Part shown: in pieces, positions 1 to 64,000 of the stretch
How the letters are laid out: each line of letters starts with the position of its first letter
Numbering within the stretch: the first letter of the stretch is position 1
Sequence record: EU863409
DNA from: Escherichia phage JS10
DNA: 64,000 nt
Strand: one strand, 5' to 3'
The notes under the pieces: generated by a model
The model's database searches: none
What the model saw: only the letters and a program-made list of their open reading frames with translations
What the model was told of the DNA's origin: nothing
Made by a program: the position numbers and the translations under genes

Positions 1-68
1 GTTTTCAAAAGGTATTTGAATACTGAATCTTTATGCATAAGTCCTCCTACCACATCCGTGTGGTTAAA

Positions 69-296
69 TTATTTTCCTAACGAAATACGAGTAGGTTTTT
101 TGCCAAAGTATTCTTCATAAGAACCATCTAAACGACCTGCTTTAGACCGACAATATGAATCATACTTTTTGTAATAGGTCATCTCAGTATTATAACGTGG
201 ATGTCTATCAGCCATAATAATACTTAATGGCCAACCTTTGGCATACTCGCGAAGACCGTTTATTTTACGAATGTATCTTTTCTTTAATTTTAGCAT
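69..296 (-). CDS. hypothetical small basic protein (tentative ORF)
   Basis: 75-aa ORF in six-frame track; ATG overlaps last codons of upstream gene, no clear SD; weak support. Confidence 0.25.
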   Translation of the reverse strand: MLKLKKRYIRKINGLREYAKGWPLSIIMADRHPRYNTEMTYYKKYDSYCRSKAGRLDGSYEEYFGKKPTRISLGK

Positions 297-514
297 GAGC
301 TCGGGTACCAGATTTTACCATCGGAACGAGCAACGAAGGTGCGACCAGCTTCTTCGCCGTAACAAGAGCTATTCAGCCAATCTTCAAGACGAACTTCACC
401 ATCGTAATCGTCTAACTCAACACCAAAACTTTGAGCAGAAGCCATATCTTTTACTTTCTTATACAATGCAGCCAGTTCAAGAGCAGCTTTTTCTAATTCA
501 TTAATATCAGTCAT
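290..514 (-). CDS. small acidic protein, WxSSSxxC-tail paralog family member 1 of 5
   Basis: 74 aa; ends ...GKIWYPSSC; N-terminal helical region; last gene of tandem array; no recognisable homolog. Confidence 0.5.
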   Translation of the reverse strand: MTDINELEKAALELAALYKKVKDMASAQSFGVELDDYDGEVRLEDWLNSSCYGEEAGRTFVARSDGKIWYPSSC

Positions 515-526
515 TTTTTTTATTCC

Positions 527-736
527 TTAGCAAGACATAGAGGAGCTAAACCAGAAACCTTCACCATCTGGGATACCGTAATCATCACGGACCCATTCGT
601 AATCATCATATTCCGGACTAGAAGCCGGAATATATTCTTCGCCACCAGCGTGGAAGTGCTGACCTGTTTCGTCAGCCACGGACTGGCCTTTACGTACTAA
701 TTCACGGATTTGTTTTTCAATTTCATCAATAGTCAT
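527..736 (-). CDS. small acidic protein, WxSSSxxC-tail paralog family member 2 of 5
   Basis: 69 aa; ends ...GFWFSSSMSC; stop TGC-TAA fused to GGAAT SD of next gene. Confidence 0.55.
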   Translation of the reverse strand: MTIDEIEKQIRELVRKGQSVADETGQHFHAGGEEYIPASSPEYDDYEWVRDDYGIPDGEGFWFSSSMSC

Positions 737-745
737 TTTATTACC

Positions 746-943
746 TTAGCATTCGTAAGAGGAGGACACCCAAGAGGTACCACTAATAGTAATACAACCG
801 TTATAAAGCGTGATATGTCGTTCTAGGTCACGGACACCATCAATATAGATATCAGCTTCTTCGCGTTCTTCTTTACAAATTTGAATAACGTTTTCAATTG
901 CTGCAGCGGCAGTTCGGATTGCACAATCTAATTCACGAGACAT
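746..943 (-). CDS. small acidic protein, WxSSSxxC-tail paralog family member 3 of 5
   Basis: 65 aa; ends ...TSWVSSSYEC; same TGC-TAA-GG junction. Confidence 0.55.
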   Translation of the reverse strand: MSRELDCAIRTAAAAIENVIQICKEEREEADIYIDGVRDLERHITLYNGCITISGTSWVSSSYEC

Positions 944-952
944 AATATTTCC

Positions 953-1234
953 TTAACATTCAGAAGAAGAGGACACCCAACCACCATTTTCCAGGTCAGT
1001 TGTATAGTCATGAGTATTAACAATAGCCCATTCAGGATGACCATCTTCTTCCCAATGGGCAAGGTCAGCTTTCAAGGCACCAGGAGAATAATAGTCACCG
1101 CCCATACCGCGAGCAGGGTATATATTAAAATGAGTCTCATATTTGTCTGCAATTTCCTCGGCACGACGAATAGCTTCATGAATTTCTTTTACTGCGGCCA
1201 GAAGCTCTGGGTTGTTATGATTATCATTCATCAT
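953..1234 (-). CDS. small acidic protein, WxSSSxxC-tail paralog family member 4 of 5
   Basis: 93 aa; ends ...GGWVSSSSEC; same junction architecture. Confidence 0.55.
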   Translation of the reverse strand: MMNDNHNNPELLAAVKEIHEAIRRAEEIADKYETHFNIYPARGMGGDYYSPGALKADLAHWEEDGHPEWAIVNTHDYTTDLENGGWVSSSSEC

Positions 1235-1243
1235 AGCTTTTCC

Positions 1244-1534
1244 TTAGCACATTGCCGAAGAGGAGACCCAGGCACCAACTGTAACGACACCGTTTTCAAC
1301 TTCACCGCCATTGTTTTCAATTTCATCTTTAAACCACTGGGAGCATTCATAACCAACAGGGTAGTATGTACGTCCTGAGCCATAATCACCTGTTCCGAAT
1401 TGAATACCATACTTATCGGCAATAGCTTCACATTTGTGTTCGATGGTATCCACTTTATTCAGAAGAGCATAGATAGCCTTTTCTGCAGATTTCTCGTCGT
1501 TGTATTCAGGGATTTCAATTTCAATTTTATTCAT
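1244..1534 (-). CDS. small acidic protein, WxSSSxxC-tail paralog family member 5 of 5
   Basis: 96 aa; ends ...GAWVSSSAMC; ATG overlaps stop of upstream membrane-protein gene (ATGA). Confidence 0.55.
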   Translation of the reverse strand: MNKIEIEIPEYNDEKSAEKAIYALLNKVDTIEHKCEAIADKYGIQFGTGDYGSGRTYYPVGYECSQWFKDEIENNGGEVENGVVTVGAWVSSSAMC

Positions 1535-1908
1535 GATTTACATTCCTTAATAAAGGTTTCAAGGTCATTACGGTTGGTTTGTTTTACATACTCATTATAA
1601 TTAGCCATCTCTAAAGCATATCTCTTACGGATGGGGGCATTCAAAGCATTTGTATGGCAAATATCATACACGAGAGGGATAAAATAAGCCACGACAGCCG
1701 GAGCGATTATCATATAGAAACCCATCTCAATAGGCATGACTCCTTCGATTGCAGCCATAACTGTGGTCATTACCAGACCAACCAGACCGCCGAGCATACC
1801 GGTGACAATTCCCATAAATAAGGAAATAGCAATATCATATTCAGCCAATTGATAAACATGTGATGAAAGACTAGGCCGCTCCATTTTGAACCTCTTTAGC
1901 GTATTCAC
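1531..1908 (-). CDS. hypothetical membrane protein (2-3 predicted TM helices)
   Basis: Long hydrophobic stretches (GIVTGMLGGLVGLVMTTVMAAIEGV, MIIAPAVVAYFIPLV); start may be the internal Met at 1884. Confidence 0.45.
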   Translation of the reverse strand: MNTLKRFKMERPSLSSHVYQLAEYDIAISLFMGIVTGMLGGLVGLVMTTVMAAIEGVMPIEMGFYMIIAPAVVAYFIPLVYDICHTNALNAPIRKRYALEMANYNEYVKQTNRNDLETFIKECKS

Positions 1909-2413
1909 GGCATTCTTTAATAAAACGATTAAGTTTACGTTGCTGTTTACGACTCTCTGATGTGTATTCGTTGGCTAAAATAATAAGCTCATCTTTATCG
2001 TAGTTTTTGATATCCGAATAACTCGGACGGCGGTCGACCATACCAAATACATCCCCATTTTCTAGTGCCACATAACATACTAAATGATAATCATCATCTG
2101 CAACATTAATATGTACACAGTCAGTACTCTCGTTTAAAGAATATACTGAATATCTCACTCCAGCGAATTTAGCACTCTGTATACCCAATCCAAGGTCAAT
2201 AATTTCTAAAGCTTCTGCAAAAGAAAGGTCTTCAGCTAAAGCAAAGATAAAGGGTAATTTGGTAGTATATCCACGTCTACTTGTTCGACTTAAGAAATCA
2301 TTGGAATAACCTAGGTCTTGGCGAATTCTATAAAGAACAGTATTAGTTTCATGGGAAAGACCACTATGTTTAAACCAGTCTACATTTGATATAAGGTCGG
2401 TATATAAGCTCAT
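1871..2413 (-). CDS. hypothetical protein
   Basis: 180-aa ORF, same strand as neighbours; no recognisable motif. Confidence 0.45.
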   Translation of the reverse strand: MSLYTDLISNVDWFKHSGLSHETNTVLYRIRQDLGYSNDFLSRTSRRGYTTKLPFIFALAEDLSFAEALEIIDLGLGIQSAKFAGVRYSVYSLNESTDCVHINVADDDYHLVCYVALENGDVFGMVDRRPSYSDIKNYDKDELIILANEYTSESRKQQRKLNRFIKECREYAKEVQNGAA

Positions 2414-2426
2414 AATATTCTCCTCT

Positions 2427-2444
2427 CCTCCAAATAGGGAGACC
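2427..2444 (-). terminator. hairpin GGGAGAC-UUCG-GUCUCCC (minus-strand reading), putative terminator/processing site
   Basis: Perfect 7-bp GC-rich stem with UUCG loop after stop of 2462-3055 gene; same hairpin occurs at 40883-40900 on the other strand. Confidence 0.35.
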
Positions 2445-2461
2445 GAAGTCTCCCGGTAACA

Positions 2462-3055
2462 TTACTTAAGTGAATTAATGTAGTCGTCGATATCGGCAGA
2501 AGTCGTATCCATTCCAACTTGTGGGCCTTTAAACGTTTCTACACGTAGCAGGGTATCTTCAATATCAATCTTAGTCAGTGCAGCGATTTCAACCACATCA
2601 TCGGCAGTAGCAATACCAAGGGCAGCCATATTACGAGTTTCACGGATGTACTCGAGCTTAACAGCCAGTTCCTGACGAGAGTCATCAAGTTCCTTGACCT
2701 TCAGTTTAATTTCATTACGCATTTCGATATAATCGTCAGCTTTCTTACGAAGTTGAGTGGCTGTACGACGATAAAGGAGGCCGAGTTTAGCATGTACCTG
2801 AACATCGGCGCCTTCGGCAATCAGTTTACGAATTTCGCGTTCTTTAGAAGCAGCCAGTTGGTCTTTTTCATTTGCCAATGCACGAATGCGTTTTTCTTCA
2901 TTCACAGACTTAACATGAGCAGTCTGGAGTTCGGTAATTTTATCAATCAGGGTAGAAGCAGCTTTAGTATACTGGTCTTCGATTGACAGGTTCTGAGTCA
3001 TTGCGGTACCCAGTTTAGAACGGATGAACTCAACAATTTTCTTTAAAGTATTCAT
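2462..3055 (-). CDS. coiled-coil protein, possibly PspA/IM30-like
   Basis: About 198 aa from Met with SD GAAGGAAA; long charged heptad-like helical sequence; PspA resemblance is compositional only. Confidence 0.4.
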
Positions 3056-3098
3056 AGTATTTCCTTCAGTCGGTTGGTATTTTGTAATCCATGAGGAC

Positions 3099-3128
3099 AT
3101 TATACCCTGTCCTCTGAGGGTTGTAAAC
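3099..3128 (-). promoter_or_regulatory. sigma70-type early promoter (GTTTACA-N17-TATAAT)
   Basis: Minus-strand GTTTACA and TATAAT 17 nt apart, directly upstream of 2462-3055 gene. Confidence 0.5.
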
Positions 3129-3132
3129 ATTT

Positions 3133-3546
3133 TTATTTCATTTTGGCGAGGCAGATTTCATTGGCTTCCCATTGAGCTTGCTTAATAATAGCTTTGGATA
3201 CAGGAACCTTTTGACCATAAGTTTTTGACGTTGAGAGAACAATATATTTGTTTGCCTCATTATGCCAACCTAGTGATTTTTCACCATGACTACCTTTAAC
3301 CACAGCTGACACCTCAACAGAGCAACCACCATCAGAAATCTTGGTTTCTACAATCCATTCATTTCTCTCGGCAGCTTCAATTTCCGATCTCCTTTTTTCT
3401 TCATACATGGCGGCCCAATCAGTTTTTGCCAAGCTGAAAGTAAGAGCTTTCTCTAATTCTTTGGCAGCTTTTTGTTGTTCAGGCGTTAATGAATTGTACA
3501 ACTCTTGCATTTCTTTATCTTCGATATTCATTATGCTCTCCTTCAC
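3133..3546 (-). CDS. hypothetical protein
   Basis: 137-aa ORF with upstream early-type promoter. Confidence 0.45.
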
Positions 3547-3566
3547 TCCGTTGTTTTGATAGGTCT

Positions 3567-3595
3567 ATAGTATCATATTCTACGAAAGAGTAAAC
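3567..3595 (-). promoter_or_regulatory. early-type promoter GTTTAC-N17-TACTAT with conserved downstream element
   Basis: Minus strand GTTTAC...TACTATAGACCTATCAAAAC; copy of a recurring motif. Confidence 0.45.
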
Positions 3596-3619
3596 ATCTT
3601 TTTTAAACTTTTAGAAACA

Positions 3620-3646
3620 AAAAAGGCCCAACCTTTCGGAAGGGCC
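3620..3646 (-). terminator. rho-independent terminator, repeated element copy 1
   Basis: GGCCCAACCTTTCGGAAGGGCC hairpin followed by U-run on minus strand; 29-bp identical to copies at 4242-4269 and 51444-51471. Confidence 0.55.
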
Positions 3647-3651
3647 TCGAA

Positions 3652-4206
3652 TCAGTTCTTGTAGAACCGGAATGGGTTCACGTGGAAGGCTAACATAGCT
3701 TTAGGGATTTTACGAGACAAAAGGCTCTTAAGCTTCCAGCCACAGTAAACGCGAAGGTAAAATGTGATTCCGCCGACCTTAAGATAAGGAACTGAAGCAA
3801 ATACACCCCAGGCATCATCATTCCACATCCACAACCAACCATGGTGGGCTTTATCAGGAGAACCTGATTCTACGTCAGGATTACCACGATAATGGAATTC
3901 CGAGCTACAATCACGGCCTAGTTTATGATAAGCAAAGTTATAAGCTTTATTTCGCCATAGCCAAGCTACTCTCTGGAGATAAACACCGCCAGGCATTTTC
4001 CTGATTTTAGCCCAACGTTTAATATGACCTTTATCGCCGTCAATTGGATTATCGTATGTCATCATCCAATCAAAACCATATGGCAATTTACCAGTCTTTT
4101 TATTATGAAAAGGAACCACAAAAGGCGCAAGGATAACGGCTAGAACCATAGAGATAAAATCTAGTGGGACCAACAGAATCCAACTCAAATATTTTAAAAG
4201 TTTCAT
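3652..4206 (-). CDS. hypothetical membrane-anchored protein
   Basis: 184 aa with N-terminal hydrophobic segment; minus-strand TATAAATA 27 bp upstream. Confidence 0.5.
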   Translation of the reverse strand: MKLLKYLSWILLVPLDFISMVLAVILAPFVVPFHNKKTGKLPYGFDWMMTYDNPIDGDKGHIKRWAKIRKMPGGVYLQRVAWLWRNKAYNFAYHKLGRDCSSEFHYRGNPDVESGSPDKAHHGWLWMWNDDAWGVFASVPYLKVGGITFYLRVYCGWKLKSLLSRKIPKAMLAFHVNPFRFYKN

Positions 4207-4232
4207 ATTATTTCCTAAGTTAGTTTACTGTA

Positions 4233-4240
4233 TATTTATA
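4233..4240 (-). promoter_or_regulatory. late promoter box TATAAATA
   Basis: Exact T4 late-promoter octamer on minus strand upstream of gene starting at 4206. Confidence 0.5.
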
Positions 4241-4241
4241 C

Positions 4242-4269
4242 AAAAAAGGCCCAACCTTTCGGAAGGGCC
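4242..4269 (-). terminator. rho-independent terminator, repeated element copy 2 (after tRNA cluster)
   Basis: Same hairpin GGCCCAACCTTTCGGAAGGGCC with 6-nt U-run on minus strand. Confidence 0.55.
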
Positions 4270-4439
4270 TTTAACCTAGGGTAGCCTTGTCGGGGTTCCA
4301 CCTGCTAGGCAAGTGTTCTGTGCGCCGTTTCAGCTGTGAGATAAGGGACTTTAAGAGGAACTCATGTACTCCTTAAAGTCGGGTCTTATTCAGGGAACTT
4401 CAGTCCGACGACTTACCGGTAGCGACCCGGTTTCTTGTT

Positions 4440-4515
4440 TGGTCGAGACAGTAGGGATCGAACCTACGACCTACGGTTTAGAAGACCGTTGCTCTTCCTT
4501 CTGAGCTATGCCTCG
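4440..4515 (-). tRNA. tRNA-Arg (anticodon TCT)
   Basis: Manual cloverleaf: acceptor CGAGGCA/TGTCTCG, D-stem GCTC/GAGC, anticodon stem ACGGT/ACCGT with loop CTTCTAA, T-stem GTAGG/CCTAC, T-loop TTCGATC, encoded CCA; 76 nt. Confidence 0.85.
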
Positions 4516-4519
4516 TATT

Positions 4520-4594
4520 TGGCGGACATGCATGGATTCGAACCATGGACCAATTGATTAACAGTCAACTGCTCTACCACTGAGCTACACATCC
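4520..4594 (-). tRNA. tRNA-Asn (anticodon GTT)
   Basis: Manual cloverleaf: D-stem GCTC/GAGC, anticodon loop CTGTTAA, T-stem CATGG/CCATG, T-loop TTCGAAT, 3-prime GCCA; 75 nt. Confidence 0.85.
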
Positions 4595-4598
4595 AAAT

Positions 4599-4672
4599 TG
4601 GTGGCCCTGGGTGGAATCGAACCACCATCCAGCGATTATGAGTCGCTCGCTTGACCGTCCAGCTACAGGGCC
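4599..4672 (-). tRNA. tRNA-Met or tRNA-Ile2 (anticodon CAT)
   Basis: Manual cloverleaf: acceptor GGCCCTG/CAGGGCC, anticodon stem AGCGA/TCGCT with loop CTCATAA, T-stem GGTGG/CCACC, T-loop TTCGATT, ACCA end; 74 nt. Confidence 0.8.
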
Positions 4673-4677
4673 TTAAT

Positions 4678-4950
4678 TTAAATTACAAATCCAGCAGGAG
4701 CATTATCATCTTTAGCCATGTGCTGAATTGTATGATAAGTCATTTCTTCAGGAGCAACCAGATAAGCCGCAGCATTAACTAGTGGAATTATTTTTGGTTT
4801 AGCGAATGTGCTATCGGCAATTGCCATAAAGGGCTCGCCGTCGGTCTCAACTTCGCCAAATTGACATTCATATGAAATAGAACAACGTTTAGTAGTTGTT
4901 GTCTTGGTTTCTGGGTCATAAAAAGCTAATTTTAATACTAACATAAACAC
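4678..4950 (-). CDS. hypothetical protein
   Basis: 90-aa ORF upstream of tRNA cluster. Confidence 0.4.
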   Translation of the reverse strand: MFMLVLKLAFYDPETKTTTTKRCSISYECQFGEVETDGEPFMAIADSTFAKPKIIPLVNAAAYLVAPEEMTYHTIQHMAKDDNAPAGFVI

Positions 4951-5073
4951 CTCAAATAAAATTAAGTAAAGTAAGTTTGATTAATAGACCTTGTCTATTA
5001 TGAAAGGCTCTTTGAGGGAAGAACCTTTGGTAATAGAGGGTATTAATGATAGAGTAATAATATCACATAATTC

Positions 5074-5559
5074 TTAAAGCATATCAAGTGCTTTCACATC
5101 AGGGATTTTAATTTCTTCTTCAATAATATACAGCTTAACGTAAGAAATTACACGGATGAAATCACCATCATATTCACAAGCCATACCAAGGAGCTCAGTA
5201 AGGGCTTCATTCAAGTAGTATTCTTCCTCGTCGTCATTCAGCAAGGCTTCTAAGTCTTGGATACCGAGGGCCTTATCTAAAAATTCAGGGGTCAACTGGC
5301 CTGATTTTACACCCGATTCAATGTAGGCTATAACCAGATGCTTAACTACGTCCCATTCCGAATTACCACATTTATCCGGGTTGTTGCAATGCGAACCATG
5401 GAAAAGTTCTAGGATATATTTGTACTGTTGGATTTCATGTTCTTCTACGCCAAATACAGTCTGGGTTTTATAGTTATCGCCATCATTTTCCCAGGTTTCA
5501 ATTTCAATCACATAACCTTTAGGGATAGTTTGTCCGAATTTAATATTCATTGTGGCCAC
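5074..5559 (-). CDS. hypothetical protein
   Basis: 161-aa ORF; overlaps next gene start. Confidence 0.5.
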   Translation of the reverse strand: MATMNIKFGQTIPKGYVIEIETWENDGDNYKTQTVFGVEEHEIQQYKYILELFHGSHCNNPDKCGNSEWDVVKHLVIAYIESGVKSGQLTPEFLDKALGIQDLEALLNDDEEEYYLNEALTELLGMACEYDGDFIRVISYVKLYIIEEEIKIPDVKALDML

Positions 5560-5837
5560 ATATTAATATAATCAAGTTTAATAGAAGCAATCTTCAAAGG
5601 ATTTTTAAAGATGTCGTATTCGACCAATCCATTTTCAGTTGCAGTATAAAAAGTAAAGTTGACAGAATTATAGCGTTGGCTGTTAACTTTGAGTTTAACA
5701 TCGCTTGAACTACGGCCAATATTAACCTGTTGAACATCAAGCACAGCATCTTTGCCGTAATTTCGAATCAACAACTCGGCTGCAACCTGATCGGATTTAT
5801 AGCCATTCTCTGGATTAGTAACCTTAACGTATAACAT
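5547..5837 (-). CDS. hypothetical protein
   Basis: 96-aa ORF tightly packed with neighbours. Confidence 0.5.
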   Translation of the reverse strand: MLYVKVTNPENGYKSDQVAAELLIRNYGKDAVLDVQQVNIGRSSSDVKLKVNSQRYNSVNFTFYTATENGLVEYDIFKNPLKIASIKLDYINMWPQ

Positions 5838-6239
5838 TTAACCCTCGTCTACAATAGTGTGGGTATTGGCATTAACAATCTGCCACCAGCCAAAACGATT
5901 GGAACCGTAAAGAGGTTTATTCTCGTTTTCTTTAATGATATCGCGCAGTTCATCTTCAGAGAAGGCTTTAGCGATTAAATCAGTATACCCACCACGTGGA
6001 TAATAATTATCACCCGCAAACAAAAGGAAATTTACCTTTCCGGAAGGAACATATGCTTCCTTAGGATACTTGTTTCCTGCGTGGTCGACAACTTCAATAT
6101 AACGGTAAGGAATATCAGTTCTTTCAACCCATTGCCATGCTGCTGCAGGGGATTCAAAAGCATCTACACCTAAACGGTTATCTTCATCTTTAGACGGATT
6201 ATTTTCGTAATCCGCATATACATAATATTCAACGTTCAT
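5838..6239 (-). CDS. hypothetical protein
   Basis: 133-aa ORF; start overlaps upstream stop. Confidence 0.5.
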   Translation of the reverse strand: MNVEYYVYADYENNPSKDEDNRLGVDAFESPAAAWQWVERTDIPYRYIEVVDHAGNKYPKEAYVPSGKVNFLLFAGDNYYPRGGYTDLIAKAFSEDELRDIIKENENKPLYGSNRFGWWQIVNANTHTIVDEG

Positions 6240-6424
6240 TATTCACCTTTAGAGATTTTATCCATAACAAAAGAGATTGAACCAATTAAGAATGCCACTA
6301 CTAAAGAGATTGTATTCTCGGAAGTTGTAAGCAAATCCAACATGAATCCTGCAAACATACTAAAGCCAAAAGCAGTAACGGCGGCCAGTGCAGTAACATT
6401 TCTAATTAATTCACAACGTTTCAT
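6239..6424 (-). CDS. small hydrophobic membrane protein
   Basis: Track ORF starts at TTG; ATG at 6424 preceded by GGAGAATAAA SD; hydrophobic helix. Confidence 0.4.
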   Translation of the reverse strand: MKRCELIRNVTALAAVTAFGFSMFAGFMLDLLTTSENTISLVVAFLIGSISFVMDKISKGE

Positions 6425-6460
6425 TTTATTCTCCAATCACTCATTTGTTTTGATAGGGCT

Positions 6461-6490
6461 ATAGTATCATCACTAAAGCCCGTTGTAAAC
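6461..6490 (-). promoter_or_regulatory. early-type promoter GTTTACA-N18-TACTAT with conserved downstream element
   Basis: Minus strand GTTTACA...TACTATAGCCCTATCAAAAC upstream of 6239-6424. Confidence 0.45.
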
Positions 6491-6492
6491 AC

Positions 6493-6786
6493 TTATTTTG
6501 TAATTTCTTTGATTTTAGAAACTACTTTATCTTTGGTAAGACCGGAAAAAGTCTTATATTTTGTAAAGTGGATATCATCACCAAGATTAATATAATATTT
6601 CTTTTTAACCGTATTGAATGCTATACTAACAGGTTTACCATTTACTGTAATAGTAATTTGCTGAGCCTTATCAACATCACCTGAGCCAAAGGCTCTTTTA
6701 ATATCGCTACTAATATCGGCCATAGCCGCTTTGTTAATGGAATACAAATCTGTCGATTCTTTGATAAATTCTTGATAAGTTTTCAT
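6493..6786 (-). CDS. internal-protein-like head protein with capsid targeting sequence
   Basis: Starts MKTYQEFIKE, resembling the T4 IP N-terminal CTS MKTYQEFIAE; IKE motif compatible with gp21 cleavage. Confidence 0.6.
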   Translation of the reverse strand: MKTYQEFIKESTDLYSINKAAMADISSDIKRAFGSGDVDKAQQITITVNGKPVSIAFNTVKKKYYINLGDDIHFTKYKTFSGLTKDKVVSKIKEITK

Positions 6787-6836
6787 TTTTTTGTTTCCGT
6801 TAGGTTGGGTTTGTTTTGATAGGTCTATAGTATCAT

Positions 6837-6865
6837 GCCTATAGACCTTGTAAACATCTTTTTAA
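6837..6865 (-). promoter_or_regulatory. early-type promoter GTTTACA-N17-TACTAT with 10-bp inverted repeat
   Basis: Minus strand GTTTACA AGGTCTATAG gcatgata CTATAGACCT ATCAAAAC; perfect palindrome across the -10 region. Confidence 0.45.
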
Positions 6866-6866
6866 A

Positions 6867-7780
<914 letters not shown>

Positions 7781-7788
<8 letters not shown>

Positions 7789-8542
7789 TTTTATTTCCTA
7801 ATAATTTATCAATAGTGGTGTATAGTTCAGAAAGAGTGCCGTTATTTTCAACAACAACGTCACCAGGTAAAATTGGTAGACCCGCTTCAGTGATGTGCGA
7901 GTCTTGTACTTGACCGGTTTCAGCGCGAACTACATGAATAATCGTAGCACCCATCGCTCTGAGCGAATCAATTTCATGTGTTTGACGAACATCAGGTACG
8001 ACATAGTATTTCGCATCAGAGTATATTTTATCAAAATAGTCTAAAGCGAACAACTTAACCCAATACATCTTATCAAATTGGTTAACAATAATATCAGTCC
8101 CAAGGGTCTGCATGAGACGACGTACTGACCAATTGTTATTTTTATTTATTACTTCAAATAGCCGGTCTTTTGTTTCTTCAGACAGATACTGGACCGGGGT
8201 AAGACCATAATGATATGCGGTAAGAACGTCAATTCCTGGAATAGGAAGGATATTATTCAGTTTAACAATAGCATGTTCAAAAATATCAACCACATCATAT
8301 GGTTTTAAAGGAAGGATTTCTTCACGGTCGTAACCGATACCTTCAAAACAGTTAAAATCAAGTTTAGGCATATAGATACGGTCGAATACAGGGTCATCAG
8401 ATATGTATTCATAAGCTTCAGCCAGATACTTTTTAATAGGACCAGCGAGTTGGAATTTTACGGAATCCATATTCTCAATTACATAGTTAGCAACGGTATC
8501 CTTACCGCTACGTTTGATTCCTACAATTGATATTAGTTTCAT
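7781..8542 (-). CDS. 1: gp1 deoxynucleoside monophosphate kinase
   Basis: P-loop GIKRSGKDT and MKLISIVG... N-terminus resemble T4 gp1; gene order 57A-1-3. Confidence 0.85.
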
Positions 8543-9132
8543 TATTTTCTCATAGATGGATGCATAGACATACGAGCCACACGTTGTTCGGCATACGAAT
8601 CAATTTGTGGACGACCTGTAACTATTGTACCATCTATTTCTACAGCAAACGATTTGAAGTTGAATGTTGCTGTAGCGATTATCGCAGGGTCGGAATCTTC
8701 TTTATAAGAGTACTGAATCTCGGAAAGGTCTGATGGCCAACCACCGTAGTAATGAATGCTCATTACGATTTTCTGTTTGTTGTTATCAAGAATGTGGAGG
8801 GTGATAGCCTCAGGCTGGCCTTTAGGATGCCAGGCTTCAGATTCATGTGTTACATAGTTGTTTAATGATAGCATCCATTTATAAACGTCCAGCCATGATT
8901 TCAATTCGCGGTCTACAAGAAAGTTCACAATCAAAGGGTCGAATTCTACAGTAGAACCTGGCAGTTTAGCACGGTTTATACCTTGGGTCGATCCTGGGAC
9001 GTCTGAGACCGGAATATGGATACCTGGTAGTGTTACATCTTGTACGTTCAATTTGAATGACTGCGTCATTCCTGAGTCACTAACCTCTAAGATAAAGTTG
9101 GTAGTGTTAGTTTGGTTAAATAAACCGTTCAT
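8542..9132 (-). CDS. 3: gp3 tail completion and sheath stabiliser
   Basis: Position between 1 and 2; start uncertain (Met at 9132 with AGGAAT SD, or 9069, giving about 176 aa as in T4). Confidence 0.65.
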   Translation of the reverse strand: MNGLFNQTNTTNFILEVSDSGMTQSFKLNVQDVTLPGIHIPVSDVPGSTQGINRAKLPGSTVEFDPLIVNFLVDRELKSWLDVYKWMLSLNNYVTHESEAWHPKGQPEAITLHILDNNKQKIVMSIHYYGGWPSDLSEIQYSYKEDSDPAIIATATFNFKSFAVEIDGTIVTGRPQIDSYAEQRVARMSMHPSMRK

Positions 9133-9217
9133 AGGATTCCTATATTGCTTAAGTCCTAGCCAGTGTATAATGGTCCTAGGTCTGTTCCATTCAATAACTG
9201 GCTGGGATAATAGATTA

Positions 9218-10045
9218 TTATGCGTTCTTCCATACTTTCTGAGCTGAGTAACGCTTACCTTTAGATACAAATTGCTGAAGCGGAAGCATGACCACATTAG
9301 CCCAATCAGAAGGTTTTATCTCTACTAAAGGACCCTTGATATTTCCAGGGATATAAGCCTTAATCATCACGTCAGCGCCAGCGAATCCTTTTACCTTACT
9401 CCAATCGATTTTTAATTTAGTCGAGTTCGTAATGGTAGGCGTACTCGCGTATTGCTTCAGCAATTCTTCTAGAAATTGCTGGCGTGCTTTAGGCGGAATA
9501 TAGTGTAAGTTCAACCCGTACATCAGATTATGCTTACCAAGCCCAAGATAAATGATTAAAGGATATTTGTCCCAGTAGGGTAATGTGTCCTTGTGTTTAG
9601 CATCATAGATATAAGCATAAAGCTTGCCAGGAGATGGTTTAGATACCTGGTGTCCACGAATTCCTTTCTTTAATGTTTCTGTAAACCATTTAGCTGATTT
9701 ATTGTTTACAGCAGCACCTTCGTTAGCAATCTTATCACGAATACTCTTTCTAAAACTATTCACCAAAATTAATTGACGTTCGGCTTTGGTCAATTTATTG
9801 CCAGGTTTCTTCTGGAGTTTTTCGACCTGTACAGCAGTTTTAATTCGACTCGAGTATCGAGACATCGCAGATGTAAAGCTAGAATACTTAATGCCTTTAT
9901 CTTCAGCGAATTTCTTAGCCGAGACACCTTTGGCCTTAGCTTTGGCATATTCAACACCTAAAGCTATCCATTGTTGCTCTGAACGAGTGGGCTTAGAACC
10001 TTTTGTGGTTTCAGTGGCCTCATTGATGTAGGAAAATATACTCAT
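9218..10045 (-). CDS. 2: gp2 DNA end protector protein
   Basis: About 275 aa from the Met overlapping gp4 stop (ATGA); size and position match T4 gp2. Confidence 0.75.
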
Positions 10046-10491
10046 CCTTTCCATCCTAATTTTTTCAGTGAGTTTTCAGTTATCAATCTAAAATTGATTC
10101 CCATTTTATCTGCTGTAGCTTTAGCAGCTTTCCATTTATCTTTATTTACACTCCATGTATAATGTTCGTTGATATATCTCTTTTTAGCGGCTGTAGTCAT
10201 TTTAGCAGGAGCCGCTGGAGGATGGGTTTCTTTAAAAGGTTTGACTTCAAAAAAGAATTGTTGGCCGTTATCAAACTTAACCCAGAAGTCCATAAAATAT
10301 CGACGTTTCTTTCCATCAGCATTACTAAAATACGGAATAACTACCTCTTCAGAGTTCCATTGGACTACGTTAGGATGATTGTCAAGCCAACGCATGAGCC
10401 ATGCTTCCCATGAGGAACGATATTGGATTTTCTTCCAGTCACCTTTATATTTTTGTAAGTTGGTAGGTTTAAATTTCCCTGAGTAAGCCAT
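10042..10491 (-). CDS. 4: gp4 head completion protein
   Basis: 149 aa, [18 protein letters not shown] resembles T4 gp4; minus-strand late promoter upstream. Confidence 0.85.
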
Positions 10492-10502
10492 AGTTGCCTC
10501 CT

Positions 10503-10510
10503 TATAAATA
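10503..10510 (+). promoter_or_regulatory. late promoter box TATAAATA (gene 53)
   Basis: Exact octamer 28 bp upstream of gp53 ATG. Confidence 0.6.
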
Positions 10511-10517
10511 TTAATAT

Positions 10518-10525
10518 TATTTATA
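10518..10525 (-). promoter_or_regulatory. late promoter box TATAAATA (gene 4)
   Basis: Exact octamer on minus strand 27 bp upstream of gp4 start; divergent with the gp53 promoter. Confidence 0.6.
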
Positions 10526-10537
10526 CTCGGAGGCCCT

Positions 10538-11140
10538 ATGCTCTTCTCATTTTTCGATCCTATCGATTACGAATCAAAAACAGTCAAGCCAGATTCCGGC
10601 TCATTAACAAATGCCGATGTATTGAGCGTGCCGATGACTGATATATTTAGAAATTATAAAGAATACTTTGATAGAGTGGCTAAAAATTATACACTAAAAA
10701 CTTATTATATCAATGGAGCCCCGCGTCCGGAAGAATTAGCCCATCTTCTTTATGGCAATGTCCAATTATATTGGGTTCTACTGATGTGTAATAATATATA
10801 CGACCCGTATTATGGATGGATTACCGGCCAAGAAGCCGCCTACCAAGCAGCCATCCAAAGATATTCTACTGCTGGTGGAAACCAGGTCCTTTACCATGTA
10901 AACGAAAAAGGCGAGAAATTCTGGAATCTTGTCAACACACCAGAAAATCCGTATACTTGGTATGATAAAGGCGATACAGAAAAACGTTATCCTCAATACG
11001 AAGGCCCGTTGGCTGCAGTAGATATTTACGAGGATGCTATTCGCAAAAATGAATATAAGCGTGAAATAAAAATTATAGACCCTAATGATATTGAGTCTTT
11101 TATTTCTGCCCTTATTCGTGAAATGGAGAAAGCCCTCTAA
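10538..11140 (+). CDS. 53: gp53 baseplate wedge subunit
   Basis: 200 aa immediately upstream of gene 5 as in T4. Confidence 0.8.
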   Translation: MLFSFFDPIDYESKTVKPDSGSLTNADVLSVPMTDIFRNYKEYFDRVAKNYTLKTYYINGAPRPEELAHLLYGNVQLYWVLLMCNNIYDPYYGWITGQEAAYQAAIQRYSTAGGNQVLYHVNEKGEKFWNLVNTPENPYTWYDKGDTEKRYPQYEGPLAAVDIYEDAIRKNEYKREIKIIDPNDIESFISALIREMEKAL

Positions 11141-12882
11141 TGATTAACATGTCTGATAATTTAAGTTGGTTCGTCGGTGTAGTTGAAGACCGAATGGACC
11201 CACTCAAACAGGGCCGAGTACGCGTACGCGTCTGGGGTATGCATCCATATGAAAAAGTACAAGGTCCTGTAAAAGGCCTTCGTACAGAAGATTTACCATG
11301 GATGTCGGTATTAATGCCTACATCTTCTGCCTCTGTTTCAGGTATCCAAACCGCTATGACTGGTATGGTCCCTGGTACACAAGTTTACGGACACTTTCTT
11401 GATAAGTGGAAATTAAACGGGCTTGTCCTCGGCACATATGGTTCAGCTTCAAAACAAAAGGCGAATCCAAACGAAGGTTTTAGTGACCCAACAGGACAGT
11501 ATCCGCTTTATTTAGGTAATGATGCCGCTGCACTAAACCGAGGTGGTGAAGTTGGGTATGATGCCACTTCTAACGTAATACAAGATGCAAACACTGATGT
11601 AGGTATTAATCCGGATGGATTAGATTTAAGCCAAGTTAAGCCTGATGATAATCCTAATTTCACAATAGAAAACATGCTTCATCGTGATGAAGGGCTTAGA
11701 CTGAAGGTATATTGGGATACCGAAGGATACCCTACTATTGGTATAGGTCACCTTATTACACCACAACCTATTAGAGATATGAATCAGATAAACAAAATAT
11801 TATCTAATCAAATAGGCCGAGAAGTTAAAGGTAACCCTGGTGCAATATCAATGGACGAGGCTTCCAAGTTATTCCAAGAAGACCTTAAAAAAGTTCAAAA
11901 CGATATAGGCAGGCATAGTGTTGTAGGTCCGGTTTACAATAAAGAAAACCGTTCAAGACAAATGGCTCTTGAAAACATGGCTTTCCAAATGGGTTTAGGT
12001 GGACTTGCCAAATTTAAAACGATGCTTGGCGCAATGCTAGTCGGAGATTATAAGAAAGCATTTGATGCCGCTCGTGATTCAGTATGGTTCAACCAAACTA
12101 AAGGCCGAGCATCAAGGGTATCAATGATTATCCTTACGGGTAATATGGAATCATACGGTATTATGGCCCCTAAAGAAAGAGAATTTAAAGGACGTTCGTA
12201 TAGGATGATTCAAACCTTTGCGGCTCCTGCAAATTCTGACCCAGCCGACCCATGGACTCCGGAAGATACAAGGATTCTTTTTAAAGAACCTGATTCTAGT
12301 TATAAAGGCGAATACCCATATGTCCAAACCATGCAAACTGAAGGTGGGCATATCCAAGAATTCGATAACACCCCAGGGCAAGAACGTTACCGATTAATCC
12401 ACCCTACAGGTAGTTACGAAGAAGTCGCTCCTGACGGACGTAAAACTTCTAAGACAGTAGCCGACGGGTATTATATGACCCAAGGCGATTCCAATACTTA
12501 TGTTGGCGGTAATAATAAAGTCAATATAGGTGGCGATGAAACCTATTATAATATGGCAAACGTTCGACGTCAAACTGACGGTTCTGAAAGCATCCATATT
12601 CGTGGTAATGAAACCAAAACAGTAGAAGGCGACGGGACCCTTATTGTTAAAGGAAATGTTACGGTTATTGTTGAAGGCAATGCCGATATAACTGTTAAAG
12701 GTGATGCAAAAACCTTAGTCGAAGGCAATCATGATTATACAGTAAATGGAAATGTTAAGTGGTCGGTAAACGGAAACGTCGATATGACTGTTGCCGGTAA
12801 TTGGTCTGAAACTATGTCGACTATGAGTTCTATTGCGTCCGGTCAATATACTATTGATGGTTCGAGGATTGACATTGGCTAA
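11140..12882 (+). CDS. 5: gp5 baseplate hub subunit and tail lysozyme
   Basis: N-terminal VGVVEDRMDP...RVRVWGMHPYE, lysozyme segment YWDTEGYPTIGIGHLI, C-terminal beta-helix repeats. Confidence 0.95.
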   Translation: MINMSDNLSWFVGVVEDRMDPLKQGRVRVRVWGMHPYEKVQGPVKGLRTEDLPWMSVLMPTSSASVSGIQTAMTGMVPGTQVYGHFLDKWKLNGLVLGTYGSASKQKANPNEGFSDPTGQYPLYLGNDAAALNRGGEVGYDATSNVIQDANTDVGINPDGLDLSQVKPDDNPNFTIENMLHRDEGLRLKVYWDTEGYPTIGIGHLITPQPIRDMNQINKILSNQIGREVKGNPGAISMDEASKLFQEDLKKVQNDIGRHSVVGPVYNKENRSRQMALENMAFQMGLGGLAKFKTMLGAMLVGDYKKAFDAARDSVWFNQTKGRASRVSMIILTGNMESYGIMAPKEREFKGRSYRMIQTFAAPANSDPADPWTPEDTRILFKEPDSSYKGEYPYVQTMQTEGGHIQEFDNTPGQERYRLIHPTGSYEEVAPDGRKTSKTVADGYYMTQGDSNTYVGGNNKVNIGGDETYYNMANVRRQTDGSESIHIRGNETKTVEGDGTLIVKGNVTVIVEGNADITVKGDAKTLVEGNHDYTVNGNVKWSVNGNVDMTVAGNWSETMSTMSSIASGQYTIDGSRIDIG

Positions 12883-12916
12883 TATTTTACCTATGAGCAC
12901 TGATTTAGGAGATTCC

Positions 12917-13414
12917 ATGGAAGGAGCCTCAATCGATGTTACGTTTACCGCTCAATTAGAAACAAACGAAACATTAGTTGAAATAAATATAACAGAATAT
13001 GAGCCAACAGAAGGCATTATTGTCGATGGGGCTCGTTTATACGGAACCTATGAATCGGTATTCGGATTTTCTGAAGATGCTTTAAAATATCGATTAGGTG
13101 ATGAATTTAAAACAGCAGGTTCATGGAAAGATTTACCAGAGGACAAGAGCACTCAATTATACCTCTGGAAAGCCCCTGGTAATCTTCAGAAGACTTTTTC
13201 CTATACCGTCACATTAATCTATGACTTTCAGGAAGAGTCATCAGGAGGTGATACAGGGAGCTCAGGAGGAAGTAATTCTAGAGCCGGTAACGAAACAGAC
13301 CCTCCTCCAGCACCGGTAAGAAAAACTCTTACTAAGGTTTATACCAAGGTTATAGTGGGTAATTGGAGTCGCTGGGGAGACCAATTAAGAGAATATGTAT
13401 ATGCAAGACCATAG
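12917..13414 (+). CDS. gp5.1-like hypothetical protein
   Basis: ORF after gene 5; start chosen at Met with GGAG SD (12917); positional call only. Confidence 0.45.
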   Translation: MEGASIDVTFTAQLETNETLVEINITEYEPTEGIIVDGARLYGTYESVFGFSEDALKYRLGDEFKTAGSWKDLPEDKSTQLYLWKAPGNLQKTFSYTVTLIYDFQEESSGGDTGSSGGSNSRAGNETDPPPAPVRKTLTKVYTKVIVGNWSRWGDQLREYVYARP

Positions 13415-14015
13415 ATACTTTTACCTATATTGCATAACCAATAAATTAAATGGTATGATTTATGTGGGTGTTCATCAAACAGATAATTTAGAAGATGGAT
13501 ATATGGGGTCTGGTAAGGCCCTTAAAGAAGCCCAAGCCGAACTAGGGATGGATAATTTCGACAAACATATTATTAAATTCTTTGGAACCCAGGATGAGTG
13601 TTATTTAGCTGAAAGAGAAATAGTTAACAAATCCTTCGCAAAGTCTTCTTTAACATATAATATAAAGAAAGGAGGCATGGGTGGTTGGATTGTAAGGAAT
13701 GGATATAAACATACCGAAGCTACTAAAGATAAAATGAGAATTTCCGGTAGTGGATGTAATAATGGATTTTATGGAAAGAAACATTCTGAAGAAACTATAA
13801 AAGCTATTGCCGAAGCCAACTCTAAATGGGAAAGAAAGCCAAATCAAAGGGAAAAAATGTCTAAAAAGCATTCAGGCAAAAACAATCCTATGTTTGGTAC
13901 TGTGGCTCCTAATGCAATAACAGTTAAATACAACGGGGAAGAATATACAAGCATTTCTTCTGCGGCAAAAGCAGCAGGATTATCCACTTCAACATTTAGA
14001 AGAAGGTATCTATAA
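13395..14015 (+). CDS. GIY-YIG homing endonuclease (Seg-like)
   Basis: N-terminal [19 protein letters not shown] (GIY-YIG-like) plus repeated GKKHSEET / [16 protein letters not shown]3-like motifs; overlaps flanking genes. Confidence 0.75.
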
Positions 14016-14308
14016 TGTCGGGCTTAAGTTATAATCAATGCGTAACAGCAGGTCATGAAGCATGGCCTCCTACAGTAATAAATGCCACCCAGGGTAAAGT
14101 ATTTACAGGCGGCATTCCTGTATTAGTCGATGGGGACCCAATAACTCCTCATACAGAAATTAAAAAACCATATGAAACCCACGGTGGGGTAACCCAACCT
14201 AGAACATCAAAGGTATATGTTACAGGCAAAAAGGCTGTCCAAATGGCAGACCCTATTTCGTGCGGAGATACAGTCGCACAAGCCTCATCTAAAGTATTCA
14301 TAAAATAG
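14015..14308 (+). CDS. 5.4: gp5.4 PAAR-like spike tip protein
   Basis: 97 aa directly upstream of gene 6; size and position match T4 gp5.4. Confidence 0.7.
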
Positions 14309-14316
14309 GAATTAAA

Positions 14317-16275
14317 ATGGCTACTCCTACGAATTACCAATTAACAAGAACCGTTAACGCTATCCCAAAAGTATTTGTGGGAGCTACGTTTGAAGAAATT
14401 AAAAAGAATATTATCGATTGGCTTTCCAGCCAGGAAGAATTTAAGGATTACGATTTCGTTGGTTCTCGAATGAATATCCTTATTGATATGCTTGCTTATA
14501 ATACTCTTTATATACAGCAATTTGCTAACACAGCTTTATACGAGTCTTTTATAGGAACAGCAAACCTTCGTTCTTCGGTTGTCCAAGCTGCACAAGATAA
14601 CGGATACCTTCCTAGTTCTAAATCCGCGGCAAAAACAAGTATTATGTTGACCTGTACTCAGGCCCTGAATGAAAAGAATATTCGTATCCCACGTGGTACT
14701 AAATTCTTGGCCTATGCTCGTGATACTTCAGCAGACCCGTATGCTTTTGTTACCACGGAAAACGTTATTGCCGTACGTGATGTTAATAACCAATATCTCC
14801 CTATTGTATCTTTAGCACAAGGTCGTATTATTCGTACTGAACTTAAGTATGACCCTAAAACCCCTATTCTTATTCGTGACCCAGATATCGATAGACAAGA
14901 AGTCAAACTTTATGTCGATGGTGCAGAATGGACTAACTGGACTAATAAATCCATGGTTCATGCTGGTAGTACATCAACCATTTACTATATGCGTGAAACC
15001 GTAGATGGTAATACCGAATTCTTCTTTGGTGAAGGCGTTGCCGAAAAATCAGTTGCGGGCGGTGTATTAGAAGCTAACTATATTGGTGGTTTAAAACCTG
15101 TTAAAGATGCTACCATTGTTATAGAATATCTTCGTACCGATGGTGAAGTTGCTAACGGCGCAGTGGACTTTAGTTATGCGGATTCTTTGGCATATATTAC
15201 GGTTGAAAAAATTACAGAAAACTATGATGGGAATCCGGATTATGTAGGTGCTGATGGTGGTGGTGACCCTGAAGATATCGAACGTATTCGTGAACTGGCT
15301 GTAGTTAAACGCGAAGCCCAGATGCGTGCCGTAACTGGTACGGATTATGATACATTCGTTTCAGAGCGATTTGGTTCTATTGTACAAGCAGTACAAACCT
15401 TTACGGACCCAAATAAACCAGGTTACGCCTTTGTTACTATTAAACCTAAATCAGGATTGTATTTGACTGCGGTTCAACGTGAAGATATCCAAAATTATCT
15501 TTCAGAATTTAACTTGGCGCCTATTACTCCTTCGGTTATTTCTCCAGACTACTTGTTCTTAAAGCATAAAATTAAGGTTTCATATGCACTGAACAAATTA
15601 CAGGAATCCGAACAATGGCTAACGGCTCAAATCCTTTCTCAAATAGACCGTTATTATATTAACGAAGTTGAAATATTCAACCACGGATTTGCCAAGTCTA
15701 AAATGCTGACTTATATTGATAATGCAGACCACAGTATCCTTGGCTCTTCGGCTACGGTAACAATGGTTCGCGAGGTATTAAACTTCTTCAAAACACCTGA
15801 AGCGGGTATTAAATACTATAATCAATACACCAACCGTTCTGTAACTTCTAGTGAATTTGAGTTCGTCCCAACAAACGTATCGGATGATATTAAATCTTAT
15901 AACGTACGTATTGTTGCCACAGATAAAGACGAACGAGGCGATGGTAAAATGGTTATAGGTCCTTTCCGTCCAGGTGATGTAATTGAAAACCAATACATCC
16001 AACCTTATACCGGAGATGACTTCGATAAAATGGCAGCTCCTGCAGACCAATCAGTCTACTATGTTATTGGCGAAATTGATTATTACTCAGACTTTATTTT
16101 CTGGGATATCGCCGCAATAGGCCTTACTTCTGACCGTTTTGAAGTCCAGTCTATTGAACTTTATGCAGGGCCAGACCAAGACAACATCTTTACCAAAGAC
16201 GGTTCTCTAATCGTATTTGAAGATGACCTTCGTCCTCAGTACACAACTATAGAGTTGGAACCAATTACAATATAA
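14317..16275 (+). CDS. 6: gp6 baseplate wedge subunit
   Basis: 652 aa (T4 about 660) in conserved 5-6-7-8 order. Confidence 0.9.
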   Translation: MATPTNYQLTRTVNAIPKVFVGATFEEIKKNIIDWLSSQEEFKDYDFVGSRMNILIDMLAYNTLYIQQFANTALYESFIGTANLRSSVVQAAQDNGYLPSSKSAAKTSIMLTCTQALNEKNIRIPRGTKFLAYARDTSADPYAFVTTENVIAVRDVNNQYLPIVSLAQGRIIRTELKYDPKTPILIRDPDIDRQEVKLYVDGAEWTNWTNKSMVHAGSTSTIYYMRETVDGNTEFFFGEGVAEKSVAGGVLEANYIGGLKPVKDATIVIEYLRTDGEVANGAVDFSYADSLAYITVEKITENYDGNPDYVGADGGGDPEDIERIRELAVVKREAQMRAVTGTDYDTFVSERFGSIVQAVQTFTDPNKPGYAFVTIKPKSGLYLTAVQREDIQNYLSEFNLAPITPSVISPDYLFLKHKIKVSYALNKLQESEQWLTAQILSQIDRYYINEVEIFNHGFAKSKMLTYIDNADHSILGSSATVTMVREVLNFFKTPEAGIKYYNQYTNRSVTSSEFEFVPTNVSDDIKSYNVRIVATDKDERGDGKMVIGPFRPGDVIENQYIQPYTGDDFDKMAAPADQSVYYVIGEIDYYSDFIFWDIAAIGLTSDRFEVQSIELYAGPDQDNIFTKDGSLIVFEDDLRPQYTTIELEPITI

Positions 16276-16302
16276 GCCTCTTCGGAGGTTTAAGGAGATT
16301 TA

Positions 16303-19300
16303 ATGTCTGTACAAGCGCCTTATGTTACTAGTCTGAGAATTGATAAGCTCTCGGCTAACCATGTGAGCATTCTTTGGGATGACGTAGGCGCCAACTTCTA
16401 TTATTTCGTAGAACTGGCCCAAACGAAGGATGCGGGTGTAGAAATTCCCGACGATAGATTATTTTGGAGAAATTTAGGTTACACCCCTAATAACGAATGG
16501 TTTGAAGAGGCATTCATTTCTCCTAATTCATTTTATAAAATGCGAGTTGCGGTCGCTGCTCAGGGGTTTGAGCAGTCTGAGTGGGTTTACACTGAAGAAT
16601 TTGAAACTTTCTCTACCAACGCATATACATTTGAGCATATGCGTGAATTCACATTGTCTAATAAATTTATTGAAGAAAAATTCACAAAAAATAATCAGAA
16701 TTATGTGAACTTTAATACCGATGCCATTATGGCTTCCTTAATGACGGAAGATTTTAACTTTACGCCGGCGTATTCGCATTTGTCATCTATATCAAATTAT
16801 GTTTTAAAAGCCGACCGATTCCATGAAATCCAAGGAAGCATTCAAGCAGTTTGTAAAGACCCTAGACGTTCTATTTTAATGGAACTTGGTGGAGTTCTGT
16901 ATCTTTTAGAAAGATTCCAAAGCACAGCTAAAGTTTCTAATGATAAAGGACAAAACTGGCACTATATTAGATTGTTTAACGATAGAGTGGGTAATCCGGT
17001 ATCTAGAACGGCTCATTACCAAACAGAAACTACTACATACGTACTAGGTTATGACCAAATATTTTACGGGCGTAAATCAAGTGATATTAGATGGTCTGCT
17101 GATGACGTTCGCTTTAGTTCTCAGGACGTAACATTTGCTAAAATCGGTAGTGATATAGACCTTCCGTTTGAAATAGAAATATTTGGGTCATACGCAAAAC
17201 TCCCATTGCCTATTTCCACTATCGCCGAAGCTATGTGTGCTTCTGACGATTTCATTTATGTTGCGGGTAGAGACAGAGTTTATAAAGCAAAAACATCCGA
17301 GGCCCCTATAGACACCGACCCTAGCTCACCAACTTACGGCGAGAAGATATTTGAAAGCGGATATTCAACTATCACAGGGAACCCTAAAGCTGTTTGTTAT
17401 AAATTAGATTCTATTCAAGGGCATACGTTTGCTTTAATTACAGGTGAAGTTAAAGAAGAAAAAATGGACCCTACAGTAGAGGCTAACGTAATTGATTCTG
17501 AATCTAAAGGTGTCTATTGGTTGGATGTAGAAACAGATACTTGGACTCGTGTATTCGGAAATACTGAAGAAGAACGTCGTCGTATAGAGCATGGATATAC
17601 TAGCATGTCTACAGATGGTGAAGAATTATTTTTCAGTTCAAGCAACTTTAGATACGAAGTAGAGGTTGATTCTGAACTTCCTTGGAAATATCCTGAAATT
17701 GTTACTTCGGCCGTTAAATACGTTAAAGACGAACAGTGGATTCATAATAAGCATTATTTGATGATGAGCTTTAGGTCTAACTCTAAATCAGATTTTAAAG
17801 AATTTAAACCAGGTCGTATGGCTTATTATGCTGAACCATTCTTCAGTTGGTCACGTCGTGATGGAACCCGTTCTTGGATTACTACAGGTGACCATGCGAT
17901 GGTTGTTTATAACGATGCTTTGTATCAGAAAATAATCGACCTTAATAGTGGTTCATCGCCGGAACGTATTGTTCACGAGATTTGGAATAAAGGATTTTGC
18001 AAAGTTACATCCCCTAATATCGAATTTAATGGCTTTAAAAAATATTCCTCTGGTATGATGATTCACAAATCTACCGGTGAATTAGTTGGTTATTTTGAAT
18101 TCGACTATCGTGTGCGTGATGAAGTCCGTGTTATTTGGAAGCCTAAAGAAATTATGTTTACGGCAGAGCTCCAAAACCAAGAGCATGAAATTCCATGGGC
18201 CCCTAAAGAAGAGACCGGCGAACAAGACCCTGATTTGAAACCGTTATTGGTCAAAATGGTTCCGGATAGTTATTTACTCCAAGATTCCAATTTTGAAAAA
18301 TTCTGCGAATATTATCTACAGTTTATTAGTGATGGTTCCGGCACTCATTATAATAATTTGTTAAACCTTATTCGTAATCAGTATCCTCGTGAAGAAGACT
18401 CATGGGAATACCTATGGTCTGAAATTTATAAACGTAATATCTATTTGTCAAAAGAAAAACGCGACGAAGTTGTTAGATTTTTCCAAGCTCGTCAGTCTGA
18501 TTTTTGGTCAACTAAAGGTACTGAAGCTTCATATAAATTCCTGTTTAAATTGCTTTATAATGAAGATGTCGAAATTGATATCGAGTCCAAGAACTCTATC
18601 GAATATGATATCATCGTAGAATCCGACAATATCAGTGAAGATATCGTAGGCCAAACGATTTATACTCCTACAGGAAGAAGTAATGTTACTTATATAGAAC
18701 GAAATTACAAAGATGGTAAATTGCAATGGCGTTTAACCATTCATAATCTTTTGGGTCGTTTTATAGTCGGTCAGGAAATCAAATCTGAACGTACTTCATT
18801 TAAGGGTATGATTGTTCAAGGTGTTCGCGGCAAAGAGCTTTTGAGTAACAATATCGATTATATCAACCGTAACCGTTCTTACTATGTGATGACTATTAAG
18901 TCTAATCTCCCGACCTCTCGTTATCGCAATGACGTTTTGAGATTTGTTCACCCGGTAGGTTTCGGCTTTATAGGTATAACTTTGCTTTCTATGTTTGTTA
19001 ACGTTGGTTTAACACTAAAACATACAGAAACCATTATTAATATCCTTAAGAACTATAAATGGGACTCAGGTTTGCCATCTGAATGGTATGATAGAGTTGC
19101 TGTAATAGGTTTTGATGGTAATATAGAACGAGACCCTCGTACAGGTGCTCCGATGTACAACGTTGGACCTAAAGCAGGTGAGCCATTTGATATTCCTGCC
19201 GATTATGATGCAGAAAATGATTTCTCTGTATTCCAAGGTCAATTACCACACGAACGTATTAAAAAGCATAGTCCATTGTTTGACCAAAGTGCTGTGACTT

Positions 19301-19398
19301 TTGCCAATTGGCGTGCACTGGTTGATAAGCGTCTTAAAGACGATATTGGAAATCCTAGAGACCCTAAAGTTCCAACTCAGGTAAAAATTAATGATTAA
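16303..19398 (+). CDS. 7: gp7 baseplate wedge initiator
   Basis: 1031 aa (T4 about 1032); conserved order. Confidence 0.9.
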   Translation: MSVQAPYVTSLRIDKLSANHVSILWDDVGANFYYFVELAQTKDAGVEIPDDRLFWRNLGYTPNNEWFEEAFISPNSFYKMRVAVAAQGFEQSEWVYTEEFETFSTNAYTFEHMREFTLSNKFIEEKFTKNNQNYVNFNTDAIMASLMTEDFNFTPAYSHLSSISNYVLKADRFHEIQGSIQAVCKDPRRSILMELGGVLYLLERFQSTAKVSNDKGQNWHYIRLFNDRVGNPVSRTAHYQTETTTYVLGYDQIFYGRKSSDIRWSADDVRFSSQDVTFAKIGSDIDLPFEIEIFGSYAKLPLPISTIAEAMCASDDFIYVAGRDRVYKAKTSEAPIDTDPSSPTYGEKIFESGYSTITGNPKAVCYKLDSIQGHTFALITGEVKEEKMDPTVEANVIDSESKGVYWLDVETDTWTRVFGNTEEERRRIEHGYTSMSTDGEELFFSSSNFRYEVEVDSELPWKYPEIVTSAVKYVKDEQWIHNKHYLMMSFRSNSKSDFKEFKPGRMAYYAEPFFSWSRRDGTRSWITTGDHAMVVYNDALYQKIIDLNSGSSPERIVHEIWNKGFCKVTSPNIEFNGFKKYSSGMMIHKSTGELVGYFEFDYRVRDEVRVIWKPKEIMFTAELQNQEHEIPWAPKEETGEQDPDLKPLLVKMVPDSYLLQDSNFEKFCEYYLQFISDGSGTHYNNLLNLIRNQYPREEDSWEYLWSEIYKRNIYLSKEKRDEVVRFFQARQSDFWSTKGTEASYKFLFKLLYNEDVEIDIESKNSIEYDIIVESDNISEDIVGQTIYTPTGRSNVTYIERNYKDGKLQWRLTIHNLLGRFIVGQEIKSERTSFKGMIVQGVRGKELLSNNIDYINRNRSYYVMTIKSNLPTSRYRNDVLRFVHPVGFGFIGITLLSMFVNVGLTLKHTETIINILKNYKWDSGLPSEWYDRVAVIGFDGNIERDPRTGAPMYNVGPKAGEPFDIPADYDAENDFSVFQGQLPHERIKKHSPLFDQSAVTFANWRALVDKRLKDDIGNPRDPKVPTQVKIND

Positions 19399-20395
19399 TT
19401 CTACAGTAGTTTATCGTTCTATTGTTACTTCAAAATTTAGAACGGAAAAAATGTATAACTTTTACAGAACAATAGGTGACGGTGAAGACCAGAACACTAT
19501 GTATGTATCTTTCGGAAGGGCCCGACCGTGGGCCGATAACGAAAATGACCCTGGTTTTGCGCCACCCTATCCTGTAGATGATTCTGAAGGCGTAGAAGAC
19601 GTCTGGACCAACATGATGGGTTGTGTTAAGGTTTATAAGAGTATGCTGGATTGTGTTGTCCCACGCAAAGACTGGGGTGACACAACTTATCCTAACCCAT
19701 TTACTTTCCAGATCGGTGAAATTGTAGTAGCGAATAGCCAGCCACAAAACCGTACTGATGTAGGTGCTGGGTGGATGGTTTATCGTTGTGTAGATATTCC
19801 TGAATCAGGTACATGTTCTATTTTGTCCCTTGATAATAAAACCGAGTGTATTAAACTTGGTGGCAAATGGACTTCAAATGTGCAATCAGTTAAAGCCCCG
19901 GCAGGACAGGGTGATACGGAAGGTATGGTGGATACCGGTGATGGATATCTCTGGGAATATTTGTATGAGATTCCACCTGATGTAAGTATTAACCGATGCA
20001 CTAATGAATATATTGTAGTTCCATGGCCAGAAGAAATTGCTGAGGACCCAGAACGTTGGGGATACGAGAATAACCTCACTTGGCAACAAGACGATTATGG
20101 ATTAATTTACCGTATTAAAGCCAATACTATTCGCTTTAAAGCATTCTTAGATTCGGTTTATTTCCCTGAATTTAGTTTGCCAGGCAACAAAGGTTTTAGA
20201 CAGCTTTCGATAATTTCTAACCCGTTAGAAGCTAAAGCTCACCCATCCGATCCGATCATTAAAGCCGAAAAAGAGTACTATGATGTTATAGACCTCTCCC
20301 GCCACTCCGGTGAAATGATTTATATGGAAAACCGTCCTCCGGTTATTCGTTCCATGGACCAAACAGAAGAAATTAACATTGTCTTCGAATTCTAA
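19391..20395 (+). CDS. 8: gp8 baseplate wedge subunit
   Basis: 334 aa; VYRSIVTSKFRTEKM...EYIVVPWPEE...GEMIYMENRPP closely match recalled T4 gp8. Confidence 0.95.
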   Translation: MINSTVVYRSIVTSKFRTEKMYNFYRTIGDGEDQNTMYVSFGRARPWADNENDPGFAPPYPVDDSEGVEDVWTNMMGCVKVYKSMLDCVVPRKDWGDTTYPNPFTFQIGEIVVANSQPQNRTDVGAGWMVYRCVDIPESGTCSILSLDNKTECIKLGGKWTSNVQSVKAPAGQGDTEGMVDTGDGYLWEYLYEIPPDVSINRCTNEYIVVPWPEEIAEDPERWGYENNLTWQQDDYGLIYRIKANTIRFKAFLDSVYFPEFSLPGNKGFRQLSIISNPLEAKAHPSDPIIKAEKEYYDVIDLSRHSGEMIYMENRPPVIRSMDQTEEINIVFEF

Positions 20396-20398
20396 TAA

Positions 20399-20415
20399 GG
20401 GCCGCAAGGCCCTTT
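20399..20415 (+). terminator. hairpin GGGCC-gcaa-GGCCC after gene 8
   Basis: GC stem with GNRA-like loop followed by TTT. Confidence 0.45.
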
Positions 20416-20489
20416 CGGGGGTATCATTATCCTTTAAGCGGGAGACTTTGGAGCATCTATTTATAATAGTGCAAAGGTGTTATTACTAT

Positions 20490-20497
20490 TATAAATA
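20490..20497 (+). promoter_or_regulatory. late promoter box TATAAATA (gene 9)
   Basis: Exact octamer 27 bp upstream of gp9 ATG. Confidence 0.6.
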
Positions 20498-20523
20498 CAC
20501 TATATCAATAATGAGGCATACCT

Positions 20524-21384
20524 ATGATTAAGCAAACTGGTAAAGAACTAATTGACGTCGGTGAAATTGGTAATGCCAGCACCGGCGACATTCTTTATGA
20601 CGGCGGTGTTAAACTGAACACTGACTTAAACAACATCTATAATACTTTCGGCGACCAACGTAAAACCGCTTTAACCGGCGAATTGACCGGCCAGAAATTA
20701 CACGCTACAGGCTATTATCAAAAATTTGGTGATATGGACCAAGCAAGCTCGGTTGATTTAGGCTCTTTGGTGGATATTGATGCTTCTAGCGGTTCTATCG
20801 TATTAACCACTGTAAAGGGTGCAGTTGGTGAAGGAATTGAGATTATCAACTCTAACGGAAGTATTTCATCTACCAACTATCTTGAAATCCGTATATTAGA
20901 TACTTTTGCAAGCCATCCTACTTCGACCCTGCGTATTGTAACACCTTATACCAGAGTTCTTTTATGGTGTGTATCGGATACAAACGGTGTTGCGGTATGG
21001 GATTATTCAATTGAAAGCATGTTTGGTGATAAACGAGTTCCATTAAATAAGACATATAATATATCTTCTGTCGCTCGTGATATCCCGGTGGTTTATTCAG
21101 GTCAATATTCATTGGTCAAACTTTTAGTTACTGCAGTGAATGCCAACGAAACCATTTACAAAGCTTCAGAATATCTTGTGTTTATCGACAACCAAGCTAA
21201 AAAGATTTATTCCACTGAATACGCAGTTATTAAACGTGGACAAACTTCAGATGATGACGAAATTTATTCTCTAGATTTTAAATTCGATACATCAAACTAT
21301 ATTATCGCGACCGCTTCTTCTGTCAATCCTATGAGGCTTGCAATTAAGGTCGTAGAAACCCAAACTATTGGAGTTCCAGTATAA
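20524..21384 (+). CDS. 9: gp9 baseplate wedge, long tail fiber socket
   Basis: 286 aa (T4 about 288); conserved order. Confidence 0.9.
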   Translation: MIKQTGKELIDVGEIGNASTGDILYDGGVKLNTDLNNIYNTFGDQRKTALTGELTGQKLHATGYYQKFGDMDQASSVDLGSLVDIDASSGSIVLTTVKGAVGEGIEIINSNGSISSTNYLEIRILDTFASHPTSTLRIVTPYTRVLLWCVSDTNGVAVWDYSIESMFGDKRVPLNKTYNISSVARDIPVVYSGQYSLVKLLVTAVNANETIYKASEYLVFIDNQAKKIYSTEYAVIKRGQTSDDDEIYSLDFKFDTSNYIIATASSVNPMRLAIKVVETQTIGVPV

Positions 21385-23195
21385 TGAAACAAGACTTAAA
21401 AGTAGGTTCCGCTGTTGATGACGGGTCCGGTGATTACCTGCGCGCAGGTGGTCTTAAAATTAATAACAACTTCAATGAGCTTTATTACCAATTAGGCGAC
21501 GGCAATAACCCACATGCCGCAGGCGCTTGGAAACAACATTCTACTGAAGACGGTGCTTTGTTGAATGCCGTAATGGGTCATAGCTATACCCTTAATACCC
21601 AGGGTGGGCGTATTAACGTCCAGCTTCCTAAAGGCTCTCCTGAAGAATATAACTTTGTTATCCGTGTACGTGACGTGTATTCTTCATGGCAAGCTAACCC
21701 AGTAACCTTAATCCCTGCCACAGGTGATACCATTAAGGGTTCAGCTACTCAAGTTGAAATTGCTCGCAACTTCTCTGACCTTGAATTGGTTTATTGTGCA
21801 CCTGGTCGTTGGGAATATGTTGAAAATAAGCAAGTAAACCGTATTCCAAATAACGACCTTGCTACCGTAGCAACTAAGCAGTTTATTGCTACTGAAGGTC
21901 AAACAGATTTTCTAGATGTTTTCCCTGGCCTTTCTTACAACGTAGCAAGTTTAAGCGTTTCACAACGTGGTAACAATTTGTTCTATGGTGTTGATGATAT
22001 TTTTGATGCTGCTACCGCAGAGTTTGGTTCTCCGGGTGCTCAACCAGGTGAATTGGTTGCCTTGAATGGTAAGGACATCCGTTTAAAATATCCATGCGAA
22101 GCAGGTGATACTGTTATTATCAAATCGTATAATGACGGACTTGCCCAATGGCGCAGTTCTTATAACCGCCGTGATATAACAATCAAAAGTTCAGAATTGA
22201 CTAAAGACGTTTCTGTTCCTGGTTCTTCTTTCGTGGGTGATTTGAGTACTTCACATGTTATATCAGCAGCTGATTTGAATATTTCCGTTAACAGTCCTAT
22301 CAACCCAAATGCTTGCCAAGTCATGCTTAATAGCACATTACTTCATCAAGCTGGTACTGCAGGCCTTCCTTCGTTTTATTGTGAAGGTGCCGACGGACGT
22401 ACTGCTACCGAGTGTTTTAATGCAGGCGGGCAATGGACTCAATCTAAATCAGACTATATTTTTAATTTGACCCCTGAAGATAAGATTGAATCCATCGAAT
22501 TTGGACGTGACTTTGAACATGGCGATATTCTTACGGTAATTTGGTACAATAACGATATCGGCACTACCATGGAAATTGATGAGATTTTGGATTATACCAA
22601 TAACATCTATATTTCTAAAGGCCCTTCTATTGATATATCAGGCCAGGTTCGTATCACTGATGTAGATAATCCTTTTGCACCTAACGTTGAACCTGTCGCC
22701 CCATCTAATATTACAATAGATACGGCATCGACATTTTTTGATTTAATTTACCCTGTAGGAACCATCTATGAGAACACGGTGAATCCTAATAACCCTAAAA
22801 CTTATATGGGCTTTGGTTCATGGAAGCGTTTATCTGATGTGTTCTTGGTAGGTTGGTCTCCTGACGCTAGTTCTTTGTTTAATGCAAATAATAACGACCT
22901 GGATTCAGCGGGTGTTCCACAATCAACTGCAGGCGGGACTGGTGGTGCTCATGTGGCTAATTTGAAATATGAGAATATCCCAGAACTTAATACAGATGAT
23001 AAAGTCCTTATTGCTGATAACGATGGCCCTATTTTTGTAGGTGGATGTTTAGTTGACCCTGATTCACAAGGACCGGCTTATACAAAATATCGTGAAGATA
23101 AAGCCAGTATTAATAAGGCCCAAGGGACCACTCCTATCCCGGTTAATACTCTACCACCATACTTAACTGTTCATCGCTGGATGAGGATTGCATAA
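21384..23195 (+). CDS. 10: gp10 baseplate wedge subunit and tail pin
   Basis: 603 aa (T4 about 602). Confidence 0.9.
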   Translation: MKQDLKVGSAVDDGSGDYLRAGGLKINNNFNELYYQLGDGNNPHAAGAWKQHSTEDGALLNAVMGHSYTLNTQGGRINVQLPKGSPEEYNFVIRVRDVYSSWQANPVTLIPATGDTIKGSATQVEIARNFSDLELVYCAPGRWEYVENKQVNRIPNNDLATVATKQFIATEGQTDFLDVFPGLSYNVASLSVSQRGNNLFYGVDDIFDAATAEFGSPGAQPGELVALNGKDIRLKYPCEAGDTVIIKSYNDGLAQWRSSYNRRDITIKSSELTKDVSVPGSSFVGDLSTSHVISAADLNISVNSPINPNACQVMLNSTLLHQAGTAGLPSFYCEGADGRTATECFNAGGQWTQSKSDYIFNLTPEDKIESIEFGRDFEHGDILTVIWYNNDIGTTMEIDEILDYTNNIYISKGPSIDISGQVRITDVDNPFAPNVEPVAPSNITIDTASTFFDLIYPVGTIYENTVNPNNPKTYMGFGSWKRLSDVFLVGWSPDASSLFNANNNDLDSAGVPQSTAGGTGGAHVANLKYENIPELNTDDKVLIADNDGPIFVGGCLVDPDSQGPAYTKYREDKASINKAQGTTPIPVNTLPPYLTVHRWMRIA

Positions 23196-23860
23196 TGACT
23201 TTAACTGAAATGAAAAGCGGGTTAAAATCCCGCTTAGCTGACTATTTGGAATTATCTTACACCAGTGACAAGCCTACTGCTGTTGCTGACCAACGACCTA
23301 TCGGTGGCCCTTCTGCAAACCAAACCCAGAAGGGTGTTTATTTTCCTACAGTCCAAAGTGCAATAGATGATATTGCATTTAGAACAGAGCTTCCTGTGAA
23401 CTCTGTTATTATTACCACAGAAAACAGAGCACCTGGATTTATCCAACAATCTGATAAAATTACATTTACCGGTTCTATTTCTTCAGGCGGCGAACTTGGC
23501 GACCCTGTTATTATTAAAGTGTTTGGACTTCCTGTAGAGGTCTTAGTTGGTGATTCATCTGTATTGGTTGCATCTAAAGTAAATGATGTATTTTTAGACG
23601 CCATTGCTAATAGCTATATTTTAGCCGAAACGTCTATTGACGCCTTAGACCAATCTACCTTGAATATTAAATACAATGACTATCAGAATCATATTTTTTC
23701 ACCATATAAACAATCGGGTTGTACAATTTCCCATACTATAGTCCAGCAGCCAAGGGCTGGATATGGTAAGTGGGAATACTTAGGTAACTCTACCCAATCG
23801 TTAGCAGGTGGTACAGTTAACGGCACGATTCCTTTATATTACTATAAGAGATTATATTAA
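23195..23860 (+). CDS. 11: gp11 baseplate wedge subunit and tail pin
   Basis: 221 aa (T4 about 219). Confidence 0.9.
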   Translation: MTLTEMKSGLKSRLADYLELSYTSDKPTAVADQRPIGGPSANQTQKGVYFPTVQSAIDDIAFRTELPVNSVIITTENRAPGFIQQSDKITFTGSISSGGELGDPVIIKVFGLPVEVLVGDSSVLVASKVNDVFLDAIANSYILAETSIDALDQSTLNIKYNDYQNHIFSPYKQSGCTISHTIVQQPRAGYGKWEYLGNSTQSLAGGTVNGTIPLYYYKRLY

Positions 23861-25386
23861 TGTCAACAAACACACTAAAACACATTAGTGATAAATCGGA
23901 ATTCAAATCATTCGACCCTACTGGGTCGAATTTCCCGCCTGATATTACTAATGTTCAAGAAGCATTGGCAACTATTTCATTAATCGGCGTCACAGGTAAT
24001 GTTCCTTCAGCCACAGAAACGTCCCAAGGCATTATTCGTCTTGCCACCACACAAGAAGTAATGGATGGATTGGATGCTTATAGTGCAGTGACTCCGGCAA
24101 CTTTAAAAGCTCGTTTAGATATTCCTACTCAGGCAACAGAAACTTATGTAGGTATCACCCGTTATGCTACTAACGCTGAAGCCATAGCAGGCACAGAGCC
24201 CCAGGCTGCAATCGTAGCAACCTCTTTGAAAGCGGTAATGGATTATACATTTGAGAACCGTTTATCAACAGAGAACGCCACAGGCGTTATCAAGATTTCA
24301 ACTACACCTGCTGCATTAGCTGGTACCGATGATACCACAGCAATGTCCCCACTTAAAGTATCGCAAGCAATTGGTGCGGCCACAGCAGCGTTACCGGTTT
24401 ATTCTACGGCAACGACCACAAATGAAGGTTTGGTTCGTTTAGCTACTAATGCTGAAGTTGGCAATGGAAGTCTTTCGGTAGGTATTGCTATTTCTCCAGC
24501 CGGATTAGCCACATTAACTTCCACCGAAGCCAGAAGTGGTATTATTAAACTCGCAGGTTGGGATATGGTATCTAATGGTACTGACCATACTGCCGCTGTT
24601 ACTCCGGCATCTTTGCTAGCTCGTACAGGTAATACAGGACGAATTGGCTTGGTTCGTTTATCTACTACAGTTGGACAAGGCGATGGTAATACGGCCCTGG
24701 CTTATAATGCTAACGTTATTTCTACTTCAGGTGGTGAAATATGGGGTACTTTAAACGTTAATGGCACATTACGTCGTAATGGTGTTGATGTTGTTACCCA
24801 CGACCAATTATCAGATAGCGTTCCGGTAGGTACTATTTGTATGTGGGGTGGACATGAAGGTAATATCCCAGGCAAATGGCGAGCTTGTGTAGGTGGGACT
24901 TATACTGGCGGTGCATATTTAAATGCTGTTGGCGGACGTTGGGGATGGTGGGGTGCTATTCCAGATTTCCGTGGATTATATCCTCGCGGTGCTAACATGG
25001 TCGGTGGATATTCTGAAGGTGAAGTTAACCCACATATTGCCGGTAACCGAGGAGAAGACGGTAAAGGTAAAGCCCGTTTAGGTAACGGTGTAGGTTCGTT
25101 CCCACAATCTTCTGTTCAAGCCCAAGCATTACGTTATCATAAACACGCCGGTGGTTTTGGTGAACATGATAACTATGGTGCTTTTGGTAACACCGCTAAC
25201 TCTGGGTATGTTGGTACTCGTAAAGGACTTGACTGGGATAACCGTAGTTATTATACTAACGAAGGGTTTGAGACCACTGAACCTTGGAACCGTGATGGCC
25301 ATACCACACTGAATAGTGAAGGACTTATTGCAAATGAAACACGTCCTTGGACAATGTCCGTTCTTTTTATTATTAAAGTAGAATAA
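23860..25386 (+). CDS. 12: gp12 short tail fiber
   Basis: 508 aa between 11 and wac. Confidence 0.9.
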   Translation: MSTNTLKHISDKSEFKSFDPTGSNFPPDITNVQEALATISLIGVTGNVPSATETSQGIIRLATTQEVMDGLDAYSAVTPATLKARLDIPTQATETYVGITRYATNAEAIAGTEPQAAIVATSLKAVMDYTFENRLSTENATGVIKISTTPAALAGTDDTTAMSPLKVSQAIGAATAALPVYSTATTTNEGLVRLATNAEVGNGSLSVGIAISPAGLATLTSTEARSGIIKLAGWDMVSNGTDHTAAVTPASLLARTGNTGRIGLVRLSTTVGQGDGNTALAYNANVISTSGGEIWGTLNVNGTLRRNGVDVVTHDQLSDSVPVGTICMWGGHEGNIPGKWRACVGGTYTGGAYLNAVGGRWGWWGAIPDFRGLYPRGANMVGGYSEGEVNPHIAGNRGEDGKGKARLGNGVGSFPQSSVQAQALRYHKHAGGFGEHDNYGAFGNTANSGYVGTRKGLDWDNRSYYTNEGFETTEPWNRDGHTTLNSEGLIANETRPWTMSVLFIIKVE

Positions 25387-25395
25387 GGGTAAAAA

Positions 25396-27795
25396 ATGAT
25401 TAACAAATTGGAACTTAGTGAGTTACCATTTGTTGACGGCGTACCTGATGCTCCTCAAAAGCGTATCCAATGGATACGCGAGGGTGATTGTATGTCTGCG
25501 GCAAAAACAAAATACGGCAATGAAGGTAATTTGAACGCTGCTGCTTTAGGAGTTCAGAAAAACGTAGAAGCTCTTGATGCCAACGATTTAAAAACTGCTG
25601 ATAAAGTTAATGAGCTTATAGAAAACGTTAATAATATCAATGACGCTTTAGAAATGTCAACAGATATTTCTATCATTCAACAAATAGAGAAAAACCGTGT
25701 TGATATTGTAGACCTTAAAAAAGTCACCGAAGATACAACAGAAAAATTGGACACCTTAACAACCAATTTTGATTTCTTGCGTGAAGATGTTGGTTATCAT
25801 GACCCTTTACAAGACGGCCCATATTTAACTGTACGTGAAAATATTGTTCTTCTTAAAACTGAAATAGGTCATTATGAAAACCAGGATATAAACGGCAATC
25901 CACTGCCTCCTGGCGAAACTAATGAAGCCACTGGTATAAAACGCCGCATCATGGATAATACCACTGAATTGGTGGACCATCGTCTCCGCCTTGATACCCT
26001 TGAAAGAAACTATGAAGATTCTGATGTTGGACAATTGGGTATTAAATTAAATGAAATTCGCGCCGAATTAGGACCACATTCTGATACGGTAGGTAAACAA
26101 CCTGCATATACCCGAATTTCAGTATTAGAAACGGCTGCAGTTAATTTTAATACAGCTATTGACGAAATTAAGGATAATATTGATTTCTCTGGTATGCCTA
26201 TAAAGGACCGAGTAACTACTTTAGAAAGCAAAACCTTTACCTTAGAAAATTCGGTTAATGTTGATTTAAAACCTAGAGTAACTTCTATAGAAACTCAAAT
26301 CGGATCCGAGTCTGCACCGGCATCTATTAATGGTCGTTTAAGCGGACTTCGTACTGATGTAAATGATTTAAAAACCGTAGTAGGTGTTAGTTCAAGTGAT
26401 GGCCTACGTTTCCAAGTTACTGATATCAACCGCCGTTTAGGTAGTGAAGTATCTCCGGCTGCAGGAACCATTAATAAGCGTTTAAATGATGTTATTATTC
26501 AAGCAAACCAATCCACCTCGTCTATCCAGGATATTCAGGTAAAAATTGGTAACAACCAATCCGGTATTAAGGGTACTTTACTTAAACTCACCGATAAGGT
26601 TGACGGGACGAACCCTAACGGAGCTACCGTAGAAGAACGTGGTCTTATTAATGCGGTTACTTCTTTAGAAACCCAGATGCAAGGTAAATTAGGTGATGCA
26701 CCTTCTGATGGTAAACTCTATGCACGTCGAAATGCGGCATGGGCTGAAGTTGTTAATAATTCCACAGAAATAGAAACCGTTAAAGCCGATTTAGTTGTTA
26801 CCGACGGTAAAGTGACCGCGTTAACTTCCAGAGTAGATGGTAATGATACCTCAATTTCTTCTCTTGATACTCGTACCGGTGCATTAAACACTTCGGTTGG
26901 CGAGATTAAAGCTGATATAGTTTCTATAAAGGCTAAAGATGATGAACAGGATGGTCGTTTAACAGCACTTGAATCTAGTGATGTGACCATTAACGGTAAA
27001 ATTGCTGCTCTTGAAACTAAGACAGATACCACTGATGATGATGTCACAGCACTGGCTTTAGACGTTTCTTCTTTAGAGAACCAATTGACTCCTATAAAAG
27101 CCGATATTACCAAAAACAAAGGTGATATTGTTGCCTTAACTGGTCGAGTGGCTTCTACTGAAGGCGAAATTAATGCAATTAAAGTTGATACAGCCAAAAT
27201 TGCTCCTTTAACAACTAGAGTTACTACGGCAGAAGGTAAAATCACTACTTTAGAAACAGGGCTTGCCGCTGTTAAAGTCGAATCCGATAAGGTAGCAGGT
27301 ATTAATACCCGCCTTAGCACTGCAGAAGGTGACATCGGAACACTTAAAACAGGGTTGGCTGAAGTTAAGGGTGAATCCGATAAAGTAGCAGCTATAGATA
27401 CCCGTTTAGGTGTTGTTGAAGTTGAATCAGGTAAAGTAGCAGGAATCGATGCTCGTTTGGGTGATGTTGAAGGCGAAGTTAGTACTCTTGAAACGGGTTT
27501 AGCTGCCGTTAAAGTCGAATCCGATAAGGTAGCAGGTATTAATACCCGTTTAGGTACGGTCGAAGGTAAAGTTGGTACTCTTGAAACAGGTTTGGCTGCT
27601 GTTAAAGTTGAATCTGATAAAGTTGCTGACTTAGGAACCCGTTTAACCGCCGCCGAAGGTAAAATTACGGCCTTAGAAACAGAATTATCTAAACGTCCAC
27701 CGGTGGCTCCTGCCGCAGACGGACTTCCGTATGTTCTGGTTGATAACGCATGGGTATTATTGTCTGATTTTGTGACTTTAAACTCAGCGCCATAA
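25396..27795 (+). CDS. wac: fibritin (wac), expanded 799-aa form
   Basis: N-terminus LPFVDGVPDA... and foldon-like C-terminus DGLPYVLVDNAWVLLSDF match T4 fibritin; extra length is tandem repeats. Confidence 0.95.
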   Translation: MINKLELSELPFVDGVPDAPQKRIQWIREGDCMSAAKTKYGNEGNLNAAALGVQKNVEALDANDLKTADKVNELIENVNNINDALEMSTDISIIQQIEKNRVDIVDLKKVTEDTTEKLDTLTTNFDFLREDVGYHDPLQDGPYLTVRENIVLLKTEIGHYENQDINGNPLPPGETNEATGIKRRIMDNTTELVDHRLRLDTLERNYEDSDVGQLGIKLNEIRAELGPHSDTVGKQPAYTRISVLETAAVNFNTAIDEIKDNIDFSGMPIKDRVTTLESKTFTLENSVNVDLKPRVTSIETQIGSESAPASINGRLSGLRTDVNDLKTVVGVSSSDGLRFQVTDINRRLGSEVSPAAGTINKRLNDVIIQANQSTSSIQDIQVKIGNNQSGIKGTLLKLTDKVDGTNPNGATVEERGLINAVTSLETQMQGKLGDAPSDGKLYARRNAAWAEVVNNSTEIETVKADLVVTDGKVTALTSRVDGNDTSISSLDTRTGALNTSVGEIKADIVSIKAKDDEQDGRLTALESSDVTINGKIAALETKTDTTDDDVTALALDVSSLENQLTPIKADITKNKGDIVALTGRVASTEGEINAIKVDTAKIAPLTTRVTTAEGKITTLETGLAAVKVESDKVAGINTRLSTAEGDIGTLKTGLAEVKGESDKVAAIDTRLGVVEVESGKVAGIDARLGDVEGEVSTLETGLAAVKVESDKVAGINTRLGTVEGKVGTLETGLAAVKVESDKVADLGTRLTAAEGKITALETELSKRPPVAPAADGLPYVLVDNAWVLLSDFVTLNSAP
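27235..27690 (+). repeat. tandem coding repeats (about 90 bp) in wac
   Basis: Repeated LETGLAAVKVESDKVAGINTRLxTxEGxIGT units visible at DNA and protein level. Confidence 0.8.
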
Positions 27796-27800
27796 TAAAA

Positions 27801-27818
27801 GGGCTTCGGCCCTTTTTT
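27801..27818 (+). terminator. rho-independent terminator after wac
   Basis: GGGC-ttcg-GCCC hairpin followed by TTTTTT. Confidence 0.7.
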
Positions 27819-27820
27819 GC

Positions 27821-27828
27821 TATAAATA
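27821..27828 (+). promoter_or_regulatory. late promoter box TATAAATA (gene 13)
   Basis: Exact octamer 22 bp upstream of gp13 ATG. Confidence 0.6.
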
Positions 27829-27849
27829 CGGTTATTAGAGGAATAAAAC

Positions 27850-28785
27850 ATGGCAAGTGAATCATATAACCCTAAGCAACTCAAGGACGCTATTCTGCGC
27901 CGCCTGGGTGCACCGATTACAAATATTGAAGTAACTACTGACCAAGTATATGATTGCATCCAGCGCGCCCTGGAGCTCTACGGCGAATACCATTATAACG
28001 GGTATAACAAAGGTTATCAGGCTTTTTATATTGGCCATGACGATGAAGAAAAATTCCGTAATGGCGTATTCGACCTTAAAGGACGTAATATATTTGCAGT
28101 AACACAAATTTTGAGAACTAACGTTGGCTCTTTAACATCTATGGACGGGCAAGCAACTTATCCATGGTTTACAGATTTTGTACTAGGTTTGGCAGGTATT
28201 AATGGTGGTCTTGGGTCTTCATGTAATAGTTTTGGGCCTAATGCCTTCGGCGCCGACCTTGGCTATTTTACACAATTAATGCAATATCGTTCTATGATGC
28301 AGGACCTTTTGGTTCCGCTGCCTGATTATTGGTATAATGATGCCACTGAACAATTGAAGGTAATGGGCAACTTTGTTAAAGGCGACTTTATTGTAATTGA
28401 AGTTTATACCCGTTCATTTAATGGCGTTGATTCCATGGTTGGGAATACAGCAGGATATGGATATGCTTCTGGTGGCTGTGACGAAAATGAATGGAGCCCT
28501 GGGGCTATTTGGGACAATCCTGCACGTCGAATTTCAGGAATGAGAGCTGGCGAGGACCTTGGACTACAAGATGGCGCGTATAATAACCGTTGGGTCAAAG
28601 ATTACGCTACGGCATTAGTTAAAGAGGTCAATGGTAATATTTTAGCCAAACACCAAGGTATGCAATTAGCCGGCGGAACCACTGTAGATGGCATTCGATT
28701 GATTGAAGAAGCTCGTTTAGAAAAAGAACGTCTTCGCGAAGAATTAGATTTGCTCGACCCACCAACACCTATTTTAATTGGATAA
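27850..28785 (+). CDS. 13: gp13 neck protein
   Basis: 311 aa (T4 about 309). Confidence 0.9.
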
Positions 28786-28787
28786 TT

Positions 28788-29561
28788 ATGGCTACTTTTG
28801 ATTCGAGTTTATTTGCTAAGCTGGAAAATAACACCGGCTATGCTAACACGAACGAAACTGAAATAATGAACCCTTTCGTCAACTTTTATCGCCATGAGAA
28901 CACTCAAACATTGGCTGATGCTTTAGTTGCTGAGTCTATTCAAATGCGTGGTATCGAGCTTTATTATATACCACGCGAATACGTTAATCCTGACCAGCTA
29001 TTTGGCGAAGACCTTCAGAACAAATTTACTAAAGCCTGGAAGTTTGCGGGTTATTTGGATTCCTTTGAAGGTTATTCTGGTGACAATACTTATTTCAGTA
29101 AGTTCGGTATGATGGTTAATGATGAAGTAACAATCACAATTAACCCTAACCTTTTTAAACATCAATGCAACGGCACTGAACCTGTTTCAGGTGACTTGAT
29201 TTATTTCCCAATGGATAACAGCCTATTTGAAATTAATTGGGTTCAACCTTACGACCCATTCTATCAAGTTGGTACAAACGTCCAGCGTCGCATTACTGCT
29301 ACCAAGTTCATTTATAATGGTGAAGAACTTCGTCCTGAATTACAGAGAAATGAAGGCATTAATATTCCTGAATTCAGTGAGCTTGATTTAATGCCTGTTA
29401 AGAATATTGATGGGTTGGCTGATATCTCTGATATCCAATATGAAGAGGTTAATGAGATTAATGCTGAAGCAGCGGAATTCGTACACCCTTATGTAGTGCT
29501 TAATGGTAGAGGAGAAGATGCTCCTCCTACAGCATTTGATGATGCTTTTTTAGATGATTAA
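28788..29561 (+). CDS. 14: gp14 neck protein
   Basis: 257 aa (T4 about 256). Confidence 0.9.
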
Positions 29562-29568
29562 ATAATAC

Positions 29569-29590
29569 ATGGCGCATCCCGCGCCATTTT
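29569..29590 (+). terminator. hairpin ATGGCGC-atccc-GCGCCAT plus TTTT after gene 14
   Basis: 7-bp perfect stem followed by T-run, just upstream of gp15 SD. Confidence 0.5.
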
Positions 29591-29597
29591 AGGAGGT

Positions 29598-30463
29598 TTG
29601 ATGTTTGGACATTGGTATAATAGTTCGCTACGTCGCTATATTGTTTTGATGGGTGATTTATTTTCCCATGTTCAAGTAGCACGTCAAAGAGAAGATACAG
29701 GGCTTAAATTTATTAAGGTTCCTATTACGTACGCTTCTAAAGAAAGATTTATGGCTAACTTAGGTAAATGGACGGCAGTACAGAATATCCCAAATCCTAA
29801 TATGACGCCAAAAGAAAGGGCTGAACAAAAAGCTAAGGTGGAAACTGTTCTTCCACGTATGAACCTCCAAATGGTTGACATGCTTTATAACTCACAATAC
29901 AAAACAGCTCTTCAAAATAGAACACAAATTCAATTTGAGAATGGAGACCCTCGTAAACGAGTCAGCCAATATTCTCCTACTCCAGTAAAAATGATTTTCG
30001 AACTGGGCATTTACACTAGAACCCAAGATGATATGTTCCAAATTGTGGAACAGATTATGCCTTATTTCCAACCTCATTTCAATACCACCATTACGGAACT
30101 CTATACAAACGAAATTAAATTTGACCGTGATATTCGTATTGTATTCCAGTCTATTGCAATGGACGAACAATTAGAAGGTGATACCACTTCTCGTCGACGT
30201 TTAGAATGGTCTATGATGTTTGAGGTTAACGGATGGTTATATCCTCCAGTTAAAGAAATGGAAGGCGAAATTAAAACCATTTATCTTGATTTCTTTGCTA
30301 ACTCAAAGGAACTCGCTCCTGAAGGTAATTTTGAATCTGTTGATAGCGAAGTGGTTCCAAGAGATGTAGAACAAGCAGAATGGGATGGAAGTTCCGTTCA
30401 AACATATTCACAAGATATTCCAGTGCCTGTCGAGCCAGCGCCTCCAGCACCAAGGAGAAACCC

Positions 30464-30467
<4 letters not shown>
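29598..30467 (+). CDS. 15: gp15 tail sheath stabiliser / tail terminator
   Basis: 289 aa between 14 and 16. Confidence 0.9.
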
Positions 30468-32777
<2,310 letters not shown>

Positions 32778-32806
32778 ACAATAAAGCATAACCAAGAGGA
32801 TTCAAA

Positions 32807-34789
32807 ATGGCTTTATTATCACCGGGCATTGAGCTCAAAGAAACGTCCGTACAGAGTACTGTCGTTCGTAACGCAACGGGTCGTGCAGCGCTGGTTGGTA
32901 AATTCCAGTGGGGCCCTGCTTTCCAGGTAACTCAGATTACCAATGAAGTTGAACTGGTTGATTTGTTTGGAGGTCCTAATAACGAAGTAGCAGATTACTT
33001 TATGTCTGGTATGAACTTCCTCCAGTATGGTAATGACCTTCGTACAGTTCGTGTCGTTAGTCGCGAATTTGCTAAAAACGCATCTCCTATCGCTGGTAAT
33101 ATTGAAACCACTATTACTACGGCTGGTTCCAACTATGCTGTAGGCGATAAAATTAATATTAAATATAACCAAACTGTAGTCGAATCTGAAGGTCGTGTGA
33201 CTTCTGTAGATACAGACGGTAAAATTCTTTCTGTGTTTATTCCGTCAGCAAAAATTATTGCTTACGCACGTTCTTTAAACCAGTATCCTACCCTAGGCCC
33301 GGCTTGGACTGCTGAAGTTACTTCTGCCTCTTCGGGTGTTTCTGGTACTATTACCGTAGGTAAAATTGTTACGGATTCTGGTATTCTTTTGACCGAAGCC
33401 GAGAATAGTGAAGAAGCTATTACTTCTCTTGAATTCCAAGCGGCCCTTAAGAAATTTGCTATGCCAGGCGTAGTGGCCCTTTATCCTGGTGAAATTGGTT
33501 CTACTCTGGAAGTAGAAATCGTTTCTAAAGCAGCTTATGAAGCTGGTTCTTCTAAAATGTTGGATGTTTATCCTGGCGGCGGTACCCGTGCTTCTATTGC
33601 CAAGGCAGTATTTAATTACGGACCTCAAACAGATGACCAATATGCTATTATCGTTCGTCGTGATGGTGCTATCGTAGAATCCGTCGTACTTTCTACCAAA
33701 GAAGGTGAAAAAGACGTTTACGGTAATAACATTTATCTTGACGATTATTTCGCTAAAGGTACTTCTAATTACATCTATGCTACCTCGTTAAACTGGCCGA
33801 AAGGATTTAGCGGTATCATTAATCTGTCTGGTGGTATTTCCGCTAACGATAAAGTTACTGCAGGTGATTTGATGCAGGGTTGGGATTTGTTTGCTGACCG
33901 TGAAGCACTCCATATTAACCTGCTTATTGCTGGTGCTGTTGCTGGTGAAGGCGATGAAGTGGCTTCTACTGTTCAGAAACACGTTGTGAGTATTGCTGAT
34001 GAACGTCAGGATTGCTTAGCATTTATTTCTCCTCCTAAAGGTCTGTTGGTTAACGTTCCACTGACTCGTGCAGTAGATAACCTTATCGACTGGCGTACCG
34101 GTGCAGGTACTTTCGATGCCAACAACATGAACATCAGTACCACTTATGCCGCTATTGATGGTAACTATAAATATCAATACGACAAATATAACGACGTAAA
34201 CCGTTGGGTACCACTGGCTGCCGATTTGGCTGGTTTGTGTGCACGTACTGATGATGTGTCTCAGCCTTGGATGTCTCCTGCCGGTTATAACCGTGGTCAG
34301 ATTCTTAACGTTCTGAAATTGGCAATTGAACCACGTCAAGCACAACGTGACCGCATGTACCAGGAAGCTATTAACCCAGTTGTTGGTTTTGCTGGTGGTG
34401 ATGGTTTCGTATTGTTTGGTGATAAGACTGCAACTAAAGTTCCATCTCCGATGGACCACATTAACGTTCGCCGTCTGTTCAACATGCTTAAGAAAAATAT
34501 CGGTGATGCCTCTAAATATAAACTGTTTGAATTGAACGATAACTTCACTCGTTCAAGCTTCCGTATGGAAGTTTCTCAGTACTTAGACGGTATTAAGGCA
34601 CTTGGTGGGATTTATGAAGGACGTGTGGTTTGTGATACTACAGTGAACACCCCTGCGGTTATCGACCGTAATGAGTTTATTGCTAATATCTATGTTAAAC
34701 CTGCTCGTTCTATTAACTACATCACGTTGAACTTCGTTGCAACGAGCACTGGTGCTGATTTTGATGAATTGATTGGACCTTTAGTATAA
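32807..34789 (+). CDS. 18: gp18 tail sheath protein
   Basis: 660 aa (T4 about 659). Confidence 0.93.
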   Translation: MALLSPGIELKETSVQSTVVRNATGRAALVGKFQWGPAFQVTQITNEVELVDLFGGPNNEVADYFMSGMNFLQYGNDLRTVRVVSREFAKNASPIAGNIETTITTAGSNYAVGDKINIKYNQTVVESEGRVTSVDTDGKILSVFIPSAKIIAYARSLNQYPTLGPAWTAEVTSASSGVSGTITVGKIVTDSGILLTEAENSEEAITSLEFQAALKKFAMPGVVALYPGEIGSTLEVEIVSKAAYEAGSSKMLDVYPGGGTRASIAKAVFNYGPQTDDQYAIIVRRDGAIVESVVLSTKEGEKDVYGNNIYLDDYFAKGTSNYIYATSLNWPKGFSGIINLSGGISANDKVTAGDLMQGWDLFADREALHINLLIAGAVAGEGDEVASTVQKHVVSIADERQDCLAFISPPKGLLVNVPLTRAVDNLIDWRTGAGTFDANNMNISTTYAAIDGNYKYQYDKYNDVNRWVPLAADLAGLCARTDDVSQPWMSPAGYNRGQILNVLKLAIEPRQAQRDRMYQEAINPVVGFAGGDGFVLFGDKTATKVPSPMDHINVRRLFNMLKKNIGDASKYKLFELNDNFTRSSFRMEVSQYLDGIKALGGIYEGRVVCDTTVNTPAVIDRNEFIANIYVKPARSINYITLNFVATSTGADFDELIGPLV

Positions 34790-34915
34790 TCTATTATCCC
34801 AGGCTGTAATATAAAGAACCTAAAACCATTATACCATGTGTTTGGTTACAGCGTACATCACGTAGAATTGCGCCTGGGAGTGATTAACTATAAGGAATAT
34901 GATTTATCAACTGTT

Positions 34916-34923
34916 ATAAATAA
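34916..34923 (+). promoter_or_regulatory. late promoter box TATAAATA (gene 19)
   Basis: Exact octamer about 40 bp upstream of gp19 ATG. Confidence 0.5.
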
Positions 34924-34962
34924 ATTAATCAGAACGTTCCTGGTGTGGCCAGGAACTGACTT

Positions 34963-35466
34963 ATGAGGCATCCCATGGAGTTGACAGATATCACTCGTGC
35001 GTTTGAGTCAGGTGACTTTGCACGCCCTAACCTTTTCGAAGTGGAAATTCCATTTCTTGGTAAAAACTTTAGCTTTAAATGTAAAGCAGCACCTATGCCG
35101 GCAGGCATTGTAGAAAAAGTACCGGTTGGCTACATGAACCGTAAAATTAACGTAGCTGGCGACCGTACGTTTGATGATTGGACCATTACCATTTATAACG
35201 ATGACGCCCATGACACCCGTCAGGCAATTGTTGATTGGCAAAACCTCTGCCATGGTATGACCAATGAAATTACAGGTGCAGCACCTGCAGAATATAAGAA
35301 ACAAGCAGTTGTTCGTCAGTTCCATCGTGACGGTAAAACTGTGACTAAAGAAGTTACAATTTATGGCTTATGGCCTACTAACGTTGGTGAAGTCCAGATG
35401 GATTGGGATTCTAACAACGAAGTTGAAACGTTTGAAAGTACGTTCGCTATCGATTGGTGGGAATGA
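34963..35466 (+). CDS. 19: gp19 tail tube protein
   Basis: 167 aa (T4 about 163) following gene 18. Confidence 0.9.
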   Translation: MRHPMELTDITRAFESGDFARPNLFEVEIPFLGKNFSFKCKAAPMPAGIVEKVPVGYMNRKINVAGDRTFDDWTITIYNDDAHDTRQAIVDWQNLCHGMTNEITGAAPAEYKKQAVVRQFHRDGKTVTKEVTIYGLWPTNVGEVQMDWDSNNEVETFESTFAIDWWE

Positions 35467-35467
35467 G

Positions 35468-35475
35468 TATAAATA
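35468..35475 (+). promoter_or_regulatory. late promoter box TATAAATA (gene 20)
   Basis: Exact octamer 2 bp after gp19 stop. Confidence 0.55.
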
Positions 35476-35483
35476 GAATTATA

Positions 35484-35501
35484 AAGGAGCTTCGGCTCCT
35501 T
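35484..35501 (+). promoter_or_regulatory. hairpin in gene 20 leader (AAGGAGC-ttcg-GCTCCTT)
   Basis: 7-bp stem with UUCG loop between late promoter box and gp20 start; possible attenuator or stability element. Confidence 0.35.
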
Positions 35502-35523
35502 ATCCCATTCATCGGAGACTCTA

Positions 35524-37101
35524 ATGGCAAACTTTAATACAATATTAAGTTTTCTTAAGCCATGGGCTAATGAAGACGAAAAAGAATATAAACAACAATT
35601 AAATAACAATTTAGAGTCTGTCACTGCACCTAAGCTTGATGATGGCGCTCGCGAAATTGAAACCCAAGAGCAAAATATTCCTTATAACGCTCTTATGCAA
35701 CAAATGTTTGGTAGTAATGAGCCTGAAGTTAAAAACACCAGGGAACTCATTGATACCTACCGTAATTTGATGAACAACTATGAAGTCGATAACGCAGTTC
35801 AAGAAATTGTGTCTGACGCTATTGTCTACGAGGATGATAAAGAAGTAGTTGCATTAAATTTAGACGGGACAGATTTCAGTCAATCAATTAAAGATAAAAT
35901 TTTGGCTGAATTTAGTGAAGTTTTGAATCTTTTAAATTTCCAACGTAAAGGCACCGACCATTTCCAACGTTGGTATGTAGACTCGAGAATATTCTTTCAT
36001 AAAATTATAAACCCTAAAAAAATGAAAGATGGCGTACAAGAGCTTCGACGCTTAGACCCGCGCCAAGTCCAATATATTCGTGAAATTGTTACACGTATGG
36101 AAGATGGTGTTAAAATTGTAGATGGGTACCGCGAGTTTTTCGTTTACGATACTGGTCATGAAAGTTATTGTGCTGATGGACGCATTTATTCAGCTGGGAC
36201 TAAAGTTAAAATTCCTCGTGCTGCTGTAGTTTATGCACATTCTGGGTTATTGGATTGTTGTGGTAAAAACATCATTGGCTATTTGCAACGTGCTATTAAG
36301 CCTGCAAACCAGCTTAAATTGATGGAAGATGCAATGGTCATCTATCGTATTACCCGTGCTCCTGACCGTCGTGTATTTTATATCGATACAGGAAATATGC
36401 CTTCTCGTAAGGCTGCAGCACAAATGCAACATATCATGAACACGATGAAAAACCGTGTGGTATATGATGCTTCGACCGGTAAAATTAAAAACCAGCAACA
36501 TAATATGTCAATGACCGAAGACTATTGGTTGCAACGTCGAGACGGTAAAGCGGTAACAGAAGTTGATACCATGCCTGGTGCCACAGGTATGAGTGATATG
36601 GATGACGTTCTTTATTTCCGCACAGCACTTTATCGTGCGCTGCGTATCCCAGAGTCACGTATCCCTAGTGAATCCAATTCCGGTGTTATGTTTGATGCTG
36701 GTACGGCTATAACTCGTGATGAGTTGAAATTTGCTAAATGGATTCGACAGCTCCAAAATAAATTTGAAGAAATTTTCTTAGACCCATTAAAAACAAACCT
36801 CATTCTTAAAAAGATTATTACAGAAGATGAGTGGGAAAGAGAAATAAATAATATTAAAGTTACGTTCAACCGTGATAGCTATTTCAGTGAAATGAAAGAT
36901 GCGGAAATCATGGAACGCAGAATCAATATGCTAACGATGGCTGAACCATTTATTGGTAAGTATATTTCACATCAAACGGCTATGAAAGATTTCCTTCAGA
37001 TGACTGACGAAGAAATTAATCAAGAAGCTAAGCAAATTGAAGAAGAGTCTAAAGAGGCTCGTTTCCAAAACCCAGATGAAGAAGAAGAAGAGGATTTCTA
37101 A
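35524..37101 (+). CDS. 20: gp20 portal vertex protein
   Basis: 525 aa (T4 about 524) between tail tube and prohead core genes. Confidence 0.93.
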
Positions 37102-37376
37102 TGGAAGATTTAATCGAAGCTATTAAATCAAACGACCTCGTAGCAGTTCGTAAAGCAGCAGGCCCGCTTATCGAATCTCGAGTAGCCGCTTTGATTGAAG
37201 CCCGTAAAGCAGAAATTGCTCGCTCCGTTATGATTGAAGGCGAAGAAGCCGATAAAGATGACGAAGACGAAGATAAAGACGAAAAATCCGATAAAGCAGA
37301 TAAGAAAGACAAAAAAGAATCTGACGATGCGGATGAAGGTGATGACGACGATGATGACGACGAGGACGACGAATAA
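37101..37376 (+). CDS. 67: gp67 prohead core protein
   Basis: 91 aa with extremely acidic C-terminal half, after gene 20. Confidence 0.8.
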
Positions 37377-37804
37377 TGTTCCTTATCCCTGATGATTACG
37401 AATTAACTCTAGAAAGCGTAGAGGCCAAAATTCCAGAAGCACAGGGACGTTTTGCTACTCTTTCTGAAGCCCTCGAGAAAAGCGATATAAATAATCTTGT
37501 AGAGAACATGATTGCTGATGGTGATATCGATACAGCTATTGCCATTGCCTCTTTGAATGAAAATATGGCTCTTAACGAATTTATCGTTAAGCATGTCTCT
37601 TCTAAAGGTGAGCTTACTCGTACTAAAGATATTAAAACCCGTCAACGCAACGCTTATCAAACGACTGGGTTGTCTAAAGCAAAACGCCGTCAGATTGCTC
37701 GCAAAGCGTCTAAAACCAAACGTGCTAACCCGTCTACTCAAGTACGTGCTGAACGTAAGCGTAAGAAAGCTCGTTCTAAACGTAAAGCCTTTGGACTTAA
37801 CTAA
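37376..37804 (+). CDS. 68: gp68 prohead core protein
   Basis: 142 aa (T4 about 141). Confidence 0.8.
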
Positions 37805-38439
37805 TGAAACCTGAATTGCTCATCGAACATTGGGGACAACCAGGTGAAATTATCGATGGGGTTCCGATGTTGGAATCTCATGATGGAAAAGATTCTGGAC
37901 TTGCCCCGGGCCTTTATATAGAAGGCATATTCATGCAAGCCGAAGTGGTTAACCGTAATAAACGCCTTTATCCAAAACCTATTTTGGAAAAAGCTGTTGC
38001 TGATTATATGGCAGAACAGGTTGCTACTAAACAAGCTTTAGGAGAATTAAATCATCCGCCTCGTGCTAACGTCGACCCTATGCAAGCCGCTATTATTATT
38101 GAAGATATGTGGTGGAAAGGTAATGACGTTTATGGACGTGCTCGTATTATTGAAGGCGACCATGGTCCTGGTGATAAACTAGCTGCTAATATTAGAGCCG
38201 GTTGGGTGCCTGGTGTTAGTTCTCGTGGTCTAGGTTCTTTAACCGAAACCAATAAAGGATATAAGCGTGTAAACGAAGGTTATAAATTAACCGTCGGTGT
38301 TGATGCAGTATGGGGTCCATCTGCTCCTGATGCTTATGTAACTCCTAAACAAATTACAGAATCACAAACGGTAGATACCGATACCAGTGCCGATGACGCC
38401 TTTATGGCTCTCGCAGAGGCCATGAAAAAAGCGTTATAA
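37804..38439 (+). CDS. 21: gp21 prohead core scaffold protein and protease
   Basis: 211 aa (T4 about 212) before gene 22. Confidence 0.9.
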   Translation: MKPELLIEHWGQPGEIIDGVPMLESHDGKDSGLAPGLYIEGIFMQAEVVNRNKRLYPKPILEKAVADYMAEQVATKQALGELNHPPRANVDPMQAAIIIEDMWWKGNDVYGRARIIEGDHGPGDKLAANIRAGWVPGVSSRGLGSLTETNKGYKRVNEGYKLTVGVDAVWGPSAPDAYVTPKQITESQTVDTDTSADDAFMALAEAMKKAL

Positions 38440-38442
38440 ATA
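38435..38442 (+). promoter_or_regulatory. late promoter box TATAAATA (gene 22)
   Basis: Exact octamer 28 bp upstream of gp22 ATG. Confidence 0.6.
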
Positions 38443-38469
38443 TTATTATCTAAACAACAGGACTACAAA

Positions 38470-39285
38470 ATGCTTAAAGAACAACTGATTGCCGAAGCAC
38501 AGAATATTGATGCTTCCGTTGCTCTTGACAGTATTTTCGAATCAGTTAATATTTCTCCGGAAGCAAAAGAAACTTTCGGCACTGTATTCGAAGCTACCGT
38601 CAAGCAACACGCCGTTAAACTGGCTGAGTCTCATATCGCTAAAATCGCTGAAAAAGCGGAAGAAGAAGTTGAGAAAAATAAAGAAGAAGCTGAAGAAAAA
38701 GCTGATAAGAAAATCCAAGAAGCTGCCGGTCGTTTCCTTGACCACGTCGCTAAAGAATGGATGGCTGAAAACCAGCTGGCTGTTGATAAAGGTATTAAAG
38801 CCGAACTGTTCGAATCCATGTTGATGGGTATGAAAGAACTGTTTGTTGAACACAATGTGGTTGTTCCAGAAGAAGCAGTGGATGTTGTTGCTGAAATGGA
38901 AGAAGAACTCCAAGAGCAGAAAGATGAAACCGCTCGTCTGTTCGAAGAAGTTGGTAAGCGTGACGCATATATTAATTACGTACAGCGTGAAGTTGCGTTG
39001 ACTGAAGCAACTAAAGACCTGACTGAATCTCAGAAAGAAAAAGTTAGTTCTCTGGTAGAAGGCATGGATTATTCCGATGCATTTGGTAAAAAAATTGGCG
39101 CTATCGTTGAAATGGTTAAAGGCCAGACTGACGTTGAAAAACCAATCACCGAAGCCGCTATAAATAAAACTGAAGACGATGCTGCAGCACTGAATTATAT
39201 TTCGGAAGCAGTTGAAGAAAAAGGCACTAAGCCTACCCTGTCCTTCGCGGACCTGTCTGCAATCGCAGCATCTCGAATTTCTTAA
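38470..39285 (+). CDS. 22: gp22 prohead core scaffold protein
   Basis: 271 aa acidic helical protein (T4 about 269). Confidence 0.9.
   Translation: MLKEQLIAEAQNIDASVALDSIFESVNISPEAKETFGTVFEATVKQHAVKLAESHIAKIAEKAEEEVEKNKEEAEEKADKKIQEAAGRFLDHVAKEWMAENQLAVDKGIKAELFESMLMGMKELFVEHNVVVPEEAVDVVAEMEEELQEQKDETARLFEEVGKRDAYINYVQREVALTEATKDLTESQKEKVSSLVEGMDYSDAFGKKIGAIVEMVKGQTDVEKPITEAAINKTEDDAAALNYISEAVEEKGTKPTLSFADLSAIAASRIS
39159..39166 (+). promoter_or_regulatory. late promoter box TATAAATA (candidate gene 23 promoter inside gene 22)
   Basis: Exact octamer about 140 bp upstream of gp23 ATG; none closer. Confidence 0.4.
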
Positions 39286-39306
39286 TTTAATAAGGTTATA
39301 CAACAC

Positions 39307-40866
39307 ATGAAAAAGAATGCATTAGTTCAAAAATGGTCCGCTCTGCTGGAAAACGAAGCTCTTCCTGAAATCGTTGGTGCTTCTAAACAAGCTATCATCG
39401 CTAAAATTTTCGAAAACCAGGAACAAGACATCCTGACTGCCCCGGAATACCGTGACGAAAAAATCTCTGAAGCATTTGGTTCTTTCCTGACCGAAGCTGA
39501 AATCGGTGGTGACCACGGTTATGATGCTACCAATATCGCAGCTGGCCAGACCTCTGGTGCTGTAACTCAGATTGGGCCGGCAGTAATGGGTATGGTTCGT
39601 CGTGCTATTCCTCATCTGATTGCTTTTGATATTTGTGGTGTTCAGCCTCTGAATAACCCTACCGGCCAGGTATTTGCACTGCGTGCAGTATACGGTAAAG
39701 ACCCTATCGCTGCTGGCGCTAAAGAAGCTTTCCACCCGATGTATGCTCCGAATGCTATGTTCTCTGGTCAGGGCGCTGCTCAGACTTTTGAAGCACTGGC
39801 TGCAGGTAAAGTTCTGGAAGTTGGTAAAATTTATTCTCACTTCTTCGAAGCTACCGGTGCTGCACACTTCCAGGCTGTTGAAGCCGTAACCGTTGATGCT
39901 GCTGCTACTGATGCCGCTAAACTGGATGTTGCCGTAACCGCTCTGTTGGAAGCTGGTCAGCTGGCTGAATTGGCTGAAGGTATGGCTACTTCTATCGCTG
40001 AACTTCAGGAAGGCTTTAACGGTTCTCAGGATAACCCGTGGAACGAAATGGGCTTCCGTATCGATAAACAAGTTATCGAAGCTAAATCCCGTCAGCTGAA
40101 AGCAAGCTACTCCATCGAACTGGCACAGGACCTTCGTGCAGTACACGGTATGGATGCAGATGCTGAACTGTCCGGTATCCTTGCTACCGAAATTATGCTC
40201 GAAATCAACCGTGAAGTTATCGATTGGATTAACTACTCTGCACAGGTTGGTAAATCTGGTATGACCAACACCGTTGGCGCTAAAGCTGGTGTGTTTGACT
40301 TCCAGGACCCGATTGATATCCGTGGTGCTCGTTGGGCCGGTGAGAGCTTTAAAGCCCTTCTGTTCCAGATTGATAAAGAAGCAGCCGAAATCGCTCGTCA
40401 GACCGGTCGTGGTGCTGGTAACTTCATCATCGCTTCCCGTAACGTAGTTAACGTACTGGCTGCAGTTGATACTTCTGTAAGTTATGCAGCTCAAGGTCTG
40501 GGTCAAGGTTTCAACGTTGACACCACTAAAGCAGTATTTGCCGGTGTTCTTGGTGGTAAATATCGCGTTTACATCGACCAGTATGCCCGTGCTGATTACT
40601 TCACCATCGGTTATAAAGGTTCCAACGAAATGGACGCAGGTATCTACTACGCTCCTTACGTTGCACTTACCCCACTGCGCGGTTCCGATCCGAAGAACTT
40701 CCAGCCGGTAATGGGCTTCAAAACTCGTTACGGTATCGGTATTAACCCGTTCGCTGACCCGTCTGCACAGGCTCCTACCAAACGTATTCAGAGCGGTATG
40801 CCTGACATCGTTAACAGCCTCGGTCTGAATGGTTACTTCCGTCGCGTTTATGTTAAAGGTATCTAA
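39307..40866 (+). CDS. 23: gp23 major capsid protein
   Basis: 519 aa (T4 about 521); paralogous to downstream gp24 copies. Confidence 0.97.
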   Translation: MKKNALVQKWSALLENEALPEIVGASKQAIIAKIFENQEQDILTAPEYRDEKISEAFGSFLTEAEIGGDHGYDATNIAAGQTSGAVTQIGPAVMGMVRRAIPHLIAFDICGVQPLNNPTGQVFALRAVYGKDPIAAGAKEAFHPMYAPNAMFSGQGAAQTFEALAAGKVLEVGKIYSHFFEATGAAHFQAVEAVTVDAAATDAAKLDVAVTALLEAGQLAELAEGMATSIAELQEGFNGSQDNPWNEMGFRIDKQVIEAKSRQLKASYSIELAQDLRAVHGMDADAELSGILATEIMLEINREVIDWINYSAQVGKSGMTNTVGAKAGVFDFQDPIDIRGARWAGESFKALLFQIDKEAAEIARQTGRGAGNFIIASRNVVNVLAAVDTSVSYAAQGLGQGFNVDTTKAVFAGVLGGKYRVYIDQYARADYFTIGYKGSNEMDAGIYYAPYVALTPLRGSDPKNFQPVMGFKTRYGIGINPFADPSAQAPTKRIQSGMPDIVNSLGLNGYFRRVYVKGI

Positions 40867-40882
40867 TACCTAACCTTATTAT

Positions 40883-40900
40883 GGGAGACTTCGGTCTCCC
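40883..40900 (+). terminator. hairpin GGGAGAC-UUCG-GUCUCCC after gene 23
   Basis: Perfect 7-bp stem with UUCG loop then T-rich tail; also flanks stop of the minus-strand gene at 40916. Confidence 0.6.
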
Positions 40901-40915
40901 ATTCTTGTTTCTGTA

Positions 40916-41182
40916 CTATGCAATCTTAACTCGACGGTTGATGATATCACGGAAGTCAATACGATTTTCTTGGATTTTCAGCCAGTTACCAGATTTGTCT
41001 TTGGTGTGGGTAGAGTATTCACCGTTCCACCAGAAGTCGGTTTCATAAGCCAGAGCTTCGTATTTCTTAACCAATGCATTAACTGCATTACCGTTAGGAT
41101 TGGTACCAAATTTTTCTACCAGAGCTTTGATGTCTTTGTCAAGGTTAGAAAGCGTGGTACGGATAAAGTTTAATTTGTTCAT
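40916..41182 (-). CDS. hypothetical protein, antisense gene between 23 and 24
   Basis: ORF on opposite strand with own early-type promoter and AGGAG SD at Met 41182 (track ORF starts 41197). Confidence 0.5.
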   Translation of the reverse strand: MNKLNFIRTTLSNLDKDIKALVEKFGTNPNGNAVNALVKKYEALAYETDFWWNGEYSTHTKDKSGNWLKIQENRIDFRDIINRRVKIA

Positions 41183-41211
41183 TTTTAATCTCCTCATGTT
41201 TTGATAGGTCT

Positions 41212-41241
41212 ATAGTAACACGTGGGAACCTTGCTGTAAAC
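41212..41241 (-). promoter_or_regulatory. early-type promoter GTTTACA-N18-TACTAT with conserved downstream element
   Basis: Minus strand GTTTACA...TACTATAGACCTATCAAAAC immediately upstream of 40916-41182. Confidence 0.45.
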
Positions 41242-41247
41242 AACTTT

Positions 41248-41255
41248 TATAAATA
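41248..41255 (+). promoter_or_regulatory. late promoter box TATAAATA (gene 24)
   Basis: Exact octamer 29 bp upstream of gp24 ATG. Confidence 0.6.
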
Positions 41256-41283
41256 AACATATACCCTCAATAAGGAAAGCGCA

Positions 41284-42567
41284 ATGGCAAAGATTAACGA
41301 ATTACTGCGCGAGTCAACAACTACTACCAGCAACTCATTGGGTCGCCCTAATCTTGTTGCTTTGACCCGTGCTACCACTAAACTAATTTATCGCGATATC
41401 ATCGCTGAACAACGTACTAGTCAGCCTATTGCTGCATTGTATGGTGTCAAATATCTTACCCCTGATAATGAATTCAGTTTCCAAACTGGTGCTGTTTATG
41501 GTGGTGAAGTTGGTTCTAAAGACCGTGAAACTATCCCGGAACTCACAGATAAAGCCCAGGCGATTGCCAAGGGTGACTACTTTAAGTATCAGAATGTGGT
41601 TTATAAGGCTCTTCAAGCAAGCCCACTCGCATCCACTAGCGCTACAGGATTGGCCGATGCTCTTCAAGAAGGTTTGGTGTCATTAACATGTCGTCTGGTT
41701 CCTGATGCAGCCCATACCACTAAATTCGAAGCGAGTAATGTAGAAATCTCTGATGCTGTATTCCAGGTTAATAAATGGAATGCTCCTGTTAAGACCCGTA
41801 AATTGAAGACTGCTTTGACTGTAGAATTGGCACAGGATATGGAATCAAATGGCTTCGACGCCCCTGCATTCTTAGAAGACCTCCTGGCTACAGTAATGGC
41901 AGATGAAATTAATAAAGACGTTCTGCAATCTCTGATAACCGTATCTAAACGCTATAAAGTTACCGGTGTATCTGATAATGGCATCATCGATTTGACTTAT
42001 GATAGTGCTCCGGAATCTGCCCGTAAACTTTATGAAATTGTCTGTGAGATGAATTCTGAAATCCAGAAAACTACTTCTTATTCTGGTACGTTTGTTGTGG
42101 CTTCAAGTCGTGTGGCTGCAATGCTTGCAGGTTCTGGCTGGTTAAAACATAGACCTGAAGATAATAATTGGCTCCCGGAAACTGCCTATGGTTATTTGTT
42201 GAATGGATTACCACTGTTCTGTGACGTTAACAGCCCATTGGATTATGTTATCGTAGGTGTTAAAGAGAACTATGGTGGTAATGAAGTTGTCGGTTCTATT
42301 TTCTATGCCCCATATACAGAAGGCCTGGATTTAGACGACCCAGAACACGTTGGTGCTTATAAGGTTATTGTCGACCCGGATTCATTACAGCCTTCTATTT
42401 CTCTGATGGTTCGTTATGCACTTTCGGCTAACCCATACACCGTAGCTAAAGACGACAAAGAAGCTCGTATTATCGACGCAACCAATATGGATTTAATGGC
42501 GGGCCAGAGTAATATGTCTTATCTGCTTGGTGTTAAACTTCCAGCAATTATTTACGAGGCTGATTAA
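41284..42567 (+). CDS. 24: gp24 capsid vertex protein, copy A
   Basis: 427 aa (T4 about 427), gp23-like fold protein downstream of 23. Confidence 0.9.
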   Translation: MAKINELLRESTTTTSNSLGRPNLVALTRATTKLIYRDIIAEQRTSQPIAALYGVKYLTPDNEFSFQTGAVYGGEVGSKDRETIPELTDKAQAIAKGDYFKYQNVVYKALQASPLASTSATGLADALQEGLVSLTCRLVPDAAHTTKFEASNVEISDAVFQVNKWNAPVKTRKLKTALTVELAQDMESNGFDAPAFLEDLLATVMADEINKDVLQSLITVSKRYKVTGVSDNGIIDLTYDSAPESARKLYEIVCEMNSEIQKTTSYSGTFVVASSRVAAMLAGSGWLKHRPEDNNWLPETAYGYLLNGLPLFCDVNSPLDYVIVGVKENYGGNEVVGSIFYAPYTEGLDLDDPEHVGAYKVIVDPDSLQPSISLMVRYALSANPYTVAKDDKEARIIDATNMDLMAGQSNMSYLLGVKLPAIIYEAD

Positions 42568-43850
42568 TGTCTAAGATTATAGACCTAATTAAAGAATCCA
42601 CATTGACGGCTGCCAACTCGGTTGGCCGTCCTGCTCTTCTTTCATACACCCAAGCAACTAATAAACGAATCTTTAAAGCCCTAGTTGCTGAACAAAAAAC
42701 AAGCCAACCTGTTGCCGCTCTGTACGGGGTTCGTGTACTTAATCCTGACGACAAAATGACTTATCTTGGTGGCGCTACATTTGCAGGCCAGATTGGTATG
42801 TCGGAACGTGAAAATATTCCTGAATTTACCGATTCGTCTACAGCTTATGCAGCCGGCGATATGTTCCAGTTTGAAAGTGTAGTGTTTAAAGTTCTAGAAG
42901 CATCTCCTTTCGCCGGAACCACAGAAACCGACCTCGGTGAAGTTATTTCTGAAGCAGTGGCCGCTGGGCATATTCGTATGGTATCAGATGCTGCTATTAC
43001 TTCTAAATTTGAACAAGGCCACCCTGAAATTGCTGAAGCAGGCTTCCGTATTGACAAATGGCAATCTGAAGTTAAATCACGTAAACTGAAAACTTCATTG
43101 ACAGTCGAATTGGCCCAAGACCTAGAATCAAACGGGTTTAATGCTCCTAATTTCGTTGAAAATCTGCTAGGCATTCAAATGGCAGAAGAAATTAATAAGG
43201 ACGTATTACAGTCATTAATTACGGTGAGTTCTCGTTTTAAAGTCCAAGGTGTTTCTGAAAAGGGCGTATTAGACCTTACCAACCCACGTTACGATAATGC
43301 CCAGGACCGTGCTCGTACATTATATTATTACATGTGTGAGATGAACTCTGCCGTCCAACGTCAAACTTCTTTCGCCGGGACTTATGCAGTAGCTAGTTCT
43401 CGTTGTGCTGCTATTCTCGCCGCTTCCGGTTGGGTTGAGAAAAAGGAAGACCAAGACGAATTGGCTTATGGTGTATTAAAGAATGGTCTGCCTCTTTATG
43501 CCGATATGAATAGTCCATGTGATTATGTTATTGTTGGTGTAAATGCTCAGATGGGTGAAGGACAGACGGTCGCATCTTTATATTATGCGCCTTATACGGA
43601 AGGTTTGGATGTGGTTGATGAAGAAGGTGATACTTCAGTAGGTGAATTTAAGGTTATTGTTGACCCAGAAAGCTTACAACCTACAGTAGCATTGCTTGCT
43701 CGTTATGCATTGACTGCAAACCCTTATACCGTCGCTAAGGACGATAAAGAAGCCCGCATTATTGATGGCTCTGATATGGACAAAATGGCTAACCAAAGCC
43801 AGTTGAGTTCTTATCTTGGTGTAAAACTTCCTCCATTGGATAAAAACTAA
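42567..43850 (+). CDS. gp24 capsid vertex protein, copy B (diverged tandem paralog)
   Basis: 427 aa, roughly half identical to copy A by eye (shared LKTxLTVELAQD, EINKDVLQSLITVS, PYTVAKDDKEARIID). Confidence 0.9.
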   Translation: MSKIIDLIKESTLTAANSVGRPALLSYTQATNKRIFKALVAEQKTSQPVAALYGVRVLNPDDKMTYLGGATFAGQIGMSERENIPEFTDSSTAYAAGDMFQFESVVFKVLEASPFAGTTETDLGEVISEAVAAGHIRMVSDAAITSKFEQGHPEIAEAGFRIDKWQSEVKSRKLKTSLTVELAQDLESNGFNAPNFVENLLGIQMAEEINKDVLQSLITVSSRFKVQGVSEKGVLDLTNPRYDNAQDRARTLYYYMCEMNSAVQRQTSFAGTYAVASSRCAAILAASGWVEKKEDQDELAYGVLKNGLPLYADMNSPCDYVIVGVNAQMGEGQTVASLYYAPYTEGLDVVDEEGDTSVGEFKVIVDPESLQPTVALLARYALTANPYTVAKDDKEARIIDGSDMDKMANQSQLSSYLGVKLPPLDKN

Positions 43851-43877
43851 AAAGGGACCTCACGGTCCCTTTACTGT

Positions 43878-44885
43878 TTATTTGGATACTAGTTCAATCC
43901 ATACAGCTCGTAGCGTATCTTTAACGCACTCAACGAGCTGCTTTTTAACTTCAACAGGGTTTTCTGCATCGGTTAATTCTAATTCTTCACGGGCTGCCTC
44001 TTCCAAAATATCTTGGACCGTCAAGCCCATTACCTTTCCAAAATCTTTAGGTGTTACTTCACCAATCTTACTGATAACGTTATTGATACGGTTAACTGTC
44101 ACATAATCTGTGAATTGCCACATCAAGTCCATATCGTCTTGGGACAATACTACTGCAGCCTTAATAGGCTTATCAGATTTTTTCTTCTCGCTGAATTTAG
44201 AGTTCTTACATTTAATCGCTACACGATTTCCATTAGGAAGCCAGATTGGAACATCAGGTTTCAGTACAAAGCCTTCAGCCGTAAATACTTTACCTTCGAC
44301 CTTAGGAATAAAATCGGTTGAGTTAGCAATGGTTAAACCTGCATTATCCACTGCAAAATTGTAATCTGGGATAACAGAATCAAAATCATTCGGCAGTTTA
44401 ATAAGGTCTTCAAAGCTACCTGTGGCTAAGCACGGAGCAACCTTAAACTTATGGATAATACAGAAAGCTTCCATAAGGGTATCAGTTAAAACGGATTCGG
44501 TGCCATCTTCTTTAGTAACACGGATATCAAATACATAAAAGTCTTTATCGCCGTAATCCACATTCTTCTGGATACCCGTACCAGCGAACTCGCCATAAAT
44601 TTGGTACGACTGATAATTAATAGATTCGATTAGATGTTGAACAGATTTAATAGAATCAGCATAGTTCTTAAGTACAATTTCATAGCCATAGAAATCTTCG
44701 GCCGGGAGAATTGGGCCAGTGCGCTTGGCGCACGTGACTGCGTCACGTTCTATGATTAAACTAAAGTTGGTTCCATGAATCTTCTCACGTGCTACCCATT
44801 CACCACCAGTCAAACCATGGGTACGGAGTTTTTCGATAAACTTACTGTTGTAATGGTTTTCCAGACTGCTATATTTCTTGAACAT
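43878..44885 (-). CDS. rnlB: RNA ligase 2
   Basis: [20 protein letters not shown]...[14 protein letters not shown] and C-terminal region match recalled T4 Rnl2; start at Met 44885. Confidence 0.95.
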
Positions 44886-44886
44886 A

Positions 44887-45255
44887 TTATTTGCTTCCAT
44901 AATCAATTTTAACTAATTTACCTTTAAGGTAACCATAATTTGAAGGTTTACAATCAGACATATACATGCTTTCTACCAGAGTGTGGTGCCTAGCATGGTG
45001 TATTTCTGTTTTCCACAACCCTATATTAGTAACTTCTTTGGCCCTTGGCATAACTATAACAAGTCCTAACCAAGATTTCCATATAACAGGACACAAATAC
45101 GGGTCCTTCAATGATGAGAATTCATGTTCTGTTATATTGCAATAGAGTCCAGTTAAAAACAGTTTCCAACTATAGAAGCTTGGTATCTTAATGGCGTATC
45201 GTTTCGTCAGGAAGACCTGCCGGGTTGCACCATTTCTTTTTCTGATAAATGGCAT
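44887..45255 (-). CDS. hypothetical protein with protein-kinase-like motifs
   Basis: 122 aa; GATRQVF...YAIK, then DCKPSN and IDYG at kinase-like spacing; too short for a full kinase; tentative. Confidence 0.45.
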
Positions 45256-45370
45256 AAAACCACCATAATAAATATAATTAAATAGAAGAGCTAGTAATCT
45301 TCTGTCACCAAGCCAAATGGTTTAACGGAAGGACCTAGACCCATTATAACACACCTAAATTTAAAGCATA

Positions 45371-45580
45371 TTACTTTGAACTAGAACGCGCTTTGCGCCG
45401 AACCTTGTTGTTCAATCTTTTACGATAAACAACCTTTTCTTTTGATTTAAATTTCTCTTTGGCTTGTTCTACATCGACCCAAGCTTTAGCCATGTCCTTA
45501 GCAGTACCACCTAATTTTTTAGCAATTTCTATAAAATTTAGTCCAGATTCGTGTAAAAAATGTACTTTAACCTTATCCAT
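45371..45580 (-). CDS. small basic putative HTH DNA-binding protein
   Basis: Met at 45580 preferred over track start 45619; segment LNFIEIAKKLGGTAKDMAKAW resembles HTH; lysine/arginine-rich C-terminus. Confidence 0.4.
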   Translation of the reverse strand: MDKVKVHFLHESGLNFIEIAKKLGGTAKDMAKAWVDVEQAKEKFKSKEKVVYRKRLNNKVRRKARSSSK

Positions 45581-45650
45581 AACAATTCTCTTGTTGAGTT
45601 GGTAAAGCCATCTTAACATAGGATTTTTAACTTGTAAACAGGAGTATTAA

Positions 45651-46658
45651 ATGGCAGATTCTATTTTTGGTCATGACGGTCGAGGGACCTTTTCCGGTAT
45701 TGCTTTAAAGGAATCGGATACTGTTATCCCTTTTGAAAAAATTCTTACTAAAGAAAGTCTTATAAACCCGGCAAGATTGGTAGGGAGTAATTCGTATGGC
45801 TTAGGCTTGGTTAGTAAATCCGGAAGAGCTGAAGTTCTGGCCCATTTGGGGATAACCGAAGAAATGTTATCCCCTGGTATCCCTGGCCCTAAAGGTGAAA
45901 GCATTGTAGGACCGAGAGGCCCGGCTGGTCCTGTAGGCCCTGTGGGTCTAAATTGGAAAGGAACATGGAGTGCTGCAACAGCCTATGTTAAGGATGATGC
46001 AGTAGGGTACAATGGGGCTTCTTATTTTTGCGTTCAGGATTCTACCGGTAATAATCCTGCTGAAGAAAACAGCCTTTACTGGGCCTTATTGGCTTCTCAG
46101 GGTGCACAAGGCGAACAGGGTATCCCGGGTAAAGATGGTGAGCAGGGTCCGCAAGGTGTTCAAGGTCCTCCTGGGGTGGATGGGATTGATGGACTTGACG
46201 GAGCTACTGGCCCTCTAGGTCCTCAGGGTCCTCAAGGCGAACCTGGTAAAGATGGCACAGATTTGTTTTCATTCCATAAGTATACCAACGTTGCTGCTGG
46301 GTACGGTGAAATAAAAATACCTGGGGTCGCCAATACGGTTCTTAGAGTTAGATTGGTTAACAACCAAATAGAATACAGCATTTTAAGTAAAGGTGGGACT
46401 ACCCGATATTGTGATTATCACTTTGTTGCTCCTAGTGTTTCGGGTGGAACGGTTACTACCGGTGGCGGAACTAAGACTTTGTCTCCTACAGGCTCATTTG
46501 TTATAGTAAGTGCGGCATATAACGGGCTACGTCCTATTAATATAACCTTAAAGGAATGGGGTTCTAAAACAATTTCAGAAATAACAGTATTTCAACACGG
46601 GCGCAGTGTAGATTCTAATAAACCTATATTGGTTAAAATGGTTAGTTTCCCTTATTAA
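45651..46658 (+). CDS. collagen-like repeat protein with CBM5/12-like domain
   Basis: Two G-X-Y blocks flanking WSAATAYVKDDAVGYNGASYFCV...LYWALLA (chitin-binding type 3-like motif); C-terminal globular region. Confidence 0.75.
   Translation: MADSIFGHDGRGTFSGIALKESDTVIPFEKILTKESLINPARLVGSNSYGLGLVSKSGRAEVLAHLGITEEMLSPGIPGPKGESIVGPRGPAGPVGPVGLNWKGTWSAATAYVKDDAVGYNGASYFCVQDSTGNNPAEENSLYWALLASQGAQGEQGIPGKDGEQGPQGVQGPPGVDGIDGLDGATGPLGPQGPQGEPGKDGTDLFSFHKYTNVAAGYGEIKIPGVANTVLRVRLVNNQIEYSILSKGGTTRYCDYHFVAPSVSGGTVTTGGGTKTLSPTGSFVIVSAAYNGLRPINITLKEWGSKTISEITVFQHGRSVDSNKPILVKMVSFPY
46101..46256 (+). repeat. collagen G-X-Y triplet coding repeat
   Basis: About 17 consecutive GXY triplets. Confidence 0.8.
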
Positions 46659-46669
46659 TTGGAGGTAGC

Positions 46670-47530
46670 ATGTCTATACAAGTAAATGGACCTCATTATG
46701 AATTGGTTGGGAGAACGGTAACTCTTAGGGCTGTTTTATCTGAATCTTTAACTGACGCTGATATAAAATGGTACAAAAACGGTGTAAACGTTCCATTATT
46801 AGATAAAGAAGACCCGATGTATCTAAATCTTTGGGATGTAGGGTTTCCGGCTTCTGGGACCTATTATGCAATAGCAACCGATAAACTTACACAAGAGGTT
46901 TTTCAAAGCGACGATTTTGTTTTAGAAATAGGAATGGAGCCTAGAGATATAGTTATTTCCGTAGAAAATTTAGATGCTATCGTAAAGGCGGCCATAGGTC
47001 AAAAAGTTTCTTTACAACCTTTAATTTCTATGGGTGCCACGCCCTGGGCTGAAGTCGAGTGTGAATGGTGGAAATACGATAAAATGGTTTCAAATGTAAA
47101 GGATTTGGACGTTGATATAAATCCTTCTATGTACGGGACATATTCACTTAATGTTTCTGCTACCGCTGAAGGAGCCTATAATCCGTATCATGATATAGTT
47201 ACGGTAGATATCATGCCTTTAGATGGTATTTTACCAGAACCTGAAGTGTGTCCTTTTATATACTCGAATGATTTAAATCAATATTTGTCTTATCCTGGTG
47301 GAAGAAATAGGGCTCATATGTGGATAGGTTGGTGGGTATTGGATGAGATAAAAGGAGCCCTTGCTAAAGACCAGGATTGGGCTATCAATATAGAAGATAG
47401 CAATTTTAGGTATAAGTGTGAGCTCATGAAAGTGGCAGAACTTTTGTCACGATATCCTGATGTAGAAATACAGGAATCAAGAAATGGATACATTTTGAAT
47501 AGGAAGCACCTGACATTAAATGTCATATAA
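46670..47530 (+). CDS. Hoc-like Ig-domain protein (short paralog)
   Basis: Ig-like region (WYKNG...SGTYYAIATD) plus C-terminal about 70 aa similar to Hoc C-terminus (WIGWWVLDEI...YPDVEIQESRNGYIL). Confidence 0.7.
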   Translation: MSIQVNGPHYELVGRTVTLRAVLSESLTDADIKWYKNGVNVPLLDKEDPMYLNLWDVGFPASGTYYAIATDKLTQEVFQSDDFVLEIGMEPRDIVISVENLDAIVKAAIGQKVSLQPLISMGATPWAEVECEWWKYDKMVSNVKDLDVDINPSMYGTYSLNVSATAEGAYNPYHDIVTVDIMPLDGILPEPEVCPFIYSNDLNQYLSYPGGRNRAHMWIGWWVLDEIKGALAKDQDWAINIEDSNFRYKCELMKVAELLSRYPDVEIQESRNGYILNRKHLTLNVI

Positions 47531-47535
47531 CAAAA

Positions 47536-47562
47536 CGGGAGAGCGAAAGCTCTCCCGTTTTT
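47536..47562. terminator. bidirectional rho-independent terminator between convergent hoc-like genes
   Basis: CGGGAGAGC-gaaa-GCTCTCCCG, 9-bp stem, flanked by AAAA upstream and TTTTT downstream. Confidence 0.8.
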
Positions 47563-47574
47563 ATTTAGCCAAAA

Positions 47575-48984
47575 TTAGTAAAAATAAATTATACCTGTGT
47601 CAAGAGCCGAACGATGGATAATTCTTCCATTTCGTGATTCTTGTACATCAACCTCTGGATAATCCGCAACCATTTTTTGAAGAGTGTAGCGATGGAGATA
47701 ATAATTGCTATCTGGGTCATCAGTTTTCCAATCTTTACCTTCAAGTGTCATTTTCTGGATTTCATCCATAACCCACCAACCGGCCCAAATATACGCTGAA
47801 TTACGAACCGGCAGCGGATGGACGTAAGGTAGTTCGCCTTCCGGTTCAGGAGCAACTTTAGGCGTAATTGTTACATTACCAGATTTTTTGACAGTCACAG
47901 GATTATAGTCGGTAGCCGAAACCACAACAGAAACTTCAATAACCTGTGAACCTTCAGCACTTGTATCGACTACTAAAGTATCTGTGGTGCCGGCAACAGG
48001 TGAACCATCTTTCTTCCAAGAATATGCAAAAGTAGCACCAGCAGGCGCACCTGCTACGGTAGCTTTAAAAGAAGCTGGAGTTCCTTCCGGAGTATTAATA
48101 GAGGCCGGCGCTAAAGTAACAGAAACACCTGTCATGGTCTTTTTAGTAATTGTTACACTTCCGGTTTTGGTAACGGTTAAATCGTTATAATCCGTACCTT
48201 TTAGGACTACCGAAACTTCAATAGTGTAAGAACCTACTGTAGATGTATCAACAGCAAGGGTATTACTGCTTTCGCCCGGAATAATAGAACCATTTTTCTT
48301 CCAAGAATAAGTTGCATTTACGCCGGAAGGAGCGCCAACTACATCCGCTTTAAACTGTGCAGATGAGCCTTTCTCTGTACTAATTGAGGCTGGTGTTAAA
48401 GTAACGGAAGCACCTGATATAGTTTTCTTAACAAAAGTTACCGCAATACCTTTAGTAGCTGTAGCCGGGTCATATTCAGGGGCGGTAACAGTAACTTCAC
48501 AGTTCAACGTGTAATTTGCTTCTGCTGCTTCAGTTACAGTAATAGTTTTACCAGTTTGACCTGAAATTACAGTTGTATTACGTTTCCAAACATAAGCCAT
48601 TGTAGCGCCAGCAGGGACACCCGATACGTTAGCAGTAACAACTTGGGATTGACCGATTTCTTTAGAAACGGAAGTAGGGTCTAAGGTCAAAGAAAGAGCC
48701 CCAATGGTCTTATTAGCTACAGTAACTTCAAAAGTTTTTTCAGCTACCTCAGGTTCGCCTTCGGTCGGAGTAGAAGTTGCTACTACTTTTAAAACTTTCT
48801 TACCAGCTGGAGCCGCACCGGTATATCTCAAAACATTGGTGGCCTCTGGATTAGAAGCACCGTCAATGGTCCATACATATGTAACGGTTCCTTCTACAGC
48901 TGCACCTGTTGCGGTAGCAGTGTAGTTGGCGCTTTCGCCTATTTTAATAGACGCAGCGCCGGCTATACTTACAGTAAAAGCCAT
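47575..48984 (-). CDS. hoc: Hoc highly immunogenic outer capsid protein
   Basis: 469 aa: four tandem Ig-like modules of about 95 aa and C-terminal capsid-binding-like domain; position between rnlB and inh as in T4. Confidence 0.85.
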   Translation of the reverse strand: MAFTVSIAGAASIKIGESANYTATATGAAVEGTVTYVWTIDGASNPEATNVLRYTGAAPAGKKVLKVVATSTPTEGEPEVAEKTFEVTVANKTIGALSLTLDPTSVSKEIGQSQVVTANVSGVPAGATMAYVWKRNTTVISGQTGKTITVTEAAEANYTLNCEVTVTAPEYDPATATKGIAVTFVKKTISGASVTLTPASISTEKGSSAQFKADVVGAPSGVNATYSWKKNGSIIPGESSNTLAVDTSTVGSYTIEVSVVLKGTDYNDLTVTKTGSVTITKKTMTGVSVTLAPASINTPEGTPASFKATVAGAPAGATFAYSWKKDGSPVAGTTDTLVVDTSAEGSQVIEVSVVVSATDYNPVTVKKSGNVTITPKVAPEPEGELPYVHPLPVRNSAYIWAGWWVMDEIQKMTLEGKDWKTDDPDSNYYLHRYTLQKMVADYPEVDVQESRNGRIIHRSALDTGIIYFY

Positions 48985-48993
48985 ATTTTACCC

Positions 48994-49665
48994 TTATTTT
49001 AAAGTTACGAAAGATGAATTACGCGTTTCACGTACTAATACTGAACCATTACGATTAATGTAATAAATCAGACTGAATAGTGTTTGGTGGGCAGATGGGT
49101 GTTGGAAATCTTTAGGGCGTTCTTTCCAATCAGGGGTTTCGGTAATCCATTGATAAATCCACCAAGGCACGGTACAATACCCTGGGTTTTTACCAATGAG
49201 TAAAAGATTAGGGCTAAAGTTTTCAGGCAAAGAGAATACAGGTTTTTCCGATTCAATAACCTTGGTTACGGCCTCTTTGAATTTCTCTTCGACAAACGGA
49301 ACATCTTCTTCAATAATCTCTACCTTAGGAAGTTCGGCTACCTCAATAACTTCAACTACTGCTTCAGGGGCATCAAATAATAGGGTAGCTTCTTCTTTGG
49401 CAGGTTCCGCACCATCAACAAATTCGTTAGCGCCTGTGAGTTCGTCGGCGGCATCAATCAAATCAGAAATAGACAAACCTTCGGTTTCTGGAAGTGGTTC
49501 ATCAGCCAAGGCTTTAAGGCCTTCAGAGATATCGATAATCAAATTATCAAACGAACGGGTTTTCTTAAGTTTTAAACCGAATTGTTCGCCGTATTCGATT
49601 AACTTAGCTTTAGCTTCTTTTTTATCTTCGAGTGCACGAAGCTCTTCAATATATTGAGTATCCAT
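48994..49665 (-). CDS. inh: Inh-like protein (inhibitor of prohead protease), positional call
   Basis: 223 aa between hoc and uvsW as in T4; minus-strand late promoter upstream. Confidence 0.5.
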   Translation of the reverse strand: MDTQYIEELRALEDKKEAKAKLIEYGEQFGLKLKKTRSFDNLIIDISEGLKALADEPLPETEGLSISDLIDAADELTGANEFVDGAEPAKEEATLLFDAPEAVVEVIEVAELPKVEIIEEDVPFVEEKFKEAVTKVIESEKPVFSLPENFSPNLLLIGKNPGYCTVPWWIYQWITETPDWKERPKDFQHPSAHQTLFSLIYYINRNGSVLVRETRNSSFVTLK

Positions 49666-49684
49666 AATTAGTCTCTTGTTGGTG

Positions 49685-49692
49685 TATAAATA
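49685..49692 (+). promoter_or_regulatory. late promoter box TATAAATA (uvsW)
   Basis: Exact octamer 28 bp upstream of uvsW ATG. Confidence 0.6.
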
Positions 49693-49698
49693 TAATTA

Positions 49699-49706
49699 TA
49701 TTTATA
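49699..49706 (-). promoter_or_regulatory. late promoter box TATAAATA (inh-like gene)
   Basis: Exact octamer on minus strand about 34 bp upstream of start at 49665. Confidence 0.55.
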
Positions 49707-49720
49707 ACTGAGAATTAGAC

Positions 49721-51217
49721 ATGCAAATTCAAGTACATTTTGATAATTTTAGTCATGTTCGTGTCGAGTGTGATGAATCCACCTTCTACGAACTCAGAGA
49801 CTATTTCAGCTTTGAAGCTGATGGATATAAATTTAACCCTAAATACCGTTACGGGCAATGGGATGGGAGAATTCGTCTTCTAGATTATAACCGTAAACTT
49901 CCATATGGTCTAGTCCCACAAATTAAAAAATTCGCTGACCAGTTTGAATACTCTCTGTGGATTGACCCACGTATTCTTGAACAGGAAGATATTTCTCGCG
50001 AAGATTTTGACTCATGGGTAGCTTCACAAGAGATTTATTCAGGTTCTACCAAGATTGAGCCGCATTGGTATCAGAATGAAGCCGTATACAACGGTCTGAC
50101 GAAACGTCGTGCAATTCTGAATTTACCTACATCTGCAGGTAAATCATTGATTCAGGCGCTCCTGAGTAGATATTATGTTGAGAACTATGAAGGTAAAATT
50201 CTTATCTTAGTTCCTACTACTGCACTTGTTGACCAGATGATTAATGACTTCATTGATTATCGTTTGTTCCCTAAAGCTGCTATGCTTGGTATTCGTTCAG
50301 GTACTGCTCGTGATTCCGATGCAATGATTTATGTTTCAACTTATCAAACGGCTATTAAACAACCTAAAGAATGGTTTGCTCAGTTTGGTATGTTTATGAA
50401 CGACGAATGCCATTTGGCGACAGGTAAATCAATTTCTACCATCATCGAAGGCCTAACCAATTGTATGTTTAAATTCGGTTTGTCTGGTTCTTTAAAAGAC
50501 GGTAAAGCCAATTTAATGCAATATATGGGTTTGTTTGGTGATGTGTTTAAGCCAGTATCCACTTCGCAGTTAATGGAAGAAGGACAGGTTACAGACCTTA
50601 AAATCAACAGTATTTTCCTTCGTTATCCGGATGAATTCACTGTTAAGATGAAAGGTAAAGATTACCAATCAGAAATAAAGGTCATTACTAAGGCTACTCG
50701 TCGTAATAAATGGGTTGCTAATTTAGCTGTTAAACTCGCTAAGAAAGAAGAGAACGTATTCCTGATGTTTAAAAACATCGAACACGGTAAAACTCTTTTT
50801 GAAATGGTTAAAGAGCAACATAAAGAAGTTTATTACGTATCAGGTGAAGTTAATACCGAAACGCGTAATGCTCTGAAAGTAATGGCGGAAAATGGTAAGG
50901 GTATTATTGTTGTGGCAAGTTATGGTGTGTTCTCTACTGGTATTTCCGTTAAGAACCTTCATCATGTTGTATTTGCTCATCCGGTAAAATCCAAAATCAT
51001 TGTACTCCAGACAATCGGTCGTGTACTCCGTAAACATGCTTCTAAATCAACAGCACAAGTTTGGGACATTATAGACGACATGGGCGTTAAGCCTAAATCA
51101 GCAAATGCTAAAAAGAAATATGTTCATTTGAATTATGCATTAAAACATGCCTTAGAACGTATTCAACGTTATGCTGACGAGAAATTTAATTACGTAATGA
51201 AACAGGTGGATTTATGA
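49721..51217 (+). CDS. uvsW: UvsW DNA/RNA helicase
   Basis: 498 aa; near-colinear with recalled T4 UvsW incl. LNLPTSAGKS, MNDECHLATGKS (DECH box), VVASYGVFSTGISVKNLHHVV, ADEKFNYVMK. Confidence 0.97.
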   Translation: MQIQVHFDNFSHVRVECDESTFYELRDYFSFEADGYKFNPKYRYGQWDGRIRLLDYNRKLPYGLVPQIKKFADQFEYSLWIDPRILEQEDISREDFDSWVASQEIYSGSTKIEPHWYQNEAVYNGLTKRRAILNLPTSAGKSLIQALLSRYYVENYEGKILILVPTTALVDQMINDFIDYRLFPKAAMLGIRSGTARDSDAMIYVSTYQTAIKQPKEWFAQFGMFMNDECHLATGKSISTIIEGLTNCMFKFGLSGSLKDGKANLMQYMGLFGDVFKPVSTSQLMEEGQVTDLKINSIFLRYPDEFTVKMKGKDYQSEIKVITKATRRNKWVANLAVKLAKKEENVFLMFKNIEHGKTLFEMVKEQHKEVYYVSGEVNTETRNALKVMAENGKGIIVVASYGVFSTGISVKNLHHVVFAHPVKSKIIVLQTIGRVLRKHASKSTAQVWDIIDDMGVKPKSANAKKKYVHLNYALKHALERIQRYADEKFNYVMKQVDL

Positions 51218-51441
51218 AGTCCTTTAAAGAAGTTATCTATGAAGCCTCTATCGAGAGCTTCATGTCTAAAATTAGTTCTTGTCAGACCATGGAAGGTCTG
51301 GAGGAATTAGAGAAGTATTACAAAACTCGTAGTAAGGAAGCCGAACTTCGTGATTCGGATGATATCAGCGTACGCGATGCATTGGCTGGTAAGAGAGCCG
51401 AATTGGAGTCGATGGACGACGAGGAAGAGGAAGATTTCTAA
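51214..51441 (+). CDS. uvsW.1: UvsW.1-like small protein
   Basis: 75 aa immediately after uvsW (ATGA overlap); size matches T4 UvsW.1. Confidence 0.75.
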   Translation: MKSFKEVIYEASIESFMSKISSCQTMEGLEELEKYYKTRSKEAELRDSDDISVRDALAGKRAELESMDDEEEEDF

Positions 51442-51443
51442 AC

Positions 51444-51471
51444 AAAAAAGGCCCAACCTTTCGGAAGGGCC
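51444..51471 (-). terminator. rho-independent terminator, repeated element copy 3
   Basis: Same hairpin and A-run as copies at 3620 and 4242; oriented to stop leftward uvsY-region transcripts. Confidence 0.55.
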
Positions 51472-51501
51472 AATAACCATAAAATGGCTATACACACTAG
51501 A

Positions 51502-51669
51502 CTAAAGTAATAATTGTGTTTCGTTCAGCTGTTCTTCAGTGTTTTCCGTAACAGGCATGCTTTGAACGTAATTATAACATGAACCCGGATGAACCGGACC
51601 TTTTTCTGTTTCAACAACCAATGCAGCATCGATTGGAGTTTTACAGACAACGCAAATCTTATCTGACAT
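51502..51669 (-). CDS. small CxxC-containing protein (uvsY.-2 position)
   Basis: 55-aa ORF below track cutoff, found by manual translation: MSDKICVVCKTPIDAALVVETEKGPVHPGSC...; AAGGAG SD. Confidence 0.45.
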   Translation of the reverse strand: MSDKICVVCKTPIDAALVVETEKGPVHPGSCYNYVQSMPVTENTEEQLNETQLLL

Positions 51670-51697
51670 GATTGTCTCCTTAGTTTAACTTACATAT

Positions 51698-51796
51698 CTA
51701 TTTATTACTTGCTAAAGCGGCATTAATGAATTCTTGGAGAAGTTTCATCTTATCGGCATCTACTTTAATGGGTTTGGTATTTTTAGTACGTCTCAT
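51698..51796 (-). CDS. tiny ORF (uvsY.-1 position)
   Basis: 32-aa ORF MRRTKNTKPIKVDADKMKLLQEFINAALASNK, start overlapping uvsY stop (TAATG); weak. Confidence 0.3.
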   Translation of the reverse strand: MRRTKNTKPIKVDADKMKLLQEFINAALASNK

Positions 51797-52230
51797 TATT
51801 TGCCAGCCTCAAATTGTCTCATTTCATGCATGGTCTTAAGGTTAAAACCTCGCGCCTTAATAGCATCCAGTGCTGAACTACAAAAGTCCTGTAATAAGGC
51901 CCAATACTGGATTGATGTATCTATTTTAATCACGCTAGAATCTGCGGCCATTACAGTCTTTAATTCTGACTTCTCGTATTGGTCCATACAAACCTCATCA
52001 CCAGGCTCTCCACGTCCCGTGTAGAAATCTAATCGCTTCTTAAGTGAGGTCTTTTTCTGGATTTCTAATCGCATTATCTCTTTCTTACAATTCGTATACA
52101 GCCTTAGCCATTTGCTGTGCAGCAAAACATTGTTCTGTACTTCATACTGTAAACGAGTCCCATCAATCTTTAAATCTTCATCTAATGCATCTTGGAATGA
52201 TTCCAATTTATATTCAATCTCTTTACTCAT
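51796..52230 (-). CDS. uvsY: UvsY recombination mediator
   Basis: DGTRLQYE...MDQYEKSELKTV...QYWALLQDFCSSALDAIKARGF...FEAGK matches recalled T4 UvsY; start at Met 52230 with AGGAAA SD. Confidence 0.93.
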   Translation of the reverse strand: MSKEIEYKLESFQDALDEDLKIDGTRLQYEVQNNVLLHSKWLRLYTNCKKEIMRLEIQKKTSLKKRLDFYTGRGEPGDEVCMDQYEKSELKTVMAADSSVIKIDTSIQYWALLQDFCSSALDAIKARGFNLKTMHEMRQFEAGK

Positions 52231-52261
52231 CGCATGTTTCCTGTGTAATAACCATAAGACC

Positions 52262-52289
52262 ATTATACACTATTCATTTGAACAGCAAT
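52262..52289 (-). promoter_or_regulatory. candidate MotA-dependent middle promoter for uvsY
   Basis: Minus strand ATTGCTGTT (MotA-box-like) 14 nt upstream of TATAAT. Confidence 0.4.
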
Positions 52290-52678
52290 TAACCACTCTG
52301 TGAGAGCTGGATTCTAATTTGCTCTAATGTATCCGGGTCATCAACAATACTAAACTGGACGGATACTATAATAGAGTTGTCATCATAAACAGGGGTAACG
52401 CCTACGGCAAGAGCAGAAATTCTGGGTTCGAAGTTCCGCACGGCGGAAACTATATTACGCTTAATGGTATCCGTAATTAATGGGGTAATATTCTCAAATA
52501 GTTGATTACTGATATCACAACCAAATTCAGGCATAAAAGGGCGAGAACCCTTACGAGTGGTAATAATGCCTAACAAACTATTTTTTACTGCACGGGCCCC
52601 TGTAGCTTTAGCGACGTCTCTATTCCAAGACGTCCTCATTTCGGGGTCCAAATCTGAATACATTTTATCGATATTCAT
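52289..52678 (-). CDS. 25: gp25 baseplate wedge subunit
   Basis: 129 aa; YSDLDPEMRTSWNRDV...LLGIITTRKGSRPFMPEFGCD matches recalled T4 gp25. Confidence 0.95.
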   Translation of the reverse strand: MNIDKMYSDLDPEMRTSWNRDVAKATGARAVKNSLLGIITTRKGSRPFMPEFGCDISNQLFENITPLITDTIKRNIVSAVRNFEPRISALAVGVTPVYDDNSIIVSVQFSIVDDPDTLEQIRIQLSQSG

Positions 52679-53301
52679 TACATCACCTTAAAGAACTCTT
52701 TAAGTCCCTCAATAACGTGGACGGTATGCTCACCACATTCACAAGAAATAGGTATGGCCAAAATAGGCTTAGGGGCGACTAGAGCATCATAAACTTCTTT
52801 TACATCTTTTTCTGTTATCACAGAATAAAGGTCGTCTAGTTCCGCATCACTTAAATCAGAAAGAAGAAGCTTTTCACCTGCAGAAGTTAAAATATAATCG
52901 ATACATCCTGCAACCATCATAGCCCTATTTTTGTCTTCAAAGAGCTTAGGATATCTGAACACTATTTTAAAGTTGCCGAAGTCCTTAATAATATCAGGCT
53001 CTTTACCTAATGTAGCGCGGGTTAACGTCATAGGGACAACCTGGGAGCGGCCACAACTGCAAACCCACTCACGTTCTATATTCACTTCAGCTAGTGAATG
53101 GGCCCACAGGTTTATCACCAGGAGCTCAGATTCTTGCTTGTTTAAACCACGAGCATCTGTGCAATTCAAAATGAGTTCATTGATAAAGGGCTCTATTCTG
53201 TCTTCTAATTTAGCTTGGAGCAAGTCCTTATACTCTCTGAGGGTAAATGCTCTGCATTTTATGGTCTTGTTTTTAATTTTTACGTCAAAAGTATAATTCA
53301 T
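52678..53301 (-). CDS. 26: gp26 baseplate hub subunit
   Basis: 207 aa (T4 about 208) upstream of 25, divergent from 51. Confidence 0.85.
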   Translation of the reverse strand: MNYTFDVKIKNKTIKCRAFTLREYKDLLQAKLEDRIEPFINELILNCTDARGLNKQESELLVINLWAHSLAEVNIEREWVCSCGRSQVVPMTLTRATLGKEPDIIKDFGNFKIVFRYPKLFEDKNRAMMVAGCIDYILTSAGEKLLLSDLSDAELDDLYSVITEKDVKEVYDALVAPKPILAIPISCECGEHTVHVIEGLKEFFKVM

Positions 53302-53323
53302 TGTCTTCTCCTTTAAGCTTATT

Positions 53324-53331
53324 TATAAATA
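53324..53331 (+). promoter_or_regulatory. late promoter box TATAAATA (gene 51)
   Basis: Exact octamer 20 bp upstream of gp51 ATG; overlapping minus-strand octamer 53320-53327 faces gene 26. Confidence 0.55.
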
Positions 53332-53351
53332 CATCAATAAGAGGATACCCT

Positions 53352-54104
53352 ATGGCTAATATAGTACGTTGCGAAATGCCTGATGGAGTCCACCGATTTA
53401 AACCTTTTACAGTAGCTGATTATCGTGATTTTATTTTGATTCGAAATGATATGAATAATAAATCACCTGAAGAGCAAAAACAAATTTTAGATGAGTTACT
53501 GGAAGAATACTTTGGTGAGTACCCTGTGTCATGGCGCCCATACATGTTTATTGAATTGTATACGTCATCTCTCGGCAAGACCAAAATTCCTATCCGATAC
53601 ACTTGCAGTAAGTGTGAAAAGGATAGACAAGTTTTATTCAATTTGAAGCAGACCAAGTTAGTTAACCCTACAATTGAAGTGGCTGGCTTGAAATTGACAT
53701 TCAAATTCCCTGAAATAGAATATCATGATAAATCTGAATTGATTTTGAATACCCTCCAGACAGTAGAAGATGAAAATGGGGTTTATAACTGGTCAGACCT
53801 TTCTGAAGAAGACCAGTTAGCCGTAATAGATGCTATAGACTTATCTACTTTAGAGGATATAGTCAAACAAACAAGCCCTATTCATTTCGAGCTCAAATAT
53901 GGGTGCTGTAATCGTAGAACAATTACATACACTGACGTTTTAGAAGTGTTTAAACTTATAGTCAATCCGGATGAGATATTTTTATTTTACCAAATAAACC
54001 ATTTACTGGTAAAGAACAATTATTCATTAGAAAGCATTATGCAGATGATTCCAATCGAACGCGGTATTGCTTTGTCTTTGGTTGAAAAGGACCTTAAGAA
54101 ATGA
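53352..54104 (+). CDS. 51: gp51 baseplate hub assembly catalyst
   Basis: About 250 aa from Met with AAGAGGA SD (track ORF starts 53301). Confidence 0.85.
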
Positions 54105-55270
54105 GTTCAAAAACTATGCAGCGTGAAGGCTTTCCTAATATTAGTATACGCCTTTACGAAGATTATGACGCCTGGTTAGAGCATCGTTTTGTTGAACTAG
54201 GCGCGACATTTACTACCCTAACAATGCGAGATGGTCTTTATGGTAATAATGAAGGATTGCTCCAGTTTTATGATGCAAAAAACCTTCATACTAAAATGGA
54301 TGGTGAACAAATTATCCAAGTTTCTGTTAAGAATGCCAACTCGGAACGTACCCAATCAAGAATTTACGGAAGTAAACACTTTGCAGTAGGGGTGGATTCT
54401 AAGGGCGACAATATCATAACAATACAACTCGCCCCTATCCACTTTTTAGAAAATCTTAAATTCGGACGTATGTTCTTCCCTAGTGTTCAAGAAACATTAA
54501 CCGAAATGATTGGGGTTATTTATCAAGACCGACCACTCCTTGCACCTCCATTGAACGGGATAAACGTTTATGTTCCTAATGTTCCGTGGTGTGATTCTAT
54601 GGACAGATATATGGAATTTGTACGAGAAGTTGGTATGGCCGTTGAATCCGATAAATTTGTATTTGTCTGGGAAGATATAGATGGTATTTCTATCATGGAC
54701 TACGAATTTATGGTTAATCAAGAGCCTATCAATTTTGTGGTTGGTGAGCCTCGTTTAATAGGCCAATATGTCCAAGATATGGATACTCCTATTGCATTTG
54801 ATTTTGAGTGGTTAACTAAAGCCAACCAACATACCCGAAAACCGTACGAAAATGCTACAGTATATGCCCATTCGTTCCTAGATAAAAACGCCACACGAAT
54901 TACTTTTGGTGACGGGCAAAACAGTATATTGGTTTCTCGTTCAGGTGGATATTCTGATTATACCTACCGAAACGGGTTTGAAGAAGCTGATAGATTGGTT
55001 ACTATGGCCCAGTATGATGGGTACGCTCATTGCAAGGTATATGGGAACTTTGAATTAACTCCGGGTGATAAGATTAACTTCTATGACCCTAAAAACCAAT
55101 TCCAATACGATTTTTATGTAGACGAAGTTATTCATGAAGTGAGTAACAATACATCAATTACAAACCTTTATATGTTTACTAATGGTAAGCCTATTAAGAT
55201 TGAAGAGCCACCGAAGGTTAAAAATGAACTTAAAACTGATACTCCCGATCAAGAAAATAACGCTGGGTGA
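54101..55270 (+). CDS. 27: gp27 baseplate hub subunit
   Basis: 389 aa (T4 about 391). Confidence 0.9.
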
Positions 55271-55745
55271 TAAAGAGATTTCCATTCCTAAATTGGGTCT
55301 TAAACACCAAAAATTGGTTAAAGATGAAAAAGACCCTTATAAAGCTCTTCATATATTAATGAGTTCCATTTATAAGGGTTTAACTGCAGCCGAAACCGAT
55401 TTCGCTGCTCTTCATCTTTTAGAATTCAACGGACGGCTAAAAGAAAAGGTAACTAAGGATGGGTTTACGTATAACCTAAATGACCTTTATATCTGCCAAC
55501 GTCTTGAATTCCAATTCCAAGGTAAAACATTTAAATTTAAATCACATGAACCGTTCCAAACATTTGGTCCTGTTGATAGTGTATTACAATCTCTTTACCT
55601 TGGGGACGATGTACCAGATTTTCTGGATATGCCTGCCTTTGTTGCTACATGGGCCGACGATATAACTTCTACTGTAGCTATCCCTGGTCCTAATGGTCCT
55701 ATTAAAGGATTGCTTAAAATCATGGATATCTTAAATGAAGAATGA
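55224..55745 (+). CDS. 28: gp28 baseplate hub distal subunit
   Basis: About 173 aa; start uncertain (55182 or 55224), overlaps gp27 end. Confidence 0.75.
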
Positions 55746-57471
55746 ATCTAATCAGAATAGTTTTCGTCGCAATAAACTGATTGAAGAAATGGCTCCTCAG
55801 CGTCGTGCTGAGGCGCTAGCCCAAACCCAGAACGACGAATTAGGAAATATAACAGAAGCTTTATCAGAAACCCAGGCGGCGTCTGAATTGCTCTCTGAAG
55901 TTGTTGAAACAAAGTCTAATCAGATTATTAATTCTATAGACCGAGTAGATAAAAGTGTTCAGGATGTTGTCGCCGGAACAGAATTAACGGCTGAAGCTAT
56001 ATCAGAGCAAACCCAACAATCTAAAGCTCTTTCGGATGCATTAAACGAAAAGATTAATAAGCTTTCTAATATGTTGGAGGCTAAATTCTCTGGTATTTCT
56101 ATTCCGCCGGAAGGGAGCTCATTAAAGGTTATTGAAGACTCTATTCCAGAAGAACCTAAGGCCGAAACTCCTAAAGTCCCGGCAGTTATTGAAGATATTC
56201 TTCCGCCTGAAGATAATAAACCTGATGCTGAATTTGTACCAGAGCCTCCTAAAAATTCGGATGAAGGTAAAGAAGGTGATAAGTCTTCTCTTTCCGATAA
56301 AATCGAAGCCCTTACAAAAATAACCGAAAAAGGATTTAAAGCTTCTATAGGCGTCGCTGATAGAATTTCAGGTATGCTTTTTAAGTATACTATTACTGCT
56401 GCTGCAGAAGCCGCTAAACTGGCAGCAGGCCTGGCCCTTTTAATATTTGGTATAGATGCTATTCGCGTATACTTCCAATATTTCATGGACCAATTTAATG
56501 AAGGATGGAAAAAATTTAACGATAAGTTTAAAGAGTGGGGTCCGTTACTTGAAGGATTAATGACATGGGCCAAGAATGCTGAAGCTATGTTTAGCGAAAG
56601 AAATTGGCTAGGTCTGGCTGAAGCTATTATTCGCGGTATGGTTAATCTTACCAAAAATATGGCACAACTGCTAATGCTCGGTATTTCTAAATTGATTTCT
56701 GCTATTTTAAGTAAAATACCGGGTATGGGTGATTTGGCTGAAAACGTAGAGGCATCCGCTTTAATGTCGTATCAACAAAATACCGGAGCCACTTTAGATG
56801 ACGAAGACCAAACTAAAGTAGCCAAGTACCATGATAGACGTTCAGCTGAGGCTTTAGAAACAGCCGAGAAAATGAATAAGAAGTATAAGGGTAAACCTGA
56901 GCTTATAAACCAGGCAGAGAAATACGGTAACCTTACTAAAGAACAAGCCGACCAATTACGCGCTGGTGGAATTGACACAAGCTTCCGTAACCTCCCTGAA
57001 GAAGAACGTTTAGAGTATTTTAAGAAACGTGATAAAGCACAGGCTGATATTATTCGTTTAACTCAAACCGCCGATAATATAATGAAGCCTGATTCTAAAG
57101 ATATCGAAAATGCCAAGGCATTTAAAGCGGATATCGAGAAACAATTGGCTGACCCTATTATGGCTAAAGGTGGAGCACCTAAAGACCTTAATATCCAGCA
57201 ATTACTTGATAAGATGAATAAATCTTTAGAGAAATTTAATGAAGCTGAAAAGCCTAAACCTGCTTCTGTAGCGGAATCTCCTGAAAATACCCAGGTTAAA
57301 AAGGTTGACGAGCAAATGAGAGCAAAGGAAAATGCTAAATATAGTCAGCAAGCTCCAACTCAAATAAATCAGCAAACGAATATCAAGAAAACGAGTAAGA
57401 CTAGTTATAATTTACCACCACAGTCTTCCACTCCTGCTCCTGGTATGCGTCAAGCTACTAAAGTTAATTAG
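55735..57471 (+). CDS. 29: gp29 baseplate hub subunit / tail length determinator
   Basis: 578 aa (T4 about 590). Confidence 0.88.
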   Translation: MKNESNQNSFRRNKLIEEMAPQRRAEALAQTQNDELGNITEALSETQAASELLSEVVETKSNQIINSIDRVDKSVQDVVAGTELTAEAISEQTQQSKALSDALNEKINKLSNMLEAKFSGISIPPEGSSLKVIEDSIPEEPKAETPKVPAVIEDILPPEDNKPDAEFVPEPPKNSDEGKEGDKSSLSDKIEALTKITEKGFKASIGVADRISGMLFKYTITAAAEAAKLAAGLALLIFGIDAIRVYFQYFMDQFNEGWKKFNDKFKEWGPLLEGLMTWAKNAEAMFSERNWLGLAEAIIRGMVNLTKNMAQLLMLGISKLISAILSKIPGMGDLAENVEASALMSYQQNTGATLDDEDQTKVAKYHDRRSAEALETAEKMNKKYKGKPELINQAEKYGNLTKEQADQLRAGGIDTSFRNLPEEERLEYFKKRDKAQADIIRLTQTADNIMKPDSKDIENAKAFKADIEKQLADPIMAKGGAPKDLNIQQLLDKMNKSLEKFNEAEKPKPASVAESPENTQVKKVDEQMRAKENAKYSQQAPTQINQQTNIKKTSKTSYNLPPQSSTPAPGMRQATKVN

Positions 57472-57473
57472 GA

Positions 57474-58568
57474 TTGATAATGAAAGTAAAAGAAATTGAC
57501 ATTGACGTAGCCTCCTTATTTAAAGGAGGTTCAAAAACCTCCGCGGGCCAATCTAAAGCTAAACCAGCCCAAACTACGGTAACTGCCCAGTATCCAGCCG
57601 AAAGGGCCTCTGGCAATGATACCTCTACAGATATGGTGTTAAACGATTTATATAAAAATGGATTACTTTTTACGGCATATAATTTTAGCTCTCGCGTATC
57701 ACCTGATTTACGTAACGACCGCTCAAGCCAAATGACCAAAAAGTTTTCAAAAGCTGCAGGTAAACTTACCAGTAATACTGGAGGGTTCAGTGCTGTTAAA
57801 AACCTGTTTAGTAACAACTCTAAAGGAGTTAAATTTGATAGCCAGGCTTTAGCCAATATTTTGCTCCCTCGTTCTAAATCTGATGTTGATTCGGTTACGC
57901 ATAAATTTAATGATGTAGGCGAATCATTAATTACTAAAGGTGGTGGTACTGCTACGGGTATTTTGAGTAACGTTGCCAGTACTGCTGTATTTGGTGCATT
58001 GGAATCTGTAACTAACGGTGTAATGGCCGATTCCGGTGAGCAAATATACACAACCGCACGTAGTATGTATGCAGGACCAGATAACCGTACTAAGGTATTC
58101 ACTTGGGAAATGACCCCTAGAAACGCCCAAGACCTTATTCAGATTATTAAAATATACGAAATCTTTAATTATTATTCTTATGGTGAAACAGGCAACTCTG
58201 CCTTCGCCGGTGAATTAAAAGAGAAGATTGATACTTGGTACCGTTCCACATTTAAAAAAGAAGCTATTGATAACTTTGACGGCAAGCTATTAGGAGAAGG
58301 TATCACAAGTTTCCTTTCTAATGTTATTGTGGTAAGTAACCCAACTATTTGGTATATTCGAAACTTTGGTAATACAAGTTCATATGACGGACGTGAAGAT
58401 ATTTTCGGACCGTGCCAAATCCAAAGTATACGATTTGATAAAACTCCCGACGGACATTTTAATGGTTTGGCTATTGCTCCTAACTTACCATCCACGTTTA
58501 GTTTAGAAGTTACTTTCCGTGAAATCATTACTTTGAACCGTGGCTCACTTTATACGGAAGGATTCTAA
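57474..58568 (+). CDS. 48: gp48 baseplate tail tube cap
   Basis: 364 aa (T4 about 364). Confidence 0.9.
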   Translation: MIMKVKEIDIDVASLFKGGSKTSAGQSKAKPAQTTVTAQYPAERASGNDTSTDMVLNDLYKNGLLFTAYNFSSRVSPDLRNDRSSQMTKKFSKAAGKLTSNTGGFSAVKNLFSNNSKGVKFDSQALANILLPRSKSDVDSVTHKFNDVGESLITKGGGTATGILSNVASTAVFGALESVTNGVMADSGEQIYTTARSMYAGPDNRTKVFTWEMTPRNAQDLIQIIKIYEIFNYYSYGETGNSAFAGELKEKIDTWYRSTFKKEAIDNFDGKLLGEGITSFLSNVIVVSNPTIWYIRNFGNTSSYDGREDIFGPCQIQSIRFDKTPDGHFNGLAIAPNLPSTFSLEVTFREIITLNRGSLYTEGF

Positions 58569-59521
58569 TGTATACTTTACAAGAATTTCAAAACCAGGCA
58601 ATTAATATTGACCTACAAAGGAATAACCTGTTTAGTGTAGTATTTGCTACAGTTCCTTCTTCTAAATCCCAAGCGCTCCTCGACCAGTTCGGTGGAGCTT
58701 TATTTAACAATATCCCGTTGAATACCGATTTGTTTGGAATTACCCAAGGAGATTTAACCCAAGGTGTTACGACATTAGTGACAGCGGGCACTCAGAAGTT
58801 GATTCGTAAGTCCGGCATAAGTAAATATCTGATTGGAGCTATGTCATCCAGGGTTGTGCAGAGCTTACTAGGTGAGTTTGAAGTAGGTACATATCTGATG
58901 GATTTTTTCAATATGGCTTATCCTACGGCAGGTCTTTTAGTCCATGCCGTTAAAATTCCGGATAATACTTTGAACTATGAAATGGATTTGAACCACAACT
59001 CGCCTAATATCAAAATTACCGGAAGAGAATATTCCCCATTGGTATTAAGCTTCCGTATGGATTCTGAAGCTGCTAACTACCGTGCTTTTAATGATTGGGT
59101 CAATAGTGTCCAAGACCCTATTACACAATTAAGAGCATTGCCTGAAGATGTTGAAGCTGACATCCAAGTCAACCTTCATTCTCGTAATGGATTGCCACAT
59201 ACGGTGGTAATGCTTAATGGATGTGTTCCTGTTAGTGTTTCATCGCCGGAATTATCCTATGATGGTGATAACCAAATTGCTTCGTTTGATGTTACATTTG
59301 CTTATAGAAGTGTGCAGACGGGTGCAGTTGGTAAACAAGCTGCTTATGAATGGCTGGAAGATAAAGTCCTTAAAGGCGTAGCAGGTATAAGTGAGAGTAA
59401 CTCATTAAGTGCTTCTGTAGCTAAATTAAGCCGACTTTCAGGAGCTTCTAGTGGATTGACCGGATTGGTTAATACATTTGGTGGGCGTGCTATTAATAAT
59501 GGAATATCCAGGTTGTTATAA
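58568..59521 (+). CDS. 54: gp54 baseplate tail tube initiator
   Basis: 317 aa (T4 about 320), last gene of the 51-54 block. Confidence 0.9.
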   Translation: MYTLQEFQNQAINIDLQRNNLFSVVFATVPSSKSQALLDQFGGALFNNIPLNTDLFGITQGDLTQGVTTLVTAGTQKLIRKSGISKYLIGAMSSRVVQSLLGEFEVGTYLMDFFNMAYPTAGLLVHAVKIPDNTLNYEMDLNHNSPNIKITGREYSPLVLSFRMDSEAANYRAFNDWVNSVQDPITQLRALPEDVEADIQVNLHSRNGLPHTVVMLNGCVPVSVSSPELSYDGDNQIASFDVTFAYRSVQTGAVGKQAAYEWLEDKVLKGVAGISESNSLSASVAKLSRLSGASSGLTGLVNTFGGRAINNGISRLL

Positions 59522-59527
59522 CAAAAA

Positions 59528-59547
59528 AGGAGAGCTTACGCTCTCCT
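59528..59547. terminator. bidirectional hairpin terminator after gene 54
   Basis: AGGAGAGC-ttac-GCTCTCCT with A-run upstream and T-rich downstream; between convergent genes. Confidence 0.65.
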
Positions 59548-59555
59548 TTAGGGGT

Positions 59556-59846
59556 TTATTTACGGAACGAAATGAAACCTGCTGCGGTCATTAATGGCTG
59601 CTTTTTAACAAAGACCGTGATAGAAATAGGAGCTTCAGATTCAAGCTGACCGGTTACTACACCATTAAAGATATTTTCAGTTTGTTCAGGTTGTGAAAAA
59701 TTTTCAACCGGGCGTAAGTCGAACTGTTTGTCTTCGCCGAAAACTCGGCGTAATTCATTACCGACTGCACTGTCGAACTCTTCAGAAGCAGGGATAACGT
59801 TTTCAACTACCAGTTCTTGACCGTTAAAGCGGAATGTAGATTTCAT
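59556..59846 (-). CDS. hypothetical protein
   Basis: 96-aa ORF downstream of alt, with early-type promoter GTTTAC-N18-TACTAT at 59875-59904. Confidence 0.5.
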   Translation of the reverse strand: MKSTFRFNGQELVVENVIPASEEFDSAVGNELRRVFGEDKQFDLRPVENFSQPEQTENIFNGVVTGQLESEAPISITVFVKKQPLMTAAGFISFRK

Positions 59847-59874
59847 AATGTTCTCCTCATGTTTGTGTAAGGTA

Positions 59875-59904
59875 ATAGTACCACATCCTTGTGGTGTTGT
59901 AAAC
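59875..59904 (-). promoter_or_regulatory. early-type promoter GTTTAC-N18-TACTAT
   Basis: Minus-strand hexamers with CCACA-nnnn-TGTGG hairpin in the spacer. Confidence 0.4.
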
Positions 59905-62027
59905 TACATTTTGAATTTATTTGGTAAAGAAGAGATGTCCAAAGATGCAGCAAGGATTTCCATAGCCTCATTACTTTCTGAAACAGATTCTGAAACTAGG
60001 AATTCTTTAAACCCATTCATCAATTTAACTTCACCGGTTTCCATCAGATGGTCGCCATCGTAAACGGACTCACTGAGTTCTGAAGGAGATGTCACTGTAG
60101 CTTCCATAAGGTATTTGTGAGATACTCTATCATTCATAGCAAAAGCCGCTACTTTATCAACCTTCAACAATAATCCGCGCGGAAGGATAATTTCTGCTTC
60201 TTCAGAATATTCCGTAAGGTCACCAGGAGCGATAACTTTAACTGCTTCAGCACCTCGAATAACCATACCGATTTCAGCAATCCTGTCTGCAGGGCCTTCA
60301 GGTGCAATTGGATTACCGAACTCATCTTCTTCCCATTCTACCTCTTCATCATCAACTTCACCTACGTCAGATGAACTACCACTAGCCAATTTAAACAACT
60401 CATCGGCGGAGGATAAAGAACCTTCATCACCAACAAAAACTGCTTGGTTGTCGAGGGCCATATAATTTTTACCAAATTCGCCAAAGATGTTAGGCTTTAA
60501 TGAAGCGGACACAAAGTTCTTAAAGTAAAATGTTTTGTTATCAATATTATGGCGTAGAATTTTGTATGGTAAATCCTGGCCACGATACAAAATAGTACCC
60601 TTAGGAAGTTTAATACCCTTAGTAAATGCTGAGTCTAAATCCTTAATCAATTTAATAGCTGTTGTATTGTTTTCGGATTCAGGTTTACCTAAAAGGAATA
60701 AGTTCATAGGAGCATATTCAGCTGCACAATATTCGATAATGGCATTACTTTCGTCTTTTGTCAAGCCCTTAGGTTTAATGAGCTCGCCTGAATAAGCATA
60801 CGCATCGCCAATAGAATCGTTAATTAGTTTATAAACGGCTTCCATAGCGAAAGCAATTCGGGATGCTTTCTCTGAAGGAGACCCCTGAAAACGGGCACTC
60901 AGGTTATTAACAATTCTCTTAATAATATCCAGACTATTGGTAGTATTGATTTGAGAAAGGCCGCTTAAAAGTCTATCGACTTCCGTATTAAAAAACGCCA
61001 TATTATTAGAGTAAATTTCAAACCCTTGTTTATCTCTATTAGCATAATTTAGTTTAAATTTACTATCAGTCATTAAAGCGTGCGTGAGAGCAATGGTGTA
61101 TCTAAAGTTGGCAAGGTCCTCACTCTTAGATTTAAACTGAGAGGCCTGTCGCATTTTAGTAATAGCACCTTTTTTAAAGTTCTGGCTAATCTGCTCAATA
61201 CCTTCGTTCTCAGGGCCTTCGGCCGAGTGAACAGGTACAGAAACTTCAAACTCGTTATAAACCTGCAATTCTTTAGGTGATAAAGTTTCAGGTTCGGCAG
61301 TAGAATACTGCGCTGCTGCAGCCATACGACGGGAAATTTTAGTACGAGAGATAACGGCCTTATCGGTACGTTTCTCTTCAACCTGTGCAATAGATGCCGC
61401 TACGGCTTCGACCTTACTTACGGCCTGTCCGGTTTTCTTAGAAACATAAACTTCACCGACTTTAGACTCAACCTTGGTATAAAGGTCCGCATCAATTTCA
61501 GGCATACCCTTGATATCTTCAATATTAGTGCCACGACGTGCTAAAAGAACGTATGTATGTTTACCACTAAACTGGAACATATCATCAACAACTTTAAACT
61601 TACCACCAGTACGAGCCATAGCCAAACGAGCTAATACACGCTGAACAGTAGGACCCTTACCTTTCATTTTCTTGGTAGGGAAACGGAACAAAACTGCATC
61701 CATTTTAAGTTTACTTACTTGTTCGTATATCGTATCGAAAATAGTATTCAATGCACCAAGAGGGTCAGAACCAAGGCCACCTTTGAGTTCAGCTGGAGCA
61801 CCCTTGCTCGACAAACTCATTAAAATAACATGAACGTATTTGTCGCCAGGCTTAACCATTTTAATAGCGTCTCCTTGAGACGCATAAGATACCATACGAG
61901 CAACAAGATTATCATTACCCGGTGCTTTAATAGAGAAAATCTGTGGGATACCGGAGCCCGGCTTAAGATTTGTTACTGGATAGTTTTTAGCGGAATCACT
62001 ATCAAAAACTTCGTTTAAATTTTCCAT
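59904..62027 (-). CDS. alt: Alt-like ADP-ribosyltransferase (head-packaged), copy 1
   Basis: 707 aa; ART-type triad in order: LYRGQ, FVSASL (S-x-S), EAEIILPRG; position after gene 54 as T4 alt. Confidence 0.85.
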   Translation of the reverse strand: MENLNEVFDSDSAKNYPVTNLKPGSGIPQIFSIKAPGNDNLVARMVSYASQGDAIKMVKPGDKYVHVILMSLSSKGAPAELKGGLGSDPLGALNTIFDTIYEQVSKLKMDAVLFRFPTKKMKGKGPTVQRVLARLAMARTGGKFKVVDDMFQFSGKHTYVLLARRGTNIEDIKGMPEIDADLYTKVESKVGEVYVSKKTGQAVSKVEAVAASIAQVEEKRTDKAVISRTKISRRMAAAAQYSTAEPETLSPKELQVYNEFEVSVPVHSAEGPENEGIEQISQNFKKGAITKMRQASQFKSKSEDLANFRYTIALTHALMTDSKFKLNYANRDKQGFEIYSNNMAFFNTEVDRLLSGLSQINTTNSLDIIKRIVNNLSARFQGSPSEKASRIAFAMEAVYKLINDSIGDAYAYSGELIKPKGLTKDESNAIIEYCAAEYAPMNLFLLGKPESENNTTAIKLIKDLDSAFTKGIKLPKGTILYRGQDLPYKILRHNIDNKTFYFKNFVSASLKPNIFGEFGKNYMALDNQAVFVGDEGSLSSADELFKLASGSSSDVGEVDDEEVEWEEDEFGNPIAPEGPADRIAEIGMVIRGAEAVKVIAPGDLTEYSEEAEIILPRGLLLKVDKVAAFAMNDRVSHKYLMEATVTSPSELSESVYDGDHLMETGEVKLMNGFKEFLVSESVSESNEAMEILAASLDISSLPNKFKM

Positions 62028-62030
62028 TAT

Positions 62031-64000
62031 TTACCCTTGGATGAATTTTTCTGGTATGTCATAGAGGTCTATGCATGAAGCCAAAAGAGGCAGTACGTCA
62101 AACCGTGTAGATTTAACAAATGAATCAAAAGATACAGGGCTTTCGGAAGTATCGAAGTCATCTTGGTATACGACCAACTCACCGGTTTCCATTAGTACGT
62201 CACCATCATACACTACAGATTCTTGAAGCTCATCCGTCGTCATAACTTCGGCTTGAACGAGTTTTGTATTACTAGATGTCGTTCCGTCATTATTAGAGGC
62301 ATCAGTTATTTTATTAACTTTGACCATCAATCCGCGTGGTAGAATAACTTCAGCTTCTGTTGCTATTCCAAGACTTCCTGGATATACCGCATTAACTTTA
62401 TGGGCTCCATCAATTGCCCATCCTATTTGAACTTTAACGTAATCAGGGTTTTCTTTATACGCTCTTATTTCATTAGGATTAATGGTTATTCCTTCTTCAT
62501 TTTTATCGACTGTCAATTCGTTGCGAACTTCCGGTTCTAAAAGACCAACCCCGGCATGTGTAACACCAAAACGTCCAAAAATGATAGGAGTCAGTGAAGT
62601 AGATACAAAATTTCTAAAATAAAATACCTTATTTTTAACTAGTGCTTCGTATATAGGAGCGGTCATACTCTGTGCACGATAAACTGTAATGCCTTCTGGT
62701 ATACGGTCACCATTTTCAAAAGCTGAATCAAGATTATTAACAGCAGATTCAATAGACCTTTCATTCATTACATCATAGTTCTGAGGATTATAACGTCCTA
62801 AAAGAAGATTATTGATGTCGGTATAACCTGAGCCGCAGTATTCTCTGATGCCGCGCTTTTGTGATGGGGTGTATTTAGAACCATCACGAGCGATAGTAAT
62901 ATCGACCATAATACCACCACCTACACCGGCAAAACTATAAATGCGTTTTTTAATGAACTTGGTCTTGGCCGCTTTCCACTTGGACTCGGTTAATTCATTC
63001 CAGACGTCGTCAGGTTGACCTTTACGAGTTTTGTTATGCATAGCCAGCCATTCGCCTTTATATTCTTCAAAAACCGTATTAATAACAGAGGCATATTTTT
63101 CTAGAGCTTTAACAGATGTCAAAGGTTCGTTTTTGATGGCTGTAAGAATTTTATCTTTAATTTTCTCTTGGATTTCACCTATACCGTGAAGAGGAAACAT
63201 TTTATATTCGTAATGCAATTCTTCAGCAGTGCCTTCAGCTACTATATTAGCAACTTTATTTTTAGCCGCAGGAGAATTGTTATTAGTGACCATTTCCTGT
63301 GCCTCAGGGATTAATGGAGCTGTTGCAGGTTTATTAAAATCTGCTGCAGTAGCTTCATATTTCTTAAACAGTTCACTTTCATTACGATAAGATTCTAAAG
63401 ACTGACTTGCTGCAATAGCGCGACGAGAAATCTTAGTCTTGGTTATAACCATTTTATCAGTGCGACGTTCTTCAACTTTAGCAATACTGCCGGCAATAGC
63501 AGTTTCTTTAGTAACCTGCACACCTTCTTTTTTAGAAATATAAACTTCACCAACATCAGAATCTACCTTAGTATACAATTCGGCATTAATTCCTGGCATA
63601 CCTTTGATATCTTCAATATCAGCTTGTTTACGAACTACTAGGATATAAGTATGTTTACCGGTAAATTGGTACATAGCCGGAACTACTTTGAAGCGTCCAC
63701 CAGTTTTTTGAGTTACCAGACGTTGGATAATCCGTTGGACAATAGGCCCTTGCCCTTTCATTTTCTTGGTTGGAAAACGGAACATCACAGCATCCATACG
63801 AAGCTTTTTAACTTGTTCGAATACTACGTCGAAAATGGTATTAATAGCATCAATAGGAGTAGGGCCTAAGCCGCCTTTAAGTTCGGCTGGAGAACCTTTA
63901 GCCGAAAGGCTCATAAGGATAACGTGGGCGTATTTATCACCTAATTTAACCTGTTTAATAGCATCGCCTTCAGAGGCATAAGATACCATACGAGCAACTA
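62031..64000 (-). CDS. Alt-like ADP-ribosyltransferase, copy 2 (5-prime end beyond window)
   Basis: Paralog of copy 1 (VYRAQ, FVSTSL, EAEVILPRG); frame stays open upstream of the track Met to the window edge (VAR-MVSYASEGD aligns with copy 1). Confidence 0.85.
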   Translation of the reverse strand, partial: VARMVSYASEGDAIKQVKLGDKYAHVILMSLSAKGSPAELKGGLGPTPIDAINTIFDVVFEQVKKLRMDAVMFRFPTKKMKGQGPIVQRIIQRLVTQKTGGRFKVVPAMYQFTGKHTYILVVRKQADIEDIKGMPGINAELYTKVDSDVGEVYISKKEGVQVTKETAIAGSIAKVEERRTDKMVITKTKISRRAIAASQSLESYRNESELFKKYEATAADFNKPATAPLIPEAQEMVTNNNSPAAKNKVANIVAEGTAEELHYEYKMFPLHGIGEIQEKIKDKILTAIKNEPLTSVKALEKYASVINTVFEEYKGEWLAMHNKTRKGQPDDVWNELTESKWKAAKTKFIKKRIYSFAGVGGGIMVDITIARDGSKYTPSQKRGIREYCGSGYTDINNLLLGRYNPQNYDVMNERSIESAVNNLDSAFENGDRIPEGITVYRAQSMTAPIYEALVKNKVFYFRNFVSTSLTPIIFGRFGVTHAGVGLLEPEVRNELTVDKNEEGITINPNEIRAYKENPDYVKVQIGWAIDGAHKVNAVYPGSLGIATEAEVILPRGLMVKVNKITDASNNDGTTSSNTKLVQAEVMTTDELQESVVYDGDVLMETGELVVYQDDFDTSESPVSFDSFVKSTRFDVLPLLASCIDLYDIPEKFIQG

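Follow-up and report, generated by a model that had tools for sequence, protein, structure and literature searches.

Two intact and diverged copies of the capsid vertex gene 24 lie side by side in the window, a 64,000-nucleotide stretch of the genome of Escherichia phage JS10 (EU863409). We consider it probable, at roughly 0.7, that these are the known JS98-like 24a/24b pair and that they would encode two functional, late-expressed vertex proteins from one operon. As a sequence feature the pair is ordinary, found in more than a hundred deposited genomes. What draws attention to it is that two vertex proteins have been selectively kept, and neither lost, although T4 needs one and can bypass it. 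The sequence-only reading of this DNA had described two adjacent ORFs of 427 aa each between 41284 and 43850, and the ORF list confirms both. The pair and its surroundings comprise the following features:

39307..40866, plus strand: gene 23, major capsid protein, 519 aa (Pfam PF07068, 409 bits; equivalent to gp23 in the JS98 annotation)
40881..40902, plus strand: terminator-like hairpin 3′ of gene 23 (promoter/terminator scan)
41248..41255, plus strand: T4-type late promoter motif TATAAATA, 28 nt upstream of the copy 1 ATG (motif search)
41284..42567, plus strand: copy 1 (24a; capsid vertex protein I), 427 aa (ORF list, PDB 1YUE, clade)
42556..42559, plus strand: Shine-Dalgarno-like GAGG of copy 2, 7 nt before its ATG
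42567..43850, plus strand: copy 2 (24b; capsid vertex protein II), 427 aa (ORF list, PDB 1YUE, clade)
43851..43872, no strand assigned: bidirectional terminator-like hairpin (promoter/terminator scan)
43878..44906, minus strand: rnlB, convergent (Pfam RNA_ligase and T4_Rnl2_C)

The head genes run in the order 20-67-68-21-22-23-(orf)-24a-24b-rnlB, which matches JS98 and also RB3, the latter with one gene 24. The hairpin at 40881..40902 sets gene 23 apart from the gene 24 unit, while the hairpin at 43851..43872 is common to the 24a-24b unit and the convergent rnlB; around the pair, hairpins are found before copy 1 and after copy 2 only. The motif TATAAATA, which we take to be the T4 late promoter consensus, has 19 matches in the whole window where 8.1 are expected, and the match at 41248 is the sole one within 39167-49684. 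With this one late-promoter motif serving 24a and 24b, copy 2 is left without a motif of its own. Copy 1 begins at its own ATG, with the Shine-Dalgarno-like sequence AAGGA upstream at 41272-41276. The GAGG of copy 2 is embedded in the final codons of copy 1 (Y-E-A-D), within a context, TACGAGGC, that is identical in CIP9, and the copy 1 stop codon and the copy 2 ATG overlap by one base (TAATG). The earlier description of both copies as intact, each with its own start, is thus upheld: an ATG and a Shine-Dalgarno-like sequence are present for each, and no disabling change is present in either. The single late-promoter motif, the overlapping TAATG junction and the single terminator identify 24a and 24b as one predicted operon.

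Both products have the sequence hallmarks of the T4 gp24 family. Copy 1 matches T4 gp24 (PDB 1YUE) over residues 1-424 with an E value of 2.9e-199 and copy 2 matches it over the same residues with an E value of 5.4e-152, and each copy matches Pfam PF07068 (Gp23/Gp24) over its full length, at 329.7 bits for copy 1 and 326.2 bits for copy 2, where the gathering cut-off is 24.4 bits. Since both copies align end to end with T4 gp24 (PDB 1YUE, 5VF3, 7VS5, 8GMO), an HK97-like fold with an insertion domain is predicted for each. Copy 1 shares ∼70% identity with gp24 of the T4-type Tequatrovirus RB3, and copy 2 is 57% identical to T4 gp24, with three small indels. Against each other the two copies are identical at 243 of 428 positions by BLASTP (57%; 77% positives; 501 bits), a similarity far above chance, and the impression of paralogues “roughly half identical” was therefore close. 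Identity between the copies is 70–77% over residues 166-225 and 370-427. The hexamer-forming paralogue of both copies is gp23, to which each is ∼27% identical (E values of 5e-18 and 2e-21).

The prohead protease gp21 cuts at the consensus motif (L/I)-x-E. In both copies residues 1-10 form a predicted propeptide, MAKINELLRE/S in copy 1 and MSKIIDLIKE/S in copy 2 (the slash marks the predicted cut), in which residues 8-10 are L-R-E in copy 1, as in T4, and I-K-E in copy 2. The alignment shows that (L/I)-x-E-S-T is kept in all orthologues. At the level of sequence, both copies thus carry a putative 10-residue propeptide ending in (L/I)-x-E, and like that of T4 gp24 its motif ends at Glu10; the T4 protein is described as losing 10 residues by cleavage (PMC9546572). 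The likeness to T4 extends to the locus between gene 23 and rnlB, although T4 has one gene 24 at this position and the window has two.

The window comes from a Dhakavirus genome (JS98-like, T4-type) that is 98% identical to Esco_phi_B-01. In JS98 (GenBank EF469154), the type species of Dhakavirus, the order of gene 23, a small reverse ORF, 24a, 24b and convergent rnlB is the same; protein identity is 94% between copy 1 and 24a and 91% between copy 2 and 24b, and the 4.7-kb region has 89.5% DNA identity. The two differ only at strain level, in that JS98 24a is 426 aa and the JS98 genes abut without overlap. The window is nearer to Esco_phi_B-01, NC-G, dhaeg, and CLB_P2, with 95–98% DNA identity, than to JS98. 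The pair is therefore already known, having been in the databases since the JS98 genome of 2007, and the novelty implied by the first description falls away: GenBank labels the two genes 24a/24b in JS98, 24(1)/24(2) in VR7, and vertex protein I/II in VR5, VR26, and CGG4-1, and a survey of relatives brings the total to 112 records.

These 112 are drawn from 1376 gp24-bearing phage records and belong to Dhakavirus, Gaprivervirus, Gelderlandvirus, Marfavirus, and part of Kanagawavirus. A tblastn search located 1493 gp24 places in the 1376 records, which implies that ∼117 records have a second gp24; a gene of the copy 2 clade is present in 112 records, with coverage of at least 80% in all 112. At least 80% identity to copy 1 is seen in 90 records, and likewise to copy 2 in 90. 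Records sampled outside the copy 2 clade had one gp24 place each by tblastn, and the earlier statement that T4 has a single gene 24 was accurate, with one copy in RB3, between gene 23 and rnlB, and one in each of T2 and RB69. Orthologous vertex protein I/II pairs with the same order and a tight junction occur in Gaprivervirus (VR5, VR7, VR26), Gelderlandvirus (CGG4-1, STP4-a, Melville), Marfavirus (R3_1, Marfa, F48), and Kanagawavirus CIP9, at 73–90% identity to the window pair. The junction is ATGA in Marfavirus, a 1-base overlap in Gelderlandvirus, and direct adjacency without overlap in JS98, VR26, and VR7, so that across all genera examined it is tight, from adjacent to a 4-base overlap. 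Both ORFs are intact in every genome examined, across five genera, and none of the 112 records has just one member of the pair. 24a and 24b strictly co-occur as intact neighbours joined by a tight junction.

The relationship between the copies was addressed with neighbour-joining trees on corrected identities, in which bootstrap replicates were rooted consistently. The 24a and 24b clades each have 100% bootstrap, with copy 1 of the window in the former and copy 2 in the latter; each is either the sister of its JS98 counterpart or nested with it. All bootstrap replicates (100%) unite copy 1 with the single gp24 proteins of T4, RB69, Moonvirus, and PEi20 and leave copy 2 outside, and in 0% of them do the two copies form a clade. 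The arrangement had first been read as a simple tandem duplication, and this grouping contradicts it. Quartet-informative sites divide ∼20 : 7 : 5 in favour of copy 1 with T4 and copy 2 with the outgroup, and positions 39, 208, 293, and 423 carry a derived state common to copy 1 and the T4 group, the other state being retained by copy 2 and 7-9 of the 9 outgroups. Copy 1 is, on these trees, the T4 gp24 orthologue, and the copy 2 lineage is placed as having split off before T4, RB69, Moonvirus, PEi20, and copy 1 diverged from one another; a more exact position near Jiaodavirus is only provisional, with 40% bootstrap. A long-branch artefact behind this placement was judged unlikely, because the quartet result still stands when the fourth taxon is Jiaodavirus, whose branch is short, copy 2 agrees with the outgroup at 18 of the 44 sites with fixed differences, and, since the radiation of the two-copy genera, dN for copy 2 has not been above that for copy 1. 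The copy 1 and copy 2 subtrees also branch in the same order, with Marfavirus outermost, followed by Gelderlandvirus and then Gaprivervirus with Dhakavirus, in a tree from which CIP9 was omitted.

A dN/dS comparison, a type of check proposed with the sequence-only reading, gives 0.035–0.147 between orthologues of copy 1 and 0.022–0.079 between orthologues of copy 2 (0.02–0.15 overall), with similar dN for the two. Strong purifying selection thus acts on both copies, which evolve at similar rates. Between copy 1 and copy 2, synonymous sites are saturated or nearly so, and the 59% nucleotide identity with a longest exact match of 12 nt argues against recent gene conversion. Gene conversion between the copies was accordingly ruled out, as was pseudogenisation of either copy, the latter by the intact ORFs and dN/dS. 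At first sight the tandem layout and equal length of the copies suggest a recent, lineage-specific duplication with one copy drifting to a pseudogene, a scenario refuted by ORFs that are intact in five genera, by the low dN/dS values and near-saturated synonymous sites, by the absence of bootstrap support for monophyly and by the conservation of the pair in 112 records. The trees and the distribution mark the pair as a long-established module of two co-inherited genes and not a recent duplicate.

Two origins can be proposed for this module. It may go back to an ancient duplication that the T4 line subsequently lost, or to unequal recombination involving a divergent T4-like phage, and from then on the two genes would have been passed on, and probably exchanged, together. 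The single gp24 of Kanagawavirus PEi20 is only 70% identical to copy 1 of CIP9, which implies that the module was swapped or lost at least once. An IMG/VR scan with copy 2 as the query recovered only the isolate genomes found before and distantly related single-copy phages, with none at 59%–78% identity, and did not reveal a copy 2-like gene in any phage with just one gp24.

Compared with all single-copy gp24 proteins sampled, copy 2 has replacements at their invariant residues. L27Y, L34R, Y57V, F66Y, and F341Y are fixed in copy 2 at positions that are invariant in all 9 outgroups, the T4 group and copy 1, with the exception that KM16, of the T4 group, has W at F66. E335Q is also fixed in copy 2, and here the invariance holds in 8 of the 9 outgroups. 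The copy 2 replacements fall in the N-terminal segment (residues 25-27 and 34) and in I-domain linker 1 (residues 65-68). In the description of T4 gp24, residues 26-29 pair with the I-domain linker of the adjacent subunit and residues 11-20 reach the neighbouring hexamer (PMC9546572); contacts were assigned here by setting the substitution positions against such published T4 descriptions.

Unique substitutions at universally conserved positions would be expected if the virion had one vertex protein only, presumably copy 1, and copy 2 had a non-virion role, such as that of an assembly factor or cap which subsequently leaves the particle, or of a decoy for a capsid-sensing host system. We find this improbable, since copy 2 has kept the complete gp24 architecture together with the protease-site motif and most of the conserved core, has a dN/dS just as low as copy 1, and would be co-produced with copy 1 from a structural late operon. 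The intact ORFs, retained protease motif and strong purifying selection fit the idea, raised in the sequence-only reading, of two vertex proteins in use. Both proteins are most likely incorporated in capsid vertices, where the prohead protease would cut each after Glu10 and both would be placed at the 11 non-portal vertices.

Within the reading of two vertex proteins, the copy 2-specific replacements lie in segments that contact neighbouring subunits in T4, and on this ground 24a and 24b most likely assemble into homopentamers of their own, without mixing. Such homopentamers might fill different vertex classes (apical, distal-ring and portal-proximal-ring). We offer only tentatively the idea of distinct homopentamers at different vertex symmetry classes, for example one at the apex and the other at the ten shoulder vertices, or one in the distal and the other in the portal-proximal ring. 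All 11 gp24 pentamers of T4 are described as alike (PMC9546572), so there is no obvious call for vertex-specific proteins. Additionally, T4 is reported to bypass gp24 via gp23 mutations (PMC10580926) and one gp24 suffices in most T4-like genera, which indicates that a second vertex protein is not structurally required.

The two copies might alternatively be redundant, each able to fill the 11 vertices alone and one of them better under some conditions, whether of temperature, of host chaperones or of a host defence that senses one capsid protein; heads would then be built from whichever copy is competent, or from a random mixture. The pair is carried by Gaprivervirus VR5, VR7, and VR20, which are described as low-temperature phages, and the copies are equal in length and architecture. 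T4, moreover, needs one gp24, which is itself described as bypassable (PMC10580926). The common promoter and predicted translational coupling speak against redundancy, since 24a and 24b would not be separately regulable at synthesis, and it is unexpected for truly redundant genes that 0 of 112 genomes have lost either copy. The changes fixed in copy 2 at otherwise invariant contact residues likewise point to specialisation rather than backup, and we regard redundancy as unlikely.

Specialised use of both proteins has a parallel in T4 itself, where gp23 and gp24 follow a like principle of tandem shell-gene duplicates specialising for lattice positions; the vertex protein gp24 is described as derived from the major capsid protein gp23 by an ancient duplication (PMC10580926). 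The hexamer and pentamer roles of gp23 and gp24 are experimentally established, whereas for 24a and 24b any difference in position or function is hypothetical. In the literature covered, a full-text search found no virion proteomics, cryo-EM or structure of any two-copy phage, and no discussion of the 24a/24b pair. If homopentamers specific to vertex classes do form, these would be the first tailed phages known with position-specific penton proteins and would provide a handle on how a prolate capsid tells its vertices apart in assembly. The pair bears on whether capsid vertices can be chemically non-equivalent. Several two-copy phages are also phage-therapy candidates, which gives capsid stability a practical interest.

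Two adjacent gp24 genes lie downstream of the major capsid protein gene in the window:

41284..42567 (+), copy 1 (24a), ORF of 427 aa
42567..43850 (+), copy 2 (24b), ORF of 427 aa

The sequence-only reading had proposed two adjacent 427-aa gp24 paralogues here, roughly half identical and both intact, and this observation is confirmed at exactly these coordinates. When aligned, the two proteins share 57% identity (243/428; 77% positives, 501 bits), and the 519-aa protein encoded just upstream (39307..40866) is ~27% identical to each. The Gp23/Gp24 family PF07068 is matched over the full length of both copies, with 330 bits for copy 1 and 326 bits for copy 2 (cut-off, 24.4 bits), and the T4 gp24 sequences of crystal and cryo-EM structures (1YUE, 5VF3, 7VS5 and 8GMO) align end to end with both (E-value 2.9e-199 with copy 1, 5.4e-152 with copy 2). 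Neither ORF contains a frameshift or internal stop, and no disabling change was seen in either copy on careful alignment.

The dN/dS comparison that the earlier reading had called for leads to the same picture. Nei-Gojobori dN/dS between orthologues (five genomes, four genera) spans 0.035-0.147 in copy 1 and 0.022-0.079 in copy 2; the non-synonymous distance from the window is 0.219 (copy 1) and 0.165 (copy 2) to Marfavirus, and 0.096 and 0.123, respectively, to Gelderlandvirus. From these low ratios and similar distances, it follows that both copies are under strong purifying selection and that copy 2 is not evolving faster. The proposal that copy 2 has a role outside the virion is weakened by this equally strong selection, and by the full gp24 architecture that copy 2 keeps. 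Between the two copies, dN is ~0.37 and synonymous sites are saturated or nearly so. Their DNA is 59% identical with a longest exact match of 12 nt, which rules out recent gene conversion; copy-deleting homologous recombination between 24a and 24b would likewise find little substrate.

The gp24 pair is real, but at the level of annotation it is already known. Over a 4.7-kb region around it, identity is 98.3% to Escherichia phage Esco_phi_B-01, 94-97.6% to NC-G, dhaeg, CLB_P2, Bp7, WG01 and QL01, and 89.5% to the Dhakavirus type member, JS98; this genus is well sampled, and the window is an ordinary representative of it. The JS98 record, whose genome paper dates from 2007 according to the reference list of another paper, names the genes “24a” and “24b”, each labelled “gp24 head vertex protein”. 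The pair is called “24(1)” and “24(2)” in VR7, “capsid vertex protein I/II” in VR5 and VR26, and “head vertex protein I/II” in CGG4-1, so the duplication is a known, annotated feature. In Klebsiella phage R3_1 (OR138018.1, Marfavirus), copy 2 at 3498..4766 is labelled “hypothetical protein” with an annotated start (3564) that is too late; the real ATG at 3498 overlaps the copy 1 stop (ATGA) and gives a full-length 422-aa gp24 paralogue.

A tblastn survey run with each copy as query, another of the checks proposed, covered 50,697 phage records and found a gp24 gene at 1493 places in 1376 records, and hence a second copy in ~117 records. A cut-off of E ≤ 1e-185 isolated the copy 2 clade, which comprises 112 records, all 112 with query coverage of at least 80%. 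The pair is carried by Dhakavirus and Gaprivervirus (hosts E. coli, Salmonella and Yersinia), by Gelderlandvirus (S16-like phages of Salmonella), by Marfavirus (on Klebsiella), and by phages of Enterobacter and Kosakonia, among them CIP9 (assigned to Kanagawavirus). At an identity of 80% or more, copy 1 and copy 2 each match 90 records, and none of the genomes surveyed carries 24a or 24b alone. Sampled records outside the copy 2 clade have one gp24 place each. A single gene is found in Tequatrovirus, Mosigvirus, Moonvirus, Jiaodavirus, Tegunavirus, Winklervirus, Krischvirus, Slopekvirus, Biquartavirus, Lazarusvirus, Gualtarvirus and the Kanagawavirus PEi20.

Copy 1 is closer to T4-type gp24 (70% identity) and PEi20 (69%) than to Jiaodavirus (64%) or to copy 2 (57%), while copy 2 is 64% identical to Jiaodavirus, 57% to both T4-type gp24 and copy 1, and 55% to PEi20. 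In neighbour-joining trees with 300 consistently rooted bootstraps, each copy forms a clade (100% for both), copy 1 joins T4, RB69, Moonvirus and PEi20 (the T4 group) to the exclusion of copy 2 in 100%, and monophyly of copy 1 with copy 2 receives 0%. Quartet-informative sites divide ~20:7:5 in favour of pairing copy 1 with the T4 group and copy 2 with the outgroup, a preference that held with every pair and outgroup tried, including the short-branched Jiaodavirus. Of 44 sites fixed within each copy clade yet different between them, 18 have in copy 2 the state favoured by nine outgroups; at positions 39, 208, 293 and 423 among these, copy 1 and the T4 group share a derived state. Such outgroup-like sites would be hard to explain by long-branch attraction. 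On these comparisons 24a/24b is not a recent duplication, and a decaying recent duplicate is refuted by the 0% monophyly together with the intact ORFs and strong purifying selection.

In the first tree, before CIP9 was added, the copy 1 and copy 2 subtrees branch alike, with Marfavirus outermost, then Gelderlandvirus, then Gaprivervirus with Dhakavirus, which indicates that the pair has been co-inherited since one origin. Adding CIP9 changes the basal order because its copy 2 falls, with weak support, beside that of Marfavirus. Two histories would fit: a duplication before the T4/JS98 split, followed by loss of copy 2 on the way to T4, RB69, Moonvirus and PEi20, or capture of a divergent gp24 next to the existing gene through unequal recombination during co-infection by T4-like phages. 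No single-copy lineage with a copy 2-like gene turned up in an IMG/VR scan. Within Kanagawavirus, CIP9 has the pair and PEi20 one gp24; CIP9 copy 1 has 85% identity to window copy 1 and only 70% to PEi20 gp24. This contrast within one genus indicates that the module is open to exchange or loss.

Signals around the pair are as follows:

40881-40902, terminator-like hairpin after gene 23
41248-41255 (+), late-promoter motif TATAAATA, 28 nt before the copy 1 ATG
42556-42559 (+), copy 2 Shine-Dalgarno sequence GAGG, within the final codons of copy 1
43851-43872, bidirectional terminator-like hairpin after copy 2, common to the convergent rnlB

The motif TATAAATA, the T4 late promoter consensus, is enriched across the window (19 matches against 8.1 expected) and occurs only here between 39167 and 49684. 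Copy 1 has the Shine-Dalgarno sequence AAGGA. The copy 2 ATG overlaps the copy 1 stop codon (TAATG), and the terminator scan found no + strand hairpin between the copies. This tight junction is conserved across the two-copy genera compared, as an ATGA overlap in Marfavirus R3_1, a 1-base overlap in Gelderlandvirus, adjacent genes in JS98, VR26 and VR7, and a 1-nt gap in CIP9. The single late motif, the tight junction and the confinement of hairpins to the flanks make the copies one late operon, in which they are probably translationally coupled. Such an arrangement would argue against separate regulation. This co-expression weakens the idea of redundancy or conditional use of the two copies, as does the finding that neither copy has been lost in any of 112 genomes.

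Residues 8-10 keep (L/I)-x-E in both copies, copy 1 having LRE and copy 2 IKE, and S-T comes next; in T4 gp24, the prohead protease is described as removing the first 10 residues (PMC9546572). The copies are least similar at residues ~61-135 (37-50% identity), which comprise I-domain linker 1 and the surface-exposed insertion domain, and also at residues 268-297, while the spine-helix/P-domain (166-225) and C-terminal third are 67-77% identical. Relative to copy 1 (T4 numbering), copy 2 has two 3-residue insertions, after position 239 and near 354, and lacks four residues near 295-298; the insertion near 354 falls inside loop 348-359, which is reported as disordered in T4 heads (PMC9546572). 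Copy 2 has fixed L27Y, L34R, Y57V, F66Y and F341Y at sites invariant in the nine outgroups, the T4 group and copy 1, save for a W at position 66 in one T4-group member, KM16. It has also fixed E335Q, where 8 of 9 outgroups have the copy 1 state, and V25L, A26S, S65T and T68G. In expanded T4 heads, gp24 residues 26-29 are described as forming a β-interaction with an I-domain linker of the adjacent subunit, and residues 11-20 as extending onto the neighbouring hexamer (PMC9546572). Changes in both contact segments suggest co-adapted subunit interfaces in copy 2, from which we infer that 24a and 24b would form separate homopentamers rather than mixed ones.

The best-supported reading is that both copies would be late structural proteins that gp21 cleaves and that are built into capsid vertices, with copy 1 as the conventional gp24 and copy 2 as a specialised second penton. 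The non-portal vertices of a prolate head fall into three symmetry classes (1 apical, 5 distal and 5 proximal), so position-specific use of 24a and 24b is conceivable. In T4, the 11 gp24 pentamers are described as being without conformational differences (PMC9546572). The T4 capsid is reported to resist acid, heat and proteases more with gp24 than in bypass mutants with gp23 vertices (PMC10580926), and we speculate by analogy that the second vertex protein may be a further capsid-stability adaptation. The remaining interest lies in the function of an old, strictly co-inherited and co-expressed pair with contact-residue changes in copy 2.

Several neighbouring genes also merit description:

40916..41197 (-), 93-aa ORF between genes 23 and 24, phrog_6003, equivalent of JS98 orf173c
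44887..45255 (-), 122-aa ORF overlapping the rnlB start
45651..46658 (+), collagen-like protein of 335 aa, Gly-X-Y repeats, Pfam Collagen match at E 1.2e-10
46670..47530 (+), 286-aa Hoc-like protein (phrog_1149, E 3.7e-44)
47575..48984 (-), 469-aa Hoc-like protein with Ig-like domains (phrog_1149, E 8.4e-120)

The slot between genes 23 and 24 varies among relatives. In dhaeg, dhabil and CLB_P2 the region is matched as two pieces with 94% covered, which suggests that these phages lack the 93-aa ORF. A homing endonuclease is annotated in this region in UP19, IME08 and CGG4-1; it is SegD in the latter two, placed between genes 23 and 24 in CGG4-1. The 122-aa ORF has no Pfam match, and its slot holds other small genes in other genera, such as 24.2 in T4/RB3 and VR7. 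The collagen-like protein, which has a weak CBM_5_12 match, sits between rnlB/24.3 and the Hoc-like genes, and the record of VR7 lists a homologue, ORF196w, under the name of collagen triple-helix repeat protein. The two Hoc-like head-decoration genes lie on opposite strands, and their products share the C-terminal motif WxGWWVxDEI...ESRNG; given this and the two phrog_1149 matches, the outer capsid protein, too, seems to be present in this phage as two paralogues.

Follow-up and report, generated by a model that had tools for sequence, protein, structure and literature searches.

A collagen-like protein gene conserved beside a Hoc paralogue in T4-like phages: a possible capsid fibre of Escherichia phage JS10

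Escherichia phage JS10 encodes, in the 64,000-nucleotide stretch of DNA analysed here (the window), a collagen-like protein whose gene stands directly upstream of a gene for a Hoc paralogue, here called Hoc-2. The two genes form a conserved fibre/Hoc-2 module, which is a new result in that the combination was not found described in the literature searched. Reasoning from sequence comparison, we put at about one in two the probability that the protein is a modular capsid fibre docked on Hoc-2 and serving as an accessory adhesin, and a head fibre anchored by Hoc-2 is more likely than the tail fibre named in its annotation. A wider and more tentative reading, which we hold to be somewhat short of an even chance, is that of a plug-in head-fibre system in which the Hoc paralogue would be the capsid socket and the rare 75-aa N-terminal domain the plug, with exchangeable fibres, collagen-like or not and of at least three distal kinds, making up a capsid adhesin that could evolve independently of the tail fibres.

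Locus and annotation of the fibre gene

JS10 is a Dhakavirus, and the genes of the locus follow in the order 24a, 24b, rnlB, a DUF2774 gene, the fibre gene, Hoc-2, hoc, inh and uvsW (Table 1), the fibre gene thus lying between gene 24/rnlB and hoc/inh and not with tail or baseplate genes. An earlier note, made from the sequence alone, had described a co-oriented Hoc-like gene 11 nt downstream of the fibre gene, and this was borne out: the two genes are on the same strand with an intergenic gap of 11 nt, Hoc-2 matches phrog_1149 (E 3.7e-44), and its C-terminal domain matches the C-terminus of the main Hoc (blastp E 3e-18). The Hoc-2 protein is 100% identical to the JS10 'hoc head outer capsid protein'.

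The fibre gene is itself already known, because its product is 100% identical to an annotated JS10 protein (BFVD C4MZS1, 'Tail fiber-like protein [Escherichia phage JS10]'), and it stands in the databases under that computational name. The protein is 99.7% identical to the copy in Esco_phi_B-01, where the DNA around the locus is 96% identical. It matches phrog_5073, 'tail fiber protein', with an E value of 1.1e-69, the matched parts being the collagen, CBM and C-terminal regions, and more weakly many other collagen-containing tail-fibre PHROGs; the name of the PHROG 5073 family is likewise a computational annotation. A 'tail fibre' label is also carried by the JS10, Cronus, CGG4-1 and Aeromonas 65 entries. 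Experimental work on the protein or any orthologue, whether proteomic, microscopic or by binding, was not found in the literature searched, and the homologue in A5-4 is not among the proteins that the W70 virion proteome paper covers. The N-terminal sequence shows no evident signal peptide.

Table 1 Features of the fibre/Hoc-2 locus, with positions in the window
Feature	Position	Strand	Remarks
Candidate late promoter AATAAATA	45267..45274	+	one mismatch from T4 late TATAAATA; weak evidence
Shine-Dalgarno AGGAG	45640..45644	+	6 nt 5' of the ATG; from sequence
Collagen-like fibre gene	45651..46658	+	335 aa; ORF and domain searches; JS10 'tail fiber-like protein'
N-terminal domain, residues 1-75	45651..45875	+	proposed virion or Hoc-2 docking domain
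Collagen run 1, residues 76-99	45876..45947	+	8 G-X-Y triplets, 2-residue break IV at 85-86
CBM5/12-fold module, residues 100-150	45948..46100	+	inserted between both collagen runs
Collagen run 2, residues 151-204	46101..46262	+	18 uninterrupted G-X-Y triplets
C-terminal beta-sandwich, residues 205-335	46263..46655	+	131 aa, 'type I' distal domain; proposed target-binding or trimerising tip
Hoc-2 gene	46670..47530	+	286-aa Hoc paralogue; phrog_1149 match, AF2, blastp
Terminator-like hairpin	47537..47556	.	bidirectional; between the fibre/Hoc-2 unit and convergent hoc

Domain organization of the fibre protein

Two collagen runs flanking a central module had been noticed earlier, and both are present, although the second holds 18 triplets and not about 17; the first holds 8, where about 8 had been counted. 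The collagen domain search that had been suggested as a check returned the Pfam Collagen family (PF01391) at 41.4 bits, above the gathering score of 27.2 (E 1.2e-10), with its best stretch at residues 150-202, a match far above chance. Run 1 reads GIP GPK GES, then the break (IV), then GPR GPA GPV GPV GLN, and its Gly columns are invariant or nearly so across the alignments. In an AF2 model of the protein, computed as a single chain from 64 sequences, the collagen runs have a pLDDT below 50, as expected for one chain. The same model gives the C-terminal domain ten strands at a pLDDT of about 75-94, in agreement with the beta-rich C-terminal region that the earlier note had reported, and the N-terminal domain short helices at a moderate pLDDT of 48-83. 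Neither of these two domains has a Pfam family. A C-terminal head of the C1q/BclA type (gC1q/TNF jelly roll) was rejected on fold comparison, and Foldseek resemblances to lectins and CBM29 were disregarded at a probability of only 0.1-0.4.

The N-terminal domain is rare. It has the pattern M.D..FGHDGRG.F.G..L...IPF..ILT.ES...YGLG.L....AL..LGITEEML.P and was found by tblastn in 21 of 50,697 phage records, all of them Straboviridae, while an exhaustive search of 1.84 billion representatives gave about 18 genuine clusters; its carriers are T4-like phages and T4-like metagenomic contigs only. A scan of viral_contigs with the domain returned three contigs, whose coordinates match PspYZU05, CGG4-1 and Cronus, and the domain alone has no PHROG match. 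Long proteins with 4-10 stretches matched to the domain were rejected as repeat-amplified chance matches to one helix. Among these, the two examined most closely (P0131 and P0136) are TPR-like repeat proteins carrying GRAEVL..LGRLEEAL, and another (P0152) is a different tandem-repeat protein.

Coupling of the N-terminal domain to Hoc-2

Hoc-2 belongs to the Hoc family, with Ig-like domains at residues 1-90 and 95-185 followed by the Hoc C-terminal capsid-binding domain, and its AF2 model (mean pLDDT 83.8) consists of two beta-sandwiches and an alpha/beta C-terminus. The N region specific to Hoc-2 occurs in 23 of the 50,697 phage records, compared with 1046 that have any Hoc, and 18 of the 23 are also positive for the N-terminal domain of the fibre by tblastn, counts that overstate independence because co-occurring records share ancestry. 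Four of the remaining five were inspected, namely the two IME08 records, Phynn and ABTNLsp5, and each proved to have an N-domain gene; the fifth is TH15. In IME08 the N-domain gene is frame-shifted and rnlB lies between it and Hoc-2.

The ten intact phage examples examined first all have, beginning -8 to +11 nt downstream of the fibre gene, a gene that encodes the Hoc C-terminal domain (blastp E 1e-13 to 1e-43). An eleventh example, PspYZU05, is a decayed remnant, and the fibre copy of AP1 is also a remnant. These adjacency examples were drawn from the window and from Dhakavirus, Gaprivervirus, Gelderlandvirus, Roskildevirus, Biquartavirus and Ishigurovirus, and the coupling of N-domain and Hoc-2 spans at least seven genera of T4-like phages together with metagenomes. 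Aeromonas phage 65 keeps the adjacency in another region of the genome, close to tk and pseT and away from gene 24/rnlB, and one metagenomic phage has the reversed order, Hoc-2 and then the fibre gene, with a 9-nt gap. The reverse look-up, starting from a metagenomic Hoc-2 homologue, led to a gene with Collagen and CBM matches 9 nt upstream. Many Dhakaviruses, MX01 among them, are without the fibre gene, and within this genus the two genes of the pair occur or are missing together. Pantoea phage Phynn has no collagen between the N-domain and a distal domain, the two being directly fused, and its N-domain protein still adjoins Hoc-2. The smallest Hoc-2 proteins consist of domain 1 and the capsid-binding domain only (Cronus, 166 aa; the L022 contig, 195 aa).

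The type of N-terminus was found to match the type of Hoc N region in 14 of 14 pairs. A long N-domain of type A is always accompanied by a type A domain 1, and the short type B N-terminus of VR26 and Kosakonia 305, M..TGE[KR]EGV[FY]YGY.., is followed by a downstream Hoc-like gene whose N region is also different. The distal types I, II and III of the fibre assort independently of the Hoc N-region type; a type A N-domain is joined to a type I distal domain in the window only, where Hoc-2 is still type A. N-domain similarity correlates with that of Hoc-2 domain 1 at a Spearman coefficient of 0.66, compared with 0.34 for the fibre C-terminus and 0.30 for the Hoc C-terminus. The partner tracks the N-terminus of the fibre and not its C-terminus, and therefore would be an anchor rather than a chaperone or a tip adhesin of the gp38 type; a role for Hoc-2 as chaperone or adhesin of the fibre, in the manner of T4 gp37/gp38, was rejected on the same 14 pairs. 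The hoc/inh region examined in Kosakonia 305 has no annotated Hoc-like gene other than the paired one.

Mosaic structure and exchange of the distal domain

Residues 1-160 of the fibre protein resemble proteins of T4-like phages such as Cronus, dhabil and CLB_P2, and residues 206-335 resemble the C-terminus of the VR25/VR26 protein at 56% identity. The same C-terminus is found in unrelated E. coli phages on collagen-repeat proteins, those of the Vequintavirinae A5-4 and A7_1, of the Rogunavirus phages e4/1c, AugustePiccard and RobRod40, and of the podovirus PAS7, and the type I distal domain is also present in Kosakonia phage 305. By these sequence comparisons the fibre protein is a mosaic whose distal domain swaps independently. 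Among phage records it is shared only with E. coli phages belonging to other families and with a single Kosakonia phage. A distribution of this kind, within one host group and across several phage families, usually marks a binding tip that is exchanged horizontally. The neighbourhood of the distal-domain gene differs between these phages: in Rogunavirus e4/1c it stands in the head module, a little upstream of the gene for the major head protein, and in the Vequintavirinae phage A5-4 a large gene annotated as a tail fibre lies two genes upstream of it.

Promoters and expression

The earlier note had found no promoter consensus upstream of the fibre gene, and our search agrees with it, as no exact TATAAATA is present on the + strand from 43800 to the fibre ATG. 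The nearest candidate for the + strand pair, and the only one, is AATAAATA at 45267, 384 nt upstream of the ATG. It lies in a CCATAATAAATATAATTA block that is also found, about 384-417 nt upstream, in dhabil, ABTNLsp5 and one metagenomic contig (P0010). A sigma-70-like match at 45249-45278 overlaps AATAAATA, and such matches are no commoner than in shuffled sequence. On the minus strand, inh/hoc have exact late promoters in the window, at 49706.

Orthologous pairs do have late promoters. An exact TATAAATA stands upstream of the pair at -42 in ABTNLsp5, at -43 in a second contig (P0029) and at -75 in Phynn, which gives 3 observed in 14 upstream regions of 85 nt against about 0.2 expected from the motif density of the window (19 sites in 64 kb, two strands). 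Near-consensus late sites are present at -41 in Kosakonia 305 (CATAAATA) and at -30 in VR26 (AATAAATA). Late timing of the orthologous pairs fits a virion protein, and together with the strict coupling of the N-domain to a Hoc paralogue it strengthens the idea, put forward in the earlier note, of a trimeric decoration protein or adhesin. A conserved TGTAAACA just 5' of the ribosome-binding site was rejected as a late-promoter variant, because a transcript from there would start past the Shine-Dalgarno sequence.

Proposed head fibre and alternatives

In the reading that we favour, three chains would trimerise via two collagen triple helices, about 7 nm and 15 nm long at a rise of 0.286 nm per residue, with a knot of three CBM5/12-fold modules separating the helices and a beta-sandwich tip capping the fibre. 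The 75-aa N-domain would dock on Hoc-2, with which it would share a transcript, at the Ig-like domain 1 that would face outward, and the C-terminal domain of Hoc-2 would bind the capsid as that of T4 Hoc does. The fibre would thus project from the head and could provide reversible accessory adhesion to a putative ligand on the E. coli surface or in its habitat, raising the encounter rate before the tail fibres engage. Because the public annotation is that of a tail fibre (PHROG 5073; C4MZS1 of JS10), the placement on the capsid is one that we still infer. Counted for it, besides the coupling and the late promoters, is the place of the distal-domain gene in the head module of e4/1c. Counted against it are that annotation, the context of the distal-domain gene in A5-4, the lack of a canonical late promoter near the window gene and the only moderate pLDDT of the N-domain, and a trimeric fibre on a monomeric Hoc raises a problem of stoichiometry.

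The protein could instead be an accessory fibre of the tail, baseplate or neck, its N-domain binding a tail or collar part and Hoc-2 being linked to it as a co-travelling, dispensable late gene. We consider this unlikely. It would account for the phrog_5073 match, for the weaker matches to collagen tail-fibre PHROGs and for the labels of the four phage entries, it accords with the position of the distal domain near a tail fibre gene in A5-4, and the collagen-like proteins of E. coli O157 prophages are trimeric side-tail proteins (PMC3368898). Those labels, however, are computational, with experimental support not found in the literature searched, the N-domain is without a Pfam or PHROG match, and the gene is among head genes (24, hoc, inh) and never in the tail-fibre/baseplate clusters of these T4-like phages. 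Passive linkage also sits poorly with an adjacency that survives relocation in Aeromonas 65 and order reversal in the metagenomic phage, and with an N-domain type that co-varies with the type of Hoc-2 domain 1. This co-variation bears as well on a rather less probable reading, in which the protein would decorate the capsid directly through its own N-domain, either like SPP1 gp12 at quasi-sixfold sites or as a vertex trimer like PRD1 P5, with Hoc-2 as a separate co-decoration. Collagen-like trimeric capsid binders are known (PMC7602432), the fibre gene comes directly after gene 24, for the vertex protein, in Cronus and FBB1, and these phages have two gp24 paralogues; yet direct binding needs no cognate Hoc type, and the types match in every one of the pairs compared. 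The paired gene of Kosakonia 305, as the sole Hoc-like gene annotated in that region, also speaks against it.

Least probable of all, and in our view improbable, is a non-virion protein, either a collagen-like protein that is secreted or cell-associated during infection or a decaying passenger. The lack of a canonical promoter beside the window gene, the remnants in PspYZU05 and AP1 and the absence from many Dhakaviruses point that way. The reading frame is intact, though, with a strong ribosome-binding site and 99.7% conservation amid 96%-identical DNA in Esco_phi_B-01, all four domains are conserved, orthologues have late promoters, and the protein lacks an evident signal peptide.

If certain Hoc paralogues do serve as sockets of an exchangeable second fibre, therapeutic T4-like coliphages, a group that includes JS10 and CLB_P2, would have in the head a second place at which host or habitat is recognised. 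The retention of two hoc genes by many T4-like phages would be explained, display would gain a natural scaffold of two parts, and a recurring 'tail fiber' annotation would be corrected. The hypothesis is testable on phages already isolated.

Comparison with known systems

T4 Hoc, whose C-terminal domain binds the capsid, is described and treated as a stand-alone monomeric fibre; Hoc is in wide use for display and figures in models of how phages adhere to mucus. Hoc-2 has the Hoc architecture of Ig-like domains and then a capsid-binding domain with W.GWWV.DEI...QESRNGYI, and it stands in the same hoc/inh/uvsW neighbourhood, whereas the fibre protein has no Hoc domain. The literature searched gave no description of a Hoc paralogue whose dedicated role is to carry a collagen-like second protein.

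Each element has precedents: SPP1 gp12 is a collagen-like decoration, phi29 and phiCbK have head fibres, and an anchor of Ig domains has been proposed for the capsid fibres of phage 7-7-1. The gp12 peptide of SPP1 has a mass of 6.6 kDa and a single short collagen stretch, and it attaches directly to the capsid. Only its G-X-Y repeats are alike in sequence to the fibre protein, which has four domains over its 335 aa and probably uses a protein adaptor. The SPP1 protein is listed as a collagen-like trimer that decorates the capsid at quasi-sixfold (q6F) sites and has been suggested to take part in host adhesion, and head fibres are likewise described for phi29 (PMC7602432). The head fibres of phi29 (gp8.5), phiCbK and 7-7-1 are capsid-anchored and flexible and make the first contact with the host (PMC12796354; PMC9266447), and in the capsid fibres of 7-7-1 the Ig-type domains of a capsid linker protein have been proposed as the anchor (PMC12796354). 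These fibres are unrelated to the JS10 protein, being neither collagen-like nor Hoc-linked, and that of phi29 is an alpha-helical coiled coil. Genuine collagen triple helices are formed in E. coli by EPclA/B of E. coli O157:H7, which have a C-terminal trimerisation domain (PMC3368898). Unlike the fibre protein, EPclA/B are assigned to side tail fibres, have a coiled coil and other N- and C-terminal domains, and are without a CBM-like module or a Hoc partner.

The CBM5/12-like module

The module between the collagen runs had been proposed in the earlier note to be CBM5/12-like. The fold part of this proposal held, as the AF2 model has the small CBM5/12 beta fold at a pLDDT above 90, and the domain search fell short of it: Pfam CBM_5_12 (PF02839) scored 23.2 bits, below the gathering score of 26.2 (E 7e-5), over profile positions 1-28 of 44 only. 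The closest solved relative in sequence is the chitin-binding domain of B. circulans ChiA1 (1ed7, E 0.017). The WW of ChiC-type domains and W687 of ChiA1 are important for chitin binding, and the module has neither as an exposed aromatic: AQWWTKG of chitinase 60 aligns opposite YFCVQDSTG in the fibre module, and the W687 region of ChiA1 is outside the aligned stretch, a manual alignment placing a deletion at the W687 loop. Membership of the CBM5/12 fold thus holds and the canonical binding site does not. Within the collagen stalk the module may be a structural node only, and carbohydrate binding is putative. The domains of ChiA1 (1ED7) and S. griseus ChiC (2D49) are carried on an enzyme, whereas the fibre module stands within a collagen stalk and below the Pfam threshold, but the fold and the core motif W....Y..(G/D).V.YNG..Y.C.Q are common to all of them. 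A precomputed PF02839 match is present on many homologues of the fibre protein.

Sequence context of the fibre gene

The region preceding the start codon of the fibre gene, whose downstream partner is Hoc-2, a short Hoc paralogue, was compared (window 45620-45650) with the orthologous upstream regions of related phages (L002, L006, and L014). The motif TTTTAACTTGTAAACAGGAG lies immediately 5′ of the start codon and is kept in the window, dhabil, and CLB_P2, while Erwinia phage Cronus carries the related TGTATGTAAACAAGGAG despite having a different upstream gene. The motif may have a role in translation initiation or in regulation and move together with the fibre/Hoc-2 cassette. Within window 45651-46400, GC content rises to 0.46-0.51 over the collagen-coding part, compared to 0.33-0.40 in the flanks. 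Gly and Pro codons would lead one to expect such a rise, which by itself does not point to a foreign origin.

The single hairpin between Hoc-2 and the convergent main hoc gene looks like a bidirectional terminator. Elsewhere in the window, T4 late promoters with exact TATAAATA occur as divergent, back-to-back pairs at 10503/10525, 49685/49706, and 53324/53327, which form near-palindromes; the 49685/49706 pair reads toward uvsW on one strand and toward inh/hoc on the other.

Features of the window and module remnants in related phages
Feature	Location	Strand	Description
GC-rich hairpin	window 47537-47556		single; T-runs flank it on both strands
gp24 (capsid vertex protein) paralogues, tandem	window 41284-42567 and 42567-43850	+	57% identity between copies
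Module remnant, Aeromonas phage AP1	L010 4001-4237		78-aa ORF, N-domain only
Module remnant, PspYZU05	L009 4001-4150		49-aa ORF, N-domain only

Variation of the module among related phages

The annotation of the IME08 "tail fiber-like protein" (L001 1558-2966) omits its N-domain, the N-terminal part of the fibre, which (MVDETLFGHDGRGNFSGKSL...) is encoded just 5′ of the annotated ORF in a different frame with a stop codon at its end; the cause is a frameshift or else an error in the sequencing. Aeromonas phage AP1 and PspYZU05 retain decayed module remnants; in PspYZU05 a Hoc-like gene, truncated to 132 aa, comes next. In Kosakonia phage 305 (L024) the region retrieved before inh has no annotation of a second Hoc-like gene, and metagenomic contig P0018 has just a 95-aa gene where the main hoc would be; given this gene content, some phages may have no Hoc other than the one encoded by the paired Hoc-like gene.

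Duplication of gp24 is also annotated in IME08, VR26, Cronus, dhabil, CGG4-1, and CLB_P2, and the fibre/Hoc-2 pair is present in all six.

What the first reader, a model, noticed from the sequence alone, without database searches (positions are those of the whole stretch)
46670..48984. Two convergent Hoc-like genes sharing a C-terminal capsid-binding-like domain
Seen: the minus-strand hoc (469 aa, four Ig-like modules) and the plus-strand 286-aa ORF end in a similar domain of about 70 aa (W(I/A)GWWV(L/M)DEI...YP(D/E)VD/E(I/V)QESRNG...). They converge on a shared bidirectional terminator (47536-47562). Inference: two decoration proteins competing for or sharing the same capsid site, with different displayed domains.
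Basis: partly seen in the sequence, partly recalled or inferred. Interest (0 to 1): 0.6.

Follow-up and report, generated by a model that had tools for sequence, protein, structure and literature searches.

The report
Second short Hoc gene, fibre-linked
This T4-like coliphage (JS10 or a near-identical phage) carries a second, shorter copy of the head-decoration protein Hoc. The copy is already annotated and the phenomenon is published, but it turns out to travel as a two-gene cassette with a collagen-like fibre gene.

Summary
A 286-aa ORF (46670..47530, +) and the 469-aa hoc (47575..48984, -) converge on a strong two-way terminator hairpin. They share a C-terminal domain: 40% identity over 75 aa, E=5.6e-21, z=29 against shuffles. 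That domain is homologous to the solved T4 Hoc capsid-binding domain, and nearly all published gp23-contact residues are kept (R300, W306, W309, W310, D313, ESRNG). The gp23 docking site is almost identical to T4's.

The short gene is under purifying selection (dN/dS 0.10). Shared or competing use of the hexamer-centre site is plausible but untested.

This is not new. The short protein is 100% identical to a JS10 protein already named 'hoc head outer capsid protein'. Two hoc genes are annotated in IME08, dhabil, VR25, CGG4-1 and Aeromonas phage 65. Fokine et al. 2023 describe phages with two Hoc proteins sharing the capsid-binding domain.

This holds in at least seven genera or lineages and at least four genomic contexts, often behind a T4 late promoter. 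The short Hoc may anchor a head fibre, but that is inference only. In passing, Inh appears to end in the same Hoc-type domain.

The parts
45651..46658 (+). Collagen-like fibre gene (335 aa). It has an N-terminal ~75-aa domain (MADSIFGHDGRG...LGIT), a collagen stalk, a CBM5/12-like module, more collagen, and a swappable C-terminal tip (residues 206-335). It is the first gene of the cassette.
   Evidence: Pfam Collagen 1.2e-10 and CBM_5_12 7e-5 (below Pfam's gathering cut-off, 23.2 vs 26.2 bits). phrog_5073 'tail fiber' 1e-69. The N-domain is found in only 21 of 50,697 phage records. Alignments A2 and A3. The tip is shared with siphovirus fibres and with VR25.
46670..47530 (+). Short Hoc paralogue ('hoc2', 286 aa, pI 4.5). 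Ig domain D1 is residues 1-91 (46670-46942). Ig domain D2 is residues 92-185 (46943-47224). The long beta1-beta2 loop and the capsid-binding-type C-domain are residues ~190-286 (47237-47527). WW is at 47330-47335 and ESRNG at 47474-47488.
   Evidence: AF2 model with pLDDT 81.6 shows two Ig domains plus a beta/helix/helix/beta C-domain. The Foldseek top hit is RB49 Hoc 3SHS. 100% identical to JS10 'hoc head outer capsid protein'. dN/dS 0.096.
47532..47561 (.). Bidirectional intrinsic terminator hairpin shared by the two convergent hoc genes.
   Evidence: -23.1 and -22.7 kcal/mol, z=-7.8 and -6.2. A functional equivalent of different sequence sits at the same place in IME08.
47575..48984 (-). 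Canonical hoc (469 aa). Four Ig-like modules at 47866-48984 and a T4-type capsid-binding domain at 47578-47850.
   Evidence: PDB T4 Hoc 2e-112; C-domain 87% identical to T4. Module analysis. Pfam Ig_3 / I-set.
48994..49665 (-). inh (prohead protease inhibitor, 223 aa), co-transcribed with hoc. Its C-terminal ~60 aa (49009-49194) resemble the Hoc capsid-binding domain.
   Evidence: phrog_1051 6e-91 and phrog_1149 9e-5. hhalign 74-78% probability. The AF2 model's best PDB hit is 8t1x_X, the Hoc C-domain.
49699..49706 (-). T4-type late promoter TATAAATA, 34 nt upstream of inh. It is the likely promoter of the inh-hoc late transcript.
   Evidence: 19 exact matches in the window against 8.1 expected.
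39307..40866 (+). gp23 major capsid protein, the presumed docking partner. Its Hoc-binding stretch (T4 G326-R344) is identical to T4 except S327A.
   Evidence: alignment to PDB 6uzc/5vf3. The contact residues D336, P337 and R344 named in PMC10385173 are conserved.

Best explanation
The 286-aa ORF is a functional, anciently diverged paralogue of Hoc. It has two Ig-like domains on a Hoc-type capsid-binding domain. Most likely it is a virion decoration protein that docks as a monomer at the centre of gp23* hexamers through the same contacts as T4 Hoc. Those contacts are the Trp-Trp at the start of helix 1, the Arg in the beta1-beta2 loop, and the ESRNG loop held by an Asp-Arg salt bridge. It would therefore share the one-per-hexamer sites with the long four-Ig Hoc, giving a mixed coat of two adhesins. 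The mix would be set by relative expression and affinity.

It is not a local duplicate of the neighbouring hoc. It is the second gene of a mobile two-gene cassette (collagen-like fibre, then short Hoc) that is exchanged as a unit among T4-like phages. The two hoc genes end at a shared bidirectional terminator. The long hoc is transcribed with inh from a late promoter.

Shown: homology, conserved contact residues, a conserved gp23 site, purifying selection, cassette linkage, and the terminator. Inferred: presence in the virion, the binding site, and competition.
For: - Homology to the solved T4 Hoc: E=1e-16 for the short ORF and 2e-112 for the long one. phrog_1149 for both.
- Contact residues listed in PMC10385173, mapped: Y293=Y198, R300=R212, W306=W218, W309/W310=W221/W222, D313=D225, Q354=Q268, E355-G359=E269-G273, Y360=Y274. 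Only H295->N and Y304->H change.
- The gp23 docking stretch is identical to T4 except S327A.
- The AF2 model shows two Ig domains plus a C-domain with the T4 secondary-structure order. The top PDB fold match is RB49 Hoc. The pI of 4.5 is typical of Hoc.
- dN/dS is 0.096, from 47 synonymous and 20 non-synonymous differences against Esco_phi_B-01.
- The ORF is intact in Dhakavirus, Gaprivervirus, Gelderlandvirus, Roskildevirus, Ishigurovirus and metagenome contigs.
- An exact late promoter TATAAATA lies 42-43 nt upstream of the cassette in ABTNLsp5, TH15 and contig ERZ794946, and 75 nt upstream in Phynn. In Cronus and FBB1 the cassette directly follows gene 24.
Against: - No virion proteomics or cryo-EM for any phage with this gene could be found or read. 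The JS98 paper is not held.
- In this window there is no exact or one-mismatch TATAAATA within 370 nt upstream of the cassette. A terminator hairpin follows g24b at 43851-43872. Timing and level of expression are therefore unknown.
- The C-domain is only 38-39% identical to T4 and to the resident Hoc. It has a 7-8-residue insertion in the beta1-beta2 loop that carries a contact Arg. That loop is modelled at low confidence (pLDDT <50 at residues 187-193 and 206-212). Affinity or orientation may differ.
Confidence: 0.62

Rival explanations
1. Adaptor model, compatible with capsid binding. The short Hoc is mainly the capsid anchor for the collagen-like fibre encoded just upstream. Its C-domain docks on gp23* hexamers and its distal Ig domain D1 holds the fibre's N-terminal domain. 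These phages would then carry collagen-like head fibres tipped with exchangeable carbohydrate- or receptor-binding domains.
For: - Every intact fibre gene with the GHDGRG-type N-domain is followed at once, on the same strand, by a Hoc-type gene. The gap is 1-11 nt or the genes overlap. The phages are window/JS10, Esco_phi_B-01, dhabil, dhaeg, CLB_P2, Ec2-ASingh, ABTNLsp5, TH15, CGG4-1, Cronus, IT22, FBB1, Phynn, Aeromonas 65, 65.2, AS4, GomatiRiver_11 and AhFM11, plus contigs ERZ794946 and ERZ27235502.
- The pair sits in at least four different genomic contexts.
- The N-domain occurs in only 21 of 50,697 phage records.
- Within Dhakavirus the flanking genes are 83-99% identical, but the fibre N-domain (39-49%) and the short Hoc (41-51%) have diverged together.
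- The distal D1 is more conserved than D2 (32.9% vs 26.2% mean pairwise identity).
- Cronus keeps D1 plus the C-domain with an intact fibre. PspYZU05 lost D1 and its fibre is a 49-aa remnant. VR25 has both a divergent D1 and a divergent fibre N-terminus.
- AP1 keeps only a 78-aa fibre remnant and has no Hoc downstream.
- SPP1 gp12 is a precedent for a collagen-like trimer on hexamer centres (PMC7602432).
Against: - There is no direct evidence of interaction. A complex prediction was not possible with the tools.
- The number of independent lineages is small and the correlations partly reflect shared ancestry.
- IME08 keeps an intact short Hoc with only a 24-aa fibre remnant, so the Hoc can persist alone.
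- Against Esco_phi_B-01, hoc2 (dS 0.32) and the fibre gene (dS 0.017) have different histories. Alleles are therefore interchangeable without strict co-adaptation.
- A monomer-to-trimer mismatch would have to be accommodated.
- The fibre could equally attach elsewhere, such as the neck or tail, and merely be co-transferred.
Confidence: 0.3
2. Different-site model. The short Hoc's divergent C-domain, with a longer beta1-beta2 loop and a conserved Cys pair, recognises another capsid position or state than the long Hoc. Examples would be a subset of hexamers, or capsomers next to the duplicated vertex proteins gp24/gp24b. The two proteins would then not compete.
For: - The C-domains of the two resident Hocs are only 39% identical, while the long Hoc is 87% identical to T4.
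- There is a loop insertion, H295->N and Y304->H changes, and a Cys194/Cys250 pair conserved in most cassette-type Hocs and absent from T4-type Hocs.
- Gene 24 is duplicated in this phage at 57% identity.
- In T4, Hoc orientation already depends on capsomer position (PMC10385173).
Against: - The residues nearest the capsomer axis, which contact all six subunits (ESRNG and WW), are invariant.
- C-domains of this type (37-41% identity to the window's short Hoc) appear to be the only Hoc in many T4-like phages, such as S16, STML-198 and Acj9 (single Hoc-type match per record). There they presumably occupy the normal site.
- PspYZU05's only detected Hoc gene is of this type.
Confidence: 0.12
3. 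The short ORF is a decaying or unexpressed duplicate with no function.
For: There is no canonical late promoter directly upstream in this window. The gene is dispensable in many Dhakaviruses, where only one Hoc place per record is found, e.g. QL01 and WG01.
Against: dN/dS is 0.096 despite dS of 0.32. The ORF is intact with a strong Shine-Dalgarno sequence. All key motifs are conserved across two subfamilies. Relatives have late promoters.
Confidence: 0.03

Closest known systems
T4 Hoc (highly immunogenic outer capsid protein; PDB 5VF3, 8T1X, 8T9R; RB49 Hoc 3SHS)
   Same: [quoted passage not shown] The pI is acidic. gp23 has an almost identical docking site.
   Different: It has two Ig domains instead of three or four, and they are unrelated in sequence to those of the resident Hoc. 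The C-domain is only 38% identical, with a 7-8-residue loop insertion and an extra Cys pair. It is encoded on the opposite strand, behind a collagen-like fibre gene.
Second Hoc-like proteins of Serratia phage Muldoon (314 aa, two Ig domains plus C-domain) and Enterobacter phage PG7, described by Fokine et al. 2023 (PMC10385173)
   Same: One phage encodes two proteins that share the Hoc capsid-binding domain but display different modules. The published idea is that the domain is reused to functionalise the capsid.
   Different: In Muldoon the two hoc genes are tandem and co-oriented after inh, with no fibre gene. Here the short Hoc belongs to a separate fibre-Hoc cassette convergent on hoc.
Annotated 'hoc-2', 'Hoc I' or second 'hoc' genes of JS10, IME08, dhabil, VR7/VR25, CGG4-1 and Aeromonas phage 65
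   Same: They are the same gene family and the same fibre-plus-short-Hoc arrangement. The window protein is 100% identical to the JS10 entry.
   Different: Nothing in kind differs. The window allele is only ~50% identical to other Dhakavirus alleles.
SPP1 gp12, a collagen-like trimer that binds reversibly to hexamer centres
   Same: It is a collagen-like protein on a phage head. This bears on what the cassette's fibre might be.
   Different: gp12 binds the capsid directly and is tiny. The fibre here has a distinct N-domain, CBM-like modules and a globular tip. If it is on the head at all, it would need the short Hoc or another anchor. No sequence relationship was tested.

Membership tests
Hoc family (T4-type head outer capsid decoration proteins, phrog_1149) | C-terminal domain homologous to the T4 Hoc capsid-binding domain (T4 residues ~281-376) | tested here: met
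   phmmer against PDB T4 Hoc: E=1e-16, residues 122-284 aligned to 218-370. phrog_1149 3.7e-44 and phrog_21694 2e-10. Against the resident Hoc C-domain: E=5.6e-21, z=28.9.
Hoc family (T4-type head outer capsid decoration proteins, phrog_1149) | Conserved capsid-contact residues: ESRNG loop, Trp-Trp at helix 1, Arg300, Asp313 | tested here: met
   E269-S-R-N-G273, W221/W222, R212 and D225 are present. Y293, W306, Q354 and Y360 are also kept. H295->N and Y304->H. The residue list is from PMC10385173.
Hoc family (T4-type head outer capsid decoration proteins, phrog_1149) | N-terminal string of Ig-like domains | tested here: met
   The AF2 model shows two beta-sandwich domains (residues 1-90 and 92-183, pLDDT mostly 81-95). 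The Foldseek top hit is RB49 Hoc Ig domains 3SHS at 3.9e-13, followed by tandem-Ig proteins. Pfam Ig models do not reach threshold for this protein.
Hoc family (T4-type head outer capsid decoration proteins, phrog_1149) | One monomer bound at the centre of each gp23* hexamer of the expanded capsid | not testable with these tools
   The only indirect support is that the gp23 docking stretch is identical to T4 except S327A.
Hoc family (T4-type head outer capsid decoration proteins, phrog_1149) | Late expression and presence in virions | tested here: inconclusive
   There is no TATAAATA upstream of the cassette in the window. An exact late promoter is present in ABTNLsp5, TH15, ERZ794946 and Phynn. 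No proteomic data were accessible.
Fibre-short-Hoc cassette (defined here from the comparisons) | A co-oriented gene immediately upstream encodes a fibre with the N-terminal GHDGRG-type domain, and the Hoc gene starts within ~11 nt or overlaps it | tested here: met
   In the window the fibre gene stops at 46658 and hoc2 starts at 46670. The same layout occurs in about 20 phages or contigs.
Bidirectional intrinsic terminator | A GC-rich hairpin flanked by an A-run and a T-run, so that either strand reads hairpin plus U-tract | tested here: met
   Whether it actually terminates transcription is not testable here.
Tandem hoc duplication (Muldoon type) | The second hoc is co-oriented and adjacent to the first, downstream of inh | tested here: not met
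   The window genes are convergent. The short Hoc's Ig domains show no similarity to the long Hoc's modules (z<=4.8), and the C-domains are only 39% identical. Muldoon layout.

The most novel reading that the evidence does not exclude
The short Hoc is a capsid adaptor. Its conserved distal Ig domain holds the N-terminal domain of the collagen-like fibre encoded just upstream. A scattered set of T4-like phages (Dhaka-, Gapriver-, Gelderland-, Roskilde- and Ishigurovirus, and others) would then carry collagen-like head fibres with swappable carbohydrate- or receptor-binding tips, delivered as a mobile two-gene late cassette. More broadly, the Hoc capsid-binding module would be a general docking handle reused by hoc, hoc2 and even inh.
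Probability: 0.28. Interest if true: 0.65.

Novelty: already known. Interest (0 to 1): 0.33.

Why it matters
Hoc mediates phage adherence to mucus and bacterial surfaces and is the main display platform of T4 nanoparticle vaccines. If two Hoc types really share the hexamer-centre sites, the surface of these therapeutic-type coliphages is a tunable mixture of adhesins. JS10 and the related JS98-like phages are, from my own knowledge, candidates studied for oral treatment of diarrhoea.

If the short Hoc anchors a collagen-like fibre, T4-like phages would have a previously unrecognised class of head fibre. That would also offer a natural two-component display system. Both ideas can be tested directly with existing T4 in vitro binding assays and cryo-EM.

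Tried and rejected
- Chance similarity is rejected (z=28.9).
- A recent local inverted duplication of hoc is rejected. The C-domains are 39% identical, the Ig domains are unrelated, and the short Hoc groups with cassette Hocs of other genera.
- A pseudogene is rejected (dN/dS 0.096).
- Promoter search upstream of the cassette in the window. There is no exact or one-mismatch late promoter nearer than 45267-45280. One sigma70-like site (45249-45278) is not above chance. Read-through from gene 24 is unlikely because of a hairpin at 43851-43872.
- Widening the co-occurrence test. The IMG/VR scan returned only four isolates already known. The first metagenome scan found nothing and the second found one new contig. 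The profile search of the 5.8-billion-protein set with the fibre N-domain returned only four short fragments. My first Hoc2 search used too strict an E-value and returned six proteins.
- Literature. The JS98 genome paper could not be read. Searches for hoc2, Dhakavirus proteomics, VR7 proteome, collagen plus Hoc, and Inh plus Hoc gave nothing relevant beyond PMC10385173 and PMC7602432.
- Pfam and NCBIfam have no model that names the Hoc C-domain in the copies used.
- A complex prediction of Hoc2 with the fibre, or with a gp23 hexamer, could not be run with the available tool.
Full report
**What is there.** The window is a T4-like coliphage of the genus Dhakavirus.
- The region is 96.6% identical to Escherichia phage Esco_phi_B-01.
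- The 286-aa protein is 100% identical to 'hoc head outer capsid protein [Escherichia phage JS10]' on a 171,451-bp contig. The window is therefore JS10 or a near-identical phage.
- The gene order is: g23 (39307..40866), two g24 paralogues, rnlB (-), a 122-aa ORF (-), a 24.3-like ORF (-), a collagen-like 'tail fibre' gene (45651..46658, +), the short hoc (46670..47530, +), hoc (47575..48984, -), inh (48994..49665, -), uvsW (+).
- This is the T4 order with the two plus-strand genes inserted.

**Check of the observation.** All parts hold.
- The two proteins align at E=4e-20.
- The C-terminal domains alone give 40% identity over 75 residues, E=5.6e-21, z=28.9 against 2000 shuffles.
- The long Hoc has four mutually similar ~93-aa Ig modules plus a 96-aa C-domain, one module more than T4 Hoc.
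- The 44-nt spacer holds a 13-bp hairpin with a GAAA loop. It folds at -23.1 and -22.7 kcal/mol on the two strands (z=-7.8 and -6.2), with U-tracts both ways.
- IME08 has a different hairpin at the same place. Esco_phi_B-01 has the same stem with the loop flipped.

**What the short protein is.**
- Both proteins fall in PHROG 1149, 'Hoc-like head decoration', and match the solved T4 Hoc.
- The long Hoc's C-domain is 87% identical to T4. The short one's is 38% identical to T4 and 39% to its neighbour.
- Fokine et al. 2023 (PMC10385173) list the T4 Hoc residues that touch gp23*. In the short Hoc, Y293, R300, W306, W309, W310, D313, Q354, E355-G359 and Y360 are all conserved. H295 becomes N and Y304 becomes H. 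The beta1-beta2 loop is 7-8 residues longer.
- The gp23 stretch that Hoc binds (T4 G326-R344) is identical here except S327A.
- An AlphaFold2 model (pLDDT 81.6) shows two Ig domains and a C-domain with the strand-helix-helix-strand order of T4 Hoc. Its best PDB match is RB49 Hoc.
- The gene is under purifying selection: dN/dS 0.096, from 47 synonymous and 20 non-synonymous differences to Esco_phi_B-01.
- Its Ig domains show no significant similarity to those of the long Hoc.
- Together this supports a functional Hoc paralogue able to dock at hexamer centres. Virion presence and competition remain inferences.

**Expression.**
- A T4 late promoter (TATAAATA, 49706..49699, minus strand) precedes inh-hoc.
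- No such box lies upstream of the fibre-hoc2 pair in the window. A hairpin after g24b argues against read-through.
- Relatives do have an exact TATAAATA: 42-43 nt before the fibre gene in ABTNLsp5, TH15 and a metagenome phage, and 75 nt before it in Phynn.
- In Cronus and FBB1 the pair follows gene 24 directly.
- The cassette is therefore generally a late, structural-type unit. Its timing in this phage is unresolved.

**Prior knowledge.**
- Two hoc genes are annotated in IME08, dhabil, dhaeg, CLB_P2, VR25, ABTNLsp5 ('Hoc I'), CGG4-1 and Aeromonas phage 65 ('hoc-2, second copy of the hoc gene').
- Fokine et al. 2023 note that Muldoon and PG7 encode two Hoc-like proteins. They propose reuse of the capsid-binding domain to functionalise the capsid.
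- The finding as written is therefore already known, though never tested experimentally as far as I could find.

- The short Hoc is always preceded on the same strand by a collagen-like fibre gene, at 1-11 nt or overlapping.
- The fibre's ~75-aa N-terminal domain (M-A-D-x-x-L-F-G-H-D-G-R-G ... L-G-I-T) occurs in only 21 of 50,697 phage records.
- Every intact fibre with this domain is followed by a Hoc-type gene. This holds in Dhakavirus, Gaprivervirus, Gelderlandvirus, Roskildevirus, Ishigurovirus, Phynn, other Aeromonas phages and two metagenome lineages.
- The pair sits in at least four genomic contexts: after g24, between 24.3 and hoc, near tk, and near a NAMPT gene.
- Within Dhakavirus the flanks are 83-99% identical, but the fibre N-domain (39-49%) and the short Hoc (41-51%) differ as a block.
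- The fibre tip is modular. The window's tip (residues 206-335) matches siphovirus fibres and the VR25 cassette fibre rather than the other cassette fibres.
- Decay patterns: IME08 keeps the Hoc with a 24-aa fibre remnant. PspYZU05 has a 49-aa remnant and a 132-aa Hoc that lacks D1. AP1 has a 78-aa remnant and no Hoc. Cronus keeps D1 plus the C-domain with an intact fibre. VR25 has both a divergent D1 and a divergent fibre N-terminus.
- The distal domain D1 is more conserved than D2 (32.9% against 26.2%).
- These patterns fit, but do not prove, a model in which the short Hoc anchors the fibre to the head. SPP1 gp12 shows that collagen-like trimers can sit on hexamer centres (PMC7602432).
- Against strict co-adaptation: hoc2 and the fibre gene have different divergence from Esco_phi_B-01 (dS 0.32 against 0.017).

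**Side observation on Inh.** The C-terminal ~60 residues of Inh resemble the Hoc capsid-binding domain.
- PHROG 1149 matches at E=9e-5.
- Profile-profile comparison gives 74-78% probability, E about 2e-5.
- An AF2 model of Inh has the T4 Hoc C-domain (8t1x_X) as its only notable PDB match: probability 0.99, target TM 0.56, rmsd 3.3 A over 82 columns, but E=0.086. Model confidence in that part is moderate.
- If real, three neighbouring genes end in the same module.

**Verdict.** The added value is the conserved fibre-short-Hoc cassette, and the testable idea that the short Hoc is an adaptor for a head fibre.

Noticed in passing
window 48994-49665 (-), especially 49009-49194: The C-terminal ~60 residues of Inh (prohead protease inhibitor) appear homologous to the Hoc capsid-binding domain, with WW, DWK and ETRNS motifs. 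Evidence: phrog_1149 E=9e-5; hhalign 74-78% probability; the AF2 model's only notable PDB hit is T4 Hoc C-domain 8t1x_X (probability 0.99, TMt 0.56, E=0.086). hoc2, hoc and inh may therefore all end in the same module. I found no mention of this in the searchable literature.
   Followed up: partly
window 45651-46658 (+): The collagen-like fibre is modular. Its N-domain is shared only with cassette fibres of other T4-like phages. It also has CBM5/12-like modules. Its C-terminal tip (residues 206-335) is 39-56% identical to fibres of ~47-50-kb siphoviruses (RobRod40, AugustePiccard, e4/1c) and of VR25/VR26, which indicates tip-domain exchange.
   Followed up: partly
window 41284-42567 and 42567-43850 (+): Tandem duplication of the vertex protein gene 24. 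Both copies are 427 aa and are 57% identical. Cronus, IT22 and IME08 also have it. Whether it relates to having two Hoc types is unknown.
   Followed up: no
window 44887-45256 (-): A ~370-nt insertion relative to Esco_phi_B-01 carries a 122-aa ORF (phrog_4301, unknown function) between rnlB and the 24.3-like gene.
   Followed up: partly
window 47545-47548 versus L016 (Esco_phi_B-01): The terminator hairpin has the same stem in both phages, but the 4-nt loop is reverse-complemented (GAAA against UUUC).
   Followed up: no
window 45651-47530 versus L016: A recombination mosaic lies inside the cassette. The fibre gene is 99.5% identical to Esco_phi_B-01 (dS 0.017), while the adjacent hoc2 is 92.2% identical (dS 0.32). 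hoc has dS 0.084.
   Followed up: partly
window 47249-47251 and 47417-47419 (Hoc2 Cys194, Cys250): Cassette-type Hoc C-domains carry a Cys pair that is conserved in most of them (Phynn and contig ERZ794946 lack both, Cronus lacks the second). T4-type Hocs lack it. It may form a disulfide or a metal site. Distances in the model could not be measured with the tools.
   Followed up: no
L002 (IME08) 2851-2925 and 233-1420: IME08 keeps only a 24-aa remnant of the fibre gene upstream of its short hoc. A 395-aa collagen/CBM 'tail fiber-like' ORF lacking the N-domain sits between g24b and rnlB. This suggests a rearrangement that split the fibre gene.
   Followed up: partly
window 43851-43872: A second bidirectional terminator-like hairpin (AAAGGGACC-TCAC-GGTCCCTTT) lies between the convergent g24b and rnlB. 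Its sequence is similar to the IME08 hoc2/hoc hairpin.
   Followed up: no

Follow-up and report, generated by a model that had tools for sequence, protein, structure and literature searches.

Two alt genes at a conserved locus

The alt locus of Escherichia phage JS10 raises the question of why one phage carries two adjacent genes for Alt-like ADP-ribosyltransferases (ARTs), and whether their products modify the same host proteins. Alt is a textbook injected, host-reprogramming enzyme, all knowledge of which comes from the single copy of phage T4. Analysis of a 64,000-nucleotide stretch of sequence record EU863409 (the window) makes it probable that altA is the orthologue of T4 alt and altB an older, second type; that both products are packaged, trimmed and injected and act on different substrates; and that the locus is a mosaic. 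The tandem arrangement itself is already known and will not surprise a specialist: alt duplications were noted as early as 2006 (PMC1524935), and the pair is annotated in public phage genomes, as altb/alta in IME08 and as two 'Alt-like' genes in other Dhakavirus genomes. The altA and altB genes of JS98, JS10 and IME08 are the same genes, identical in order and spacing, with no substantive difference.

The window belongs to a Dhakavirus, one of the T4-type coliphages of the JS98/JS10/IME08 group: its DNA is 92-98% identical to Dhakavirus genomes, and the altB protein matches the JS10 entry 'Alt RNA polymerase ADP-ribosylase' at 100% identity. Genes for gp29, gp48 and gp54 are present together with alt.-3, altB and altA (Table 1), an order that matches the conserved locus gene 54 - alt.-3 - alt - alt.1 - gene 30; in IME08, NC-G, T4 and KRT47 the order continues to alt.1 and ligase. 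A first-pass annotation had described two adjoining minus-strand genes, the second extending beyond the window. Both open reading frames were found where it had placed them, with the altB start 3 nt beyond the altA stop. The altA frame, listed as 62031-63989, has no stop as far as the window edge (VARMVSY... at 63998); the full-length protein has 694 aa in the close relative NC-G, which puts about 39 altA residues past the window end. The hairpin between alt.-3 and the convergent baseplate gene 54 is likely to mark the end of the alt transcription unit.

Table 1. Features of the alt locus in the JS10 window
Feature	Position	Strand	Description	Basis
Intrinsic-terminator-like hairpin	59526-59549	-	10-bp stem then T run, between alt.-3 and convergent gene 54	
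alt.-3 homologue	59556-59846	-	96 aa, DUF5498; last gene of the altA/altB minus-strand unit	Pfam PF17602 (E 4e-34); T4 alt.-3 synteny
altB	59904-62027	-	Complete 707-aa Alt-like ADP-ribosyltransferase, B-type paralog	ORF, Pfam, PHROG, AlphaFold model
altB C-terminal propeptide (predicted)	59907-60068	-	aa 654-707	Aligns with T4 Alt C-terminal propeptide
altB C-terminal protease site (predicted)	60069-60077	-	L-S-E653	
altB ART catalytic domain	60069-60767	-	aa 421-653	Pfam, alignments, Foldseek
altB catalytic residues	60582-60584; 60501-60509; 60192-60200	-	R482; S507-A-S509; E610-A-E612	
altB acidic insert	60282-60425	-	aa 535-582 (48 aa), between S-x-S and E-x-E	
altB central all-helical region	60768-61307	-	aa 241-420	Helices 251-417 in model
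altB N-terminal alpha/beta domain	61308-62027	-	aa 1-240	Model pLDDT 87.5
altB N-terminal propeptide (predicted)	62010-62018 (L-N-E)	-	6 residues, MENLNE	
altA	62031->64000	-	T4 Alt orthologue, 5' end past window edge	ORF, Pfam, PHROG
altA C-terminal cleavage motif (predicted)	62217-62231	-	ELQES	
altA catalytic motifs	62331-62681	-	YRAQ 62670-62681; FVSTSL 62592-62609; EAEVILPRG 62331-62357	

ART family membership and catalytic residues

Both proteins exceed the curated cut-off of PF03496 (ADPrib_exo_Tox; 23.4 bits), altB with 64.7 bits (E 9e-18) and altA with 123.4 bits (E 9.5e-36), and both match PHROG 802, altB over the full length of the profile (positions 2-674 of 674; E 1e-250) and the window-truncated altA over positions 45-674 (E 3e-243). 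Precomputed Pfam assignments place PF26846 together with PF03496 in 120 of 120 listed homologues. The two proteins are built from the same four parts: an alpha/beta domain at the N-terminus (about 240 aa), a helical middle, an R-S-E ART domain and a C-terminal tail. The ART triad claimed for each gene by the first-pass annotation is present as quoted, in altB as YRGQ (R482), FVSASL (S507/S509) and EAEIILPRG (E610/E612) and in altA with the motifs listed in Table 1. In an alignment with T4 Alt, ModA and ModB, the check that the annotation had proposed, the R, S-x-S and E-x-E of both copies fall in register with those of the known enzymes; a disrupted triad, which it had named as evidence against two effectors, was found in neither. 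S507, E610 and E612 are invariant among 79 homologues, and R482 is present in 78 of them, the sole exception being the RB69 Alt entry, in which a frameshift-like stretch covers the catalytic R and the S-T-S. As enzymes of the E-x-E type, AltA and AltB would use NAD+ to ADP-ribosylate host proteins at arginine.

In Foldseek, the AlphaFold model of altB (pLDDT 79.9) pairs with Vis, Certhrax, C3bot, VIP2, iota Ia and CDTa at probability 1.0; the target TM-score is 0.6-0.7 in Vis and C3, whose chains have a single domain, and about 0.3 in Certhrax, VIP2, iota and CDTa, whose chains are longer. Identity of altB with the C3/VIP2/iota/Vis toxins, with which it has only the ART fold in common, is 12-18%. 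A phmmer search of PDB sequences for a solved Alt structure gave no match to altB; for altA it returned only weak iota/CDTa matches of about 70 residues. ModA and ModB possess the same ART core fold and the catalytic R, S and E-x-E, but at about 200 aa they consist of the core alone, lacking the N-terminal domain, helical region and C-terminal propeptide. The window proteins, of about 700 aa, are not of this short type, and only the core aligns (13-21% identity). ModA and ModB are made early and are not known to be packaged.

Orthology and distribution of the two types

In the ART region, altA is 62% identical to T4 Alt versus 39% to altB, and identities by pair type (A-A 62-85%, B-B 56%, A-B 35-43%) separate two lineages; by sequence, altA is the T4 Alt orthologue. 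It occupies the same locus as T4 alt, between alt.-3/gene 54 and alt.1/gene 30, and agrees with it in the four-part architecture, in the R/S-x-S/E-x-E motifs and in having an L-x-E motif at each of the two mapped gp21 sites. The N-terminal 240 aa of the window proteins are 42-46% identical to those of T4 Alt. Where the window has two full-length genes, T4 has one together with alt.-1 and alt.-2, which align almost identically to the N-terminus of the B-type gene of KRT47 and are, on this alignment, the decayed remnant of a B-type gene.

KRT47 has the same two-gene synteny, and its gp193, a second Tequatrovirus ART described as 'distinct from T4 Alt', is the altB orthologue at the same position. 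The two are 45% identical in the central region and 56% in the ART region, and both end in KFKM; gp193 lacks the acidic insert of altB, and its N-terminal domain resembles that of T4 Alt, being 46% identical to that of altB across genera as against 68% within one genome. Near-full-length matches to the central and ART parts of the B-type protein occur in about 457 phage records. altB is an older second type, full-length in Dhakavirus and in many Tequatrovirus phages. The three-copy arrays of MX01 and AnYang add a third, distinct ART type, with an N-terminal 240 aa about 90% identical to that of altB. A second, conserved and quite different Alt type is present in most relatives across two genera, and a third in some; the B-type has never been studied because the model phage, T4, lost it. 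Literature searches on virion proteomics of the JS98 group and on work dealing with a second Alt turned up nothing specific.

Selection and mosaicism

Comparison with three Dhakavirus relatives (dS 0.15-0.48) gives a dN/dS of 0.04-0.06 for altB and 0.04-0.07 for altA; both genes are under strong purifying selection. These values bear on the idea that one copy is a decaying duplicate heading for loss. T4, with alt.-1/alt.-2, demonstrates that a B-type copy can be lost, and the frameshift-like RB69 entry could be taken as a further instance, but both open reading frames in the window are intact with complete motifs. Because the triads are intact and purifying selection acts on both genes, neither a broken triad nor decay applies, and we regard this idea as extremely improbable.

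Grouping of the first 240 aa follows phage genus, whereas that of the effector part follows paralog type; mosaic breakpoints lie near codons 240 and 600-630. Nucleotide identity between T4 alt and KRT47 altA is 94-100% in codons 1-240, falls to 42-76% in the middle part and is back at 87-94% from codon 603 on; that between NC-G altA and KRT47 altA is 80-98% over codons 393-632 but 36-63% in the N-terminal part. The locus is a mosaic, its N-terminal module tracking phage genus and its effector core tracking paralog type and having been exchanged between genera. Recent gene conversion as the source of the N-terminal likeness within a genome was considered and rejected: synonymous sites are saturated between altA and altB (dS 1.3-1.8), and dS is 1.9 even for the MX01 pair with about 90% protein identity.

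Expression and packaging

No TATAAATA late promoter was found within 59.5-64 kb, and thus none belonging to altB itself. The region upstream of altA lies outside the window; NC-G has there a terminator and CATAAATA, which departs from the T4 late consensus by one mismatch, and in T4 the corresponding place holds TATAAATA. Scans of the region for sigma-70-type promoters and terminators gave no enrichment over shuffled sequences. A single late transcript would serve altA and altB.

Only T4 Alt is known to be present in the virion, to be injected and to modify Arg265 of RNA polymerase alpha (PMC9958956, PMC5512222), and for the Dhakavirus Alt proteins packaging, cleavage, injection, enzymatic activity and targets are extrapolated from it. 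Its gp21 cleavage sites have been mapped experimentally at ITE-6 and LTE-619, the latter releasing a C-terminal propeptide of 63 residues (PMC5694885); the computed mass of residues 7-619, 68.2 kDa, equals the published value. At the level of motifs, L-x-E stands at the T4 cut positions in both proteins, as LNE-6 and LSE-653 in altB and as LNE-7 (from the NC-G sequence) and LQE in altA. The C-terminal cleavage column holds [LIVM]-x-E in 79 of 79 homologues, and the predicted altB C-terminal propeptide carries an invariant YDGDxLMETGE motif. The N-terminal domain, for which a GNAT acetyltransferase fold was considered and which is always N-terminal in 70 representative homologues, is presumed in altB to be a head-incorporation module; such a packaging role is presumptive for T4 as well, and core localisation is called 'mysterious' in reviews (PMC9958956). 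Both proteins would enter the prohead core through this common module, the prohead protease would trim both at both ends to mature proteins of about 69 and 71 kDa, and AltA and AltB would be injected along with the phage DNA.

The acidic insert and acidic pI of altB, unlike T4 Alt, speak for a reading in which AltB is left unpackaged and acts late within the cell, in the manner of ModA/ModB but at a later stage, or is a structural part of the head core whose ART activity is irrelevant. This we consider improbable, as the N-terminal domain of AltB is complete (65-69% identity with that of altA) and both protease motifs are retained, the window shows no separate promoter for its gene, which adjoins altA translationally, and purifying selection conserves the catalytic residues.

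Divergence between the paralogs and their possible substrates

The first-pass annotation had proposed that the genes have a conserved N-terminal module in common and differ in a stretch of about 70 aa between the S-x-S and E-x-E motifs. The module was confirmed by BLASTP (69% identity over 196 aa, E 9e-93; the ART region gives 34%, E 2e-38). The stretch was recovered too, as 69 unalignable aa in altB versus about 48 in altA, but the divergence is larger than proposed: the central 180 aa of altB (241-420), essentially unrelated to those of altA (11% identity), had been missed. The distance from S-x-S to E-x-E is 100 aa in altB, 79 aa in altA and 68 aa in T4 Alt. Within the 69-aa stretch, which has 20 D/E versus 3 K/R, lies an acidic insert that only Dhakavirus altB has; KRT47 B-type, altA and T4 Alt lack it, and it is predicted to be largely disordered (block mean pLDDT 46-59 at residues 551-580, with 553-562 and 573-577 below 50). 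The unrelated helical region, the 48-aa insert and the acidic pI likewise set altB apart from T4 Alt.

AltA would resemble T4 Alt in modifying RNA polymerase alpha as well as other proteins. Because the helical region, the loop before the catalytic glutamates, the acidic insert and the net charge differ, AltB would act on a substrate set different from that of AltA. The copies might instead be redundant, modifying one common set of host targets (Arg265 of RNA polymerase alpha plus the remaining T4 Alt substrates) for dose or robustness: the E-x-E catalytic type of both predicts arginine specificity, predicted packaging signals and operon are common to both, and T4 manages with one copy. We judge redundancy unlikely, given ART domains only 39% identical, the unrelated central regions, DLTEYSE in altB versus SLGIAT in altA before the first catalytic glutamate, and predicted mature pI values of 5.96 for altB versus 8.87 for altA; moreover, two genera maintain both types as separate lineages, with purifying selection acting on them, which is unexpected for a simple dosage duplicate. 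The targets of AltA and AltB could nevertheless overlap on RNA polymerase. The first-pass reading, that the two genes encode injected ART effectors whose targets may differ, is well supported as an inference, each computational check of it having turned out in its favour.

Alt as a possible effector cassette

A broader reading, which is possible but doubtful, is that the Alt locus is an effector cassette in which a genus-specific carrier of about 240 aa loads swapped cores into the head, AltB hitting a host target other than RNA polymerase. Such a cassette would combine terminal propeptides and the carrier domain with at least three ART types swapped by recombination, and possibly with non-ART domains in distant phages that have the same N-terminal fold; the AltB target could be, for example, a defence or stress-response protein. 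Among 10 divergent representatives of the N-terminal domain, five carry an ART and in four the C-terminal part matches no Pfam domain, and BFVD fold matches, taken for each protein as a whole, include proteins named zeta toxin, deaminase and ParB/Srx; fusion of the domain to non-ART effectors is suggestive only.

The T4 internal proteins IPI-III, with their capsid targeting sequence, and MuF-fused and polyvalent effectors also join a conserved virion-incorporation part to variable injected effectors (PMC9026906, PMC5512222). Alt follows the same logic, but its common part is a folded domain of 240 aa rather than a 10-residue peptide or a MuF domain, and its effectors are all ARTs; a search for homology of Alt to the IPI-III, MuF or polyvalent effector systems found none. 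Research on defence and counter-defence now gives ADP-ribosyltransferases of phages and hosts a central place, and a lineage-tied carrier with exchanged cores has practical interest as a way to load foreign proteins into T4-type heads.

The alt locus of phage JS10

Three minus-strand genes, an alt.-3 homologue, altB and altA, converge with a plus-strand block of T4 gp29, gp48 and gp54 homologues. By megablast the region belongs to the genus Dhakavirus, with matches to Esco_phi_B-01 (97.7% identity), NC-G (96.3%) and IME08 (92.6%). The IME08 record labels the pair altb and alta. NC-G has these two genes as well, with alt.1 and DNA ligase next in line, and the product of its upstream gene is 694 aa long. 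The deposited JS10 'Alt RNA polymerase ADP-ribosylase' and the altB product have the same sequence (100% identity); altA and altB both score above the Pfam cut-off for ADPrib_exo_Tox and match PHROG 802 (Alt-like) across essentially the entire profile. The locus very probably holds two intact Alt-family genes, altA being the orthologue of T4 Alt and altB a type that T4 has lost. The tandem arrangement is already known, because public genomes of the JS98/JS10/IME08 group annotate the pair and duplication of alt was described in 2006. Our additions are small: a reading of T4 alt.-1 and alt.-2 as remnants of the altB-like type, the presence of the two protease motifs in each paralog, and a mosaic of carrier and effector parts.

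Features of the alt locus and of related genes (prefixes L002, L003 and L006 denote the comparison genomes MX01, T4 and KRT47)
Feature	Location	Strand	Remarks
gp29, gp48 and gp54 homologues (T4)	55.7-59.5 kb	+	PHROGs 1283, 230, 45
alt.-3 homologue	59556-59846	-	96 aa; DUF5498, E 4e-34; last gene of alt unit
Terminator	after alt.-3		10-bp stem
Sigma-70-like site	59875-59903	-	TTTACA, 17 nt, TACTAT, upstream TG; in the 57-nt altB/alt.-3 gap
altB	59904-62027	-	707 aa
Predicted altB C-terminal propeptide	59907-60068		aa 654-707
altA	62031->64000	-	start beyond window; open up to last full codon
T4 alt.-1 and alt.-2	L003 5066-5451
KRT47 altA	L006 1142-3235
KRT47 gp193	L006 3239-5296
MX01 middle alt gene	L002 7532-9577

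Conservation and divergence of the two paralogs

The first-pass annotation had proposed that the two adjacent genes encode Alt-like ADP-ribosyltransferase (ART) paralogs, and comparison bears this out: they share 69% identity over 196 aa in the N-terminal part (E 9e-93) and 34% in the ART part (E 2e-38). The ART motifs that it quoted are present, as YRGQ (R482), FVSASL and EAEIILPRG (E610, E612) in altB and as YRAQ, FVSTSL and EAEVILPRG in altA, and alignment places these residues in register with the catalytic R, S and E-x-E of T4 Alt, ModA and ModB. S507, E610 and E612 are invariant among 79 homologues and R482 is conserved in 78 of the 79, the sole exception being a frameshift-like RB69 entry. 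This RB69 Alt (P0114, AY303349) is 92% identical to that of a Mosigvirus relative (P0104) except in approximately 55 residues (~472-525), which resemble an out-of-frame segment and lack the catalytic R and S-T-S; the explanation is a sequencing error or else an allele inactivated in a laboratory strain.

A diverged stretch of about 70 aa between the S-x-S and E-x-E motifs had also been described. The unalignable part is indeed 69 aa in altB, but the divergence was understated: the two copies are also unrelated (11% identity) across the 180 aa that separate the N-terminal module from the ART domain. S-x-S and E-x-E are 100 residues apart in altB, against 79 in altA and 68 in T4 Alt. In altB, the part that cannot be aligned contains a 48-aa insert and, over its whole length, 20 D/E versus 3 K/R. 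Neither gene is decaying; compared with three Dhakavirus orthologues (dS 0.15-0.48), dN/dS is 0.04-0.06 for altB and 0.04-0.07 for altA.

An AlphaFold model of altB based on 79 homologues (pLDDT 79.9, pTM 0.72) divides into an N-terminal alpha/beta domain that ends near residue 230, a purely helical region at 250-420, the ART domain at 424-650 and, as a fourth part, C-terminal helices. The acidic insert is partly of low confidence, with block mean pLDDT of 46-59 at 551-580 and values below 50 at 553-562 and 573-577. Foldseek matched the ART domain to Vis, Certhrax, C3, VIP2, iota Ia and CDTa at probability 1.0; a search for a solved Alt structure found none.

An old paralog and its remnant in T4

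The ART region of altA is 62% identical to T4 Alt and 85% identical to Alt of the Tequatrovirus KRT47; altB, compared by region, has only 35-43% identity to any A-type (altA/T4 Alt-like) ART. When the central and ART parts of altB were used as a tblastn query, approximately 457 phage records gave near-full-length matches: about 40 matches have at least 95% identity, after which, among the matches listed, identity drops to about 50% in many Tequatrovirus phages, at two places per genome. KRT47 has the same gene order (ligase, alt.1, T4-like alt, second ART, alt.-3, gene 54), and its second ART (gp193), annotated as 'distinct from T4 Alt', resembles altB in the central region (45% identity), the ART domain (56% identity) and a common KFKM C-terminus. 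T4 alt.-1 and alt.-2 are nearly identical, almost residue for residue, to the N-terminus of gp193. Taken together, the regions that gp193 shares with altB and its match to alt.-1 and alt.-2 indicate that the B-type (altB-like) ART is an old paralog common to two genera, most of which T4 has lost. In the T4 annotation, alt.-1 and alt.-2 are an ancient duplicate of the beginning of alt; duplications of alt in RB49, 44RR and T4 were also listed by Nolan et al. 2006 (PMC1524935). Judged by their sequences, alt.-1 and alt.-2 are more than a partial alt copy: they are what is left of an altB-type gene that T4 lost.

Some Dhakavirus phages (MX01, AnYang) possess a third, different type of ART between altA and altB. 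The middle alt gene of MX01 matches altB at about 90% identity over the N-terminal 240 aa, with saturated synonymous sites (dS 1.9); its ART region has 35-47% identity to each of the other two types.

Mosaic evolution of alt genes

The N-terminal 240 aa cluster by genus, with 65-68% identity between A- and B-types in one genome versus 42-46% for any cross-genus pair; the central and ART parts cluster by type, not genus. Recent gene conversion, which could produce such N-terminal likeness, is ruled out because synonymous sites in the N-terminal parts of altA and altB are saturated (dS 1.3-1.8).

Sliding windows reveal sharp breakpoints in alt genes. Nucleotide identity of T4 alt to KRT47 altA is 94-100% in codons 1-240, 42-76% in codons 241-600 and 87-94% from codon 603, and that of NC-G altA to KRT47 altA is 36-63% in the N-terminal part and 80-98% in codons 393-632, with dS of 0.51 in the latter versus ~2 in the former. 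These breakpoints indicate that, in the five genomes compared, effector cores were exchanged across genera and the ends were kept by phage lineage, a pattern that fits, but does not prove, a role of the ends in incorporating Alt into the phage's own head. KRT47 altA is itself a mosaic, T4-like in codons 1-240 and from 603 and Dhakavirus-like in 393-632; its ART core points to a recent exchange between genera.

The N-terminal domain is always N-terminal in 70 representative homologues drawn from 1.8 billion proteins. A Pfam scan of the ten most atypical found PF03496 above cut-off in five and no recognisable C-terminal domain in four. Foldseek against viral models matched the N-terminal fold to large uncharacterised proteins from unrelated phages; that some of these predicted structures belong to proteins named for non-ART domains (zeta-toxin, deaminase, ParB/Srx) is a lead only.

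Predicted packaging signals and substrates

The T4 prohead core holds approximately 40 copies of Alt, which are injected with the DNA (PMC9958956, PMC9026906). Mass spectrometry showed that the T4 prohead protease gp21 cuts off six residues at ITE-6 and another 63 at LTE-619, leaving 68.2 kDa (PMC5694885); the mass that we computed for residues 7-619 is the same. Both JS10 paralogs have L-x-E at positions aligned with the T4 sites, LNE-6 and LSE-653 in altB and LNE-7 (from NC-G) and LQE in altA, and the C-terminal site column is [LIVM]-x-E in all 79 homologues (79/79). Both proteins are likely to be packaged into the head, shortened at each end and injected. The predicted mature forms are 71.1 kDa with a pI of 5.96 (altB) and 69.4 kDa with a pI of 8.87 (altA); the pI of T4 Alt is 8.41. 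The predicted altB propeptide contains a YDGDxLMETGE motif, invariant in all eight Alt sequences of alignment A1 and mostly kept, with variants, in more distant homologues. Within it, the triplet LME is another L-x-E and may be an additional site of protease cleavage.

In R-S-E ARTs, E-x-E predicts an arginine acceptor, hence for altA and altB both. The balance tilts towards different substrates for the two enzymes, because the helical region is unrelated, the residues preceding the first catalytic glutamate differ (DLTEYSE in altB versus SLGIAT in altA), altB has an insert and the net charges are opposite. The searchable literature yielded no functional work on the B-type enzyme.

Transcription of the alt unit

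Three bases separate the altA stop from the altB ATG, and the late-promoter consensus does not occur inside 59.5-64 kb. T4 alt is preceded by a terminator and TATAAATA, and NC-G altA by the same terminator and CATAAATA. The simplest reading would place altA, altB and alt.-3 on one late transcript. The sigma-70-like site could provide alt.-3 with its own early or middle promoter, the overall scan for such sites being not above shuffles. C-terminal extension mutants of T4 Alt.-3 evade the mRNA-ADP-ribosylating defence CmdTAC through blocked CmdA degradation (PMC11618068). The T4 late-promoter consensus TATAAATA has 19 copies in the whole window versus 8.1 expected, a number reached in 0 of 100 shuffles; the copies lie mostly on the plus strand at 27-50 kb, a clustering consistent with a block of late structural genes.
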